Origin: an uncultured Rhodobacteraceae bacterium
GTDB lineage: Bacteria; Pseudomonadota; Alphaproteobacteria; Rhodobacterales; Rhodobacteraceae
Assembly: GCA_947311485.1 (NCBI GenBank)
Contig: CAMZLM010000019.1
Span: 1,303-65,302 of the forward strand
Length of the DNA stretch: 64,000 nucleotides
Reading direction: 5' to 3'
The position numbers and the translations under genes are program-made. Each line of letters begins with the position of its first letter. Within the stretch, counting starts at the first letter, position 1. Below, piece after piece: positions 1 through 64,000 of the stretch. The notes below the pieces were generated by a model that searched no databases, had not been told where the DNA came from, and was given only the letters and a program-made list of their open reading frames with translations.

Positions 1-1031
1 TTATCCAGTCGAACACCCAGATTTTTTGCCAACTCCGCCGCGTCATCCAGCGAGTTTTGCGAGGTATATTCAGACGGCAGCATCACACAGCGCACGTTTT
101 CAGCGCCCAGCGCATCCACGGCAATCGTCGCCACAATCGCACTGTCGATGCCACCGGACAGCCCCAGCAAAACCTTCTTGAAACCGGTCTTGTCCATGTA
201 GTCACGCAAGCCTTGCAACATCACGCGGTAGTCCTGTTCCCATTCATCCACATGCGGGATTTTTTCACCCTCTACGGCCTCCCATCCATCCGTACCGCGG
301 GTGAAATCCACATGCGTAATGTATTCGTCAAACAGCGGCATTTGCATGGCCAGCCGCCCCCCACGATTGAGCACAAACGACCCGCCATCAAAAATTTGGT
401 CATCCTGCCCACCGACCATATTCAGATAGACCAACGGCAAATCATTTTCCACCACTCGTGCGACCATGTGATTGATTCTACGATCAAATTTACCACGATA
501 ATAGGGGGATCCATTCGGCACTACAAAAATTTCCGCACCGGACTCCGCCAGTGTTTCGCAGACTTCCGCATGCCAGGCATCCTCGCAAACCGGGATGCCG
601 ATACGGACACCCTTCACACTTATCGGGCCGGAAATCGGGCCGTGTTCAAACAAGCGACGCTCGTCAAATACGTCGGAGTTGGGCAGCTCGTGTTTCCGTA
701 CGGTCGCCGCGATTTCCCCGCCCTTCAGCACAAAATAAGCGTTGTACAATCGCCCGTCTTCCAGCAACGGCGCCCCGATGCCGATGGCCGGACCACCAGC
801 ACAGTTCCGCGCCAGAATTTCCAAATGCGCCATCGCGTTCCGGGTGAATGCCTCGCGCAGGACCAGATCCTGTGCCTGATAACCGGTAACAAACATTTCC
901 GGCAACACCAGCATATCTGCCCCTGCCGCATCCGCCACCGCGTGGGCCTTGGCCGCCTTGGCGATATTACCGGCAAAATCACCCACAGTCGGGTTCAATT
1001 GTGCCAGTGTCAGTCGCAGTTTATCTTGCAT
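1..1031 (-). CDS. nadE: Glutamine-dependent NAD+ synthetase (C-terminal part lies beyond the window start)
   Basis: Not in the ORF track; translated by hand on the minus strand. Starts MQDKLRLTLAQLNPTVGDFAGN (ATG at 1031, nitrilase-like domain) and contains GLRDYMDKTGFKKVLLGLSGGIDSAIVA (SGGxDS ATP-pyrophosphatase motif). Confidence 0.93.
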   Translation of the reverse strand, partial: MQDKLRLTLAQLNPTVGDFAGNIAKAAKAHAVADAAGADMLVLPEMFVTGYQAQDLVLREAFTRNAMAHLEILARNCAGGPAIGIGAPLLEDGRLYNAYFVLKGGEIAATVRKHELPNSDVFDERRLFEHGPISGPISVKGVRIGIPVCEDAWHAEVCETLAESGAEIFVVPNGSPYYRGKFDRRINHMVARVVENDLPLVYLNMVGGQDDQIFDGGSFVLNRGGRLAMQMPLFDEYITHVDFTRGTDGWEAVEGEKIPHVDEWEQDYRVMLQGLRDYMDKTGFKKVLLGLSGGIDSAIVATIAVDALGAENVRCVMLPSEYTSQNSLDDAAELAKNLGVRLD

Positions 1032-1143
1032 AAAACCATCCTTTTGCAGCCCGAAAAGAGCGTTAACTGCTTTTCAACAGGTTTCACAGAACAAACACAA
1101 GATGCAAGAACCCTTGTCAGGCATTTTTCAACCGCTTAGAACT

Positions 1144-2637
1144 ATGTCAAAATCCGTAACAAGATCAAATCCAAACAGGAGGGCCGGATCCATTTCCGGG
1201 GCCAACATATTGAAAAAACAAACATCGCTTGCATTTGTCCTGTCCGCCGTTTCTGCAATCTCGCTTGGTGCCACACCAGGTTTTGCCCAGTCCGCCGGCC
1301 AGATCGTAACCAAACAATACGACACCGGCGGTGTGTACGAAGGCACATTCAAGGATGGCAAGCAACACGGGATCGGCACCTATCGTTTGCCAAACGGCTA
1401 TGAATACAGCGGCGAATGGGTTGAAGGCGTGATTCAGGGCAAAGGCACGGCACGGTTTCCCAACGGGTCGGTTTACGAGGGCGACTTTGCCAATGGCAAA
1501 CCCGAAGGCACCGGCAAAATTACCTTTGCAGATGGGGGCACTTATGAGGGCAGCTGGGTCAAAGGGAAAATATCCGGACGCGGCGTGGCCAAATATGCCA
1601 ATGGCGTGGTTTATGAAGGCGAATTTTCCGAAGCCCAGCACCACGGCAAAGGCACCCTGACCAGCCCGAACGGATTTCGGTACGAAGGCGATTGGGAGAG
1701 AGGCGAGAAAAACGGCATCGGCAAAATTACCTATCCGGATGGCGCGACCTATTCGGGCCATGTGGTTGCCGGCGTGCGCGATGGCAAAGGCGCGATGACC
1801 ACACCGGATGGCATGACCTATGACGGCGACTGGAAGAACGGCCAGATCACCGGATACGGCGTCCTGAAACAGGCCAATGGCGATGTCTACGAAGGCCAGC
1901 TGGTCAAAGGCCTGCGCAATGGCAAAGGCAAGATCACCTATACCAACGGTGATATTTACGAAGGCCAATTCAAAAACCACAAACGCAACGGTGTTGGTAC
2001 CTTTATCGGGGCCGGCGGCGACAGCTATACCGGCCAATGGGTCGACGGCGTGATCGAGGGCAAGGGAAAAATCACTTATCCGGACGGGTCTTCCTATGAG
2101 GGCGATTTCAAAAATAACGTCGCCGACGGCTTTGGCAAAATTACCTATGCAGACAAAAGCACCTACGAAGGCCAGTGGGTCAAAGGCGGCATCGAAGGCA
2201 AAGGCATTGCCCGCTATCCCAATGGCGTTGTCTATGAAGGCGAATTCCGCGATGCCCGCAATCATGGCAAGGGCAAGATGACCCACAAAGACGGTTATTC
2301 CTATGATGGCGACTGGGTGGATGGCGTGCGTCAGGGCAAAGGCGTCGCCACCTATCCAGACGGATCCGTTTATGAGGGTGACTTTGTGAATGGCAAACGC
2401 AGCGGGCAGGGTAAAATCACCATGACCGACGGGTTCAGCTATGAAGGTGACTGGAAAGACGGCGTGATCGAAGGCACCGGCACAGCCACCTATGCCAATG
2501 GCGATGTCTATACCGGCAGCTTTGCCAACGGGCAGCGTCAGGGGGCGGGAAAAATGACCTATGCCACCGGCGAACAATATGACGGTTTCTGGAAAGACGG
2601 CAAACAATCCACCAAGGCCGAGGCTGGCTCCGAATAA
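1144..2637 (+). CDS. MORN-repeat protein with N-terminal signal peptide (18 full + 1 partial 23-aa repeats)
   Basis: ORF 949..2637; likely start ATG 1144. Hydrophobic segment ending ...PGFAQ, then tandem GxxYxGxW/FxxGxxxGxGxxxYxx repeats from 1327. Confidence 0.9.
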   Translation: MSKSVTRSNPNRRAGSISGANILKKQTSLAFVLSAVSAISLGATPGFAQSAGQIVTKQYDTGGVYEGTFKDGKQHGIGTYRLPNGYEYSGEWVEGVIQGKGTARFPNGSVYEGDFANGKPEGTGKITFADGGTYEGSWVKGKISGRGVAKYANGVVYEGEFSEAQHHGKGTLTSPNGFRYEGDWERGEKNGIGKITYPDGATYSGHVVAGVRDGKGAMTTPDGMTYDGDWKNGQITGYGVLKQANGDVYEGQLVKGLRNGKGKITYTNGDIYEGQFKNHKRNGVGTFIGAGGDSYTGQWVDGVIEGKGKITYPDGSSYEGDFKNNVADGFGKITYADKSTYEGQWVKGGIEGKGIARYPNGVVYEGEFRDARNHGKGKMTHKDGYSYDGDWVDGVRQGKGVATYPDGSVYEGDFVNGKRSGQGKITMTDGFSYEGDWKDGVIEGTGTATYANGDVYTGSFANGQRQGAGKMTYATGEQYDGFWKDGKQSTKAEAGSE

Positions 2638-2692
2638 ACCCCTGCCGAATTTTCCTCTTTCCATTGGCAAAAATCCGGCTATAACTGCGGAC

Positions 2693-2776
2693 ATGGTACA
2701 AAGCGCACATAAGTCTGTTATTCTGGTTGCTCCTGCAACCGGTCTCATTGCGCGCCTACTCCTTAGCCGCCTCTGA
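2693..2776 (+). CDS. Putative leuA leader peptide MVQSAHKSVILVAPATGLIARLLLSRL (27 aa)
   Basis: ATG 2693, TGA 2774-2776. Leu codons cluster at the end (CTC..CTA CTC CTT..CTC), directly upstream of leuA. Confidence 0.6.
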   Translation: MVQSAHKSVILVAPATGLIARLLLSRL

Positions 2777-2828
2777 GCGTGTCGGGGTTTTCGACGCGTG
2801 CGCTCGGAGGAGTTGAATTCGCGTCGGA
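2756..2828 (+). promoter_or_regulatory. Leucine-responsive attenuator-like RNA structure in the leuA leader
   Basis: CCTCTGAGCG (2770-79) pairs with CGCTCGGAGG (2801-10). CTACTCCT (Leu codons, 2756-63) pairs with AGGAGTTG (2808-15). CGACGCG (2792-98) can pair with CGTGTCG (2778-84) or CGCGTCG (2820-26). Confidence 0.6.
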
Positions 2829-2870
2829 ACATCACCCACAAAGCTAAGCAAAATTACAAGAGACATCGTT

Positions 2871-4418
2871 ATGACCAACAGTTCTGAACAAGACCACGTC
2901 TTGATATTCGACACGACCCTGCGCGACGGCGAACAAAGCCCGGGGGCCACCATGAGCCACAGCGAGAAGCTGGAAATCGCCGGCTTGCTTGATGACATGG
3001 GCGTCGACATCATCGAGGCCGGTTTTCCCATCGCTTCCGAAGGCGACTTTGAGGCCGTCAAGGAAATCGCCCGTCAGTCCAATAATTCGGTCATCTGTGG
3101 GCTGTCACGTGCCATTGATCGCGACATCGACCGTTGTTGGGAGGCCGTAAAACACGCGCGCCAGCCACGTATTCATACTTTCATCGGCACCTCACCGCAA
3201 CATCGCGCCATTCCGGACCTGACCATGGATGAAATGGCCGATGTAATCCACAACACCGTTACCCACGCGCGCAACCTGTGCGATAATGTGCAGTGGTCCC
3301 CCATGGATGCCACCCGCACCGAAGAAGACTACCTCTGCCGGGTTGTGGAAATCGCCATCAAAGCCGGGGCAACCACCATCAACGTCCCCGATACCGTCGG
3401 GTACACCGCCCCACGCGAAAGCGCTTCCCTGATCCGGATGTTGCTGGAACGGGTGCCGGGCGCAGATGAAATCATTTTTGCCACCCATTGCCACAATGAT
3501 CTGGGCATGGCCACCGCCAATGCCCTGTCCGCAGTCGAGGCCGGTGCCCGCCAAATCGAATGCACCATCAATGGTCTGGGCGAACGCGCCGGAAATACCG
3601 CATTGGAAGAGGTCGTGATGGCCATGCGGGTGCGTAACGACATCATGCCCTACCACACCGGCATAGACACCACCAAAATCATGAACCTGTCACGCCGTGT
3701 GGCCACGGTTTCCGGTTTTCAGGTGCAATACAACAAGGCTATCGTCGGCAAGAACGCCTTTGCCCACGAAAGCGGCATCCATCAGGACGGCATGTTGAAA
3801 AATGCCGATACCTTTGAAATCATGCGCCCCGAGGACATCGGCCTGTCCGAAACCAATCTGGTGATGGGCAAACATTCCGGCCGTGCGGCGTTGCGGTCAA
3901 AATTATCGGATCTGGGCTATGAGCTTGCCGACAATCAATTGCGCGATGTGTTTGTCCGGTTCAAGGAACTGGCCGATCGCAAAAAGGAAATTTATGACGA
4001 TGACCTGCTCGCGCTGGTCAACGACGAAGGTACGCTGGCTGCCAATGACCATATCAAGGTCAAGGAACTGACCGTTGTTTGCGGCACCAACGGCCCGCAA
4101 ACCGCCGATTTGACCCTGACCATCGACGGGCAGGACAAACAGACCAAGGTCATCGGTGACGGCCCGGTAGATGCGGCCTTTAAGGCGGTCAAGGAACTGT
4201 TCCCCCACGGCGCGCGCTTGCAACTGTATCAGGTTCATGCCGTGACCGAAGGCACCGATGCACAGGCCACCGTGACTGTGCGCATGGAAGAGGACGGCAA
4301 AATCGTGGTCGGCCAATCCGCCGACACAGACACGGTTGTCGCCAGTACCAAAGCCTATGTGAACGCATTGAACAAGCTGCTGGTGCGGCGCGAAAAGAGT
4401 GCGCCAGCGCCGGCCTAA
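2871..4418 (+). CDS. leuA: 2-isopropylmalate synthase
   Basis: DTTLRDGEQ, HCHNDLG, GERAGN and HESGIHQDG motifs plus C-terminal regulatory domain. Confidence 0.97.
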   Translation: MTNSSEQDHVLIFDTTLRDGEQSPGATMSHSEKLEIAGLLDDMGVDIIEAGFPIASEGDFEAVKEIARQSNNSVICGLSRAIDRDIDRCWEAVKHARQPRIHTFIGTSPQHRAIPDLTMDEMADVIHNTVTHARNLCDNVQWSPMDATRTEEDYLCRVVEIAIKAGATTINVPDTVGYTAPRESASLIRMLLERVPGADEIIFATHCHNDLGMATANALSAVEAGARQIECTINGLGERAGNTALEEVVMAMRVRNDIMPYHTGIDTTKIMNLSRRVATVSGFQVQYNKAIVGKNAFAHESGIHQDGMLKNADTFEIMRPEDIGLSETNLVMGKHSGRAALRSKLSDLGYELADNQLRDVFVRFKELADRKKEIYDDDLLALVNDEGTLAANDHIKVKELTVVCGTNGPQTADLTLTIDGQDKQTKVIGDGPVDAAFKAVKELFPHGARLQLYQVHAVTEGTDAQATVTVRMEEDGKIVVGQSADTDTVVASTKAYVNALNKLLVRREKSAPAPA

Positions 4419-4449
4419 TCCGGCAGACCATGATTCTCATGTGATTTCC

Positions 4450-4476
4450 CAACGGGCGCAGTTTTTGTGCCCGTTG
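4450..4476 (+). terminator. Hairpin after leuA (probable terminator)
   Basis: CAACGGGCGC-AGTTTTT-GTGCCCGTTG, 10-bp stem with one G-U pair; only a weak U-tract follows. Confidence 0.55.
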
Positions 4477-4538
4477 TTCGATTTGTGCTATTAAATTGTA
4501 TAATTACCCCCTTTGGCTTGGGTATATAGGCGGCATAA

Positions 4539-5699
<1,161 letters not shown>

Positions 5700-5748
5700 A
5701 CACCCGTGCCAAGGGCACAGGTCGGGCAGCGATCAAACGGGGGCCTGA

Positions 5749-6642
5749 ATGGCGGCACACCCAGACAACAACGCATATTTCGGGCGCTCGCTTCGGCGTG
5801 TGTTGATTGGTGTGCTGTGTGTGGTGTTGCTGGCGCTGTTTTTACTGTGGCGCATTGACAATCCGCGTGCGGAACGGTTCCGCATGGCCATTATCGACCG
5901 GTTTGTCCCCAACATGGAATGGGCGCTGACGCCATTGACGCTGGTATCGCGGATGGCCAATGAATTTCAATCCTATAACCGGCTTTATTCCCAAAATCAG
6001 GAATTGCGCCGCGAATTACAGCAAATGAAAGCTTGGCGCGAGGCCGCGTTGCAGTTGCGCCAGAAGAACGCCAAGTTGCTGGACCTCAACAAGGTAAAAC
6101 TCAGCCCGAAGCTGACCTACACAACCGGTGTGGTTCTAACCGATAGCGGCAGCCCGTTTCGCCAATCCGCCCTGATCAATATTGGCCGTCACGATGGCAT
6201 TGTCGATGGCTGGGCGGTAATGGATGGGCTGGGCCTTGTCGGGCGCATTTCCGGCCTTGGGCAAAATTCTGCGCGGGTGCTGTTTGTCACCGACAGTTCC
6301 AGCCGCATTCCCGTGCAGATCACCCCTTCTGGCCAAAAGGCTATTCTAACGGGCGACAATTCCCCTCTGCCACCGCTTGAATTCGTTGACACCGTTGATC
6401 AGGTTCATGCGGGGGATCGGGTCGTCACCACCGGAGACGGCGGCGTTTTCCCGCCAGAATTGCTAGTGGGGGCGGTGATTTTGGGGGCTGACGGACGGTT
6501 ACGGGTCAAGCTCTCTGCCCAGTATCGCCGATTGGAGTTTTTGCGGGTGTTGCGTTATTTGCCCAACCCGCCGATCACCGATCCCGGTTCCCTGATCGGA
6601 CCAAAAAAATCAGGGCAAACTCCGGTAGACAGCAATGGATGA
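5749..6642 (+). CDS. mreC: Rod shape-determining protein MreC
   Basis: N-terminal TM, coiled coil, GLVGRI and VVTTGDGGVFPPELLVG; operon position. Confidence 0.93.
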   Translation: MAAHPDNNAYFGRSLRRVLIGVLCVVLLALFLLWRIDNPRAERFRMAIIDRFVPNMEWALTPLTLVSRMANEFQSYNRLYSQNQELRRELQQMKAWREAALQLRQKNAKLLDLNKVKLSPKLTYTTGVVLTDSGSPFRQSALINIGRHDGIVDGWAVMDGLGLVGRISGLGQNSARVLFVTDSSSRIPVQITPSGQKAILTGDNSPLPPLEFVDTVDQVHAGDRVVTTGDGGVFPPELLVGAVILGADGRLRVKLSAQYRRLEFLRVLRYLPNPPITDPGSLIGPKKSGQTPVDSNG

Positions 6643-7174
6643 CATCAGCCCCTTTCAGTTCTGGATGCGGCGGGGAATTTATCTTGGCCTTGGGGTGTTG
6701 CTGTTGTTACAAGCGATCATTCCGCTGAACCTAGAGGCGACCCACATCCCCGGACCGGATGTTTTATACGCGATCACAATGGCATATGTCATCCGCCGGC
6801 CCGAATATGCACCGCTATGGGCCATCGTGGCGATTTTCTTTTTGCGCGACGTGCTCACTATGGCCCCGCTCGGGCTTGGCACCTTATTATTTCTGATCGC
6901 AACCGAAATTGTGCGCTCCAACCTTCAAGCATTTCGCGAATATTTCTTTGGTATTGAATGGCTCTGGGTGAGCGTGATTTATGGACTGATCCTGCTCGTT
7001 CAAACCTTGATTTTATCGCTCAGCGTCAGCTTTACACCAAAATTTGTTGACCTTCTGTACCAGTTCCTTTTTACCGCGCTGGTCTACCCTGTTATTGTGC
7101 TGATCATGCGCTATCTATTTGCCATAGATCGCCCGGCTGCGGGCAAAACCGATGCACGGGGGCACCACATATGA
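6635..7174 (+). CDS. mreD: Rod shape-determining protein MreD
   Basis: Polytopic hydrophobic protein with PGPD motif between mreC and mrdA. Confidence 0.85.
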   Translation: MDDISPFQFWMRRGIYLGLGVLLLLQAIIPLNLEATHIPGPDVLYAITMAYVIRRPEYAPLWAIVAIFFLRDVLTMAPLGLGTLLFLIATEIVRSNLQAFREYFFGIEWLWVSVIYGLILLVQTLILSLSVSFTPKFVDLLYQFLFTALVYPVIVLIMRYLFAIDRPAAGKTDARGHHI

Positions 7175-9078
7175 AACAGCCCAAAGGCCCCGGCGAAAAA
7201 CGCCAAATCCTTACACGACGGTCCCTTGTTTTAGGGGGCGCGATGGGCGGCGTCATGACCATTTTGGGCTGGCGTATGCGCCAGCTCGGAGTCAAGCAGA
7301 GCGACCAGTTTCGTCTGCTGGCCGAAGAAAACCGGATCAATATCCGCCTCATTCCACCCACACGTGGCCTGATTTTTGACCGCCGCGGCATGGCGCTGGC
7401 CTATAATGAACCAGTCTATAAAATCGACATGGTGCGCGAGCAGGCCAAAGATCCGGAAGCGGTGTTGCGCCGGTTGGCCGATTTAATCCCGCTGAGCAAT
7501 GAAGACATCGACAAAGCCTTAGCAACCATGCGCAAACGGCGGGCTTTTGTGCCGGTGACCGTGGCGCAGGATCTGGACTGGAGCCACATCGCGGCAGTGT
7601 CGGCAAACGCCCCTGCCCTGCCCGGCATTTCCCCCGAACTGGGCCATTATCGCATCTACCCCTATGCCGAGGATTTCGCCCATATTCTGGGCCGTGTCGG
7701 ACCGGTGAGCGATTACGACCTGAAGAAAATCAACGACAAAGACCCGCTTTTGTTAATTCCGCGTTTTCAAATTGGCAAAACCGGTGTGGAAAACAAACTC
7801 GACCGACGGCTGCGTGGCGAAGCAGGTGAAAAACGCATCGAGGTCAATGCCATCGGCCGCGTGATGCGGGTTCTGAGCCGTGAAGAACCCAAAGCCGGTG
7901 CAAATTTACAGGTCACCATTGACAACCGCTTGCAAAAATTCGCGCTCAAACGAATCGAAGGCCAAAGCGCGGCCGTGGTGGTGATGGATGTCAAGAATGG
8001 CGATCTGGTGGCGCTGGCATCAGCCCCCGGATATGATCCAAACATGTTTGTACGCGGGATTTCTGTGGACAACTGGAATGCGTTGAATACGGACAAATAC
8101 AAGCCTCTGTTGAATAAAACCGTAACCGGCCTGTATCCGCCGGGATCCACCTATAAAATGGTGTCGGCTCTTGCCGCACTCGAAGGCGGGTTTATCAAGC
8201 CCGAGGAGAAAATCTATTGTGGCGGTTATGTCGAGGTCTATGGCAACCGGTTTCATTGCTGGCGGCGCGGCGGACATGGCAAGATCGATTTAAAAAATTC
8301 GCTCAAGCAATCCTGTGATGTATACTACTATGAGCTGGCCCAACGTATTGGCGTTGAAAATATGTCGGCAATGGCACGCAAGCTCGGGATCGGGGTGGAA
8401 CACGATCTGGCCTTGCCCGGAGTGCGCGAAGGTGTGGCCCCGACGAAAGAATGGAAACGCACACGCAAGAAAAAAGACTGGGTTGTCGGGGATACCCTAA
8501 ACGCAGCAATTGGTCAGGGCTATGTTCTGGCCTCGCCGATGCAACTGGCAGTGATGACGGCACGCATTGCCTCTGGCACCAAGATTTCGCCGCGTCTACT
8601 GAATGCGGTGGATGACCGGCCTCAACCTGTCATCGGGCGGGAACCACTTGATATAAAACCTGAAAGCCTTGATCAGGTGCGCCGGGGTATGTTTGCTGTG
8701 GTCAACGAACCCGGTGGTACCGCACGGAGATCACGGCTCAAGATCAAGGGCATGAAAATGGCCGGAAAAACCGGCACATCCCAAGTCCGGTTTATCACCA
8801 AGGAAGAACGCGCACGCGGCGTGATCCGCAACAAGGACCTGCCGTGGGAACGGCGTGACCACGCCCTGTTCGTGGCCTTCGCCCCCTATGACAACCCGCG
8901 TTTTGCCATATCCGTGGTTGTTGAGCACGGCGGTGGCGGCTCCAAGGCTGCCGCTCCGATAGCCAAGGATGTGATGAGTTTTGCGCTCGAGCTCGAAGAA
9001 ATGAATTACAAAAAACCGGAAACGATCCGCACAGGAATACAGGCCACCAACCGCACACAAAAGGCGGACAAAGCATGA
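7171..9078 (+). CDS. mrdA: Penicillin-binding protein 2
   Basis: PGSTYK (SxxK), QSCDV (SxD variant), AGKTGT; dimerisation domain RGLIFDR. Confidence 0.95.
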   Translation: MKQPKGPGEKRQILTRRSLVLGGAMGGVMTILGWRMRQLGVKQSDQFRLLAEENRINIRLIPPTRGLIFDRRGMALAYNEPVYKIDMVREQAKDPEAVLRRLADLIPLSNEDIDKALATMRKRRAFVPVTVAQDLDWSHIAAVSANAPALPGISPELGHYRIYPYAEDFAHILGRVGPVSDYDLKKINDKDPLLLIPRFQIGKTGVENKLDRRLRGEAGEKRIEVNAIGRVMRVLSREEPKAGANLQVTIDNRLQKFALKRIEGQSAAVVVMDVKNGDLVALASAPGYDPNMFVRGISVDNWNALNTDKYKPLLNKTVTGLYPPGSTYKMVSALAALEGGFIKPEEKIYCGGYVEVYGNRFHCWRRGGHGKIDLKNSLKQSCDVYYYELAQRIGVENMSAMARKLGIGVEHDLALPGVREGVAPTKEWKRTRKKKDWVVGDTLNAAIGQGYVLASPMQLAVMTARIASGTKISPRLLNAVDDRPQPVIGREPLDIKPESLDQVRRGMFAVVNEPGGTARRSRLKIKGMKMAGKTGTSQVRFITKEERARGVIRNKDLPWERRDHALFVAFAPYDNPRFAISVVVEHGGGGSKAAAPIAKDVMSFALELEEMNYKKPETIRTGIQATNRTQKADKA

Positions 9079-10214
9079 GTTATCTGGACTATAACCTGAA
9101 AACCGCGCCAACCGGCCTGTCCAAGATCCTCTATTTCAACTGGGGGCTGGCGCTGCTGCTGGCTGCGGTCAGCTGTGCCGGTTTTCTGATGCTCTATTCG
9201 GTGGCTGGCGGCGATATGGAACGCTGGGCGCGCCCGCAAGTCATCCGCTTTGCCATGGGTATGGGGGCAATGGTGGTGATCGGATTTGTACCGCTGTATG
9301 TCTGGCGCGAAATGTCGGTCATCGCCTATGGTTTTACGCTGTTGCTGTTGATTGCGGTGCCGATCGTGGGATCGACCTCTATGGGGGCGCAGCGCTGGAT
9401 TGATCTGGGGTTTATGCGGCTGCAACCTTCCGAGCTAATGAAAGTCACCTTGGTGATGATGCTCGCGCGATACTATGACTGGCTGGATGTGCGCAAAATT
9501 TCACGGCCCTTGTGGGTGATCATCCCGGTTGTTCTCACGCTGGTGCCGACGTTTCTGGTGCTCAAGCAACCGGACCTTGGCACAGCACTTCTGTTGGTCG
9601 CCGGGGCCGGTGTGGTCATGTTTGTGGCTGGCGTAAGCTGGCTTTATTTCGGGGCGGCCATCACCGTTATTGTCTTGCTGGTCACAGCGGTGATCCAGAC
9701 CCAGGGCACCGAATACCAACTGCTGAAGGATTATCAGTACAAGCGAATTGAGATCTTTCTGGATCCATCCTCGGATCCGCTCGGCTCCGGTTACAACATC
9801 ACACAGGCGCAAATTGCGCTTGGCTCGGGCGGTGTGTCCGGCCGCGGGTTCATGCAAGGCACCCAGAGCCGGTTGAACTTCTTGCCGGAAAAACACACCG
9901 ATTTTATCTTTACCACCCTGGCCGAGGAATTCGGCTTTGTTGGCGGGATGATCCTGCTGACGCTTTACGGGCTGATCCTGTTGTTTTGCATTTCCTCCGC
10001 CTTGTCCAACCGTGACAGGTTCGGGGCATTGCTGACCATGGGGGTTGCGGCCACGTTTTTCTTTTATTTTTCGGTAAACATGTCGATGGTCATGGGATTG
10101 GCCCCTGTGGTTGGCGTGCCTTTGCCGCTTGTGTCTTATGGCGGATCTGCCATGCTGGTGCTGCTCGCTGCCTTTGGGCTGGTGCAGAGCGCCCATATCC
10201 ACCGTCCGAGGTAA
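9075..10214 (+). CDS. rodA: Rod shape-determining SEDS protein RodA
   Basis: GAQRWI, LQPSELMK, QPDLGT, PEKHTDFIF and LPLVSYGGS motifs. Confidence 0.96.
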   Translation: MSYLDYNLKTAPTGLSKILYFNWGLALLLAAVSCAGFLMLYSVAGGDMERWARPQVIRFAMGMGAMVVIGFVPLYVWREMSVIAYGFTLLLLIAVPIVGSTSMGAQRWIDLGFMRLQPSELMKVTLVMMLARYYDWLDVRKISRPLWVIIPVVLTLVPTFLVLKQPDLGTALLLVAGAGVVMFVAGVSWLYFGAAITVIVLLVTAVIQTQGTEYQLLKDYQYKRIEIFLDPSSDPLGSGYNITQAQIALGSGGVSGRGFMQGTQSRLNFLPEKHTDFIFTTLAEEFGFVGGMILLTLYGLILLFCISSALSNRDRFGALLTMGVAATFFFYFSVNMSMVMGLAPVVGVPLPLVSYGGSAMLVLLAAFGLVQSAHIHRPR

Positions 10215-10217
10215 ATC

Positions 10218-11156
10218 ATGTCACTCAAAGTCCTGTTTTGGGCCAAGCCGGATCAATGGCCGCTCTATGAACCCGCCTTGCGCGATGAATTCAACCGGCG
10301 TGGTATTCCAGTGGATCTGGTCAATGAAACCGATGATCCCGCCAACATCGAATACATCATCTATGCCCCGACGGGCAGTGATGACGATCTGTCACCCTTT
10401 ATCAACACCCGCCTGATCCAGAGCCTCTGGGCCGGACCGGACAAGCTGATTGCCAACCCCACCCTGACCCAGCCGCTGGCGCGGATGGTGGATCGGGGCA
10501 TGGCCGAAGGCATGGTCGATTATGTGGTCGGGAACGTGTTGCGCCATCATTTGAATACCGACAGGTTTACACAGGCAAAGCCGGGCGACTGGCTGCAACA
10601 ACACGCCCCGCCATTGGCCCGTAACCGCGTGGTCGGGGTGCTGGGCGTTGGCGCGCTTGGCATGGCATGTGCGCGGGCAGTGTATCGTCACGGGTTCAAG
10701 GTCATGGGCTGGAGCCGTTCCCCCAAGGCCGACGCGGACATCCTGTGCTTTGACGGTGCGGCCGGCCTGAACGCCGTGTTGCGCAGCAGCGATATTCTGG
10801 TGTTGCTCACCCCGCATACGCCGGAAACCGAAAACCTAATCAACGCACAGACCCTCGCGGTGATGCAGCCCGGCACCTCGATCATCAACCCCGCCCGTGG
10901 CGCGCTGATCGACGACACCGCCCTGTTGGACGCCCTGAATAGTGGCCATATTTCACAGGCCACGCTGGATGTGTTCCGCACCGAACCTCTGCCCGCCGAC
11001 CACCCCTATTGGACGCATCCAAACGTGCTGGTGACCCCGCATATTGCCTCTGAAACGCGGGTGGAATCTGCGGTCGAGGTCGCGGTTGAAAACATCCGCC
11101 GCGCCGAAAACGATGAAACACCGCGTTTTCTGGTGAACCGGAAACGGAGCTATTGA
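10218..11156 (+). CDS. ghrA: D-2-hydroxyacid dehydrogenase (glyoxylate/hydroxypyruvate reductase A-like)
   Basis: GVLGVGALG Rossmann motif, INPARG, LDVFRTEPLP, VTPHIAS. Confidence 0.8.
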   Translation: MSLKVLFWAKPDQWPLYEPALRDEFNRRGIPVDLVNETDDPANIEYIIYAPTGSDDDLSPFINTRLIQSLWAGPDKLIANPTLTQPLARMVDRGMAEGMVDYVVGNVLRHHLNTDRFTQAKPGDWLQQHAPPLARNRVVGVLGVGALGMACARAVYRHGFKVMGWSRSPKADADILCFDGAAGLNAVLRSSDILVLLTPHTPETENLINAQTLAVMQPGTSIINPARGALIDDTALLDALNSGHISQATLDVFRTEPLPADHPYWTHPNVLVTPHIASETRVESAVEVAVENIRRAENDETPRFLVNRKRSY

Positions 11157-11668
11157 TGTGGGATATTCGGGACTTCACCCCGGAGGATGCGGCCAGTTGC
11201 GCACAGATATTCTATGACGCGGTGCACCTTGGCACCAAAGAATACTATTCCCCCCAACAACAAAATGCATGGGCCAGCCAGATCCCCGAAACCGGCAAAT
11301 GGTCCAAACGCTTGTTGGGGCAACAAACCCTTGTGGCCCACAAGGGCAAAAAAAGCGTCGGGTTTATGACACTGGCCTCCACCGGCTACATTGATCTGGC
11401 CTTTGTTGCCCCGCAATACACCGGACAGGGTGTTGGCCGATACCTCTATCAATCAATCGAACAGCGCGCCAGACAAGCACAACTGCCCCGTCTGCATACA
11501 CAAGCCAGCCGCGCCGCCAAACCGTTTTTCGAAAAGATGGGCTGGATCGTGTTGGCGGCCCAAATCATCAAACGTGGTTCAGTAGATTTGCAAAACTATC
11601 AAATGGAAAAGCAACTGCCCCCACATGATCCAACTGGAAACAACAATGTCCCGCATCATCCTGTTTAA
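11156..11668 (+). CDS. GNAT family N-acetyltransferase
   Basis: [17 protein letters not shown] acetyl-CoA motif, [14 protein letters not shown]. Confidence 0.85.
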
Positions 11669-12194
11669 CAAACCCTTCAACGTCCTGTCGCAATTTACCG
11701 ACAAAGGCACGCTCGGCAGCAGTCGTAAAACCCTGTCGGAATTCATTGACGTGCCGGGTGTCTATACCGCCGGCCGGCTGGACAAGGACAGTGAGGGCCT
11801 GTTGGTTTTGACTGACAACGGCAAGCTGCAAAACAAGATCGCCAGCCCGCGTTTTCGCACTGCAAAAACCTATTGGGTTCAGGTAGAGGGCACCGCCACG
11901 GACAGCGAAATCAAGGCCCTGCGCCAAGGGGTGCAGCTCAAGGACGGGATCACCGCAGAGGCTACCGTTCAGGCCATAAACGAGCCGGCCAACCTCTGGC
12001 CCCGCACCCCGCCGGTACGGTTTCGAAAATCGGTGCCCGATTGCTGGCTGTCGATCACCATCACCGAAGGCCGCAACAGGCAAGTGCGCCGCATGACCGC
12101 CGCCGTGGGTCTGCCAACCCTGCGCCTGATCCGCTATTCGGTGGGGGACTGGACCATCGACGGCATTGAAAACGGCGCGTGGAAATCAGTCTAG
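11646..12194 (+). CDS. rluE: rRNA pseudouridine synthase (RluE-like)
   Basis: [18 protein letters not shown] (catalytic Asp), [10 protein letters not shown]. Confidence 0.85.
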
Positions 12195-12938
12195 ACTGAT
12201 TTCGGCCCCCTCGGCCTGCATCCCCGCCCCCGCGCGATCCAGCCGCAAATAGGCAATCGCCTGCCCGCCGGATTGCGTGAACAGCGTGCCCACCAATTTT
12301 CCATCGCGCTTGATATCTGACCCCACCGGCGCGCTGCCGGTGATGCTGACCACGCGCAGGCCTTTGCGCAGTTCGGTTTTATGTTTCATGCGCGCGGTGA
12401 CCTCTTGGCCCACATAACAACCCTTGCGGAAATCTACCCCGTCAAGGTTCTCAAAACCTGCCTCCAGTATGTAGGTGTTATCGGGGATCAGTTCGATTCC
12501 CGTTTCCGGAATGCAATGGACCACGCGGATTGCGTCCCAATCGATGGCGGACGCATCGGCGGGGGCGGCGTCATAGCTGCGCCAGCCCAGCGCCACATGG
12601 CGCGGGTCCATCTGTGCCTGCGCAGGGGCATTGTCCTGCCCACGATTGACGCAAATGTCGGTGGCGTCGATCTGCACATCCGCACGCAAGCGGTACATGG
12701 TCAACCGCTGTGCCAATGCTGCTGCACGATCCGATTTTACGTCCAGCAGGATGGCCCCGCCTTGTGACAGCAGGAAAAAATCAAACAGATACTTCCCCTG
12801 CGGTGTCAGCAGCGCCGCATAAATCATCCCCTGATCCAGCTTGCTCACGTCATTCGTCACCAGTCCTTGCAGAAAGCTATGTGCATCCGCACCGGTGATT
12901 TTCAATACGGCCCGGTCTGTAGCCTGTTCGCCAACCAT
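12186..12938 (-). CDS. ygfZ: Folate-binding Fe-S cluster/tRNA-modification protein YgfZ
   Basis: [24 protein letters not shown] signature. Confidence 0.92.
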
Positions 12939-13018
12939 GGTTTTCCCCTTAAAAAACTATCGCCCCAAGGGCGTTCATGGGATAAGTAGCGCAGAGCACC
13001 CATTCTGGCTAGGACAAC

Positions 13019-13708
13019 ATGCGCGCACCTGTTTCTGTCATCATCCCCACCCTGCACAGCCCGAACATCGGCCCCACTCTTGCCAGTGTCTTTGAAGCCG
13101 TCGAGGCAGGCTTGCTGGCCGAGGTCATCCTTGCCGATGGTGGCAGCGGCGATGCCATCACCACGCTGGCCGATGAAATCGGGGCCGAACTGGTGGTGAC
13201 AGACCCCGGCCGCGGCAAACAATTGCGCGCAGGGGCCGATCTGGCACAGGGGCAATGGCTGTTATTCCTGCACAGCGATACCGTTCTGTCCCCCGGCTGG
13301 ACCGAGGCCGCCCGCACCCACATGACCACCGGCAAAGCTGGTTATTTCCAGCTGCAATTCGACAGCACCGGTTTCGCCGCCGGTTTTGTCGCCGGCTGGG
13401 CCAATCTGCGCGCACGTCTGTTCGGGCTGCCTTATGGCGATCAGGGCCTGTTGCTGCCTGCCGCGCTCTATCGCAAAACCGGTGGCTATCCCGACATTCC
13501 GTTGCTGGAAGACGTGGCCATCGCCCGCGCCCTGCGGGGACAATTGCGCGCAATCAACGCCAGTGTGATCACCTCTGCTGCCCGCTATCAGCAACAGGGC
13601 TGGCTCGCGCGCGGGGCGCATAATCTGGGCACACTGGCGCTGTATTTTCTGGGTGTCGCACCGGAAAAACTGGCTAGGCGGTATCAGAGCCACCAAAAAA
13701 CCGGCTAA
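13019..13708 (+). CDS. Family 2 glycosyltransferase (TIGR04283-like)
   Basis: SVIIPT, ADGGSGD, FLHSDT, YGDQG, ED motifs. Confidence 0.85.
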   Translation: MRAPVSVIIPTLHSPNIGPTLASVFEAVEAGLLAEVILADGGSGDAITTLADEIGAELVVTDPGRGKQLRAGADLAQGQWLLFLHSDTVLSPGWTEAARTHMTTGKAGYFQLQFDSTGFAAGFVAGWANLRARLFGLPYGDQGLLLPAALYRKTGGYPDIPLLEDVAIARALRGQLRAINASVITSAARYQQQGWLARGAHNLGTLALYFLGVAPEKLARRYQSHQKTG

Positions 13709-15536
13709 TCCGTTCCATCATGCCGCGTTTGCGGCGCGGGCTGGAAAACGACTTGCTGTTGCGGCGTTTGCCATTGGACGGGGACAAATCGAATTGCAGT
13801 GAAAACAGCTCCGCATAAATGCCGTCGTGTTCCAGCAATTCATCATGCGTCCCCTGATCCACAATCCGCCCCTGATCCATCACCACAATCTGATCCGCAT
13901 CCAGAATGGTTGCCAACCGGTGCGCGATCACCAGCGTGGTGCGGCCCTCGGACAAATCATCCAGCGCCGCGCGAATGGTGTTTTCCGATTCCGCATCCAG
14001 TGCCGAGGTCGGTTCGTCCAACAACAAAATCGGCGCATCACGCAAGATCGCACGGGCAATCGACAGGCGCTGCCGCTCGCCACCGGAAAACGCATGTTTC
14101 GCCGGATCAATCGGTGTATCATAGCCCTGTGGCAGCTTTTCAATAAACTCATGCGCCGCCGCCGCCTTGGCCGCCGCAATAATCGCATCGCGGTCAGCGG
14201 ATTTGCGGCCAAAACCGATGTTTTCAAGAACGGTTCCGGTCAGCAAAACCGACTCCTGCCCCACCACTGAAATCTGGTTGCGCAAGCAAGAAAGAGTCAT
14301 GTCGTTGATATTGCGCCCGTCAATTTTCACCTGCCCGCTGGTCGCGTCGAATAAACGCGGCAGCAGGTTGAAAACCGTGGATTTCCCCGCCCCCGAACGC
14401 CCGACAAAAGCAAAGGTTTTGCCCGTGGGAATTGTCAGATTGATTTCGTGTAACGCCTGATGGCCATCCGGATAGGTAAAGCCCACGTCCTCAAACGAAA
14501 TATCGCCTTTGGCTTTCTCGCCCTCGGGAAAACTGAAATCCCCGTCATTGATGGTGTTTTCCACATCGAACAATTCGTAAACTCGTTCAAGCGCCGCCAT
14601 CCCCTGCAACCCGATCGCATAGGCCCCTGCCATTTTACGCGCCGGATTGGTGGCCACGCCCAGCGCAGAAATCAATCCGATAAATCCGGCCAGATCAATC
14701 GCCCCGCTGGATATCCGCCAGGACACCAGAAACAGCAGAATAGCAATCGACAGCCCCGCCAGAATTTCCACCATCGGCGTGACCATTGCCTGCCATTTAA
14801 TCAGCGAAATCCGCAGCCCCAGCAGCCGGTCAAACACCGCATCCGAAGACCGGCGCACCCAGTCTTCCAGCTGATAGGTCCGTACAATGCGAATACCGCT
14901 CAGGCCTTCGTTTACGGCCTCGGTCATATGGGCGATTTCTTTCTGGGTGTTGGTTGACAGTTTGCGTACCTTGGCTCCGGTCAGACCAATCGGCCCGAAA
15001 GCCAGCGCAAAAACTCCCAACAGGGTCAGTGCCATCACCCAGTCAATCGACAGCACCACCCCGATCACCGCCACCAGCGTCAGCACGGAGCGCACAGAGC
15101 CGAAAACATGGGTTGTGGCATTGCGGATCAATTCGATATCCGCCGAAAACCGCGTCGCCAAAGAGGCCGGAGATTCCGCCAGCAAATGCGCCAGATCCAT
15201 ATTGATCAGCCGCTTGAACATCAGCTTTTGCATATCTGCCTGAACCGTGGACAGGACCCGATTCTGCACCCGCTGGTTGGCATAGCTGGCCAGCGCACGC
15301 GTCATGGTCAGGGCGATAATCCCCAAAGGCCCCCACCAGATCACCCCACTGTCGGGTTGATCCAGCCCGGCAATCACCCATTCCATAAATTTCGCATAGC
15401 CCGCACTGGCAAAGGCCACGAGGGCCATCAACAGCATGGACAGCAGCATCTTGCCCCAGTGGGGCTTGAGCCAATCCCGCCACAAACGCCCATAGGCCGC
15501 CCGCGCGCTCATTTGTTTCGCTTGTGGTTTACTCAT
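13674..15536 (-). CDS. ABC exporter, fused TM + ATPase (MsbA-like)
   Basis: Multiple TM helices, GRSGAGKST, FSGGERQR, LLLDE, IAHRL. Confidence 0.92.
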   Translation of the reverse strand: MSKPQAKQMSARAAYGRLWRDWLKPHWGKMLLSMLLMALVAFASAGYAKFMEWVIAGLDQPDSGVIWWGPLGIIALTMTRALASYANQRVQNRVLSTVQADMQKLMFKRLINMDLAHLLAESPASLATRFSADIELIRNATTHVFGSVRSVLTLVAVIGVVLSIDWVMALTLLGVFALAFGPIGLTGAKVRKLSTNTQKEIAHMTEAVNEGLSGIRIVRTYQLEDWVRRSSDAVFDRLLGLRISLIKWQAMVTPMVEILAGLSIAILLFLVSWRISSGAIDLAGFIGLISALGVATNPARKMAGAYAIGLQGMAALERVYELFDVENTINDGDFSFPEGEKAKGDISFEDVGFTYPDGHQALHEINLTIPTGKTFAFVGRSGAGKSTVFNLLPRLFDATSGQVKIDGRNINDMTLSCLRNQISVVGQESVLLTGTVLENIGFGRKSADRDAIIAAAKAAAAHEFIEKLPQGYDTPIDPAKHAFSGGERQRLSIARAILRDAPILLLDEPTSALDAESENTIRAALDDLSEGRTTLVIAHRLATILDADQIVVMDQGRIVDQGTHDELLEHDGIYAELFSLQFDLSPSNGKRRNSKSFSSPRRKRGMMERISRFFGGSDTA

Positions 15537-15665
15537 CGGTCCCGCATTCCAATTCCGGCCTGTCTTTTAGCATGCCATACACGGATGTCCAACGCGCATA
15601 CGAAAAGTTTTGACGCCTGCCGATTTCACCGTTAGCAGTAAGAAACATCAAACACGGTATTCTTT

Positions 15666-16868
15666 ATGGCACTTAATTTCGGACGTCCCCAGCTCTCTAT
15701 TCCCGGCCCTTCCATCCTCCCCGATCGGGTGTTGGCCGCAATGCATCGCCCTTCGCCCAATATCTATGAAGGCGAAGCGGTTGAAAGCGCAAAAACCATT
15801 TTTCCGGACCTGAAAAAAGTGGCCCGCACCAAAGGGCAAGGCGTTATTTATATATCCAATGGCCATGGTGCCTGGGAGGCCGCGCTTGCCAATTGTTTTT
15901 CCAAAGGCGACAAAATTCTGGTGCTGGGTACCGGTATTTTCGGGCATGGCTGGGCGGATTTGGCCCGCGCCATGGGGCTTGATGTAGAGGTACTGGATTT
16001 CGGCCCAGCCAGCGCGGCAGACCCGCAGGTTGTGGCCGGGCGTCTGAAGCAGGATGTGAATTTTGATATTCAGGCGGTGCTGACGGTTCAAACCGATACC
16101 GGATCCTCGGTGCAAAACGATATCCCTGCCCTGCGCCAAGCCATTGACGATAGCAGCCATCCGGCACTGTTTATGGTGGACTGCATCGCATCATTGGGGT
16201 GTGAACGGTTTGAAATGGACGACTGGGGCGTGGATGTAATGGTTTCCGGTAGCCAAAAAGGCCTGATGGTGCCCGCCGGTCTGGGGTTTGTGTTTTTCAC
16301 CGATCGCGCTGCGCTGGCACGGAAATCCGCAAATCTGGTAACCCGCTATTGGGACTGGATCCCGCGCGCCCACCCCAAGCGGTTTTATGAACGTTTCGCC
16401 GGCACCCAGCCAACCCAGCATTTGTTTGCCCTGCGCGAGGCGCTGGATATGCTGGTATATGAAGAAGGCATTGAAAATGCCTGGGCGCGCCATGATACCT
16501 TTGCCCGCGCGCTCTGGACGGCGGTTGATGTTTGGGGACCAGAGGCCCTGCGCCCCAACATTATCAATCCGGCCGAACGCTCCCGTGCCGTTACCACCCT
16601 GATCAGCGAAGCCGACAATGCTGCGCGTTTGCGCAAGTGGTGTCAGGAAAAAGGCGGGTTGACGCTGGGGATCGGATTGGGCCAAGAGGCCGATGGCTGG
16701 CCCCCTGCCGATGCCCTGCTGCGGGTTGGCCACATGGGACATTTGAACATCCCGATGATGATGGGCACCATCGGCACCATGGATGCGGGGCTAAAGGCCT
16801 TGGGGATTCCCCATGGCAGCGGGGCCATAGAGGCCGCCGCCAAGGTGATTTCAGAGCATAATTTCTAG
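15666..16868 (+). CDS. Class V PLP aminotransferase (serine/alanine-glyoxylate type)
   Basis: IPGPS, VDCIASLG, SGSQKGLM (PLP Lys), LRVGHMG. Confidence 0.88.
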   Translation: MALNFGRPQLSIPGPSILPDRVLAAMHRPSPNIYEGEAVESAKTIFPDLKKVARTKGQGVIYISNGHGAWEAALANCFSKGDKILVLGTGIFGHGWADLARAMGLDVEVLDFGPASAADPQVVAGRLKQDVNFDIQAVLTVQTDTGSSVQNDIPALRQAIDDSSHPALFMVDCIASLGCERFEMDDWGVDVMVSGSQKGLMVPAGLGFVFFTDRAALARKSANLVTRYWDWIPRAHPKRFYERFAGTQPTQHLFALREALDMLVYEEGIENAWARHDTFARALWTAVDVWGPEALRPNIINPAERSRAVTTLISEADNAARLRKWCQEKGGLTLGIGLGQEADGWPPADALLRVGHMGHLNIPMMMGTIGTMDAGLKALGIPHGSGAIEAAAKVISEHNF

Positions 16869-17312
16869 GGACCGGTCAAAGAAAACCTCTTGCAGGTTTT
16901 CCCCCGGCCCCATGCGGTCCACCACCAGAAAATTCTGCGCCTGTTCCAGCACCAGCAACGGATGATGCCAAACGCCGGTACGGTATTGCAGCCCCTGATG
17001 CCCCTTGCACAGGAACGCCCGACAGGCCGCCGGTTCAGGCGTTTCGGCCACCACAGCCAGCCAGTCATGCCCGTTCAGCGGCATAAACGCTTGTGACCCC
17101 TTGGGATGACATTCCAACATCGCAACAGTCAACGCGCGGGGGCGTCCCTCGAAGATCGACAGGATCACATCGGCGTCGGTTTCAACCTGTGCCAGCGCGT
17201 GATGGCGGGTGGTGAAACCGTCGTTAATGTCAAAAAATTCGCCCGCGCCGGCCTCGATCACATCCCCGAAAGGCGCAAATGCGGCGGCTGTCAGCGGTTC
17301 CACCCGTATCAT
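16851..17312 (-). CDS. allA: Ureidoglycolate lyase
   Basis: EPLTAAAFAPFGDVIE, LECHPKGSQAF, GVWHHPL; start placed at ATG 17312. Confidence 0.88.
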   Translation of the reverse strand: MIRVEPLTAAAFAPFGDVIEAGAGEFFDINDGFTTRHHALAQVETDADVILSIFEGRPRALTVAMLECHPKGSQAFMPLNGHDWLAVVAETPEPAACRAFLCKGHQGLQYRTGVWHHPLLVLEQAQNFLVVDRMGPGENLQEVFFDRSLEIML

Positions 17313-18124
17313 AGGGTCAGATCCACATGGCGGTTTACGTCCTTGTACAACAGATAGCGAAACCGCCCTTCCTCGACCCAGCAGGCCTGTGGGCAAAAGG
17401 CGCGCAACCACATGAAATCACCCGGCTTCACCCCGACCCAATCGGTGTTCAGCAGATAATCCGCCCGCCCCTCCAACACATACAAGCCGTGTTCCATCAC
17501 GTGGGTTTCCGGAAAGGGGATCATGCTTTTACCTTGAAATGTAACAATATTGACGTGCATATCATGGCGCATATCCGTGGGGTCCACGAACCGCGTGGTC
17601 GACCATTTCGGCGTGTCCGGCATCGGGGTTGGCGGCACATCCGTATCCGATGTAATCAACACGTCCGGCTCCGACATTCCCGGAACCGACTGATACCGCT
17701 TGCGAATCCAGTGAAATGTCACCGTGTTATCGGTCGGGTTGTGTACTTTCCACTGTGCAGAGGGTGGCAGGTAGGCATAGCCCCCTTCGGCCAAGACATG
17801 ATCGCGACCCTCCACAGTCAGCACCAGAACACCGGACACAACAAACAGGACCGCCTCTGCCCCCGCATCCGGTTCAGGTGCATCACTGCCCCCGTTTGGC
17901 GCGATTTCCATAATGTACTGGGCAAAGGTCTCGGCAAATCCCGACAAAGGCCGCGCAATAATCCAGCCCCGGGTGTTCACCCAACCGGGAAACAGGCTGG
18001 TGACAATATCGGTCATCACTTCATGCGGCATAAAGGCATAGGCATCGGTAAAAACCGCCTGACGCCCCACCATTTCACCCTGCGGTGGAAGGCCGCCAAC
18101 AGGGACCGGATATGTATAGTTCAT
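17309..18124 (-). CDS. allE: (S)-ureidoglycine aminohydrolase (bicupin)
   Basis: DIVTS, ETHVMEHGLYVLEG, MWLRAFCPQAC, RYLLYKDVNRH. Confidence 0.9.
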   Translation of the reverse strand: MNYTYPVPVGGLPPQGEMVGRQAVFTDAYAFMPHEVMTDIVTSLFPGWVNTRGWIIARPLSGFAETFAQYIMEIAPNGGSDAPEPDAGAEAVLFVVSGVLVLTVEGRDHVLAEGGYAYLPPSAQWKVHNPTDNTVTFHWIRKRYQSVPGMSEPDVLITSDTDVPPTPMPDTPKWSTTRFVDPTDMRHDMHVNIVTFQGKSMIPFPETHVMEHGLYVLEGRADYLLNTDWVGVKPGDFMWLRAFCPQACWVEEGRFRYLLYKDVNRHVDLTL

Positions 18125-18271
18125 GTTTTGTTACCTTGTCTTTGCACCTGCAACCAGAATTGCACCCTTGGCCTTGGTTGTCTAAAATACACAGTAGTCA
18201 GGTCTTAGCTATTTTATCCGCTTACGTAAAGCCGCACCACGCCCCCGACGATTCGCCTGTTATTCGCAGGT

Positions 18272-18287
18272 CGCAAAACGGGTGCCA
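18272..18287 (-). promoter_or_regulatory. Sigma54 (-24/-12) promoter upstream of allE-allA
   Basis: Minus strand reads TGGCAC-CCGTT-TTGC, an exact match to TGGCAC-N5-TTGC, oriented toward allE. Confidence 0.75.
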
Positions 18288-18661
18288 CATTTTCGCCATA
18301 TTTTGGTAGCAATTCATGCACAATCCTGCCTCATTGTGAACGACTATTTCTCTCGGCGAAACTATATATGCAAATATACTTATTTTCTTGCATTTTAACT
18401 AATTTGGACCATAACTGCCCGTGTAAGCGTTTAATATCGAGTGTTCCCAAGGAATGGGAAGTGTAAAAAGTAACCTGCGTTTCAGGGACATTTACAGTAT
18501 TTGCTGCCATACAGATTCTGGCGAAGTACGCCGAGCAATGTTCCCTGAACCTAACGCTTCTACAGGTCTGTTGGCGGTGGTTGCAATCCTTGCTGCTATC
18601 TTATTTGTTCAGGCGCATCGCCGCCACCAGACCATAATAAAACGCGGTAATTCCGGCAGCG

Positions 18662-19549
18662 TTAAGCGGTGGAACTCGGATGCTCCTGCCGCCAATGGCG
18701 GGCGATATCCAGACGCGTGCTCACCCAGACATCGTCAAACCCGGCCACATAATCCAAAAACCGCCCCAACGCCGCCGCGCGCCCCGGCCGCCCCACCAAT
18801 CGGCAATGCAGCCCTACCGACATCATCCGCCCGCCCTCGCTGCGCAGCACATCCAGACTGTCACGTAGATAGGTTTCGAACTGATCACCGGAATTAAACC
18901 CCTGCGGCGTGGCAAAACGCATGTCGTTGGCGTCCAGCGTATAGGGTACGATCAACTGGCCGTTTTCATAATAAGGCAATTCATCCGCATAGCTGTCTGC
19001 CGAGTATTCAAACCCCAGTTCAGCACAGATATCGCGGGTATTCAACGATGTACGTCCCTGATAAATCCCTGCCGGACGGGTGCCGGTGACCTCGGTGTGA
19101 ATGGCCATGGCCTTTTTCAGATCGGCCCTTTCATCCGCATAGGAATAATCCTTGTAATCAATCCATTTCAAACCGTGGCTGGCAATTTCCCATTCCGCCG
19201 ATTTCATCGCCTGCACCGCATCCGGATTACGTTCCAGCGCGGTTGCCACACCAAAAACTGTCACCGGCATATTGCGCGCGGTAAACATCCGGTGCAGCCG
19301 CCAGAAGCCAGCCCGCGAACCGTATTCATAGATCGATTCCATATTCATGTGTCGCTGGCCAGGCCATGCCGCCGCGCCGACGATCTCCGATAAAAAAGCC
19401 TCGGATGCGGCGTCCCCGTGCAGGATGCAGTTCTCGCCGCCTTCTTCGTAATTTACCACGAAATTTAGCGCCACTTTAGCCCTGTTTGGCCAGTTTGCGG
19501 CGGGCGGGTTGGCCCCGTAACCGATCATATCGCGCGGATAGTCAGACAT
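18662..19549 (-). CDS. puuE: Allantoinase PuuE (polysaccharide-deacetylase fold)
   Basis: YPRDMIGYG, NFVVNYEEGGE, ESIYEYGSRAGFWR, MSVGLHCRLVGRPGR. Confidence 0.93.
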   Translation of the reverse strand: MSDYPRDMIGYGANPPAANWPNRAKVALNFVVNYEEGGENCILHGDAASEAFLSEIVGAAAWPGQRHMNMESIYEYGSRAGFWRLHRMFTARNMPVTVFGVATALERNPDAVQAMKSAEWEIASHGLKWIDYKDYSYADERADLKKAMAIHTEVTGTRPAGIYQGRTSLNTRDICAELGFEYSADSYADELPYYENGQLIVPYTLDANDMRFATPQGFNSGDQFETYLRDSLDVLRSEGGRMMSVGLHCRLVGRPGRAAALGRFLDYVAGFDDVWVSTRLDIARHWRQEHPSSTA

Positions 19550-20642
19550 CTGCGGCCTCCAGTGCCAATGGAAAGTATAGCTCGAACATGTCCAGATCGG
19601 ATTTCGCCCCGACCGACAGACGGATACAGCGGTTTTGCGGCACGCTGAATGGCATACGCACAAAAATGCCGTTATCCACCAGATGCGTCAGCACCCGTTT
19701 GGCATAATCCGCATCGCGCCCGCAATCGATTGCCACGAAATTGGTGGCCGACGACACCACCGACAGGCCCTGCCCCTCGGCAATCTGTGCGATCCGCGCA
19801 CGGCCCTGTTCCACCAACGACACCACCTCGCGCAGATACCGCTGATCCTTGAGCGCCGCCAACGCGCCGGCCTGCGCAATCCGCGACACGCCGAAATGGT
19901 TGCGCAGCTTGTCAAAACTCCTGATCAGATCCGGTGCCGCGACCGCATATCCGATCCGTGCGCCCGCCATGCCATAAGCCTTTGAAAAAGTGCGGAAACG
20001 GATCACGTTCGGGTTGTCTGCCTGCATCTGCGGCGCGGTATCCTTGGGCGCGAATTCCAGATAGGCCTCGTCCAGCACCAGCAAGCAATCCGCCGGTACC
20101 GCATCAATCATTCGCTGGATCACCTCGGCGCTATGCACCGTGCCCATGGGGTTGTCGGGGTTGGCGATATAAACCATGCGCGCGCCGACCTCTGCCGCTT
20201 TGGCAATCAACGCGTCGGGGTCTTCGTGATCATCCTTGAACGGCACAGTGACAATCTCTCCACCGCACCCGTTAACATGGTAATTAAATGTCGGATAGCC
20301 ACCGGCAGAGGTCACAACCTTTACGCCCGGCTCCACGAGCAACCGCGCCAGATAGCCAAGCAACCCGTCGATGCCTTCGCCTACCACGATGTTTTCCATA
20401 TCCACCCGCAAATGCACGGCCAGCGCGTGGCGCAGGTCGAAATTTTCCGGATCGCCGTATTTCCAACACTCGGCGGCGGCCTGCGCCATCGCCTGAATGG
20501 CAATCGGGGACGGGCCGAACACGTTTTCATTGGCCCCGAGCCGCGCCACAAATCCGCGACCAGAGGCGCGTTCCTGCGTTTCAGGGCCGACAAAAGGCAC
20601 GGTCGCAGATAGGGAATTAACAAGATCGGTATAGATGGGCAT
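19542..20642 (-). CDS. Class I/II PLP aminotransferase (HisC-like)
   Basis: LGANEN, NPDNPMG, LDEAY, RTFSKAYGMAGARIG. Confidence 0.85.
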   Translation of the reverse strand: MPIYTDLVNSLSATVPFVGPETQERASGRGFVARLGANENVFGPSPIAIQAMAQAAAECWKYGDPENFDLRHALAVHLRVDMENIVVGEGIDGLLGYLARLLVEPGVKVVTSAGGYPTFNYHVNGCGGEIVTVPFKDDHEDPDALIAKAAEVGARMVYIANPDNPMGTVHSAEVIQRMIDAVPADCLLVLDEAYLEFAPKDTAPQMQADNPNVIRFRTFSKAYGMAGARIGYAVAAPDLIRSFDKLRNHFGVSRIAQAGALAALKDQRYLREVVSLVEQGRARIAQIAEGQGLSVVSSATNFVAIDCGRDADYAKRVLTHLVDNGIFVRMPFSVPQNRCIRLSVGAKSDLDMFELYFPLALEAADV

Positions 20643-20862
20643 AGGATATCCGGTATTTAAGTTTGGATACACCCAATGCTATTTCCCCCTGTTTTTCAAG
20701 CTATAAATACCCACGCATCTTAAAGCATTTCGCGTTTCACTTGAAGCATCATCCATCACCTAACGCGTTGAAATATATGATTTCAGACAGCTTTTGATGA
20801 TTCTGGTTTAACGCGAATTGCTATGGTATTTCCCACTCCGGTGACGGTCCATCGCAGCTTGT

Positions 20863-22467
20863 TCACGTCCTTCCTGCCAGTGCATAGTCAAACGAATGGT
20901 TTCCAAAAATAGCACGGTTGAGAACCATTGCCTCATGCCGTTGCAAACTTGCCATACAAGCAGGGCCGTAACCCTCACCGATATTGTCGGCAAGCTGTGG
21001 AAATAGATCTAACACTTCTTCACGGGCCGCAATATCCATCGAATTCAGCACGTATTCACCCGGATAAAAACTCTCACTCCACAGGTTATTTGCCAGAACG
21101 ACTTGGTGTTCATCAAAAAGAATGTGGTAATAAGTAACCGATTCATTGCTTGTATCCAGTCGGACATTTCTTCCGTTAACAAGATCTTTCGCACAAACCA
21201 AAACCTCACGGGTCTCAAACAGCAATTCAGTAGACTTGTTAGAAACCACAATCCTATGCTGTGGGGACACCTCAAGGCGATCATGTTTCCCGAAAGATCC
21301 CGCATCAATAATCACTGGCGCATGGGCACCCTTGCGACGAGTCGTTCTTGAACCCACCCAACGCAACGTTTTAAACCCTTGTTTAGTCTTAATTTGATCA
21401 CCAACTTCCAAATCTTCAATCAGCACGGAACCAGTTCTTGTTTCAATTTTGGTTCCGGCAACAAAACAGGGAACAGTGGTTTCCAAAGTAACAAATGCAA
21501 CGTCTGTATTGCCACTCGCATCCTCGATCGAATAGGAAAAGCTGTTGGTGCCAATGTCTCCATCTGCAGTTGCACTCAATGTACCATCGGCATTTAAGGT
21601 AATCACTTCGCCTGTAGACAAGGTGACAGAATCCCCAACACTAACCGCAATTCCATTGATATGCGTTACAAACATCCCAACGCCGTTGTCATTTGCCAGC
21701 ACATCGATATTTGTTGTGTGGTTGGCATAAACAGAGGCCGCATCGTCGTCTGCGATCAGAACAGATTGAATGCTGTCACCAACAATCAGCAGATTGCTAT
21801 CCCATTCAGCATCACCCGCATCCGCAATTCCAATTCTAATTGTATTGTTTTGGCCAACATTGACCGGGGCCTTGACCGTCAGTGTAACGGTAAAGCCATC
21901 CATCTCTGTGTTATACGCGCTATTGGCATTATCAATATACAGGTTTGCATTCGATGTCGTGTTGATATTATCAATTGAAACATTGCCATCACCAATGGTT
22001 AATTCGGCTTGGACACCATTCACCCAAATGCCAACCGCATCATTATAGCCCGCATTCACATACTCTAGATACTCTTCAGAAGAGAACGTAAATTGCATTG
22101 TCAGGGTATCACCAACAGGGACAAAGGTTGCCTCGAAGATAGCAGCATCATAGGTGGCAAGACCTGCAATTGCACTCAACTGTGCATCGCCGTCCACACC
22201 AGAGGTATCGGTCGTTGTATCGCTGTTTTGGTTTGCCGTTCCTGAACTATTGGTGAAATCCTGCGCATTGCCGGTTGATAAAATAACCCCGGTATCCGAA
22301 GGCGTGGTTGCATCGGAGACTGAATCGCCATTGCTGTATATCCCCGAAGAATTATTATCCCCAGTGTAGGTTGCATTGATAATTGTCATTCCATCGCCAA
22401 ACATTGCATTGGCCATATCCATCGCCGATGCAGTGATATCGATAGGTAATTCTGTTGCGGCTACCAT
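20863..22467 (-). CDS. Hint-domain (bacterial intein-like) protein with N-terminal choice-of-anchor-L-like and Ig/cadherin-like domains
   Basis: VP|CFVAGT (Cys1), SPQHR (block B His), YYHILFDEHQVVLANNLWSES; N-terminal GVILSTG and FSSEEY..YND; DVLANDNG repeat. Confidence 0.85.
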   Translation of the reverse strand: MVAATELPIDITASAMDMANAMFGDGMTIINATYTGDNNSSGIYSNGDSVSDATTPSDTGVILSTGNAQDFTNSSGTANQNSDTTTDTSGVDGDAQLSAIAGLATYDAAIFEATFVPVGDTLTMQFTFSSEEYLEYVNAGYNDAVGIWVNGVQAELTIGDGNVSIDNINTTSNANLYIDNANSAYNTEMDGFTVTLTVKAPVNVGQNNTIRIGIADAGDAEWDSNLLIVGDSIQSVLIADDDAASVYANHTTNIDVLANDNGVGMFVTHINGIAVSVGDSVTLSTGEVITLNADGTLSATADGDIGTNSFSYSIEDASGNTDVAFVTLETTVPCFVAGTKIETRTGSVLIEDLEVGDQIKTKQGFKTLRWVGSRTTRRKGAHAPVIIDAGSFGKHDRLEVSPQHRIVVSNKSTELLFETREVLVCAKDLVNGRNVRLDTSNESVTYYHILFDEHQVVLANNLWSESFYPGEYVLNSMDIAAREEVLDLFPQLADNIGEGYGPACMASLQRHEAMVLNRAIFGNHSFDYALAGRT

Positions 22468-22750
22468 TGTTTTACTCTCTTACTAATTAACGAATTACAG
22501 CGACGACAAAACCTGTTGTCCATTGTTTATTAACCAACAAGCTAGGCTATAATCAGTTCGAAAAACAACAAAAATAGGGCAATATCATTTTCACCCCTTA
22601 AATTGTGTACCAAAAAAGGCACACACCCATAGGGACACCATCGTAAATTAAGACATGTCATCCTTAACAGCGCCACCAGCACTGCAACAGGTTCTATTAA
22701 GCATAGTAAGGTGGTGGAGCGGGTAGCGCGTTAGCCACCCGCCACTCCTT

Positions 22751-25720
22751 TTACAGCGCCGAAACCCGCGCCAATGCCGCCTGCAGGGTTTCCATTTCCT
22801 CAGCCCCGGTTTCAAGCCGCGCGCGGTTTTCCGCGACCACCGCCTCCGGTGCTTTGGCAACGAAATTCTCGTTCTGTAACTTGCGCTCGATACCGGTCAA
22901 TTCCTTGGTCAGCTTGTCGATTGCTTTGTTCAGACGGGCCTTTTCCGCGTCCACGTCGATCACATCCGCCAATGACAGGCAGAACGAACCGCCCTCGACC
23001 GGAATTGCCACGGCATCCTTGGGGGCTTCTGTGGCGACGGACACATCGTTGATCTGCGCCACCCACTGGATCATGGACAGATTGTTTTCCAGCGCACCCT
23101 GCCCCGCCGTATCCAGATCCAGCCGGATCAGCGGGATTTTCGCGCCGGCATTCACCCGCATTTCCGCCCGCAGGGAACGGATTTTCTCGATCAGGGTAAT
23201 CACCCAGTTCATTTCCCGATCCGCATCCGCATCAATCAAATCGGCGCTATAGTCGGGCCAATCCGTATGCACCAGCATCTTGGGCCGGTCCGCAATATCC
23301 CCCCAGAGCTGTTCCGTAATGAACGGCATGATCGGGTGCAACAGGATCAGACACTGGTCAATCGCCCAGGCCATAGTCGCCTGCGTTTCCGCCTTGGCCG
23401 CCGCATCCTCCCCCTGAAACAGCGGCTTGGCCAGTTCCACATACCAATCGCAAACCTTGCCCCAGACAAAGGCGTACAGGCCCATCGCCGCATCATTGAA
23501 CCGGTATTGCTCCAGCGCCTTGTTGACCAGCGCGCCTGTGCGGGCGGTTTCGCCGACGATCCATTTGTTGACCGTCTGTTGTACCGCAGCCGGATCGAAA
23601 TCCGCGCTTGGTTTACAGTCGTTCATTTCGGCAAACCGCGCCGCATTCCACAGCTTGGTGCCAAAGTTGCGATACCCCTGCACCCGCGCGGTGGACAATT
23701 TCAATGTGCCGCCAATAGACGCCATCGACGTCATGGTAAACCGCACCGCGTCGGCCCCGAATTCATCGATCATGTCCAGCGGATCAATCACATTGCCCAG
23801 CGTTTTGGACATTTTCACGCCCTTTTCATCGCGCACGAGCTGGTGCAGGTAAACCGTGTCAAACGGAACATCGCCCACGACCTCTAACTGCATCATCATC
23901 ATCCGCGCGACCCAGAAGAACAGGATGTCCTGACCGGTGATCAGGCTGGAGGTGGGGAAGTATTTCTTGGTCTCGTCGGTCCAGTTCGGCCAGCCAAGCG
24001 TGCCGATGGGCCAGAGACCGGAAGAGAACCATGTGTCGAGGACGTCGGGGTCGCGGGACAGTGTTACACTTGTTAGACTTGGAGGATTATCCCCCCAACT
24101 TGCCCCACTCGCCATAGGCATTGGTTCTGTTCTGTTACCTTCTGATTTATCTTCAAAGGGAAGAATTCTAATTTCAATTTCCCTGCCCAAGATATCGAGA
24201 TAATATTGCTTGGCTTTAGCCAGAGCTTCATCTTCCGATGCCGCACAGAATTGCATGCCCATCAAATCAATGGTTTGGCCAGTATTGTCAATGGACGGCC
24301 CATGCCAAACCGGTATCTGGTGCCCCCACCAAAGCTGCCGCGAAATGCACCAAGGTTCGATATTGTTCATCCAGTGGAAATACACCTTTTCGCCGCTTTC
24401 CGGCATGATCTTCACCCGACCGTCCGTGACCGCATCGCGGGCGGGACCGGCCATTTTGGCAGCGTCCACATACCATTGATCGGTCAGCATCGGCTCCATC
24501 ACCACCTTGGAGCGGTCACAGAAAGGCTGCATGATCTTCTTGTCCTCGACCATGATCATCAGGCCCTCGGCATCAATATCGGCGATCACCTTTTTACGGG
24601 CGTCAAACCGGTCAAGGCCGCGATATTCATCCGGCACCAGATTGATTTGTTCGATCTCGGATTCGACAAAATCCGCCCCTTCGGAAATCGCCTTGGCACG
24701 GGTAGCGGCGGATTCGTAATCCATGCCGTCCGTCCGCATCTGCGCCCGCGTGTCCATCAGGCGATAGAGCGGAATATTGTTGCGCTTGGCCACGCCGTAA
24801 TCGTTGGCGTCATGCGCGCCGGTGATTTTTACTGCACCGGATCCGAAATCCATATCGGGGTATTCATCGGTAATAATCGGGATCAGGCGACGGTGTTCCT
24901 TTGGTCCCACCGGAATTTCACACAGCTTGCCCACAATCGGCGCATAGCGTTCATCATCAGGATGCACCGCCACCGCGCCATCGCCCAGCATGGTTTCAGG
25001 CCGCGTGGTTGCAATAGAAATATAGTCCCGCGTTTCGCGCAGGGTGACGTTGCCGTCTTCGTCCTTTTCGATGTATTCATAGGTCGCACCGCCGGCCAGC
25101 GGGTATTTGAAATGCCACATGTGGCCATCAATTTCGATGTTTTCGACCTCCAGATCGGAAATCGCGGTTTCAAAATGCGGATCCCAGTTCACCAGCCGCT
25201 TGCCCCGATAGATCAGACCTTTGTTGTAGAGGTCGACAAAAACCTTCAGCACCGCCTCGTGGAAATTATCATCCATGGTAAAGGCATTGCGATCCCAGTC
25301 ACAGGATGCGCCAAGGCGTTTCAGCTGATTGATGATGGTCGAGCCGTATTTTTCCTTCCACTCCCAAACTTTTTCGATGAATGCCTCGCGCCCCATCTCG
25401 GCGCGGGTCGGCCCGCCCTCTGCCGCCAGCATTTTTTCCACCTGCAACTGGGTGGCGATCCCCGCGTGGTCCTGCCCGGGCTGCCACAGCGTGTCATCGC
25501 CCTTCATCCGGTGCCAGCGGGTCAGGATATCTTGCAGCGTGTTGTTGAATGCATGCCCCACATGCAGCGCACCGGTCACGTTTGGCGGCGGGATCATGAT
25601 GCTGAAACTCTCGGCCCCGTCACGCGCATTCGCACCGGCCCGAAAAGCGCCCGTTTCTTCCCATTTTTGATAAAGCGCCGCCTCGGCAGCCTGTGCATCA
25701 AAGTTCTTTTCCATCGCCAT
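22751..25720 (-). CDS. valS: Valine--tRNA ligase
   Basis: [39 protein letters not shown]; C-terminal coiled coil. Confidence 0.97.
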
Positions 25721-25844
25721 AATCAGGTATCCCGCATCAGTGTTCCGCCGCTTATTACACAAGCCCGCGCACAAGGGAAACCCCCTTGCAAACCCGCTTT
25801 GATAGCGTAACAACAGAACCGAATACAGCTTGGGAGAACCGGTT

Positions 25845-26630
25845 ATGCCAGAAGCGATTTGCCAGTCGGAATTACCGATCAAACCATGGCTGGATCCCCG
25901 TTTAAACCGGATGCCCGGGATGATGCCGCTGGATTGGTCAGACTGGATCATCCGTGACGATGCCTTTGACGCACAGATGGCCTATCGCGACCGGTTGTTG
26001 GATCAAAAGCGGGAAGCGGTTTTCGCCTGTCACGCCAGCGCCGATATCGCCGCGCGTGAATTGCTGGCGCGGGTGCTGGCGGTTTTGCGGCAGGATCCAG
26101 AATACGGTTTTGACGGGGGGCAGGTCACACGGCCTGACGGGGTTTGCGTGGACACATCTTCGAATCATCCACTGTGGGCAATCGGACGATTGGCACAAGA
26201 GGATTATTGCATTTTATTATCCGAAAACAGCCAGCAAGTCCTGCGGGGGGCGGTGTTGTGTTTTCCTGCCAGTTGGACCCTGAGCGAAAAAATCAACCGC
26301 GATATGTTTGCCATTCATCAGCCGGTTGACAGCTATGGCACGGAAATGGGCAAACGGGTTGGGCGGATGTTTAACATGATCCGCCCCGACCAACCGCTTT
26401 GGCGGGCCAATAACCTGATCTATTCCAATCCCGACCTGTTCCAGCCACGTATAGAAGGGGAAAAACGGGTGATAGAAACCGGTAAACGCTGGGTGCGGGT
26501 GGAACGCCAAACCGTCATGCGTCTGCCCGAAAGCGGGGCGCTGGTGTTTGGCATCCACACGTTTCAAGTACCACTCGAAACGTTAAAAACCGCAGAAACA
26601 GCGGCGCTTTTGGCGATCAAGACCGGCTAA
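25845..26630 (+). CDS. DUF3445-like protein (heme-dependent oxidative N-demethylase alpha-subunit family)
   Basis: [32 protein letters not shown] motifs. Confidence 0.75.
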
Positions 26631-26664
26631 AACGTTTACCCCCCAAAGGGGCACAAACTGGCCA

Positions 26665-28098
26665 TCAGGTTTCACCGTAATCCTTGGTCCAGTTTTCCCG
26701 CTTGCGGTAGATGGTCGAGGGCGATAGATCCAGATGGCGAGCCGCGCGGGGGACAGACCCCTTGTAGCGTAGCACCGTGGCCTCGATCAATTCACGCTCC
26801 AGATCGGCCATGGTAAGGCCGGATTCAACCAGTTCGCTTACGGCCTTTTCCACGCCATAGCCCCCCGGTTGAATGTCGGCCTCGAACACCGGTATTGCAG
26901 GGCTTTTGGCGGCGGCCATATGGGTTGTCATCGCCGACAGGAATTCCGGGGCCAGCATCGACAATTCAATCGTGTTTCCCTCGTTCAGCACCACAGCGTT
27001 ACGCACAACATTCAGCAGATGCCGAACATTTCCGGGCCAGGGATGAGCGGCAAACACCCGCTTTACATCCCGACTTAAGGCGTTGAATTCACGGCCTTCT
27101 TCTTGTGAAAACTGCCGCATGGAATCTTCGGCCAGCTCAATAACATCCTGCCCCCGTTCCCGCAGGGGCGGCAGATGGATCGGCACCACATGCAGCCGGT
27201 AAAACAAATCCTCGCGAAAACGTCCGGCAGCGACTTCCTTTACCGGATCCCGATTGGTGGCGCAGATAATGCGCACATCCACCTTGCGCGGGGTGACCGC
27301 CCCCACGGGCTGGATGGTGGAAGTCTGCAAAAACCGCAACAGTTTGGTTTGCAATGCCATATCCATTTCACAGATTTCATCCAGAAACAGCGTGCCACCA
27401 TCCGCTGCAGCCGCCGCCCCGACCTTGTCATAGATCGCGCCGGTAAAGGAACCTTTGAGGTGACCGAACACCTCTGACTCGAGCAAATCCCCCGGAATCG
27501 CGCCACAGTTCAACGCAATAAAAGGTCCCGTTGCCCGGTTTGACACCTGATGGATAGCATCCGCACAGAGCTCTTTGCCGGTGCCGCTCTCTCCGGTAAT
27601 AAAAACCGTGGCCGTGGAACGCCCGATGCTGCAAATCTTTTTGTAAACCGATTGCATCACCGCAGAAGAACCGATGAATTTCTGAAACCGGCCCTCTTCG
27701 ATCCCGCGTGGTGCCGGTTGCGCCCCGATTTTAGCCAAATCGGTGAGCGCGTTGCTAACAGAAGACAACAACCGTTGTTCGTCGAACGGTTTCACCAGAA
27801 AATCAAACGCGCCCGCCCGCATCGCAGAGACGGCCCGATTGATCGACCCGTTTGCGGTGATAACGATGACTTTGACCTCCGGTGCTTCCTTCAGGAAATC
27901 GGCCATCAGCTCCAGCCCGTCCCGATCCGGCAACAGCAAATCCAGCAGCACAACCGGATGTTGCTGGCCGGCAAAAATACGCGCGCCCTCGGCGGCGGTA
28001 TTTGCACAATCCACCTCATAACCCGACTTGGTCAGAATTGCTTCGTACACCATCTGCAAGGATGGTGTATCTTCGATCAAGAGTATCGGATCGGACAT
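26665..28098 (-). CDS. Sigma54-dependent response regulator, LuxO-like (REC-AAA+-HTH)
   Basis: LLDLLLPD (phospho-Asp), GESGTGKE, GSFTGA, FLDEICEM, RFREDLFYRL, WPGNVR, SPSTIYRK. Confidence 0.92.
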   Translation of the reverse strand: MSDPILLIEDTPSLQMVYEAILTKSGYEVDCANTAAEGARIFAGQQHPVVLLDLLLPDRDGLELMADFLKEAPEVKVIVITANGSINRAVSAMRAGAFDFLVKPFDEQRLLSSVSNALTDLAKIGAQPAPRGIEEGRFQKFIGSSAVMQSVYKKICSIGRSTATVFITGESGTGKELCADAIHQVSNRATGPFIALNCGAIPGDLLESEVFGHLKGSFTGAIYDKVGAAAAADGGTLFLDEICEMDMALQTKLLRFLQTSTIQPVGAVTPRKVDVRIICATNRDPVKEVAAGRFREDLFYRLHVVPIHLPPLRERGQDVIELAEDSMRQFSQEEGREFNALSRDVKRVFAAHPWPGNVRHLLNVVRNAVVLNEGNTIELSMLAPEFLSAMTTHMAAAKSPAIPVFEADIQPGGYGVEKAVSELVESGLTMADLERELIEATVLRYKGSVPRAARHLDLSPSTIYRKRENWTKDYGET

Positions 28099-29577
28099 TT
28101 AGCCCCCATTAATTTCATTGCGAACAGTTTCCAAATACTCAATCAACTCTCTTAATAGGGGCAAAATAGACCACTCGCTGGACGTTAAGTCAACAGATTC
28201 AGCACACTGCATGGCTGTATTAAGCGACTGGGCCGCCTTAAGCAATTCCAATGCGCCCACTGCCCCCGCCAAAGAGATCAAAATATGACTCGTATTACGC
28301 AATTGTGACGGATCCTTGTCTGCAAATGCCTTCTCGATAGTCGTTTGCGCCCCCGACAAATCAATCAGCAATTTGTCCACCAATCCCCCGAATGCAGCCG
28401 GTCCCATGGTGCGCTCAAGATTGGTATAAATTTCAGAATCCACCGGGCAATTCGTCTTGTCAGCCGGGCCGTCGAAACCACAAAATCCGTTGATCGCCGT
28501 CCCCAATGCCTGAATATCCGTGAGCGGTTTGGCAATCACACCGTTGGCCCCAGCCGCCATGATCCGGCTTTGATGATCCGATAGAAAATACGCCGTCAAC
28601 GCCACCAGCGGCATCCTTGCAAAAGGCAAATTCGAGGCACGGATTTCACGGATCAGATCCACACCGGATTTTCGCGGCATTTCAATGTCCACCAAAGCCA
28701 GATCAAAGGCTTGCTCACACAGAATATCCCACGCTTCTTGCCCATCCTGCGCCAGCGTGACCTCTGCCCCTAAAATTTCCAGCATATGGCCGGCCACCAG
28801 CTGATTGGTTTTATTATCTTCGGCCAGCAAAACCTTCTTACCCTGCAATTGCGGGGTCACGAATTCAGGTTGCTCCAAGGCATCTAATGGCACATCGGTA
28901 TTACGGGTTGGCAACATCACGGTGACGCACCCCCCCGCATTCAGGGCCGGCACCCATACTTCGCCTTGTAGCTGTTTGGTTATTTTGTAGACAATATACA
29001 AACCAAGCCCGGACCCCGGTACAATCGAAGATTCAGGACGCCCCTCAAAGGAAAACAGTTTTTCACGAGCCGCCGCACTAAACCCAGGCCCTTGGTCGCT
29101 AATTCTCAGCTGAAGAAACCCGGAAGCCTCCTGTACATCCAGGGTGACTTCTCCTCCTTTCGGGGAAAATTTAACGGCATTATCCAGTAAATTGGACAAA
29201 ATGCGTTCCAGATCAAGCGGCGTGCAATCAAGACAACATTGTTCCGACACCATGGAATTGACCCGTAATTCCACCCCCACATCCGCAGCCCGCCCTTGCC
29301 AACGTTGGTCAATCTCTTGCAAAAGCGGGGCCACAAAAAGCGGCCCTGCCCCATGGATACCCTGTGGGGGAGATTTTCTTTTCACCACATTCAGCAACCG
29401 TAAGACCATGTTTGCCGCAGCGGCAATCCGCGCCAGTTGAATTTTATTCACCTCGCTCAGGGTTTCATGTTCCATCAACTGAACCCCGCCCACGATATCG
29501 GACACCGCCGAGCGCAGATCATGGCTAAGCATCCTATTCTGCTCCGCTTGCAAAGCAGCATCCGTTTGTTTTTCCAT
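28099..29577 (-). CDS. Cytoplasmic hybrid histidine kinase (HisKA-HATPase-REC-Hpt) with no sensor domain
   Basis: LSHDLRS, NLLDNAVKF, DQGPG, GSGLGL; REC ED..D(IEMP)..T..KP; C-terminal SHILISLAGAVGA Hpt-like helix. GAGG RBS before ATG 29577. Confidence 0.88.
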   Translation of the reverse strand: MEKQTDAALQAEQNRMLSHDLRSAVSDIVGGVQLMEHETLSEVNKIQLARIAAAANMVLRLLNVVKRKSPPQGIHGAGPLFVAPLLQEIDQRWQGRAADVGVELRVNSMVSEQCCLDCTPLDLERILSNLLDNAVKFSPKGGEVTLDVQEASGFLQLRISDQGPGFSAAAREKLFSFEGRPESSIVPGSGLGLYIVYKITKQLQGEVWVPALNAGGCVTVMLPTRNTDVPLDALEQPEFVTPQLQGKKVLLAEDNKTNQLVAGHMLEILGAEVTLAQDGQEAWDILCEQAFDLALVDIEMPRKSGVDLIREIRASNLPFARMPLVALTAYFLSDHQSRIMAAGANGVIAKPLTDIQALGTAINGFCGFDGPADKTNCPVDSEIYTNLERTMGPAAFGGLVDKLLIDLSGAQTTIEKAFADKDPSQLRNTSHILISLAGAVGALELLKAAQSLNTAMQCAESVDLTSSEWSILPLLRELIEYLETVRNEINGG

Positions 29578-29742
29578 ATGGCCTCTTTTTATTTCCCTAC
29601 AGTCCATACGCACACGCAATCGCGCCCACCGATAACCGTCTCCACATCAGCCCAATATGTGTATGCGCAACAGGATACTCATCTTTATTCAGGACTTAAA
29701 GCACTTACTTTACTCTCACGACCTTGCCTCCGCACTCACACC

Positions 29743-29758
29743 CGCAAAACGGGTGCCA
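29743..29758 (-). promoter_or_regulatory. Sigma54 (-24/-12) promoter upstream of the hybrid kinase/LuxO-like genes
   Basis: Minus strand TGGCAC-CCGTT-TTGC immediately after the stop codon of the 29761-31398 gene. Confidence 0.75.
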
Positions 29759-29760
29759 TC

Positions 29761-31398
29761 CTAGAGAAAAGGTGCCACCTTTAGCGCAGTAATATCAATC
29801 GGCAGACTAATTTGTCCCTCATATCGGGATTTGTCCGAAGGGGCCCCAAGTGCCACAAAATTTGCCTCCGGATACAGCGCGACAAGCCGCTCATAGGTTT
29901 GATGTTCAAATGTCCCCCCGGCCTCAATAATCACCGTATGCACCGGATCTGTATCATCGGGTTGAAACATTCGCACCGGAAACGAGGCCATCGCATTTTG
30001 GCAAATTGCCGCGAGCGCCTGCGAGCGGGTCTCAAGACGCACAGTAATCGTATCGGTTTCCAGAGCCACCAGCGGCACATTAACGTGGACAGCTGCCTGA
30101 CCTTGCCCGGTTGTGACACTTTGATGGCTCAGAGAGCCGTTCATACGGTTGATGAACCCACAAGCGATTTCAGTTCCCAGCTCGCTTTTGGCAAAACGAT
30201 CATCGCTGCCCTGTTGATTTACATTGATAAAATGGGGCAACCAGCCATCACCCAGATCCGTTTGATCATAATAAAGGCTAACTCCCAATTTCCCGTCGTG
30301 ATAACCAATGAACACCCGCACATCCCGGCGGCTCATAATCGCCAAATAACGCGCCATATGCACCAGTGTTTGGCGCAACCGCAACAAATCCCCCCGCATC
30401 CGGAGCGGACATTCAGGCGCGCATTCCACCTGAAAATTCACACTTTCCGCTTGCCCAACCGACCTCAGCGCTTTGTCAATCTGCGCACAGAGGACCCTGA
30501 TCAGGAAGGGTTTATTCAGCAAATCCACATTCGCGGTTTCCAGATCGGCAAACTCCACAATATCCAACAACATTTCGTTAAGCTGTTGGCTCGATTTCTC
30601 AGCAATGCTCAGCATTTCCGCCTGTTGCGGGCTCCCGCCCTGTTGTCTGGCCAGCGCAATCATTCCCGAAATACCGTTCATTGGCGTGCGCAGCTCATGG
30701 CTCATCATATTTAGAAATGCCGATTTGGTACGGTTAGCCTGCTGCGCCTGCCGGAACAACGCGGCATTTTTCTGGCTCATTTTCCGGTGTAAACGGGTTT
30801 CATAAGCAAAATACATCAACAACAAGAATGAAAATACCGCCGCTCCGTTTCCCAGTCGAAACAATAATGCCTGATTGGCAACCAACCCTCGCCGCAACTC
30901 AGCACCGGCCTCGACCTCGCCATGCATAACAATCCGGTTAAACCTGCGAAACTGATCCTCATAAGCCTTGAAATCCCGCCATAATGCCAACGCCGCCGCG
31001 CGATCCCCGTCTTGGAGTGCCTCGATCGTTGGCTCTGCCTGTTTCAAACTTTCAAAAATGCGTTCGACATAACCCTCCGCCCCGTTAAACCCTTCGATTC
31101 TCTGCGCAGTTTTTGTGTGCTGGAACAAAGCGACCCTGCTCCACAAAATATTAAACCGGCGATTGACCTCACCACGATCAACCCCGACCTGCCCGCCCGC
31201 CATACCGAGTAACGTTTCCAAAAACCGCTGATATTCAATATTCAACTGCGATGATGACCACAAAAGGTTTTCTTGCCAATTGATACGAATACTTTCAATA
31301 TTATTGCGAACCGCGCCAAAGGTGAAAAACGCAGTAACAATGGTCACAAGAACCGTAGAAAACCCTAAAAATCTAAGTGCCCCCCCCCAGTTTTTCAC
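29761..31398 (-). CDS. Membrane sensor with DcpA-like periplasmic domain, intact HisKA and degenerate HATPase (probable pseudokinase)
   Basis: Two TM segments, W47-X7-E55, RFNILWSR; SHELRTP present; N, G1 and G2 boxes eroded. Confidence 0.8.
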   Translation of the reverse strand: MKNWGGALRFLGFSTVLVTIVTAFFTFGAVRNNIESIRINWQENLLWSSSQLNIEYQRFLETLLGMAGGQVGVDRGEVNRRFNILWSRVALFQHTKTAQRIEGFNGAEGYVERIFESLKQAEPTIEALQDGDRAAALALWRDFKAYEDQFRRFNRIVMHGEVEAGAELRRGLVANQALLFRLGNGAAVFSFLLLMYFAYETRLHRKMSQKNAALFRQAQQANRTKSAFLNMMSHELRTPMNGISGMIALARQQGGSPQQAEMLSIAEKSSQQLNEMLLDIVEFADLETANVDLLNKPFLIRVLCAQIDKALRSVGQAESVNFQVECAPECPLRMRGDLLRLRQTLVHMARYLAIMSRRDVRVFIGYHDGKLGVSLYYDQTDLGDGWLPHFINVNQQGSDDRFAKSELGTEIACGFINRMNGSLSHQSVTTGQGQAAVHVNVPLVALETDTITVRLETRSQALAAICQNAMASFPVRMFQPDDTDPVHTVIIEAGGTFEHQTYERLVALYPEANFVALGAPSDKSRYEGQISLPIDITALKVAPFL

Positions 31399-31880
31399 TT
31401 GAACACAATCCGGGTGAGCTGCCAGATCAGACGGCCGTTGTATTTTGGATCTTGTAGTTTTTTATGACTACTCATCGGGTAAATCACCCAGATCGGTCCC
31501 TTACCACGCGGCGAAAATGCCTCACCATCCACGGAAAGCGCCAAAATCACATCATAGGCAAAAAACTCGTGCATTGGGATTTCAACCGTATAGTCATTTT
31601 CCGCAACCATATAACCAAGGCTCAAGTCTTCAGCCCCAAACTGTGTAACCAAGTCTCGAAGCAGTGGTCCTTCAAAGGTTTTCATGCCATCCACATAGGC
31701 ATTTTCTGTTTTTATCTGATGCAAACCCATTGCATGTAATTGATCTGCATCAAAAGTCACACTAGAGGTGACTTTTCCGTCGCGCTCAACTTGAACCGTC
31801 AAAATTTCTTGGGCGCTCGCGACACTTACAAAGAAAGTCGCCAAAATAGCAGCCACAAACATACGAATAAAACACCCCAC
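31395..31880 (-). CDS. Periplasmic SUOX/molybdopterin-binding-fold protein, PruR-like
   Basis: Signal peptide (ASA|QE), FEGPLLRDL, ENDY.VEIP, YDVILA, RGKGPIWVIYP, WQL; no Cys in the mature part. Confidence 0.75.
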   Translation of the reverse strand: MGCFIRMFVAAILATFFVSVASAQEILTVQVERDGKVTSSVTFDADQLHAMGLHQIKTENAYVDGMKTFEGPLLRDLVTQFGAEDLSLGYMVAENDYTVEIPMHEFFAYDVILALSVDGEAFSPRGKGPIWVIYPMSSHKKLQDPKYNGRLIWQLTRIVFK

Positions 31881-32063
31881 GCTTCCACCTCCGATAGCAC
31901 TTACTACCTAAGATATTGAAAAATAATATGCTATCTAGCACATTATTCCCAATTTCCCTTTCTTTTGGCATTAAATGCACCAGATTCGCGAATTGCGACT
32001 CAATTCGCAATTCTTGCGTGCGCATTGGGCAATCTATCAAACTATAGGCCTGCCCAATAAACC

Positions 32064-33956
32064 TTATTTAGCGCCTGGATAGCCCAACTCGGCCAATGCA
32101 ACGGTGATTTCATCCAGAATCACCGGATCATCAATCGTTGCCGGCATTTTATAGGGCTTGTCATCCGCAATGTTCACCATGGTTCCGCGCAGGATTTTAC
32201 CGGAGCGGGTTTTCGGCAAACGATCAACAACACAGGCCGTTTTGAAGGCCGCAACGGGGCCGATTTTTTCGCGCACCAGTTTGACACATTCCCTGACGAC
32301 CTCATCATGGTCACGGCCCGCACCGGCATTCAGGCACAAAAAGCCCAACGGCAACTGCCCCTTAAGGTCATCCGCCACGCCGATCACCGCACATTCGGCC
32401 ACGTCGGGGTGGCTCGACAGAACCTCCTCCATCGCGCCGGTAGACAGACGGTGACCGGCAACGTTGATTACATCATCCGTGCGCGCCATGATGTATAGAT
32501 AGCCATCGTCATCGATCATCCCCGCATCGCCGGTTTCATAGTAGCCGGGAAACGTATCCAGATAGGATTTGATAAACCGATCTTCGGCATTCCACAAGTT
32601 GGGCAACGTCCCCGGAGGCAAAGGCAACTTGATCGCAATCGCGCCCAATTCACCATGGGGTAATTCATGGCCGTCATCGCCCAGCACCCGCACATCGTAA
32701 CCGGGCATCGGCACCGTGGGCGAGCCGAGCTTCACCGGCAGTAACTCCAGCCCCGCCGGATTGGCCGCGATAGAATAACCGGTTTCCGTCTGCCACCAGT
32801 GGTCGATCACCGGCACACCCAATTGATCCTGCGCCCAGATAATGGTATCTGAATCCGCCCGTTCACCCGCCAGAAACAGATGGCGCAGGCTCGACAGATC
32901 GTATTTTTTCACAAATTCACCTGCCGGATCTTCGCGTTTAATCGCACGAAAGGCCGTTGGCGCGGTAAAGAAAGACACCACCTTGTGATCCTGAATCACC
33001 CGCCAGAACGTTCCCGGGTCCGGCGTCCCGACCGGCTTGCCCTCAAACACCACCATGGTTGCACCGTAAATCAGCGGCCCATAGGCGATATAGGAATGGC
33101 CCACCACCCAGCCCACATCGGATGCGGCCCAAAAGACCTCTCCCGGGTTGACATCATAGATGTTTTTCATGGTCCAGTGCAGCGCCACCGCATGGCCGCC
33201 ATTGGGGCGGATCACGCCTTTGGGTTGGCCGGTGGTGCCAGAAGTATACAACACGTAAAGCGGGTCATTGCCCTTGACCGGCACACATTCTGCCGGCTCT
33301 ACACCCGCCTGAAAACCGTGCCAATCCACATCACGTGGCCCCATTTTTGCAACTTCCTGTTCCCGTTGGAAAATCACACAGAAATCGGGCTTGTGGCTGG
33401 CCAGTTCAATTGCACCATCCACCAGCGGTTTATAGTGGATCACGCGGCCCGGCTCCAGACCACAGCTGGCGGCAATGATCGCCTTGGGCTTGGCATCGTC
33501 AATCCGCGTGGCCAGTTCGTTTGCCGCAAACCCGCCAAACACCACGGAATGAATCGCGCCGATACGGGCACAGGCCAACATGGCCTCGATCGCCTCGGGG
33601 ACCATCGGCATATAGATGACCACGCGGTCGCCCTTCTCCACCCCTTTGGCACGCAAGGCACCGGCAAGGCTGGCGACACGATCCCGCAATTCGCTATAGG
33701 TCAGTTTATGTACCGACTTGGTCATCGGGCTGTCGTGGATAATTGCCACCTGATCGCCTTTGCCCGCTTCGATGTGGCGGTCCAGCGCATTGTAGCAGGT
33801 GTTCATCACCCCATCCGTATACCATTCATACAACGGCGCGTTGCTGTCATCCAGCGCGCGCGTCGGTTTTTCATACCAGTCAATTGCCTTGGCGGCCTCC
33901 ATCCAGAAGGCCTCCGGATCATTTTTCCAGCTGTCGTATACGTCGCGATAGGTCAT
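32064..33956 (-). CDS. prpE: Propionyl-CoA synthetase
   Basis: YTSGTTGQPKG, DHWWQTETG, YYETGD, LPKTRSGKILR. Confidence 0.9.
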   Translation of the reverse strand: MTYRDVYDSWKNDPEAFWMEAAKAIDWYEKPTRALDDSNAPLYEWYTDGVMNTCYNALDRHIEAGKGDQVAIIHDSPMTKSVHKLTYSELRDRVASLAGALRAKGVEKGDRVVIYMPMVPEAIEAMLACARIGAIHSVVFGGFAANELATRIDDAKPKAIIAASCGLEPGRVIHYKPLVDGAIELASHKPDFCVIFQREQEVAKMGPRDVDWHGFQAGVEPAECVPVKGNDPLYVLYTSGTTGQPKGVIRPNGGHAVALHWTMKNIYDVNPGEVFWAASDVGWVVGHSYIAYGPLIYGATMVVFEGKPVGTPDPGTFWRVIQDHKVVSFFTAPTAFRAIKREDPAGEFVKKYDLSSLRHLFLAGERADSDTIIWAQDQLGVPVIDHWWQTETGYSIAANPAGLELLPVKLGSPTVPMPGYDVRVLGDDGHELPHGELGAIAIKLPLPPGTLPNLWNAEDRFIKSYLDTFPGYYETGDAGMIDDDGYLYIMARTDDVINVAGHRLSTGAMEEVLSSHPDVAECAVIGVADDLKGQLPLGFLCLNAGAGRDHDEVVRECVKLVREKIGPVAAFKTACVVDRLPKTRSGKILRGTMVNIADDKPYKMPATIDDPVILDEITVALAELGYPGAK

Positions 33957-33970
33957 GCTACTCTCCCAAG

Positions 33971-36244
33971 TTACCCGTATTGCGCTACAGAAGTCCCCGC
34001 CAAAGCGGCGATATTCAACAACCCGCGCGCGGTGATTGACGGCGTCACAATATGCGCCTTGTTGCCCATTCCCATCAGAATCGGCCCAACTTCCAGCCCG
34101 CCGGCCTTCACTTTTAGAACATTTCGCACCGCGCTTGCCGCGTCCGTATGGGCAAAAACCAGCACATTTGCTGCACCTTGCAGACGCGAGTTCGGAAATA
34201 TCCGATTACGCAATTCCGCGTCCAGCGCGCTGTCGGTGTGCATTTCGCCCTCATAAACAAAATCCAGTTTCTGCGCATCCAGAATATCCATCGCCCCGCG
34301 CATCCGCCGGCCTGAATCGGTGTTCTGGTTGCCAAACTGTGAATGTGAACACAGGGCAATTTTGGGTTCCACCCCGAAACGGCGCACATGACGCGCGGCG
34401 GCAAAAACCGTGGCGGCGATCTGCTCGGCATCGGGTTCGGCATGCACATGCGTGTCAGCCACAAACAGCGGCCCGTCTTCGTGGATAATCAGCGACAAAG
34501 CCCCGATCGGGTCCAACCCGCCATTACCAAGCACCTGAGTGACATAATTCAGATGCCACAGATATTGGCCAAAGGTACCACAAATCATGCTGTCCGCATC
34601 GCCCTGCTGCACCATGATCGCCGCAATCGCGGTTGTGTTGGTCCGCATCACCGCCTTGGCCAGATCCGGCGTGATCCCGCGCCGTTCCATCAGCTTATGA
34701 TAGGTTTCCCAATAAGGGCGATAGCGCGGGTCGTCCTGCGGGTTAACCAGTTCGAAATCCTTGCCCGGTTCGATGCTCAGACCGGCCTTCTCCAGACGGT
34801 AATTCACCACTTCGGGACGGCCAATCAGGATCGGGCGATCCACGCCTTCCTCCAGCATGGCATTGGCAGCCCGCAACACGCGTTCGTCCTCGCCCTCGGA
34901 AAATACAATTTTCCGCACGGCAAGGCGCGCCGCGTCGAACACGGGACGCATGATAAAGGCGGATTTGAAAACCGAGCGGTCCAGATCATCCTTGTAAACA
35001 GCAATATCCGGCACCGGCCGTTTGGCCACGCCACTGTCCATCGCCGCCCCCGCCACAGCCGAGGCCACAATCCCCATCAGCCGCGGATCAAACGGTTTCG
35101 GGATCAGGTAATCCGGCCCGAATGTCATCTGCTCGCCCTTATAGGCAGCAGCGGCCTCGGCGCTCGATGTCGCGCGGGCCAGTTCGGCAATACCTTTGAC
35201 ACAACCGATTTGCATCACATCATTGATTTCCGTGGCCCCCACATCCAGCGCCCCGCGAAAAATGAACGGGAAACACAGTACGTTGTTCACCTGATTGGGA
35301 TAATCGGACCGGCCCGTGGCGATCAATGCATCCGGTGCCACGCTGCGGATTTCCTCGGGCAGGATTTCCGGCGTTGGGTTTGCCAGCGCAAACACAATCG
35401 GCTGCGCCGTCATTTTGGCCACCATTTCCGGCTTCAACACGCCCGGCCCCGACAGGCCCAGAAACATATCCGCACCATCAATGACATCCATCAGTGTTTT
35501 GGGTTCGGTCCCTTGGGCAAAAGCGGCCTTTTGCGGGGTCATCTCCTCGACACGGCCCTCATATACCAGACCGGCAATATCGCAGAGCCAGACATTTTCC
35601 CGCTTCACACCCAGTTTCAGCAGCATATTCAGGCAGGCAATCCCCGCCGCGCCACCACCAGTGGAGACGATCTTGATATCCTCGAACCGTTTACCCGCCA
35701 CATGCAAGGCATTGGTGGCCGCCGCCCCCACGACAATCGCGGTGCCGTGCTGATCGTCGTGGAACACCGGAATTCCCATGCGTTCACGGCACAGTTTTTC
35801 GACAATAAAACAATCCGGGGCCTTGATATCCTCAAGGTTGATCGCCCCGAATGTGGGTTCCATGGCGCAAACGATATCGGCAATTTTTTCGGGATCGGTC
35901 TCATCCAGTTCAATGTCGAAGCAATCGATGTTGGCGAATTTTTTAAACAAAACCGCCTTGCCTTCCATGATCGGTTTGGACGCCAGCCCACCGATATTGC
36001 CAAGGCCCAGCGCCGCAGACCCGTTGGTGACAACCGCCACCAGATTGCCGCGTGCGGTGTATTTTTCCGCCAGCGTCGGGTCGCGTTTGATTTCCATACA
36101 GGTATCCGCAACGCCCGGGCTATAGGCCAGCGACAGATCGCGCTGGTTGGCCATGGGTTTTGTGGCGCGGATCTCCAGCTTCCCGGGGCGGGGAAATTCG
36201 TGATAATCAAGGGCGGCTTGGTTCAAATTGGATTTATCAGGCAT
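33971..36244 (-). CDS. maeB: NADP-dependent malic enzyme with phosphotransacetylase-like C-terminal domain
   Basis: [37 protein letters not shown]. Confidence 0.95.
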
Positions 36245-36246
36245 CA

Positions 36247-37188
36247 TTATTCCCCCTTGTTTTTCACAAATAGATTGCCGATTTCCTGCGGGGAATCATA
36301 CCGGCCAGAGGCCAGCGTTTCCTCGATCTGGCCCGCAATTTTTTTGAACGGTTTTTTCAACGCGCCCTTGCTGTACTCCCCCGCATAATGCGCCTTGATC
36401 CGGCGCAGGGTTTCGTCAGCATTGGCGCGATTTTCGCCGGCTTGCCGAACCTCTCCCCGCTGAAAAAACACCCCCGTGGTATTGCCGCAACGATCCTTGG
36501 TTTGCTCCAGCTCCACCAGACCGGCCATACCGGCAACGGCGCGCACGGTCCACGGATTGAAATTGAAAATATGTCCGAAATGGAACATGTTGCCGCGACT
36601 GTGGTAATGGCACATCTGGTCGATGTCCGGGATCTCCACATAGATCACGCCCGTATCGGACAGCCAGTCCCGCAACAACGCCAGATAGCGCACCGGATCG
36701 TTCAGGTGTTCCAGCACATGGTTCAGCAGGATCAGATCAAAACTGCCCGCCGGAAAAACATCCGGATGAAAATGCGCGGTGGTTACATCAAGTCCCAGCT
36801 CATCCTTACAATATTGAGCATATTCCCTGTTCGGCTCGATCCCTTTGGCGGATTTGGCAATTTTAGAGGCCAGATACAGAAATTCCCCCGACCCGGCCCC
36901 CGCATCCAGAACCGTTTCCACGTTTTCCATCACATCGGCGTATTTGTCATAAAACACAGCCGCGCGGCGAAAGTTGCGCAGGATCTGGCGTTTACGAGGC
37001 CGCGCCTGCCCCTTGTATTCCACGCGGTAATCTTCGGAATAGAATTTGGCCAGCGTTTCGTCATCGGGAATCGGGTCATTGCGCACCAGCCCTGTACGCA
37101 TGTCGATAACAGTGCGCAGAGGTTTACCGTGCCGGTCTTTTTCCGACACGGTTTTCAAATCCTCTGGCTGTCCAATAACCCAATCCAT
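36247..37188 (-). CDS. Class I SAM-dependent methyltransferase
   Basis: VLDAGAGSGEF, GIEP, NHVLEHLNDP, YVEIP. Confidence 0.85.
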   Translation of the reverse strand: MDWVIGQPEDLKTVSEKDRHGKPLRTVIDMRTGLVRNDPIPDDETLAKFYSEDYRVEYKGQARPRKRQILRNFRRAAVFYDKYADVMENVETVLDAGAGSGEFLYLASKIAKSAKGIEPNREYAQYCKDELGLDVTTAHFHPDVFPAGSFDLILLNHVLEHLNDPVRYLALLRDWLSDTGVIYVEIPDIDQMCHYHSRGNMFHFGHIFNFNPWTVRAVAGMAGLVELEQTKDRCGNTTGVFFQRGEVRQAGENRANADETLRRIKAHYAGEYSKGALKKPFKKIAGQIEETLASGRYDSPQEIGNLFVKNKGE

Positions 37189-37217
37189 TTTTCGTTCCTT
37201 TTTACCGTCGCCCGGAA

Positions 37218-39350
37218 TCAACCCTGGGCGGGTGTTATCAATTTCAGGATATTGCGCGCCGCATCGGGAATATTGGTTCCCGGCCCGAAAATCGCCTTTA
37301 CCCCGCGTTCGTACAGGTAGTCATAATCCTGCTGTGGAATCACTCCGCCGCAAATCACAATGATATCTTCTGCATCCTTGTCCTTTAACGCCTGAACCAA
37401 CTGGGGGGCCAGCGTTTTATGCCCTGCGGCCTGACTGGAGATGCCGATTATGTGCACATCATTGTCCACCGCATCCTGTGCGGCCTCCTCCGGGGTCTGG
37501 AACAGCGGGCCAACATCCACATCGAAACCGATGTCGGCGAATGCCGTGGCGATCACTTTGGCCCCGCGATCATGTCCATCCTGTCCCATTTTCACCACCA
37601 GCATACGTGGACGGCGACCTTCGGTTTCGGCGAATTTTTCCACATCCGCCTGAATTTGCTCATAGCCCGCATCGCCTGCATAGGCTGCCCCGTATACGCC
37701 TGCCAATGTTTTTACCTCCGCACGATGGCGCCCGAACGCCACTTCCATTGCATCCGAAATTTCCCCGACAGAGGCCCGCGCCCGTGCCGCATCAATTGCC
37801 AGTTCCAGCAGGTTGGATTTCCCGTCCTTGGCCCCTGCCTCCAACGCCTCCAACGCCGCCTTGCAGGCCGCATCGTCACGGGTTGCACGAATTTCCGCCA
37901 GCCGCGCCACCTGGGAATCGCGCACGGCAGTGTTGTCGATTTCGCGAATGTTGATTTCCGGCTCGTCCGCGACCTGAAACTTGTTCACCCCGACGACAAC
38001 CTCGTCCCCGCGATCAATCGCCGCCTGTTTGCGCGCGGCGGCTTCCTCGATCCGCAGTTTCGGCATGCCAGAGGCAACGGCCTTGGTCATGCCGCCGATC
38101 TCGTCCACTTCGCCGATGATTTTCCAGGCTTCATCCACCAGTTCCTGCGTCAGCTTTTCGATGTAATACGATCCGGCCAGCGGGTCGACCACATTGGTCA
38201 CGCCGGTTTCATTTTGCAAAATCAACTGCGTATTCCGCGCCAACCGCGCGCTTTCGTCCGTGGGCAGGGCGATGGCCTCGTCAAAGGAATTGGTATGCAA
38301 CGATTGCGTCCCGCCCAGCACCGCCGACATGGCCTCATAGGCCGTGCGAATGGCGTTGTTATAGGGATCCTGCGCCTGCAGGCTCACGCCCGAGGTCTGA
38401 CAATGGGTGCGCAGCATGCTGCTTTTGGCGATCTTGGGGTTGAATTCATCCATCACCCGCGCCCACAACACCCGCGCGGCCCGCAGCTTGGCAATTTCCA
38501 TGAAGAAATTCATCCCGATGGCAAAGAAAAAGCTCAGCCGGCCGGCGAATACATCCACATCCATGCCCCGCGCAATCGCGGTTTTGACGTATTCCTTGCC
38601 ATCGGCAATGGTAAAGGCCAGCTCCTGCACCAGATTGGCCCCTGCCTCCTGCATGTGATAGCCTGAAATGGAAATGGAGTTGAACTTCGGCATTTCATTC
38701 GAGGTAAATTCGATAATGTCCGCCACAATCCGCATGCTCGGCTCCGGTGGATAAATATAGGTGTTGCGTACCATAAATTCCTTCAGCACATCATTCTGAA
38801 TGGTCCCCGACAGCTTGCCCCGCGCAACGCCCTGCTCCTCGCCTGCCACAATGAAACAGGCCAGCACCGGAATAACCGCACCATTCATGGTCATGGACAC
38901 CGAAATTTTATCGAGCGGAATGCCGTCAAACAGGATTTTCATATCCTCGACACTGTCAATCGCCACGCCGGCCTTGCCCACATCCCCCACCACGCGCGGG
39001 TGGTCGCTGTCATAGCCGCGGTGCGTCGCCAGATCAAAGGCCACCGAAACCCCCTGTTGCCCTGCCTCCAGACCGCGCCGGTAAAAGGCGTTGGATTCCT
39101 CGGCTGTGGAAAACCCGGCATACTGGCGAATGGTCCAGGGGCGCCCCGCGTACATGGTCGCCTTCACCCCGCGCTTGTAGGGGGCAAAACCGGGCAGATT
39201 GTCCAGATGCTCAACCCCGTTCAGATCATCGGCACCGTAAACCGGCTTGACCTTGATCCCCTCGGGCGTGTCCCAGTCCAGCGCCTCGAGCGGCTTGCCA
39301 CGCAATTCTTTCTCGGCCAGCGCTTGCCAGTCTTTCTTGTCATTGCTCAT
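37218..39350 (-). CDS. scpA: Methylmalonyl-CoA mutase (B12-dependent)
   Basis: [22 protein letters not shown] (B12-binding DxHxxG). Confidence 0.96.
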
Positions 39351-39370
39351 CTTGTGCACTCCATAAGGGC

Positions 39371-40939
39371 CTATTGCCCGCTATCCAGAATTTTCAATTC
39401 GACGGTTTCAGGCAGGCTTGGCCCAAAATCCTTTAACTTGTTCACGATCCCATCCACCACCGCAGGGCTGGTTGCATAAAACGTCACGGTGCGCCCGCCC
39501 AATGTCCCTTGCGGTATGATCAGCTGCAGCTCGGCAACTTCTACCCAGCTTGGCGGGATCCGGTCCACAAACCAGTGTTTATACAGCATCGCCAATCGCA
39601 CACCGCGCGCCTGTGCCAGCCGATCCATCCACAACGGATCATGCCCCCGCAGGCGCGCTTCCAGTGCCTCACGAGAAGCCAACCCCCACATATCCAGCAC
39701 ATAATACGGGTTGCCATAGGCCACATGCCCCAAATCATTCACCGCCACAGGGGCCTGCCAATAATCATCGACAAACCGCCCCATTTGGCGTTGTTGCGCA
39801 TAAATCCCCGCAGAGCCGTTCGGCATGTCGGTAAAGGCCACAACCGGATATTGCACCCCGCCCCAGAACAGGCCAACCAGCAACATCGCAGGCGTCAAAT
39901 CTGCAGGCCCCTCTTTGGGCAAGAATGCAACCAACACCGCAAAAGCGCCGATAAAAAAGGTCCAGACATAGGGTTCATAGCGAAAGAAATCTGCGACAGC
40001 CCCAAGTATCACATGACCAAATGCAGCCAGAACCGCCGCCCAGCCAATCAACGCCCAAACACCTTTGATCCAGTGACGCGCCAAAAACAAACCCAGCGCG
40101 CCAAAAAACACCGCCCCGATCAGCATCCGCCCCGTGGGGTAATACAGGGCCAGCCGCCAGGAAAACAAAATCCGCGTCAACCGGCCGCCATCATGCTTGT
40201 CACCGCCCCCCACGACCGCCGCCTTGGCGTTCACCGAATTGGGCAGCAGATCCAGCCCGATTGCCGACATATGCCAGAAATGCGCCGCCAGCGGCAGCGC
40301 TGTCAGCCCCAGCAACACCAATCCGGCGCGCCGCCGTCCGCCAAAAAACAAAACGCCACAGGCCAGCAAGGCAATCGCCATGCCTTCAAACCGCAACAAC
40401 GGATTGGCAACCACCCCGACCACCAGCATCCAGCCAATGCGCCCTTCACGGGCGAAATCCAGCAACCCGTTCAACACCAGCAACGCCGCCACGATATGCA
40501 GCATATGCTCCATCCCGATCAACGCCATCGCCGGATGGTGCATGAACAGCGGCGCTCCCAGCGCCAAAACCACCAGCATCCAGACCGGCGCGCCCTGTAA
40601 TCGGGCTATCCACAACACCCGCCCCCACAAAACCGCCGCGCCAACCAGCCCCCCGATGCCAAGAACCAAAGGCCACCACACATGAAATGCGGTTCCCACA
40701 AAAGGGGCCAACAAATAGGAATACAAAATGGAAGACGACGCCGAGGCATATTCCCCCGGGTTAACCCCATAGCCCCCCTGCGCCAGTTGTTCGGACATGG
40801 CCAGATGGATATACACATCATCCAGCGCATATTCCCAAATCCCGCCGGTCCGCATCAGGGTCACCCCGACCAATGCCAACATCGGCACCAAGGCCCCGAT
40901 CAGGCTCAGCCCCGCAAATCGCAGCAACGCCCTATCCAT
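39371..40939 (-). CDS. Polytopic membrane protein, probable GT-C fold glycosyltransferase
   Basis: First loop DDVYIHL..S..LAQG...NPGE..S.SSS.L, GME and RFE motifs, many TM helices. Confidence 0.6.
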
Positions 40940-41094
40940 AGAACCGTTCCTCCAGCTTTTTCATTTTCCCGAAAGACCACCGCAGGAGGAGACTGCTTTT
41001 CATGCTCAAAACCGCCCGTGAAAACCCCTCACGGACATTTCCCCCCTCGCAATTCCGACCAAAGCGATTAAGTTGCCTAGGGAAAGGACACCGA

Positions 41095-41493
41095 ATGCCC
41101 CCAAGAATACTGCTTGCCACACTCCTGTGCGTCCTGACGGCCCCCGTGGCCACAGCACAGGATTTATCCGAATACCTCTGGCTGAAACGCCCATTGGTCA
41201 TCTTTGCCGATACACCGAACAACCCGCATTTCAAACGCCAGCTGGAACTGCTTGAGGAAGATCCGCAGGCGTTGACCGATCGCGATGTGGTCATCATCAC
41301 TGATACCATCCCGCAACCCCTGTCGCCGCTACGCGAAAAACTGCGGCCGCGCGGGTTTTCGTTGGTGCTCTTGGGCAAGGATGGCAAGGTCAAGCTGCGC
41401 AAACCGCGTCCCTGGACCGTGCGCGAAATATCCCGCGCGATTGACAAATTTCCGTTACGCATAGACGAATTGCGCGCCCAGCGGGGAAAATAG
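41095..41493 (+). CDS. DUF4174-like exported protein
   Basis: Signal peptide; WLKRPLVIFAD, LVLLGKDGKVKLR, IDKFPLR. Confidence 0.75.
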   Translation: MPPRILLATLLCVLTAPVATAQDLSEYLWLKRPLVIFADTPNNPHFKRQLELLEEDPQALTDRDVVIITDTIPQPLSPLREKLRPRGFSLVLLGKDGKVKLRKPRPWTVREISRAIDKFPLRIDELRAQRGK

Positions 41494-41559
41494 GCGGCGG
41501 CATTGCCCATCGGCAAAACTGCCACGAATGCCCGAATTTCCCCGCCCGGACGCATCGGT

Positions 41560-43560
41560 TTATTCGAACTCCATGATGATTTCATCCACCGCAAGGCTGT
41601 CGCCCACCTTGCAGGTAATTTTCGACACGATGCCCTTTTTCTCGGCCCGCAACACATTTTCCATTTTCATGGCCTCGACCGTACACAGCGCCTGCCCGTC
41701 CTGCACTTCGTCGCCTTCGGCAACCTCGAGCGCGATAATCAGGCCCGGCATCGGACAAAGCAGCATTTTCGACGTGTCCGGCGGCAATTTTTCCAGCATC
41801 AACCCCGCCAGTTCGGCATTGCGCGGACTGCGCACCCGCACCTTCAGGTCCGCGCCGCGCGACCGCATCCGGTATCCCGCCGAAATCGGCTCTACCTTCA
41901 ACACCAGCGTTTCGCCGTCGACCTCCAGCGTGGCCAGCAAATCCCCGGGTGTCCAGTCTGATGCCACCCGATGCACCGTACCATCGGCAAAGGTCACGGT
42001 GGAGCCGTCCTTGTCCGCATCAATCGTCAACGGGAAATTCTGCCCTTGCAGGCTCACCACCCAATCACGCCCCACCTTGCGTTCGTGGTTGTCCATCCGC
42101 CCCGACACCCGCGCACGGCGGATTTCGGCAACGCGGTACATGGCCGCCGCAGAGGCCGCAATCCGTTTCAGGGCCGCAGTTGGCAGTTCAACACCATCAA
42201 ACCCGTCAGGGAATTCTTCCTCGATAAAAGCGGTGGTCATTTCACCGCTGGTGAATTTCTCATGGTCCATCACCGCGCTCAGGAACGGCAGGTTGTGGCC
42301 GATGCCCTCGACCTCGAACCCGTCCAGCGCGTTGCGCATCACCTCTATCGCCGCTTCGCGGGTTGGTGCCCAGGTACACAGCTTGGCAATCATCGGGTCG
42401 TAATACATCGAAATCTCGCCGCCCTCATACACGCCGGTGTCATTACGCACGACATATTCCGGCGTGGATTCCTCGACCGGCGGACGATAGCGCGACAGCC
42501 GGCCAATCGACGGCAGAAACCCGCGATACGGGTCTTCGGCATAGAGCCGGTTTTCAATCGCCCAACCGTTGATACCGATGTCATCCTGCGTCATCGCCAG
42601 TTTTTCACCATCCGCCACCCGGATCATCTGTTCCACCAGATCAATGCCGGTGATCAGCTCGGTCACCGGATGTTCCACCTGCAGGCGGGTATTCATTTCA
42701 AGGAAGTAAAAATTTCGCTCTCCGTCGACAATGAATTCCACCGTGCCCGCACTGCAATAATCCACCGCCTGCGCCAGCGCCACCGCCTGTTCGCCCATGG
42801 CCTTGCGCGTGGCCGGATTGAGGAAAGGCGACGGTGCCTCCTCCACTACTTTCTGATTGCGGCGCTGGATCGAACACTCGCGTTCGTTCAACCACAGGCA
42901 ATTGCCGTGTTTGTCGCCCAGCACCTGAATTTCGATGTGGCGCGGCTGGGTGATGAATTTCTCGATGAAAATCCGGTCATCCCCGAACGAAGACGCCGCT
43001 TCGCTCTTGGACAGCTTGAACCCTTCGCGGGCCTCGTCGTCATTCCAGGCCACACGCATGCCCTTGCCGCCCCCGCCGGCAGAGGCCTTGATCATCACTG
43101 GATAGCCGATCTGGGCGGAAATTTTCGCCGCCTCGTCCGCATCCGCAATCAGGCCCATGTAGCCGGGAACCGTGGTCACGCCGGCCTCTTGTGCCAATTT
43201 TTTCGAGGTGATTTTGTCGCCCATGGATTCAATCGCGCCCGCCGGTGGCCCGATAAAGGCCACGCCGGCGGCCTCCAGTGCTTCGGCAAACAAACGGTTT
43301 TCCGACAGAAAGCCATAGCCCGGATGCACGGCTTCTGCGCCGGTTTGTTTGACCGCATCCATGATTTTGTCGATCAAGATGTAGGATTGATTCGCCGGTG
43401 GCGGGCCAATATGCACCGCTTCATCCGCCATCCGCACATGCAGCGCGTTTTTATCAGCGTCAGAATAGACCGCAACGGTCTTGATGCCCATTTTCTGTGC
43501 CGATTTTATCACACGGCAGGCAATTTCACCGCGATTTGCGATCAGGATTTTCTTGAACAT
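41560..43560 (-). CDS. pccA: Propionyl-CoA carboxylase alpha subunit (biotin carboxylase + BCCP)
   Basis: KILIANRGEIA, HPGYGFLSEN, RLQVEHP, EAMKM biotin motif. Confidence 0.94.
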   Translation of the reverse strand: MFKKILIANRGEIACRVIKSAQKMGIKTVAVYSDADKNALHVRMADEAVHIGPPPANQSYILIDKIMDAVKQTGAEAVHPGYGFLSENRLFAEALEAAGVAFIGPPAGAIESMGDKITSKKLAQEAGVTTVPGYMGLIADADEAAKISAQIGYPVMIKASAGGGGKGMRVAWNDDEAREGFKLSKSEAASSFGDDRIFIEKFITQPRHIEIQVLGDKHGNCLWLNERECSIQRRNQKVVEEAPSPFLNPATRKAMGEQAVALAQAVDYCSAGTVEFIVDGERNFYFLEMNTRLQVEHPVTELITGIDLVEQMIRVADGEKLAMTQDDIGINGWAIENRLYAEDPYRGFLPSIGRLSRYRPPVEESTPEYVVRNDTGVYEGGEISMYYDPMIAKLCTWAPTREAAIEVMRNALDGFEVEGIGHNLPFLSAVMDHEKFTSGEMTTAFIEEEFPDGFDGVELPTAALKRIAASAAAMYRVAEIRRARVSGRMDNHERKVGRDWVVSLQGQNFPLTIDADKDGSTVTFADGTVHRVASDWTPGDLLATLEVDGETLVLKVEPISAGYRMRSRGADLKVRVRSPRNAELAGLMLEKLPPDTSKMLLCPMPGLIIALEVAEGDEVQDGQALCTVEAMKMENVLRAEKKGIVSKITCKVGDSLAVDEIIMEFE

Positions 43561-43564
43561 GCGC

Positions 43565-43741
43565 TCAGACCTTCTTTGAGAGTAAAGGGTGTATTTTCGG
43601 CATTTGCTTCAATTCAATGAAAGCCGGGAGGTGTTTTCTCCGCCCCAAGCCGCGATTTAGGGAGACACAAACATCACGCTTCAACGATCGTTCGGTCAAA
43701 TCAGTATATTTTGCCAAAGCACCAGCACGGGGCGGCAGCAT
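43565..43741 (-). CDS. Possible 58-aa small protein immediately upstream of pccA
   Basis: MLPPRAGALAKYTDLTERSLKRDV...PLLSKKV; stop 4 nt before the pccA ATG. Confidence 0.35.
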   Translation of the reverse strand: MLPPRAGALAKYTDLTERSLKRDVCVSLNRGLGRRKHLPAFIELKQMPKIHPLLSKKV

Positions 43742-43773
43742 GCCTGCTTGCACAAGCACCCGCCGCAACCACG

Positions 43774-43805
43774 AAAAAAGCCCCTTGTGCGATGGCACAG
43801 GGGGC
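43774..43805 (-). terminator. Intrinsic terminator after the glycine-zipper lipoprotein gene
   Basis: Minus strand GCCCCCTGTGC-CATC-GCACAAGGGGC-TTTTTT (one mismatch). Confidence 0.65.
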
Positions 43806-43865
43806 AAGTTTAGAGGGGAAATGAAAGGGGCAGTCGGCTCGGGGGAACCAATCGTCCCTGACTGT

Positions 43866-44060
43866 TCAGTATTTGCTGGTGAGAGCACCAACCGCGCCAC
43901 CGACAACAGCGCCTTTAATGGGGTTGCCGCTGACAATCGCCGCGCCAATAGCCCCAATGGTTGCGCCCGTTGCGGCGCGATTGGCTGTGCGGTTGTCGAA
44001 GCTGTCACAGGCCGCAAGGGCCAACAGAACAACACAGCCGGTAATGATTTTAACTCGCAT
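43866..44060 (-). CDS. 64-aa glycine-zipper lipoprotein
   Basis: MRVKIITGCVVLLALAAC lipobox, then GATIGAIGAAI..GAVVGGAVGAL. Confidence 0.75.
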   Translation of the reverse strand: MRVKIITGCVVLLALAACDSFDNRTANRAATGATIGAIGAAIVSGNPIKGAVVGGAVGALTSKY

Positions 44061-44208
44061 GATTTGCCTCTTGTTTGATGCAAGGACTGATTGTATCGCC
44101 CCCGCTTGGGCATACCGTAGCGCGCATTGAATCGCAGGCAAAGAGGCGCTGTCAAGCACAGGCCTCTTTGGGCAGAACCCTGCCAAAACCTTTGATTCAT
44201 AGGCAAAA

Positions 44209-44547
44209 TCACGCCGATTCATCCTCCGGCAGGTCGGTGATCACATCGGGAAAGGCAACCATGACCTTGGGCACGTCGATACGCAGCAATGCTTCGTAGT
44301 TTTCGGGATCGAATGGATCTTCGGCGGGGATGACCTCGCGGCCAAACAGCCAGCTCAGGCGGCCCGCATCCAGATTACCGCGTTCAAACGGTTCCTCGCC
44401 AAAATATTCCCACAGCGCCGTCATAAACGCCAGATCGGCGCGCCGGTCTACGGCCTTGCGGTCGGCATAACGTTCACGCGCCTTGAGCGGCGTTGCGCCT
44501 TTTTTGTTGGCACGTCGAATAACAAATTGAAAATCGGAACTGGGCAT
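44209..44547 (-). CDS. Hypothetical protein (~112 aa)
   Basis: ORF with typical codon usage; ...FERGNLDAGRLSWLFGREV... resembles a roseobacter pcc-cluster hypothetical as I recall it. Confidence 0.7.
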   Translation of the reverse strand: MPSSDFQFVIRRANKKGATPLKARERYADRKAVDRRADLAFMTALWEYFGEEPFERGNLDAGRLSWLFGREVIPAEDPFDPENYEALLRIDVPKVMVAFPDVITDLPEDESA

Positions 44548-44643
44548 ACGTCCGGGAAACCCGCGATGCTTGATCATAACGCCACCCCCGTTCCAAGGTG
44601 TGGAGTCTGCGAGGCGCGCAGAACGCGCCTCGCAAGGGTATTA

Positions 44644-44766
44644 TTAGCCCAGTTTGGAAGAAGTCGGCTCTGGCATGATTGGTGCTGGAGCTGGCTCTTC
44701 TTGTTGTGCGCAAGCTGCAACAGCGAGAGCAACGAGAACGAGGGCAGTCGTGATTTTGAAGGACAT
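44644..44766 (-). CDS. 40-aa lipoprotein MSFKITTALVLVALAVAACAQQEEPAPAPIMPEPTSSKLG
   Basis: Translated by hand (below the ORF-track cutoff). Basic N-terminus, hydrophobic core, VAAC lipobox; AGGA-like RBS upstream. Confidence 0.75.
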   Translation of the reverse strand: MSFKITTALVLVALAVAACAQQEEPAPAPIMPEPTSSKLG

Positions 44767-44980
44767 GTTAAATTCCTAGTCTTTGGTTTGTCTTGGATTT
44801 TACTTGCGTAAAACGAGGATTCAGTCACAAAAATGCAACCTGACTGGACGCTAGCAGAGATTCGCAAAAATTCATACCGTTGCCGTGGCCGCAGCCGTAG
44901 AAAAGTGGCGAAAACCCGCAGATTAGGTGCATTTACACCACAATTTTGCGTGCAGAGCCTTGAAAATAAGGTGGACGGGG

Positions 44981-45376
44981 CTAATGCCATACGCATTCTC
45001 CTGATACAATTTCGTAAAACCCCATGAACTGGGCGACCTCCGGGTCGACTTCGCCGTATGCCAGAGGCTGGTCGGCAATGCGAATGGAAACTTCACCGAT
45101 TGGAATGCCTTGACGCCCCTGAACAGCGGCTTCGGGCAGAGCCAGATCCCGACACAACGCATCCATATCCTCGGCTGCCGCATCATATCCCTGCGGGTCC
45201 AGCGTTTTCGCCAAGACCCCGACAAACAACAAATTTTGATCCGACGGTTGCGTCACCACCTCAAAGGAATACAGCTCGAGCACCTGCCCCGACGGCACGG
45301 ATATTTCCGCCAGCGCGGGCTGGGCAAGCAACAGGGATATCAGAACAGCAGGCAGTTTCACGGTTTTTCCTTTCAC
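44981..45376 (-). CDS. Exported hypothetical protein (DUF6497-like)
   Basis: Signal peptide ..ALA|E, VPSGQ, MDALC..LALP, QFMGFY.I..G.C.W. Confidence 0.65.
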   Translation of the reverse strand: MKGKTVKLPAVLISLLLAQPALAEISVPSGQVLELYSFEVVTQPSDQNLLFVGVLAKTLDPQGYDAAAEDMDALCRDLALPEAAVQGRQGIPIGEVSIRIADQPLAYGEVDPEVAQFMGFYEIVSGECVWH

Positions 45377-45388
45377 AGGGACACCCCC

Positions 45389-46921
45389 TTACAGCGGAAT
45401 ATTGTCGTGTTTCTTCCACGGATTTTCGAGCTTCTTGCCGCGCAACGACGCAAAGGCACGACACACCCTTACGCGGGTATTTTTCGGCATGATAACCTCG
45501 TCAATAAACCCGCGTTCGGCGGCCACAAACGGGTTGGCGAAACGCTTTTCATAATCGGCCACCCGTTCGGCGATTTTTTCCGGGTCGCCCAATTCGGAGC
45601 GATACAGGATTTCCACCGCGCCCTTGGCCCCCATCACCGCGATTTCCGCAGTGGGCCAGGCATAGTTGAAATCCCCGCGCAGGTGTTTAGAGGACATCAC
45701 ATCATACGCCCCGCCATAGGCCTTGCGGGTGATTACCGTCACCTTTGGCACCGTGGCCTCGCCATAGGCGAACAGCAGCTTGGCCCCGTGTTTGATCACA
45801 CCGCCGTATTCCTGCGATGTTCCGGGCAAAAAGCCGGGCACATCCACCAGCGTCAGGATCGGGATTTCAAAGGCATCACAAAACCGCACAAACCGCGCGG
45901 CCTTGCGCGAGCTGTCAATGTCCAGACAGCCGGCAAGCACCATCGGCTGGTTGGCAACAACGCCCACGGTCGATCCCTCCATCCGGACAAAGCCGGTCAG
46001 GATATTCTTGGCGTAATCCGCCTGAATTTCATAAAAGTCACCCTCGTCCGCCAGCTTGGTAATCAGCTCTTTCATATCGTAAGGCGTGTTCGGGTTTTCC
46101 GGCACCAGCGAATCCAGCGAGGATTCAGCGCGGGACACTTCGTCAAAGAACGGCCGTACCGGTGGTTTCTCGCGGTTGTTCAGCGGCAGGAAATCCACCA
46201 GACGGCGCACTTCCATCAGGGCTTCCATGTCGTTTTCAAACGCCGCATCGGCCACAGAGGACTTCGACGTGTGGGTTTTCGCCCCGCCCAGTTCCTCGGC
46301 GGTGACCTGTTCGTTGGTCACGGTTTTCACCACATCAGGCCCCGTAACAAACATGTAGGAACTGTCGCGCACCATAAAGATAAAGTCGGTCATCGCAGGG
46401 GAATACACCGCCCCGCCGGCACAGGGCCCCATGATCACGGAAATCTGCGGCACCACGCCCGAGGCCAGCACATTATTCTGGAACACATCCGCATAACCGG
46501 CCAGCGACGCAACGCCCTCTTGTATCCGCGCGCCGCCGGAATCGCTGATGCCAATGATCGGCGCGCCGTTGCGTACGGCCATTTTCTGCACCTTGCATAT
46601 CTTTTCCGCGTGGGTTTCAGACAGTGATCCGCCAAACACGGTAAAATCCTGACTATAGACATAAACCATGCGCCCGTTGATTGTCCCCCAACCGGTGACC
46701 ACCCCGTCACCCGGATGCTGGTTTTTCTCCATGCCGAATTCGGTACAGCGATGCGCCTTGAACATGTCGAACTCTTCAAAGCTGCCTTCATCCAGCAACA
46801 CCTCGATCCGCTCGCGGGCCGTCAGCTTGCCTTTGGCATGCTGGCTGTCGATACGGCGTTGGCCACCGCCCAGACGAGCAACATCGCGTCGGGCTTCCAG
46901 CTCCTGAAGAATGGTTTGCAT
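45389..46921 (-). CDS. pccB: Propionyl-CoA carboxylase beta subunit (carboxyltransferase)
   Basis: [43 protein letters not shown]. Confidence 0.95.
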
Positions 46922-46996
46922 GGGCTGTGCTCCTTTGTTCGACCCCGAATTTGAACCAGACTACCGCGCCAGCGCCTCGGGATACAGGGGAATCTG

Positions 46997-47050
46997 GAAT
47001 ATTTGCAAACTATAGCTGTGTATACTTTTGAATATTGAATATTTGCAAAC
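46997..47050. promoter_or_regulatory. Two TTTGCAAA palindromes upstream of pccB (candidate PccR/ScfR-family operator boxes)
   Basis: TTTGCAAA at 47002-47009 and 47042-47049, each inside a 14-bp direct repeat GAATATTTGCAAAC. Confidence 0.6.
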
Positions 47051-47415
47051 CCCTCCTGCGCCACAGGCGGCTTGATCTCTTCAATCTGCACAGGCACAAA
47101 ATCTATGCCATCTAAACTGGGTAAAACCAACTTGCCCATCCGCGCCATGCGTCGCCAGTCTGAAACGCTGCTGGGTATTACCCCATATCGCTTGGCCACC
47201 GCATTTACGGTTGCACCCTCGATCAGCGTTTCCGTTACAATCCGCGCCTTCAGTTCAAGAGGCCAGCGCCGCTTGCCGTCTGAACCGCGTGGGGTTTTGG
47301 TGAGAAACTCATTCGTAGCTTCCATATAGAAACACCCTTCAAATCTATGAAGGGACTGAATCGCATATCAGCACGCTGAAAGGTATGTGAAATTGCCGCA
47401 CCGCTAACGGTGATC
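47051..47415 (-). mobile_element. IS66-family remnant: truncated tnpA (OrfA) with its upstream leader; tnpB and tnpC absent
   Basis: ATG 47325 gives ..GKRRWPLELKARIVTETLIEGATVNAVAKRYGV..SS..DWRR..GKL.LP..FVPV. Homology stops near 47051; no transposase follows. Confidence 0.8.
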
Positions 47416-47418
47416 CCC

Positions 47419-47443
47419 GTAGGGTGTGCGTTCTGCGCACACC
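47419..47443 (+). repeat. GTAG-headed palindrome (REP-like) or terminator
   Basis: GTAG-GGTGTGCG-TTCTG-CGCACACC; single copy in this window. Confidence 0.4.
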
Positions 47444-47445
47444 TT

Positions 47446-48260
47446 TTACTGACAGTGCAAGGCCCGTTTCACCGACGCTGGCCCCCTATAGCGGCCCAGT
47501 CCGGTCTTGCTCAACTTATCCACCGTCAACCGCACCGCCAACACGTCGCGCCAGCCGGCATCCACCATCACCATTTCCGGCCCCGCTCCACAGTCGCGCA
47601 CACCGCCGGTAATGATTTCGTCGCCAATGTTATGGTTGCTCACACCAGGCAGCTTGGCAATTTCCTGCAACTTGCCATCCTTCAGGCTCCAGACCCGCAA
47701 GGTTTTCGCCAGATGCGGCCGATCCACATAGGCAAAATCCATCGCCCCGTCGCCATTGAAATCCGCCACCCCGACCGGTGCCAGCCAGCGATATGCCGTG
47801 CCAATATGGGGCGTCGCGGCCAGCAGGGTCATTTTGCCTTCGCCCTGATCCACCGCATAAATGGACAGACGCGCCCCACGCCGAATATCCGTTTCCACGA
47901 CCACGATCTCCGGGTTGCCATCCCCGTCCACGTCCACCAGACGCGGGGTGATATCCTCGAATATCCGATTATCCGGCAGGGTATATTCCGCAAACACATA
48001 CGGCCCGTGACGGGGGCTACCCTGCACCAGAAATTGCAGTGTCCCCCATTCAGGGGTATCGCCCAAAATACCATGGCCATAGCGTTTTACCGGATTGGCC
48101 AACAGGGCATGAAAACCCGGACGTAAAGAACCATCGGCATCCACACCACCGGTGCGACAGCCAATCGGTGCGTCCACCGGATACCAGCAATCCGCCGTTT
48201 CTGCCGCCAAAGCCCCTTGCCCCAGCAACAGCACCGCCAGAAGGCTGGCAATCCGTTTCA

Positions 48261-48261
<1 letters not shown>
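47446..48261 (-). CDS. Exported FG-GAP/VCBS-repeat protein
   Basis: Signal peptide; DVDGDGNPEIVVV and ADFNGDGAMDFA repeats. Confidence 0.85.
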
Positions 48262-48602
<341 letters not shown>

Positions 48603-48793
48603 TCATTATCTGCGGCTTGTTTAATACGGCTTTTATCCTTGCGCTACGGTTTTTTCAAAAACCTTGGCTGGCTTGGCAGAAGCGGCAGCGTGCTCTATAT
48701 TTATTCCCATGCCGGAACCACGCCTCCCCCCGCAAACAAATCCCTTTAAATAAAGGCCGCAAGCGGTTACATTGGCCAAAACAAGAGGCCAGA

Positions 48794-49354
48794 ATGGCAC
48801 CGAGCAGGCACAGATTTATCTCTACCCTCTGCGCAATTTGCGTGGTTCCGTCTTTTTTGGCGGCGGGAACGGTTGTGTCTGTTTTAAGCGATCCGGATAA
48901 TCCCGGCCTGCCCAAAGATGCCCCGCGCGACAGTTGTTTTGCCCATGAAATCGAACCCGCCGTGATCGAGATCGTCACCGAACGCACACCGTTACTGCCG
49001 GAACGGCGGGCCGTGAACATCCAGACCGGTGAAACCACGATCCTGCAAGAGGCCACGTTTGATACCAAGATAATGCCGCGCATTATTACCGAACGCAAAG
49101 AGGTCTGGTTTGAAACCATTTGCCCGCACCTGTATTCCGAACGGTTTGTGCGCAGCCTGCAACGGGCGCTACGGGCGCGGGGGTATTATTCCGGTAAGTA
49201 TAGCGGAGTGCTGGACGCGCAAACCAAACTGGCAGTAAAGCTGTACCAGCGGACAAAATCCTTGAACTCGGAGATTTTGGCGCTGAGCACGGTCGAGGAA
49301 TTCGGCCTGATCCCGCATCGTGATTTCAAAAAAGCGCGCCGTAAAGACAAATAA
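48794..49354 (+). CDS. Peptidoglycan-binding domain protein
   Basis: C-terminal LQRALRARGYY.G...GVLD..T..AV..YQ motif. Confidence 0.75.
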   Translation: MAPSRHRFISTLCAICVVPSFLAAGTVVSVLSDPDNPGLPKDAPRDSCFAHEIEPAVIEIVTERTPLLPERRAVNIQTGETTILQEATFDTKIMPRIITERKEVWFETICPHLYSERFVRSLQRALRARGYYSGKYSGVLDAQTKLAVKLYQRTKSLNSEILALSTVEEFGLIPHRDFKKARRKDK

Positions 49355-49378
49355 AGCGGCCCCCGCAAGGGCCGCTTT
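49353..49378. terminator. Bidirectional terminator hairpin between convergent genes
   Basis: AAAGCGGCCC-CCGCAA-GGGCCGCTTT, perfect 10-bp stem. Confidence 0.75.
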
Positions 49379-49398
49379 GGATTTGAAAATATGTCTGT

Positions 49399-50865
49399 CT
49401 ATTTGTCCAGAGACAGGGCCACAAACCGTGGGTCCCCCCCGCGACGCACCAGCAACAGAACCGATTTACGCCCTGCTTCACGCGCGGCGTTAAAGGCCTC
49501 GCTCACGTCTTTGGGGCTGGAAACCGGCTTTTGCCCGACTTCGGCAATCACATCACCCGAGCGCAGGCCCTTTTCAAAAGCGTTACTGGTTTCATCCACA
49601 GCCACAACAGCCACACCATTTGCGTCTTTGTCCAGACCAAGGCTATCACGAATGTCATCGGTCAGCCGGGTCATTTTCAGGCCCATGGCTTCGGCTTCTT
49701 TGGTGTCAGGCTTGGCAGAGGCCGGCACCACAGCAGGACGCTCGGCATCTTCGCGACGGCCCAATACCACCTTGAGGGTTTTGGTTTGGCCATCCCGCAG
49801 AACTACGACACGTACGGTTTTACCAACTTCGGCAGCGCCAACAGCGCGCACCAAACCGCGGGTGTTTTTGACATCTTTACCGTCAAAGCTCAGGATCACG
49901 TCACCCGATTTGATGCCGGCCTTTGCTGCAGGTCCGTCGGGAACATCGCTCACCAATGCACCGGCGACCTTGTCCAGTCCCATGGCTTCGGCAAGACCTT
50001 TGTCCACTTCCTGAATGCGCACACCGAGCCAACCGCGCCGTGTTTCGCCAAATTCCTGCAACTGGTCAACAACTCTGGAAACCACATTGGACGACATGGA
50101 AAAGCCAAGGCCGATTGACCCACCCGTCGGGGAAATAATCGCCGTGTTCACGCCGATAACCTCGCCGTCCATGTTGAACAGCGGACCACCGGAGTTACCC
50201 TTGTTGATCGCCGCATCGGTTTGGATAAAGTCATCATAGGAGCCGCGCAAAGACCGGTTGCGGGCGGAAATAATCCCGGCGGACACAGAGAACCCCTGCC
50301 CCAGCGGATTACCCACAGCCATCACCCAGTCACCCACACGGGCGACATCGCTGTTGCCAAAGGAAACGAATGGCAAAGGCTTGTCGGCCTCGACCTTCAA
50401 CAGGGCGATATCGGTTTTTTTATCGCGGCCGATCAATTTGGCCTCGAGCTTGCCGCCTTCGAACAATTCGATCACGATTTCATCGGCCCCGTCAATCACA
50501 TGATTGTTGGTGACAATAAAACCATCCGCAGAAATGATAAAACCGGACCCCAGCGCAGTTGCTTTGCGCGGGCGGGATTGGCCTTGGCCTTCGTCCAGAA
50601 AATCCCGAAAGAAATCCTCGAACGGGGATCCTTGGGGAACCTGTGGGCGAATGCCATTGTTACGGCCAGCAACAACCGTGGTTGTGGTGATATTCACCAC
50701 AGCCGGGCTGGCGCGTTCGGCCAGATCGGCAAAACTGTCAGGTGCGCCGCGCGCCACCGACACCGATGCCTGAGTGAAAATAAATGCCAGCGTCATCAAT
50801 GCGCCAAGCGCATAAGGCAAGGCCCGCTCTGAACGCAAAATGCGGCTCGGATTGATTAACTTCAA
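49399..50865 (-). CDS. Do/DegQ-family periplasmic serine protease with two PDZ domains
   Basis: GSGFII, TNNHV, DIALL, INKGNSGGPL catalytic triad motifs. Confidence 0.93.
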   Translation of the reverse strand: MKLINPSRILRSERALPYALGALMTLAFIFTQASVSVARGAPDSFADLAERASPAVVNITTTTVVAGRNNGIRPQVPQGSPFEDFFRDFLDEGQGQSRPRKATALGSGFIISADGFIVTNNHVIDGADEIVIELFEGGKLEAKLIGRDKKTDIALLKVEADKPLPFVSFGNSDVARVGDWVMAVGNPLGQGFSVSAGIISARNRSLRGSYDDFIQTDAAINKGNSGGPLFNMDGEVIGVNTAIISPTGGSIGLGFSMSSNVVSRVVDQLQEFGETRRGWLGVRIQEVDKGLAEAMGLDKVAGALVSDVPDGPAAKAGIKSGDVILSFDGKDVKNTRGLVRAVGAAEVGKTVRVVVLRDGQTKTLKVVLGRREDAERPAVVPASAKPDTKEAEAMGLKMTRLTDDIRDSLGLDKDANGVAVVAVDETSNAFEKGLRSGDVIAEVGQKPVSSPKDVSEAFNAAREAGRKSVLLLVRRGGDPRFVALSLDK

Positions 50866-51081
50866 GATTTCGTCTCCTTAATTTCAACGATGAATATCTG
50901 TGTGCCGTATGCCAGCACTACCCTATGTATTTTGTATCATTATCACCGCATTCAAGGTTAAACATCTGAAATGATAATGAACATTCTGTGAATGCGCCGT
51001 GATTACCGGTGGTTGTTTCAGAATTTATGCCAAATTATGTTTAAACTTTATCAAAGAACACGGAATTTCACAATCCCGCAC

Positions 51082-51110
51082 AAAAAAAGGCCGGCAGTTT
51101 TGCCGGCCTT
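51082..51110 (-). terminator. Intrinsic terminator after hflC
   Basis: AAGGCCGGCA-AAAC-TGCCGGCCTT followed by a T-run on the minus strand. Confidence 0.75.
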
Positions 51111-51128
51111 GGTTTTATTCAAGCAAGA

Positions 51129-51998
51129 TTATTTACCGTCAGCGGATTTCAGATAGTTGAAAAACTCGCTGTCTGGCGAAATAACCATGGTGGAATTATT
51201 GCCCTGAAGCGCCCCCTCATAAGCCGATAGCGACCGGTAAAAGGCAAAGAATTCAGGGTCACGCCCATAGGCTTCTGCGAAAATCGCATTCCGTTTGGCG
51301 TCGGCCTCACCCCGCACGATATCCGCATTTTTTTGCGCCTCGGAGGTGGTTTCAATCACCGTACGATCCGCCTGCGCCCGAACCCGCTGCGCGGCTTCTT
51401 TACCACGGGCGATTTCGTCGGCAGCTTCGCGGTTCCGTTCGGCGCGCATCCGGTCAAACGTGGCCGCAAGGTTTTGTTGCGGCAAGTCGGCACGTTTGAT
51501 CCGTACGTCAATCAGGTCCACGCCCAGATCAGATGCCTGCAAACGCGATTTATCGCGGATCTGGTTCATCAGCGCCACACGGTCGGCAGAAAGGATCGCC
51601 CCCGATGTCACCCCGCCCAGCACTTCGCGCAGGTTGGCATTCAGGATTTTGCCCAGACGGTCACGCGCGGTGTTGACACCACCCGCCCCAACCGCACGAC
51701 GAAATGTTTTCGGATCGGCAATACGCCAGCGCGCAAACGCATCCACAACCAAGCGCCGGTCATCCAGCGGCGTTACCTCGGCAGGATGGCTGTCGAGCGC
51801 CAGAATACGGTCGTCATATTTAACGATTTCATGCAGCATCGGCACCTTGAAATACAGGCCCGGATCGCTGATTTCAGCCGTAACCTCGCCAAACCACAGG
51901 CGCAGGGCCTTTTCGCGCTCATCCACGATATAAACCGAGGACGCCACCGCAATCAGCACCACAAACAGCACCGGCAGGATCATTTGTATCCGTTTCAT
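51129..51998 (-). CDS. hflC: FtsH modulator HflC
   Basis: SPFH domain; RMRAER, YGRDPEFFAFYRSL. Confidence 0.93.
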   Translation of the reverse strand: MKRIQMILPVLFVVLIAVASSVYIVDEREKALRLWFGEVTAEISDPGLYFKVPMLHEIVKYDDRILALDSHPAEVTPLDDRRLVVDAFARWRIADPKTFRRAVGAGGVNTARDRLGKILNANLREVLGGVTSGAILSADRVALMNQIRDKSRLQASDLGVDLIDVRIKRADLPQQNLAATFDRMRAERNREAADEIARGKEAAQRVRAQADRTVIETTSEAQKNADIVRGEADAKRNAIFAEAYGRDPEFFAFYRSLSAYEGALQGNNSTMVISPDSEFFNYLKSADGK

Positions 51999-53125
51999 CA
52001 GTTGGACCCCTGCTTTTTCGTGAGTTCATTCAACGGCAGATACGGCACAACGCCCTGCCCGCCACTATTTTTATCAATGATAACCTTGTTCACACCGCCC
52101 AGAACCTTTTCCATGGTTTCCAGATACAGACGTTTTCGCGTTACTTCTGGTGCTTTGGCGTATTCGGTATAAACCGCGTTAAACCGCGAAGCTTCACCTT
52201 GCGCCTGATTGATCACCTGCGCGCGGTAACCTTCGGCTTCTTCTTGCAATTGCGCCGCTTCACCACGGGCCGCCGCCAGTTTCTGGTTGGCGTATTTATC
52301 GGCTTCTTTTTCCAGCGTATCGCGGGTTTGTTCCGCGGCCTGAACCTCGCGGAAGGCGTCGATCACCTCCATTGGCGGGTCGGCCTTTTCAAAGTTCACA
52401 CGCACCACATTCACGCCCGCATGATAGGAATCCAGCGTCGATTGAATCAGCGCCTCGAGTTCCTGCGTAATCACCCCGCGATCCCGGTTCAGGATCGGTG
52501 CCAGATTGGAACGGGCAATAATTTCACGCATGGCGGATTCGGATACGGCGGAAATTGTGTCTTCCGGATCGGCCAGATTGAACAGGAATTCTTGCAGGTT
52601 GTTGATGTTCCAAACCACCTGAAAATCGATGTCGACGATATTTTCATCACCCGTCAACATCAGCCCCGCATCAGAGCTTGACCCCCGACCGACACCGATA
52701 TCCACAGTCCGTTCCTGTGTTACCGGAATAATTTCCTTGGTCACAATCGGCCAAGGCGCAAAGTTGAGTCCTTCTTCGCCGGTTTGGGAATATTTGCCAA
52801 ACATCAGCTCGATGGATTGCTCCGATGTATCCACCCGATAAAAAGATGCAAACGTCCACACAGCAACCGCCGCCAGACCGATCAGCACAAATCCCCCCTT
52901 GCCGATGTTGCCACCGGAAGGCAGGCCACCGCCGCCACGATTATTGTTGCCTTTGCCGCCCATCAGAACACGTAGTTGTTCCTGACCTTTGCGCACGATC
53001 TCGTCGATCTCGGGCATTTGCGGGGGCTGGCCCGGCTTTTGGTTCTGTGGTTTACGCGGCTTATCGTCATTACCACGATTACCGCCACCGCCGCCCCAAG
53101 GGCCGCCTGAATTGTTGCTCGTCAT
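51998..53125 (-). CDS. hflK: FtsH modulator HflK
   Basis: Gly-rich N-terminus GPWGGGG, LMLTGDENIVD, TRKRLYLETME. Confidence 0.93.
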   Translation of the reverse strand: MTSNNSGGPWGGGGGNRGNDDKPRKPQNQKPGQPPQMPEIDEIVRKGQEQLRVLMGGKGNNNRGGGGLPSGGNIGKGGFVLIGLAAVAVWTFASFYRVDTSEQSIELMFGKYSQTGEEGLNFAPWPIVTKEIIPVTQERTVDIGVGRGSSSDAGLMLTGDENIVDIDFQVVWNINNLQEFLFNLADPEDTISAVSESAMREIIARSNLAPILNRDRGVITQELEALIQSTLDSYHAGVNVVRVNFEKADPPMEVIDAFREVQAAEQTRDTLEKEADKYANQKLAAARGEAAQLQEEAEGYRAQVINQAQGEASRFNAVYTEYAKAPEVTRKRLYLETMEKVLGGVNKVIIDKNSGGQGVVPYLPLNELTKKQGSN

Positions 53126-53191
53126 CTTTCGAGAATGTCCTTTCTTGCGAACTCTATAGGGCCATCTGTGCCCTTTTATCAAATAATCAAG

Positions 53192-54541
53192 CTATCTGAC
53201 AGGTGTTTTCATTGTAACCAGTTCTTCGGCGGCTGTCGGGTGCACCGCAACCGTCGCGTCAAAGTCTTCTTTGGTTGCGCCCATCTTCACGGCAACCCCT
53301 GCCAGCTGAATCATTTCGCCGGCCCCATGGCCCACAATATGACAGCCCAACACCTTGCGCGTGGCCTTGGAAACGATCAGTTTCATCAGCATCCGTTCGG
53401 AACTGCCGGCCAGAATATGCATCATCGGGCGGAAAGTTGCCTCGTAGACCTCGATGTCTTCGATATCGCGGGCGTCTTCTTCGCCAAGCCCCACGGTACC
53501 GATTTCCGGCAGGGTGAACACGGCAGTCGGGATCAGGTCGTGGTCGGGGCTGCTGGGGTTGTCATGGAACACGGTTTCCACAAAGGCCACGCCTTCGCGG
53601 ATGGCCACCGGCGTCAGGTTCACCCGATCGGTCACATCCCCCACCGCATAAATCGACGGCACAGAGGTTTGCGAATATTCATTCACCGCGATTTCACCTT
53701 TGCGACCTTGCGCGACACCCGCAACATCCAGCCCCAGATCCTTCACACAAGGCACCCGCCCCGTGGCGTACAGGATGGTGTCAAATTCATGTTTCTGGCC
53801 ATTTGTACAGGTCACAACCAACGTGTCGCCCTGTTTATCAATATGAGTCACATCCGTGCCCACATGCAGATTAACGCCCTTCTGGCGCATTTCCTCGGCC
53901 ACGAAACCGCGGACCTCGCCATCAAACCCGCGCAGGATTTGTTCGCCGCGATAAAACTGGGTGGCTTCAGTGCCCAGCCCGTTCATAATACAGGCAAATT
54001 CACAAGCGATATAGCCCCCGCCCACCACCAGCATCCGCTTGGGTTGGCGTTCAAGATGGAAAATCTCGTTCGACGTAATCGCGTGTTCGCTGCCCGGCAC
54101 CGGTGGCACAAACGGGGTACCGCCCGTGGCCACCAGAATGGTTTTGGCCGTAAACGTCTGTCCAGTGGACAAAGCGACCGAATGGGGACCGGTCAGGGTC
54201 GCACGGGCGTCAAACAGCTCGACCCCCGCTCCCTTGAGGTTTTTGGCGTAAATTTGTTCCAGCCGGTGGATTTCATCATCCTTGGCGGCAATCAGTTTGG
54301 ACCAGTCAAAACGGGTTTCCCCCACAGTCCAGCCAAACCCTTTGGCGTTTTGAAACGATTTGGCAAATTCCGAAGCATAGACCATCAGCTTCTTCGGCAC
54401 ACAGCCCCGAATAACACAGGTGCCGCCATAACGGTATTCTTCGGCCAACCCGACCTTGGCCCCAGTATTGGAGGCCAACCGCGCCGAACGCACTCCGCCC
54501 GAGCCGCCGCCAATCACAAACAGGTCGTAATCATAGTCCAT
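53192..54541 (-). CDS. gor: Glutathione-disulfide reductase
   Basis: GGGSGG, GGTCVIRGCVPKK, GGGYIACE, HPTAAEE. Confidence 0.94.
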   Translation of the reverse strand: MDYDYDLFVIGGGSGGVRSARLASNTGAKVGLAEEYRYGGTCVIRGCVPKKLMVYASEFAKSFQNAKGFGWTVGETRFDWSKLIAAKDDEIHRLEQIYAKNLKGAGVELFDARATLTGPHSVALSTGQTFTAKTILVATGGTPFVPPVPGSEHAITSNEIFHLERQPKRMLVVGGGYIACEFACIMNGLGTEATQFYRGEQILRGFDGEVRGFVAEEMRQKGVNLHVGTDVTHIDKQGDTLVVTCTNGQKHEFDTILYATGRVPCVKDLGLDVAGVAQGRKGEIAVNEYSQTSVPSIYAVGDVTDRVNLTPVAIREGVAFVETVFHDNPSSPDHDLIPTAVFTLPEIGTVGLGEEDARDIEDIEVYEATFRPMMHILAGSSERMLMKLIVSKATRKVLGCHIVGHGAGEMIQLAGVAVKMGATKEDFDATVAVHPTAAEELVTMKTPVR

Positions 54542-54545
54542 GTAC

Positions 54546-55328
54546 TTAATCCTCGATGTCCGCAAACAGATTGTCATTCAACAAAATGTCAATTTGTTCA
54601 TTTTCAACGGTTCCGTTGTTGATATCCCTGACTTCGACCCGACCGTCACCATGTCCAATCACAATCGCATCAGCCACATCCAGAAACAGGCCGTTTTCCA
54701 CAACTCCCGGCACCTGATTAAGGATCAAAGACAGCTCGCGCGGGTTTTCGATCCGTTTCAAATGCAGGTCCAGAATATAATGGGCCTCGTCCGTCAGCAA
54801 CGGGCCGTCATCCTGCATCCGCAGGGAAACCGCTTCCCCCAACACACTGACATTGCTCAGGCATTCCTCGATCAGCTGCTTGGTTGTTTGCCAGCCGAAT
54901 TTCACCACCTCGACCGGCAGGGCAAAGGCCCCAAGCACATCCACGGATTTGGATGCATCCGTAATCACCACCATCTGATCCGATGCCGTCGCCACGATTT
55001 TTTCTTGCAACAACGCCCCGCCGCCGCCTTTGATCAGGTTCAAACCCGGGTCGAATTCATCCGCCCCGTCAATGGTCAGATCCAGCCATTTGACCTCGTC
55101 CAGCGTATACACATCAATCCCGACATCGCGCGCCAGCTGCGCCGTGCGTTCCGAGGTCGGCACCGCGCGGAATTTCAGGCCTTCGTCACGGAGCAGTTCG
55201 CCCAGAATTTTCACCATCCACGCCGCCGTAGATCCGGTACCCAGCCCTACCCGCATACCGTCTTCGACAAAATCCACCGCCCGTTTCGCCGCGACAAATT
55301 TCGCCTTGTCAATTGGAGAGAATTCCAT
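54546..55328 (-). CDS. rpiA: Ribose-5-phosphate isomerase A
   Basis: GLGTGSTA, DGADE, IKGGGGALLQEK, PVEV, GVVENGLF. Confidence 0.95.
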   Translation of the reverse strand: MEFSPIDKAKFVAAKRAVDFVEDGMRVGLGTGSTAAWMVKILGELLRDEGLKFRAVPTSERTAQLARDVGIDVYTLDEVKWLDLTIDGADEFDPGLNLIKGGGGALLQEKIVATASDQMVVITDASKSVDVLGAFALPVEVVKFGWQTTKQLIEECLSNVSVLGEAVSLRMQDDGPLLTDEAHYILDLHLKRIENPRELSLILNQVPGVVENGLFLDVADAIVIGHGDGRVEVRDINNGTVENEQIDILLNDNLFADIED

Positions 55329-55518
55329 GCCTGATCCGCCCTGTAAACCGTGTTCGTTTTCTTATACGGGCAATCCACGCAGGCAGTAAGGGTGAATTCG
55401 TCGCCCTTTGCGAAAAACTGTCCGCAAGGACCGTCAAAACGGCTGTAAAATGTCGTTTCTGGACTTTCTTAACCGGCCCTGATGGCGCATTCAGGGCCAG
55501 TTAATAAGGACTGTTTTC

Positions 55519-56895
55519 ATGTTTCTCAGCATCTTTGAAATCTTCAAGGTCGGCATCGGGCCGTCGTCCTCCCATACCATGGGGCCGATGACAGCGGCGG
55601 GACTGTTTCTGGATACGTTACTGGAACACCGGATCAAACCGGCACGCCTTGGCGCATCGCTGCATGGTTCGCTCGCCTTTACCGGCACGGGGCACCACAC
55701 CGATCGGGCGGTGGTGCTTGGGCTGGACGGGTTCACCCCCGAGGATTTTGACGCAACCGCCGCAAAAGCAGCAGAAAAACGCATAGCCACGCGGCGGCAG
55801 GTACAGCCAAAGGGCCATCCACCCTATGATTTCGACCCACAAAAAGACTTGAAATTCGATTATGATCTGGAACTGCCGGGCCACGCGAACGGCATGCGCC
55901 TGTTTGCGTATGATGCTTATGGCGCGCTGCTGTTCGAGGAAACCTACTATTCGGTCGGCGGGGGATTTGTGCTGACTGCAGCGGAAATCAACAACGTCGA
56001 ACAGGTACTGGATACCCGCGGCAAGGTTCCCCACCCGTTTCAGAATGCCGACCAGATGTTGGTGATGGCTTCTGCCAGCGGCAAGACCATCGCCCAGATG
56101 AAATGGGAAAACGAACAAGCCAGATCCGGACCGGAATGCTTGCGCAGCCGGATTGAACACCTGTGGGAGGTGATGAACACCTGCATCAATGACGGCCTGC
56201 AAACCAAAGGAATCCTGCCCGGCGGGTTGAACACACGCCGCCGCGCGATGGATATCCACGAACAACTTCTGGCAGAACAGGGCCAGAACGTGACCCCCCC
56301 GCATGTGATCAACGACTGGATCGCCGCCTATGCCATGGCCGTAAACGAGGAAAACGCCGCCGGTGGGCGGGTTGTGACCTCGCCCACCAACGGGGCGGCG
56401 GGCGTCATTCCGGCAACCCTGCGCTATCATCTGGACCACGTGCCAACGGCGCAGGCCTCGGATGTGGTGGATTTCCTGCTGACGGCCTCGGCGATAGGCG
56501 GGGTAATCAAACACAACGCCTCCATTTCCGGTGCCGAAGTCGGCTGTCAGGGCGAAGTCGGATCAGCCTCTGCCATGGCGGCGGCGGGTTTGTGTGCGGT
56601 TCTGGGCGGCACACCGCAACAGGTGGAAAACGCCGCTGAAATTGCGCTGGAGCATCACCTCGGCATGACTTGCGACCCGATCAAGGGGCTGGTGCAGGCC
56701 CCTTGCATTGAACGCAACGGGCTTGGCGCGATCAAGGCTGTCTCTGCCGCATCGCTCGCACTGCGCGGGGATGGCAAACATCTGGTACCGCTGGATCACT
56801 GCATCCAGACCATGCTGCAAACCGGCCTTGATATGCACAGCAAATACAAGGAAACCTCGTTGGGTGGTCTGGCTGTAAACTTGCCAGCTTGCTAA
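55519..56895 (+). CDS. sdaA: Fe-S L-serine dehydratase
   Basis: [35 protein letters not shown]...PCIERN. Confidence 0.93.
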
Positions 56896-56990
56896 ACAAC
56901 TCATATCCGCAAAAGATGAGCATTGGCTCCGCGCTTGCAAGTAATGTTTCACATTAGAGTCAGGACCGGCAGCACGCCTTTTGTTTGATT

Positions 56991-57068
56991 TTCGAATTCG
57001 TAAAAAATATCCCCGCCGGAGGCACAAAACTTTTATGCCTCCGGCGGGGATATTTAGACGAATTCGAA
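56991..57068. repeat. 78-bp inverted repeat between convergent sdaA and sdhB
   Basis: AAATATCCCCGCCGGAGGCA (57005-24) and TGCCTCCGGCGGGGATATTT (57036-55) form a perfect 20-bp stem, extended by TTCGAATTCGT/ACGAATTCGAA. Confidence 0.85.
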
Positions 57069-57082
57069 GTAGAACAGGTGCT

Positions 57083-57859
57083 TTACAGCGTGCGTTCTAC
57101 CATCATCTTTTTGATTTCCGCGATTGCCTTGGCCGGGTTGAGGCCTTTGGGGCAAGTCTGCGTGCAATTCATGATCGTGTGACAACGGTAGAGCTTGAAC
57201 GGGTCTTGCAGTTCGTCCAGACGGGTGCCGGTGGCTTCGTCGCGGCTGTCGATGATCCAGCGATAGGCATGCAACAGGGCCGCCGGGCCGAGGTAGCGGT
57301 CGGAATTCCACCAATAGCTCGGGCAGCTGGTAGAGCAGCTGGCACACATGACGCATTCATAGAGACCATCAAGTTTTTTGCGGTCCTCGATGGTTTGACG
57401 CCATTCCGTTTCCGGCGCGCTGGTCACGGTTTCGAGCCATGGCATAATGCTCGCGTGCTGGGCATAGAAGTTGGTCAGATCGGGGATCAAATCCTTGACC
57501 ACCGGCATGTGGGGCAGTGGATAAATCCGCACATCACCCTTGATTTCATCCATGCCGAAAATACAGGCCAGCGTATTCTTTCCATCAATATTCATCGCAC
57601 AAGACCCGCAGATGCCCTCGCGGCAGGACCGCCGGAAGGTCAGTGTCGGATCGATTTCGCTTTTGATCTTGATCAGCGCATCCAACACCATCGGGCCGCA
57701 ATCGTCCATATCGACGAAATAGGTATCCACGCGCGGATTGGCGGTGTCATCCGGATTATAGCGGTATATTTTAAAGGCCCGCACATTGGCACCTGCCGGT
57801 TTTGGCCATGTTTTACCCACGGTCATGCGCGAATTTTTCGGGAGGGTCAGTTCTACCAT
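57083..57859 (-). CDS. sdhB: Succinate dehydrogenase iron-sulfur subunit
   Basis: [34 protein letters not shown]. Confidence 0.96.
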
Positions 57860-57917
57860 GGTAAGTCTCCGATTGGCGGAATATTGGGTCTGTTTATTTT
57901 ATCGGGGATACCACGCA

Positions 57918-58205
57918 TCATTTGCGCAGCACCTTGTTCAGGCTAAAAACCTTGCTCTGGTTCAACACGAATTTTTGCGGCGGGTTTACCCCTGCCTTTG
58001 CGTGATAACAGGAGCGGTAAAAATCCTGCACTTGCAGCAAGCCCGGAAATTCACCGGAAGCGCCGCGTAGGGTGTCGGCAAATTGCAAGCTGCGTTCGGA
58101 ACACACCGCACGCGCCTGTTCGCCGGAAACCAGTGTACGATTATCAGCGCAAGCAACGATGGGAACAAGCAAAGCCGCCACCAAAGAATACTTAGCAATT
58201 TTCAT
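57918..58205 (-). CDS. 95-aa lipoprotein with two-Cys motif
   Basis: MKIAKYSLVAALLVPIVAC lipobox; C..YRSC..AKxG..PP. Confidence 0.7.
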   Translation of the reverse strand: MKIAKYSLVAALLVPIVACADNRTLVSGEQARAVCSERSLQFADTLRGASGEFPGLLQVQDFYRSCYHAKAGVNPPQKFVLNQSKVFSLNKVLRK

Positions 58206-58224
58206 TGTACATCCCTTTCCACTA

Positions 58225-58518
58225 TTATTTCCAAACAACGCCGATGCTGGCGGAGCCGGAAATACGCAAACCGGTTTTGCGGGGCTGCCGCGGCGGATAC
58301 TGCCCTGATTTTGCCCGTACACAACTGCGGTAATACTGTTGTTGACGGTCGGAATCGACGGTTTCACCGCCCTGACCAAACAGGGTATCGCCATAAGCAG
58401 AGGCAGATTGCGCGCATTGTGCCATGGCCGCAGCAAGCGGAATGCGCACGCCGGCGAACCCTGCCGATGTGCCAATCCCGAGGACGGCCAAAATGAACAC
58501 CATAATGCGCACAGTCAT
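58225..58518 (-). CDS. 97-aa exported protein, paralogue of 57918-58205
   Basis: Signal peptide; C..YRSC..AKxG..PP; ends SASIGVVWK. Confidence 0.7.
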   Translation of the reverse strand: MTVRIMVFILAVLGIGTSAGFAGVRIPLAAAMAQCAQSASAYGDTLFGQGGETVDSDRQQQYYRSCVRAKSGQYPPRQPRKTGLRISGSASIGVVWK

Positions 58519-58523
58519 TTCCT

Positions 58524-60329
58524 CTAGTAGACCCGTTTTTTCGGAGCCAGTTTTTTCATATCGATGCCACCATCCTTTTCGGCAGACAGCGGTTCCACAT
58601 GAACGTTGCGATAGGTGAGCTTGACCTTGTTGCCGTCGACCTTGGCCAGCGTGTGTTTGCGCCAGGTTTTGTCATCGCGATCGGGGAAATCCTCGCGCGC
58701 GTGGGCACCGCGGCTTTCTTTGCGGGCCAAGGCACCGTGGATCGTCGCCAGCGCATTGGGCATCAGGTTGGTCAGTTCCAGTGTTTCCATCAGATCGGAA
58801 TTCCAGATCAACGACCGGTCGGTGACATGCAGGTCATCCAGCTTGGCCGCGACTTTGGTCATTTTCTCAACGCCTTCGGCCAGGGTTTCCTCGGTGCGGA
58901 ACACTGCCGCATCCTGTTGCATGGTCACCTGCATTTCGTTGCGCAATTCCGCCGTGGAAATACCGCCTTTGGCGTGGCGCAGATTGTCAAAACGCTCCAT
59001 GGCCTGATCAACCGATGCCTCGTTCAAGGCCCGATTGGGTTCTTTGGGATCGACAATTTCGCCAGCCTTGATCGCGGCGGCGCGTCCAAAGACCACCAGA
59101 TCGATCAACGAGTTGGACCCAAGCCGGTTGGCCCCGTGAACCGAAGCACAGCCAGCTTCGCCCACGGCCATCAGGCCGGGAAGAATACGGTCATGGTTGC
59201 GCGCGGTCGGGTTCAACACCTCGCCCCAATAGTTGGTGGGGATACCGCCCATGTTGTAGTGCACGGTCGGCAGCACCGGAATCGGTTCTTTGGTCAGGTC
59301 CACACCGGCAAAAATACGTGCGCTTTCGGTGATACCCGGCAGGCGTTCGGCAAGGGCTTCTGGCGGCAGATGGCTCAGGTTCAGGTGAATGTGGTCCTTT
59401 TTCGGCCCCACACCGCGACCGGCGCGAATTTCCATAGTCATGCAACGCGACACCACATCACGGCTGGCCAGATCCTTGTAAGTCGGCGCGTAGCGTTCCA
59501 TGAAACGTTCGCCTTCGGAGTTGGTCAGATACCCCCCCTCGCCGCGCGCGCCTTCGGTGATCAGACACCCCGCACCGTAGATGCCGGTCGGGTGGAATTG
59601 CACAAATTCCATATCCTGAAGCGCCAGCCCTGCACGGGCAACCATACCGCCACCGTCACCGGTACAGGTATGGGCAGAGGTGGCGCTAAAGAACGCACGG
59701 CCATAGCCACCGGTTGCCAACACCACCATTTTGGCGTTGAAACGGTGGATGGTGCCGTCGTCGAGCTTCCATGCCAGAAGACCCTGACAGGAACCGTCCT
59801 CGGCCATAATCAGGTCAATGGCGAAATATTCGATAAAGAATTCGGCGTTGTGTTTCAGCGACTGGCCATAGAGCGTGTGCAAAATGGCGTGGCCGGTACG
59901 GTCGGCGGCGGCGCAGGTACGTTGCACCGGCGGGCCTTCGCCAAATTCGGTGGTGTGACCGCCGAAGGGGCGCTGATAGATTTTGCCTTCTTCGGTGCGG
60001 GAAAACGGCACGCCGTAGTGGTCCAGTTCGTAAACTGCTTTGGGGGCTTCGCGCACGAGGTATTCCTGCGCGTCCATATCACCGAGCCAGTCGGAACCTT
60101 TGACTGTGTCGTACATGTGCCATTGCCAGTGGTCCGGCCCCATATTTTTCAGGCTGGCCGCAATGCCCCCCTGGGCCGCAACCGTGTGGGAACGGGTCGG
60201 GAAAACCTTGGTAACGCAGGCCGTTTTCAGGCCTTGTTCAGCCATGCCGAGCGTGGCACGCAGACCGGCCCCGCCGGCCCCGACAACAACAACATCATAA
60301 GTGTGATCGACATATTCGTAAGCAGACAT
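58524..60329 (-). CDS. sdhA: Succinate dehydrogenase flavoprotein subunit
   Basis: [16 protein letters not shown] (FAD-His), QFHPT, HGANRLG. Confidence 0.97.
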
Positions 60330-60341
60330 GATATTCTCCGA

Positions 60342-60722
60342 TCAAGCGCCAAGGGCGATTTGGGCCACGGCGTAAGCGCCTGCAAAGCCAAGAAACAGAC
60401 ACCCCAGACGGGTGAGCACCAACAGCACCACCAAGGGGCCTTTGGTGTGGACGTAATCAACGATCACTTCCTTGAGGCCATCGGCCAGATGGCGAAAACC
60501 GACCAGCAAAAACAGGATGGTGCAGATCGCAACAAAGGGGTGCTGCAAGGTTGTGACCAATTCAGCGCGGGTGCCGCCGATTTGTGGCGCAACCGTGAAC
60601 AGAAAAATCAGCGTCAGCGGGATCAGGGCCACAGATGTCAGGCGGTTGATCCACCATTCATGAGCGCCCTCGCGGGCAGAGCCAAGGCCGATCACACGGC
60701 CCATTGGTGTTTTGAAGCTCAT
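60342..60722 (-). CDS. sdhD: Succinate dehydrogenase membrane anchor
   Basis: GLGSAREGAHEWW..R, H...G...VIVDYVH. Confidence 0.92.
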   Translation of the reverse strand: MSFKTPMGRVIGLGSAREGAHEWWINRLTSVALIPLTLIFLFTVAPQIGGTRAELVTTLQHPFVAICTILFLLVGFRHLADGLKEVIVDYVHTKGPLVVLLVLTRLGCLFLGFAGAYAVAQIALGA

Positions 60723-60731
60723 CTTACCCTC

Positions 60732-61115
60732 CTACATCAACAACAAGGACAGGGCGGTCAAAACCACACTGCCAATGACCAGCACCCAGCCGGATTTATT
60801 GACGGTTTCAATGTCGTAGCCATAGCCAAAATCCATCCACAGATGGCGCAACCCGCCAAGGAAATGAAACCACAAAGCCCAGAGCGACCCGACAAGGATC
60901 AGCAGGCCAAGCCAGCTGGTCAACATGCCGTTGATATAATTATAGTAGCTCTCGGAAGTGGCGGCTGCGATCAGCCACCAAACAATCAGAAAACCGGCCA
61001 GCGCCATGCCGACACCGGTAATCCGGTTCACAATCGAGGTCATCATGTTGATTTCCCGCCGGTAAATTTCCATATGCGGGGAAAGGGGCCGGTTCGGAAC
61101 GTTTGCGTCAGCCAT
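60732..61115 (-). CDS. sdhC: Succinate dehydrogenase cytochrome b556 subunit
   Basis: RPLSPH, SIVNRITG, HFLGGLRHL.MD. Confidence 0.92.
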   Translation of the reverse strand: MADANVPNRPLSPHMEIYRREINMMTSIVNRITGVGMALAGFLIVWWLIAAATSESYYNYINGMLTSWLGLLILVGSLWALWFHFLGGLRHLWMDFGYGYDIETVNKSGWVLVIGSVVLTALSLLLM

Positions 61116-61239
61116 GGGGTTCCCTTTTATAATAATAGTATGATCCACGGCCAGATTACCCTATTCACGCGGCGGATCAAAGGGTCTGCATACAGTTTTA
61201 TACCGATAAATCGGGGTTTTTTGCCGATTTTTTACTCTC

Positions 61240-61269
61240 GTGATCACAAATTTTTTCAATGTGATCACA
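61240..61269. promoter_or_regulatory. Tandem GTGATCAC palindromes upstream of sdhC
   Basis: GTGATCAC at 61240-47 and 61261-68, 21 bp apart. Confidence 0.45.
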
Positions 61270-61318
61270 TAAGAGAGACTCAGGCGGAATTTCGTTATTC
61301 TGTTACCTTGCGAGCTCA

Positions 61319-61377
61319 GGGGGCGTTGCCCCCCCGGCCCTTGCGGGCTTCCTCCGGGTTATTTCCGGCAAACAAAT
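61319..61377. repeat. Double-hairpin intergenic element (candidate dispersed Rhodobacteraceae repeat or terminator)
   Basis: GGGGG-CGTTG-CCCCC and GCCC-TTGC-GGGC, then CCTCCGG..TATTT resembling the arm of the 57036 repeat. Confidence 0.35.
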
Positions 61378-61383
61378 AGCAGG

Positions 61384-62565
61384 TCAGCCTTGGTGAAAAG
61401 CTCGCTGCAAATCCGCAATCAGGTCGTCGGCGGATTCAATACCGACGGAAAGGCGGATCATGTCTTCGCTGACACCGGCGGCCTCGCGCTTTTCGGCGGG
61501 GACTGTTTTATGGGTCAGGGAAGCCGGATGCTGGATCAGGCTCTCGACACCGCCAAGGCTGACCGCGAAACCGAACAGATCGGTACGCTTCAGGATTTGC
61601 TCGACCCGCTCCGGCCCGCCGTTGACCCGCAGGGTGATGATTGCACCAAAACCCGACATCTGGCGCGCGGCAATGGCGTGGCCCGGATTGTCCGGCAGGC
61701 CCGGGTAGCGCACCGAAGACAGGCCATAGGCGGACTGGTTTTCCAGCAAGTGTTCAGCAATGCGCCCCGCGTTTTCGCAATGGCGCTGCATACGCACCGG
61801 CAGGGTTTTGACCGAACGTAGCAGCAGCGAGGAATCCATCGCGCTCAGCACCGCACCGGTAGCGTTCTGCATATACCCGATACGCTCACAAACGCCCTCG
61901 GGCGCATGGGCAGCCACAGCGGCAACGCCGGCCATCAGATCGGAATGTCCGCTGAGGAATTTTGTTGCGGAATGGACCACCACATCCACGCCCCATTCGA
62001 TCGGGCGTTGCAAATAAGGCGAGGCAAAAGTGTTGTCGCAAACCGTCATCGCCCCGCAATCGCGGGCGATCTGGGTGATTTTGGCGATGTCGATAATGCC
62101 CAACGTCGGATTGGAAGGGGTTTCAAACCACATCAGCGCGGTTTTGTCGGTAACAGCAGCGGCCACCGCATCCGGATCGGTGAAATCCACCTGTGTCACG
62201 TGATGACCATTGCTGCGCGGCATCAAATCATTGATCAGCCGGTAAATTCCGCCATAGAGATCATTATGCGCCACCACATGCGCCCCCGCATCCAGCGCCG
62301 CCAGAACAGAGGTCGCCGCCGACAGGCCGGTCGGAAACACAAAGGCGTCCTCGGCCCCTTCCAGATCGGCAAGGCAGCGCTCTATTGTCAGGCGGGTGGG
62401 GTTGCCGCTACGGGCATAGACATAGCCGCGATTTTTTCCGATCCCGTCCTGTACAAAGGTCGTGGCATGCACAATCGGCGTCACCACCGCGCCGGTTTGC
62501 GGATCCGGTTCCTGTCCGGCATGGATGGCGCGGGTTTCGAATTGCAACTGGTTGGATCGGGACAT
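61384..62565 (-). CDS. Cys/Met-metabolism PLP enzyme (cystathionine gamma-synthase/lyase family)
   Basis: TRAIHAG, YARSGNPT, FETPSNP, HSATKFLSGHSD, SLGGVESL, IRLSVGIE. Confidence 0.9.
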   Translation of the reverse strand: MSRSNQLQFETRAIHAGQEPDPQTGAVVTPIVHATTFVQDGIGKNRGYVYARSGNPTRLTIERCLADLEGAEDAFVFPTGLSAATSVLAALDAGAHVVAHNDLYGGIYRLINDLMPRSNGHHVTQVDFTDPDAVAAAVTDKTALMWFETPSNPTLGIIDIAKITQIARDCGAMTVCDNTFASPYLQRPIEWGVDVVVHSATKFLSGHSDLMAGVAAVAAHAPEGVCERIGYMQNATGAVLSAMDSSLLLRSVKTLPVRMQRHCENAGRIAEHLLENQSAYGLSSVRYPGLPDNPGHAIAARQMSGFGAIITLRVNGGPERVEQILKRTDLFGFAVSLGGVESLIQHPASLTHKTVPAEKREAAGVSEDMIRLSVGIESADDLIADLQRAFHQG

Positions 62566-62592
62566 GGGGAACCTTTCTGAAAATCTACACAT

Positions 62593-63627
62593 CTATTGTG
62601 GCATCAAGACCCAATAGTCCAGATCAAGCAGCACTTCGGGCAGGTATTTTCCATCCGCCCCCTTGAGCGGGAATGCAGAGGCATCGCCCTTGACCGCCAC
62701 CAGACGCAAACGCAGTGCCCCAACGCCGGGGGCGGATGTGTCCGCCTTGTCCAGCACTTCCGACCAGGCCCGCACTGTGTCACCGGCAAAACAGGGGTTT
62801 GCATGGGCACCGGCATTGATACCGGCCACCATTTGCGCATTGGCCAGACCGTTAAACGACAGGCTGCGTGCCAGCGAAATCACATGGCCGCCATACATCA
62901 GGCGCTTGCCATCCGACCGCGCGGTCACATCAAAATGCACCTTGGCGGTGTTCTGCCACAGACGGGTGGCGATCATATGTTCGGCTTCCTCGATGGTGAC
63001 CCCATCAACATGGTCGATTTTTTCGCCGATTTCATAATCACCCCAGCGGTGCGGCTCCCCTGCCAGTGCAAAATCGTAATTGCTGAAATCCAGCCCCTCC
63101 GGAATGGCCAGATCCGCCGGATCAATTGCCGCTGCAAGATCGGGGATCACGGTTTCAGGGGCCGGCGCATCCAGATTGTTTTTGCGCACCATTACCCAGC
63201 GTTTGTAGTCTATCACCACATCGCCATGCTGGTTCGTGCCCTTGGAGTGAACCCAGACCACGCCGTTTTTGCCGCTGGAATTCTGCTTCAGACCGATGAC
63301 TTCGGAGGTGGTGGAAATGGTATCGCCCATATGGATCGGGCACAAAAACCGCCCTTCCGCATACCCCAGATTGGCTAGCGCGTTCAGCGACACATCCGGC
63401 ACGGTTTTCCCAAAGACCACATGGAACCCGGCGATATCATCCAGCGGCGATGCCGCCAAACCGCAGGCGCGGGCGAATTCATCCGAGGAATACAACGCAT
63501 GGCGCGCCGGATAAAGCGCATGATACAACGCCCGCTCGCCACCGGAAACCGTGCGCGGCACCGCATGGGTCAATACCTGCCCGATGCTGTAATCTTCGAA
63601 AAAACGGCCTGAATTTGTCTTTTTCAT
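62593..63627 (-). CDS. mch: Tandem MaoC-like dehydratase, mesaconyl-C1-CoA hydratase of the ethylmalonyl-CoA pathway
   Basis: GRFFEDY, HAVPRTVSGGERALYHALYPARH, GKTVPDVSLNALANLGY, NTAKVHFD; position upstream of sdhC. Confidence 0.8.
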   Translation of the reverse strand: MKKTNSGRFFEDYSIGQVLTHAVPRTVSGGERALYHALYPARHALYSSDEFARACGLAASPLDDIAGFHVVFGKTVPDVSLNALANLGYAEGRFLCPIHMGDTISTTSEVIGLKQNSSGKNGVVWVHSKGTNQHGDVVIDYKRWVMVRKNNLDAPAPETVIPDLAAAIDPADLAIPEGLDFSNYDFALAGEPHRWGDYEIGEKIDHVDGVTIEEAEHMIATRLWQNTAKVHFDVTARSDGKRLMYGGHVISLARSLSFNGLANAQMVAGINAGAHANPCFAGDTVRAWSEVLDKADTSAPGVGALRLRLVAVKGDASAFPLKGADGKYLPEVLLDLDYWVLMPQ

Positions 63628-63830
63628 CAAAGTTGTCCTAATTTAACCTCGGGCGAATACTCACCCTCTGCTTGTTTGATAACCGCCTGCCCGCACCGCA
63701 TCACACCGCGCGCCGCATCAAAGGCATAGCTGGGGGCGCCGTGCAGCTCCCAGCCGTTGGAAATTGCCTCGCTCACCCGATGGCAAAAGGCGGAGGTGTC
63801 GTCCTCGGTAATAAAACGATAGGCAATCAT
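63627..63830 (-). CDS. DUF1737-like small protein
   Basis: YRFITEDDTSAFCHRVSEAI..GWELHG; stop overlaps the mch start. Confidence 0.75.
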   Translation of the reverse strand: MIAYRFITEDDTSAFCHRVSEAISNGWELHGAPSYAFDAARGVMRCGQAVIKQAEGEYSPEVKLGQL

Positions 63831-64000
63831 GCGAATGTCCCCAGAAACGGATTATGACCCAACCAGATGTGAATACCGGCAATGATAGCGAACAATACCA
63901 GCGTAATCACAGCCAGCTTGATATCCCCCTTGATCGGGCCGGGTTCAGGCCGCTGCCATGGCCCCTCGGCGCGGCTGATCAGCAGCATTTCCAGCAAGGC
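63827..64000 (-). CDS. NnrU-like membrane protein, C-terminal part (start beyond the window end)
   Basis: Open frame ..LISRAEGPWQRP...IAGIHIWLGHNPF, stop at 63827; assignment rests on recalled roseobacter synteny. Confidence 0.55.
   Translation of the reverse strand, partial: ALLEMLLISRAEGPWQRPEPGPIKGDIKLAVITLVLFAIIAGIHIWLGHNPFLGTFA

Follow-up and report, generated by a model that had tools for sequence, protein, structure and literature searches.

Within a signalling operon of an uncultured Rhodobacteraceae bacterium, a sequence resembling a consensus sigma-54 promoter lies upstream of the gene for a sigma-54 activator. This arrangement raises the question of whether the sequence is a working promoter and, if so, whether the activator might drive its own expression through it, as a first-pass annotation of the locus had proposed. 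We addressed this question in the whole stretch of 64,000 nucleotides in which the operon lies (hereafter, the window) and in related loci.

Position and match quality of the sigma-54-like motif

The motif was confirmed on the minus strand, where a match to the sigma-54 -24/-12 elements, the 15-mer TGGCACCCGTTTTGC, occupies positions 29744 to 29758; with a trailing G, it forms the promoter-like 16-mer TGGCACCCGTTTTGCG at positions 29743 to 29758. Reading along the minus strand (...ctcTAGgaTGGCACCCGTTTTGCGggtg...), the end of the sensor gene (CTC TAG ga) is followed by TGGCACCCGTTTTGC and then by ggg. The GG doublet is placed at 29757/29756 and the GC doublet at 29745/29744, and thus the GG-N10-GC spacing is exact. 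The TAG codon of the 545-residue sensor open reading frame spans positions 29763 to 29761, and the motif starts 2 nt past it, so that its first base is the third one beyond the stop, in agreement with the earlier description of a start 3 nt after the stop. Also as described there, the motif faces the genes for the hybrid kinase (ATG at 29577) and the LuxO-like protein. It is co-oriented with the kinase gene, 155 nt upstream of its ATG, and is harbored by the 185-nt spacer between the sensor and kinase genes. By standard -12 numbering, the predicted +1 would fall near 29732, giving a leader of 155 nt.

The exact core, TGGCAC-N5-TTGC, occurs twice in the 64-kb window, against 0.28 occurrences expected, and a count of 2 was reached in 4 of 100 shuffles. 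Both exact copies are intergenic, and each points at the genes downstream of it. When one mismatch was allowed, 10 sites were found in the window against 8.6 expected, i.e., the background level. The extended sigma-54 consensus has been described as YTGGCACG-N4-TTGCW (PMC3352281, citing Barrios 1999). Compared with TGGCACG-N4-TTGCW, the motif matches at 10 of 12 positions, with C replacing the G that follows TGGCAC and G replacing the W that follows TTGC. In 718 kb of control DNA, the frequency of sites with at least 10 of 12 matches was 0.054 per kb per strand, and eight of them were found in the window. Given the exact-core counts, on the one hand, and the background frequency of the 10/12 class, on the other, the core match is perfect and rare, whereas the extended match, although good, is unexceptional. 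Moreover, sigma-54 binding sites outnumber sigma-54-dependent transcripts in other bacteria (PMC3844500), and therefore a good match is not proof of function.

Other sites of the 10/12 class were also observed. One of them, TGGCCCCGCTTTTGCA, lies in the interior of the kinase gene (29318 to 29333, minus strand); it resembles the gene 1 promoters of related operons described below and is not conserved in the relatives L012 to L014. Another, TGGCTCCGCGCTTGCA (56924 to 56939, plus strand), lies between the convergent genes for a serine dehydratase and an SdhB-like protein (succinate dehydrogenase Fe-S subunit). A very strong hairpin is found at approximately 57003 to 57050, about 70 nt past TGGCTCCGCGCTTGCA, and no LuxO-type boxes were seen upstream of that motif. 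The motif and the hairpin could be a chance match next to a bidirectional terminator, or they could specify a short sigma-54-driven RNA.

As to the genes around the motif, the earlier labels of LuxO-like protein, hybrid kinase, and pseudokinase were borne out by domain, family-model, and PDB matches. The operon is composed of four genes on the minus strand. Gene 1 (31395 to 31880) encodes a 161-residue protein with a hydrophobic, signal-peptide-like N terminus and a weak Oxidored_molyb-like domain, and its product is likely periplasmic. The second gene (29761 to 31398) encodes the 545-residue membrane sensor, the so-called pseudokinase, which has a HisKA domain with the H-box SHELRTP kept and partial matches to TorS, BarA, and LuxQ; PF00512 was its only domain match, and a HATPase domain was not detected in it. 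The first gene downstream of the motif (28099 to 29577) encodes a soluble hybrid histidine kinase with weak HisKA, HATPase, REC, and Hpt domains. The two genes present a split-kinase layout, in which the sensor carries HisKA and the H-box histidine with no recognizable ATPase, and the next gene carries a weak HisKA, an intact ATPase, REC, and Hpt. The ATG of the kinase gene at 29577 aligns with the start codons of its orthologues. The database call for this protein (P0001, 477 residues) begins 15 codons downstream of that ATG (29533 to 29577); the 29577 start is favored by the orthologue start codons together with an AGAGG ribosome-binding site.

The last gene (26665 to 28098) encodes the LuxO-like sigma-54 activator, with a REC domain, an AAA+ domain containing GSFTGA, and a Fis-type helix-turn-helix. 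Its top NCBIfam model is LuxO, with a score of 537 bits that lies under the 800-bit equivalog cut-off (the NtrC model gives 399 bits), and its top PDB match is LuxO 5EP0. The GSFTGA loop, which contacts sigma-54, is retained in 33 of 46 related loci. RpoN is patchily distributed among Rhodobacterales (PMC11999139). Neither in the window nor in the fetched loci was an open reading frame with an RpoN box found, and rpoN was never seen beside the operon; we infer that sigma-54 is present in this organism because the activator is intact and its GSFTGA loop is conserved. A kinase-based scan of the genome contigs revealed distant paralogues only and no orthologous locus. None of the reads from three RNA-seq runs labeled as this organism mapped to positions 26500 to 32000, and no RNA run holding the locus was found. 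DNA contigs from four runs have an identical spacer, and hence strain comparison carries no information on the motif.

Recurrence of the 16-mer and conservation of the spacer

The strongest internal argument for a functional sequence is the recurrence of all 16 nt. The second copy of TGGCACCCGTTTTGCG is found at positions 18272 to 18287 on the minus strand, in intergenic DNA 147 nt upstream of the genes for ureidoglycine aminohydrolase and ureidoglycolate lyase, which belong to allantoin catabolism. The flanks of the two copies share 15 of 60 and 19 of 60 identities, and their local alignment was no better than that of shuffled flanks. Therefore, the sameness is confined to the sigma-54 footprint, which argues against chance and against duplication of a mobile piece and favors a common recognition sequence. 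A mobile or dispersed repeat was rejected directly: the flanks are unrelated, copies with at most three mismatches are not found beyond chance, and none occurs in 99 fetched loci. A shared enhancer for the two copies was also considered and rejected, since no upstream motif is common to both and their upstream k-mer similarity is not above that of shuffles. As a separate observation on repeats in the window, the coding region at approximately 1400 to 2600 has a tandem periodicity of 69 nt (23 residues) with YEG...GKG units, and its product may be a MORN-repeat protein.

The recurrence argument is weakened, however, because the second copy is lineage specific too. In L096, whose enzyme is 89% identical, conserved blocks are present on both sides, and the 16-mer between them is replaced by unrelated bases. 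A good sigma-54 motif is also lacking at the corresponding region in L097 to L099. Thus, the second copy failed as a positive control for conservation, the motif being absent in L096 to L099. The second copy lies in an intergenic region of 537 nt (18125 to 18661), unusually long, which runs from the allantoinase PuuE gene to the ureidoglycine aminohydrolase gene; this region contains several blocks conserved with L096 and gave no Rfam match. The -12 end of the second copy overlaps a LuxO-box-like sequence, TTGCGACCTGCGA (11.0 bits).

Conservation in orthologous loci, which had been put forward as a check on the promoter, was not observed for the motif under study. The four-gene order is common to the closest relatives, L012 to L015, whose kinases are approximately 65% identical in amino acid sequence, and their sensor-kinase spacers are long too (199 to 213 nt). 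At the aligned position, the motif is absent from these four loci, and the sequence that follows the stop codon is unrelated and has no sigma-54 motif there. Nor were strong sigma-54 motifs enriched upstream of the kinase gene across approximately 55 metagenomic loci. In L012, the spacer has a 10/12 motif of another sequence, TGGCAAGTTTATTGCC, placed 69 nt ahead of the ATG, and L013 has a broken version of it. A motif with at least 10 of 12 matches is thereby present in the approximately 200-nt spacer in two of the four lineages of the window's clade, for which P is about 7e-4 at the measured background, a post hoc value; this suggests turnover of internal promoters in the spacer.

Within the spacer, all close relatives share a single conserved stretch, the block AAGTGCTTTAAGTCC...GAGTATCCTG (29671 to 29706, minus strand), which lies downstream of the predicted +1 and follows the pattern AAGTGCTTTAA(C/G)TCC...GA(C/G)TATC. 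This block may serve as a leader element or as a promoter of the sigma-70 type (TTTAAG-N16-GTATCC), and it could be the real conserved promoter of the kinase genes. It was not called in a consensus promoter scan.

The lack of conservation brings forward the main rival explanation, namely, that the motif is an orphan or nonproductive sigma-54-like site, recently arisen by drift, which may bind the holoenzyme with no activator placed to fire it. Expression of the kinase and LuxO-like genes would then depend on read-through from the promoter of gene 1 or on a conserved promoter inside the spacer, for which the block at 29671 to 29706 is a candidate. The absence of the motif from all close orthologues, the similar behavior of the second copy, the background frequency of the 10/12 class, and the lack of a proximal enhancer, described below, are consistent with such a site. 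Nevertheless, a perfect, co-oriented core in an intergenic spacer is expected far less than once per window, and its 16-nt identity to a second intergenic site with unrelated flanks would be very unlikely without selection. Another lineage (L012) also has a motif of its own in the same spacer. We consider an orphan site possible, if somewhat unlikely.

The motif also overlaps a stem-loop, GCACCCGU-UUU-GCGGGUGU (29738 to 29756, minus strand), with a folding energy of -13.4 kcal/mol (z -3.0) that was equaled in 0 of 200 shuffles. This hairpin begins 4 nt past the sensor stop codon, and its 3' arm reaches past the shared 16-mer. The hairpin, as RNA or as DNA, might itself be the relevant feature, either by protecting the upstream transcript at its 3' end or by partly terminating or attenuating read-through into the kinase genes. 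An intrinsic (Rho-independent) terminator was rejected, given that no U-tract or T-run follows the hairpin and that a terminator scan returned 0 terminator-like sites. By inspection, none of L012 to L015 has a comparable hairpin after the stop codon, and the whole spacer folds no better than shuffles (z -1.0). Moreover, no hairpin is formed at the second copy, and therefore folding does not explain the shared 16-mer. Overall, this explanation is improbable in our view and trails the orphan site as a rival. No Rfam family was found in the window or in the spacer.

A further trailing explanation is that the motif belongs to the site of another protein and that its likeness to sigma-54 promoters is incidental. 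Such a site might consist of the inverted repeat CACCCG-N5-CGGGTG or of the palindrome AAAGGTGGCACCTTT beside it, or it might be a degenerate box of the LuxO type, with CGCAAAACGGGTG as the reverse complement. Three copies of TGGCAC occur on the same strand within 97 nt (P of about 0.03 for the whole window), and one of them is part of AAAGGTGGCACCTTT, a perfect 7-1-7 palindrome at 29768 to 29782 (minus strand), at the end of the sensor gene and 18 nt upstream of the -24 element. In addition, the reverse complement of the 16-mer fits the TYGCAAAAYGCRA pattern with two mismatches. However, the LuxO-box matrix gives the motif -1.8 bits, the TGGCAC copy at 29850 to 29855 is part of a coding segment for conserved Val-Ala-Leu, and neither the palindrome nor the inverted repeat is present at the second copy or in the orthologues. 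Taken together, a site for another protein seems extremely unlikely.

LuxO-type boxes and candidate activator sites

In related operons, sigma-54 motifs are found in front of the first gene. In approximately 10 related loci, LuxO-type boxes are followed by a sigma-54 promoter, and both stand upstream of gene 1; the motif lies 28 to 63 nt before gene 1 in L025, L031, L032, L037, L040, L045, L047, L054, and L056 and approximately 107 nt before it in L041. Five of these relatives (L025, L037, L045, L047, and L054) have motifs with at least 11 of 12 matches, 28 to 47 nt upstream of gene 1, against a background of 0.0098 per kb for this class; in L025, the motif overlaps the mechanically called start of gene 1. 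The sequences of these promoters are TGGCCCGAATTTTGCA in L037, L045, and L054, TGGCCCGAATATTGCA in L047, and TGGCGCGTTACTTGCA in L025, and weaker motifs are present in L031, L032, L040, L041, and L056. Each motif is preceded by one to four TTGCAAAAYGCGAA-like boxes, and the promoter lies approximately 75 to 105 nt downstream of the boxes in L025, L031, L032, L037, L041, L045, L047, and L054.

These boxes resemble the binding sites of Vibrio LuxO. Across loci, the strict pattern T[TC]GC[AG]-N3-[TC]GC[AG]A reaches 1.5 per kb upstream of gene 1 against 0.09 per kb, a 16-fold enrichment. The boxes TTGCAAAATGCGA and TCGCAAAACGCAA of the operon family, as well as TCGCAATTCGCGA of the window, fit the Vibrio LuxO site TTGCA-N3-TGCAA (PMC3352281) and the LuxO sites identified by ChIP-seq in V. 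cholerae, e.g., ttgcaaatcgcga (PMC10328515). Because boxes and sigma-54 motifs stand together before gene 1 in the relatives, control of this operon type by sigma-54 and a LuxO-type activator is, at the level of sequence comparison, a well-supported family trait. The operon family appears to be uncharacterized and autoregulated.

The window has its own LuxO-type boxes, in tandem (TTGCGAATTGAGT and TCGCAATTCGCGA; 31986 to 32010, minus strand), which precede gene 1 by approximately 118 nt and the motif by 2.2 kb. With a box matrix built from the relatives only, the top match of the 64 kb was found here, at 31983 to 32001 (18.4 bits), with an overlapping second match at 31995 to 32013 (12.3 bits). 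The tandem boxes are conserved in L012 (2543 to 2573), L013 (2550 to 2580), and L014 (2535 to 2565), with the pattern TTGCGAATTGnnnyGCAATTCGCGAA. A canonical sigma-54 promoter was not found next to these boxes: the window contains only TGGTGCATTTAATGCC (7 of 12 matches), 3 nt past the box, and L012 to L014 contain none.

Closer to the motif, the first-pass annotation had suggested that any enhancer would lie within the 3' end of the pseudokinase gene, where we found LuxO-type boxes at background level only. One weak LuxO-box-like sequence, GGCAATTTGCCAAAATGCGA (29988 to 30010, minus strand), has a 4-nt spacer and lies approximately 235 to 250 nt upstream of the -24 element; its portion at 29988 to 30006 scores 9.9 bits with the matrix from the relatives. 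It overlaps the palindrome GGCAATTTGCC, which had been reported earlier and does exist, although its true position, 30000 to 30010, is one base off the one first given. A second weak box-like sequence, TTGCCAAAAGCGA (30179 to 30197, minus strand; 10.7 bits), lies in the sensor gene at about -425. Sites of at least 10 bits number 20 in the window, and therefore the boxes near the motif are background. No activator site was found in the usual interval of -70 to -200 from the motif, and the strict TTGCA-N3-TGCAA pattern, with at most one mismatch, had no match upstream of the motif. Another sequence of the sensor gene, ATTTGCCAAAATGCG, is codon-invariant in four species and ranks among the two longest runs of invariant codons; synonymous-site conservation was rejected as a signal here, given that approximately 1.4 such runs are expected by chance. 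In the interior of the kinase gene, a 15.9-bit LuxO-type box, TTGCCTTTTGCAA, was observed at 28614 to 28632 and is not conserved in L012 to L014.

A possible internal promoter and feedback loop

The explanation that we favor, with confidence about evenly balanced between yes and no, is that the motif serves the hybrid kinase and LuxO-like genes as an internal sigma-54 promoter specific to this lineage; in kind, this promoter is probably ordinary and particular to the species. The 15-mer would be recognized by RNA polymerase carrying sigma-54, and transcription from near 29732 would allow the kinase and the LuxO-like activator to be transcribed apart from the two upstream sensor genes. Both this start and the identity of the driving activator are inferred. 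Sigma-54 promoters require an ATP-dependent activator, and the most economical candidate would be the LuxO-like protein itself, which would create a positive feedback loop. There is no strong box near the motif, and therefore the activator, if the motif fires, would have to work from a distance of 2.2 kb, from weak sites, or from solution. For the LuxO-like protein, the distant sites would be the conserved tandem boxes, and the weak ones would be those of the flanking genes; NtrC-type enhancers can act remotely. Input from NtrC, which had been offered as an alternative, is doubtful because NtrC of Rhodobacter capsulatus, also a member of the Rhodobacterales, activates sigma-70-type promoters. 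Overall, the proposed feedback loop was upheld in part: the co-oriented core match, its recurrence, and the family-level control by sigma-54 speak for it, and the lack of conservation and the distance of 2.2 kb to the strong boxes speak against it. Feedback through the LuxO-like activator is plausible and unproven.

A more far-reaching variant is that, in this Paracoccaceae lineage, the sigma-54 promoter was relocated from behind the LuxO boxes, in front of gene 1, to the spacer, so that only the kinase and the activator are under feedback, and that the same 16-nt promoter was recruited before the allantoin genes. The tandem boxes would then serve as a remote enhancer, 2.2 kb away, or as a site of autorepression. 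We regard this relocation as quite unlikely; if true, it would tie the use of purine nitrogen to a LuxO-like pathway outside vibrios.

Comparison with known systems helps to place the proposed internal promoter. In the enteric glnALG operon, the sigma-54 promoter glnAp2 precedes the operon of its own activator, NtrC, and provides positive autoregulation. The NtrC enhancer sites lie approximately 110 to 140 bp upstream of glnAp2 and are conserved, and they also work when moved far from the promoter. The logic proposed here is similar, as the activator gene lies downstream of the sigma-54 promoter that it would activate; unlike glnAp2, the motif has no detectable proximal sites, and it is not conserved.

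The Vibrio LuxO/qrr system is similar in that the activator of the window is most similar to LuxO by NCBIfam and PDB matches and, judging from the domains encoded beside it, would be fed by a phosphorelay of hybrid kinase and Hpt. In contrast to that system, the activator scores 537 bits against the 800-bit equivalog cut-off, the Hpt domain is fused to the kinase and does not form a separate protein like LuxU, an ATPase domain is missing from the sensor, and Rfam detected no Qrr-like small RNA here. Furthermore, the sigma-54 promoter of the relatives drives the operon itself and not a small RNA, and the boxes and the consensus motif of the window are 2.2 kb apart. The motif also resembles the orphan and intragenic sigma-54 sites of Salmonella, E. 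coli, and V. cholerae, which are good matches with no identifiable enhancer (PMC3844500). Those sites lie in atypical positions, whereas the motif is intergenic, co-oriented, and next to an activator gene, which is the typical position of a working promoter. Finally, a sigma-54 module has been described in the same order, RpoN3/AprX-xrpA of Cereibacter sphaeroides and other Rhodobacterales, in which AprX is a REC-domain activator whose presence covaries with the sigma-54 promoter (PMC11999139). AprX has no nearby kinase gene and controls a separate Xre-family gene, whereas the activator described here belongs to a four-gene operon with LuxO-type boxes.

If active, the motif would uncouple the expression of the kinase and the activator from that of the sensor genes, and a LuxO-like regulator would come under sigma-54 control, from which positive feedback could arise in a simple way. 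As a prediction, the promoter is routine biology at the level of annotation, and the more interesting by-product of this analysis is the operon family. Its operons, which are common in marine Paracoccaceae, encode a small periplasmic protein, a sensor that lacks the ATPase domain, a hybrid kinase that includes Hpt, and a LuxO-like activator. With Vibrio-type LuxO boxes and often a canonical sigma-54 promoter, this family may offer a testable handle on a LuxO-type pathway outside vibrios.
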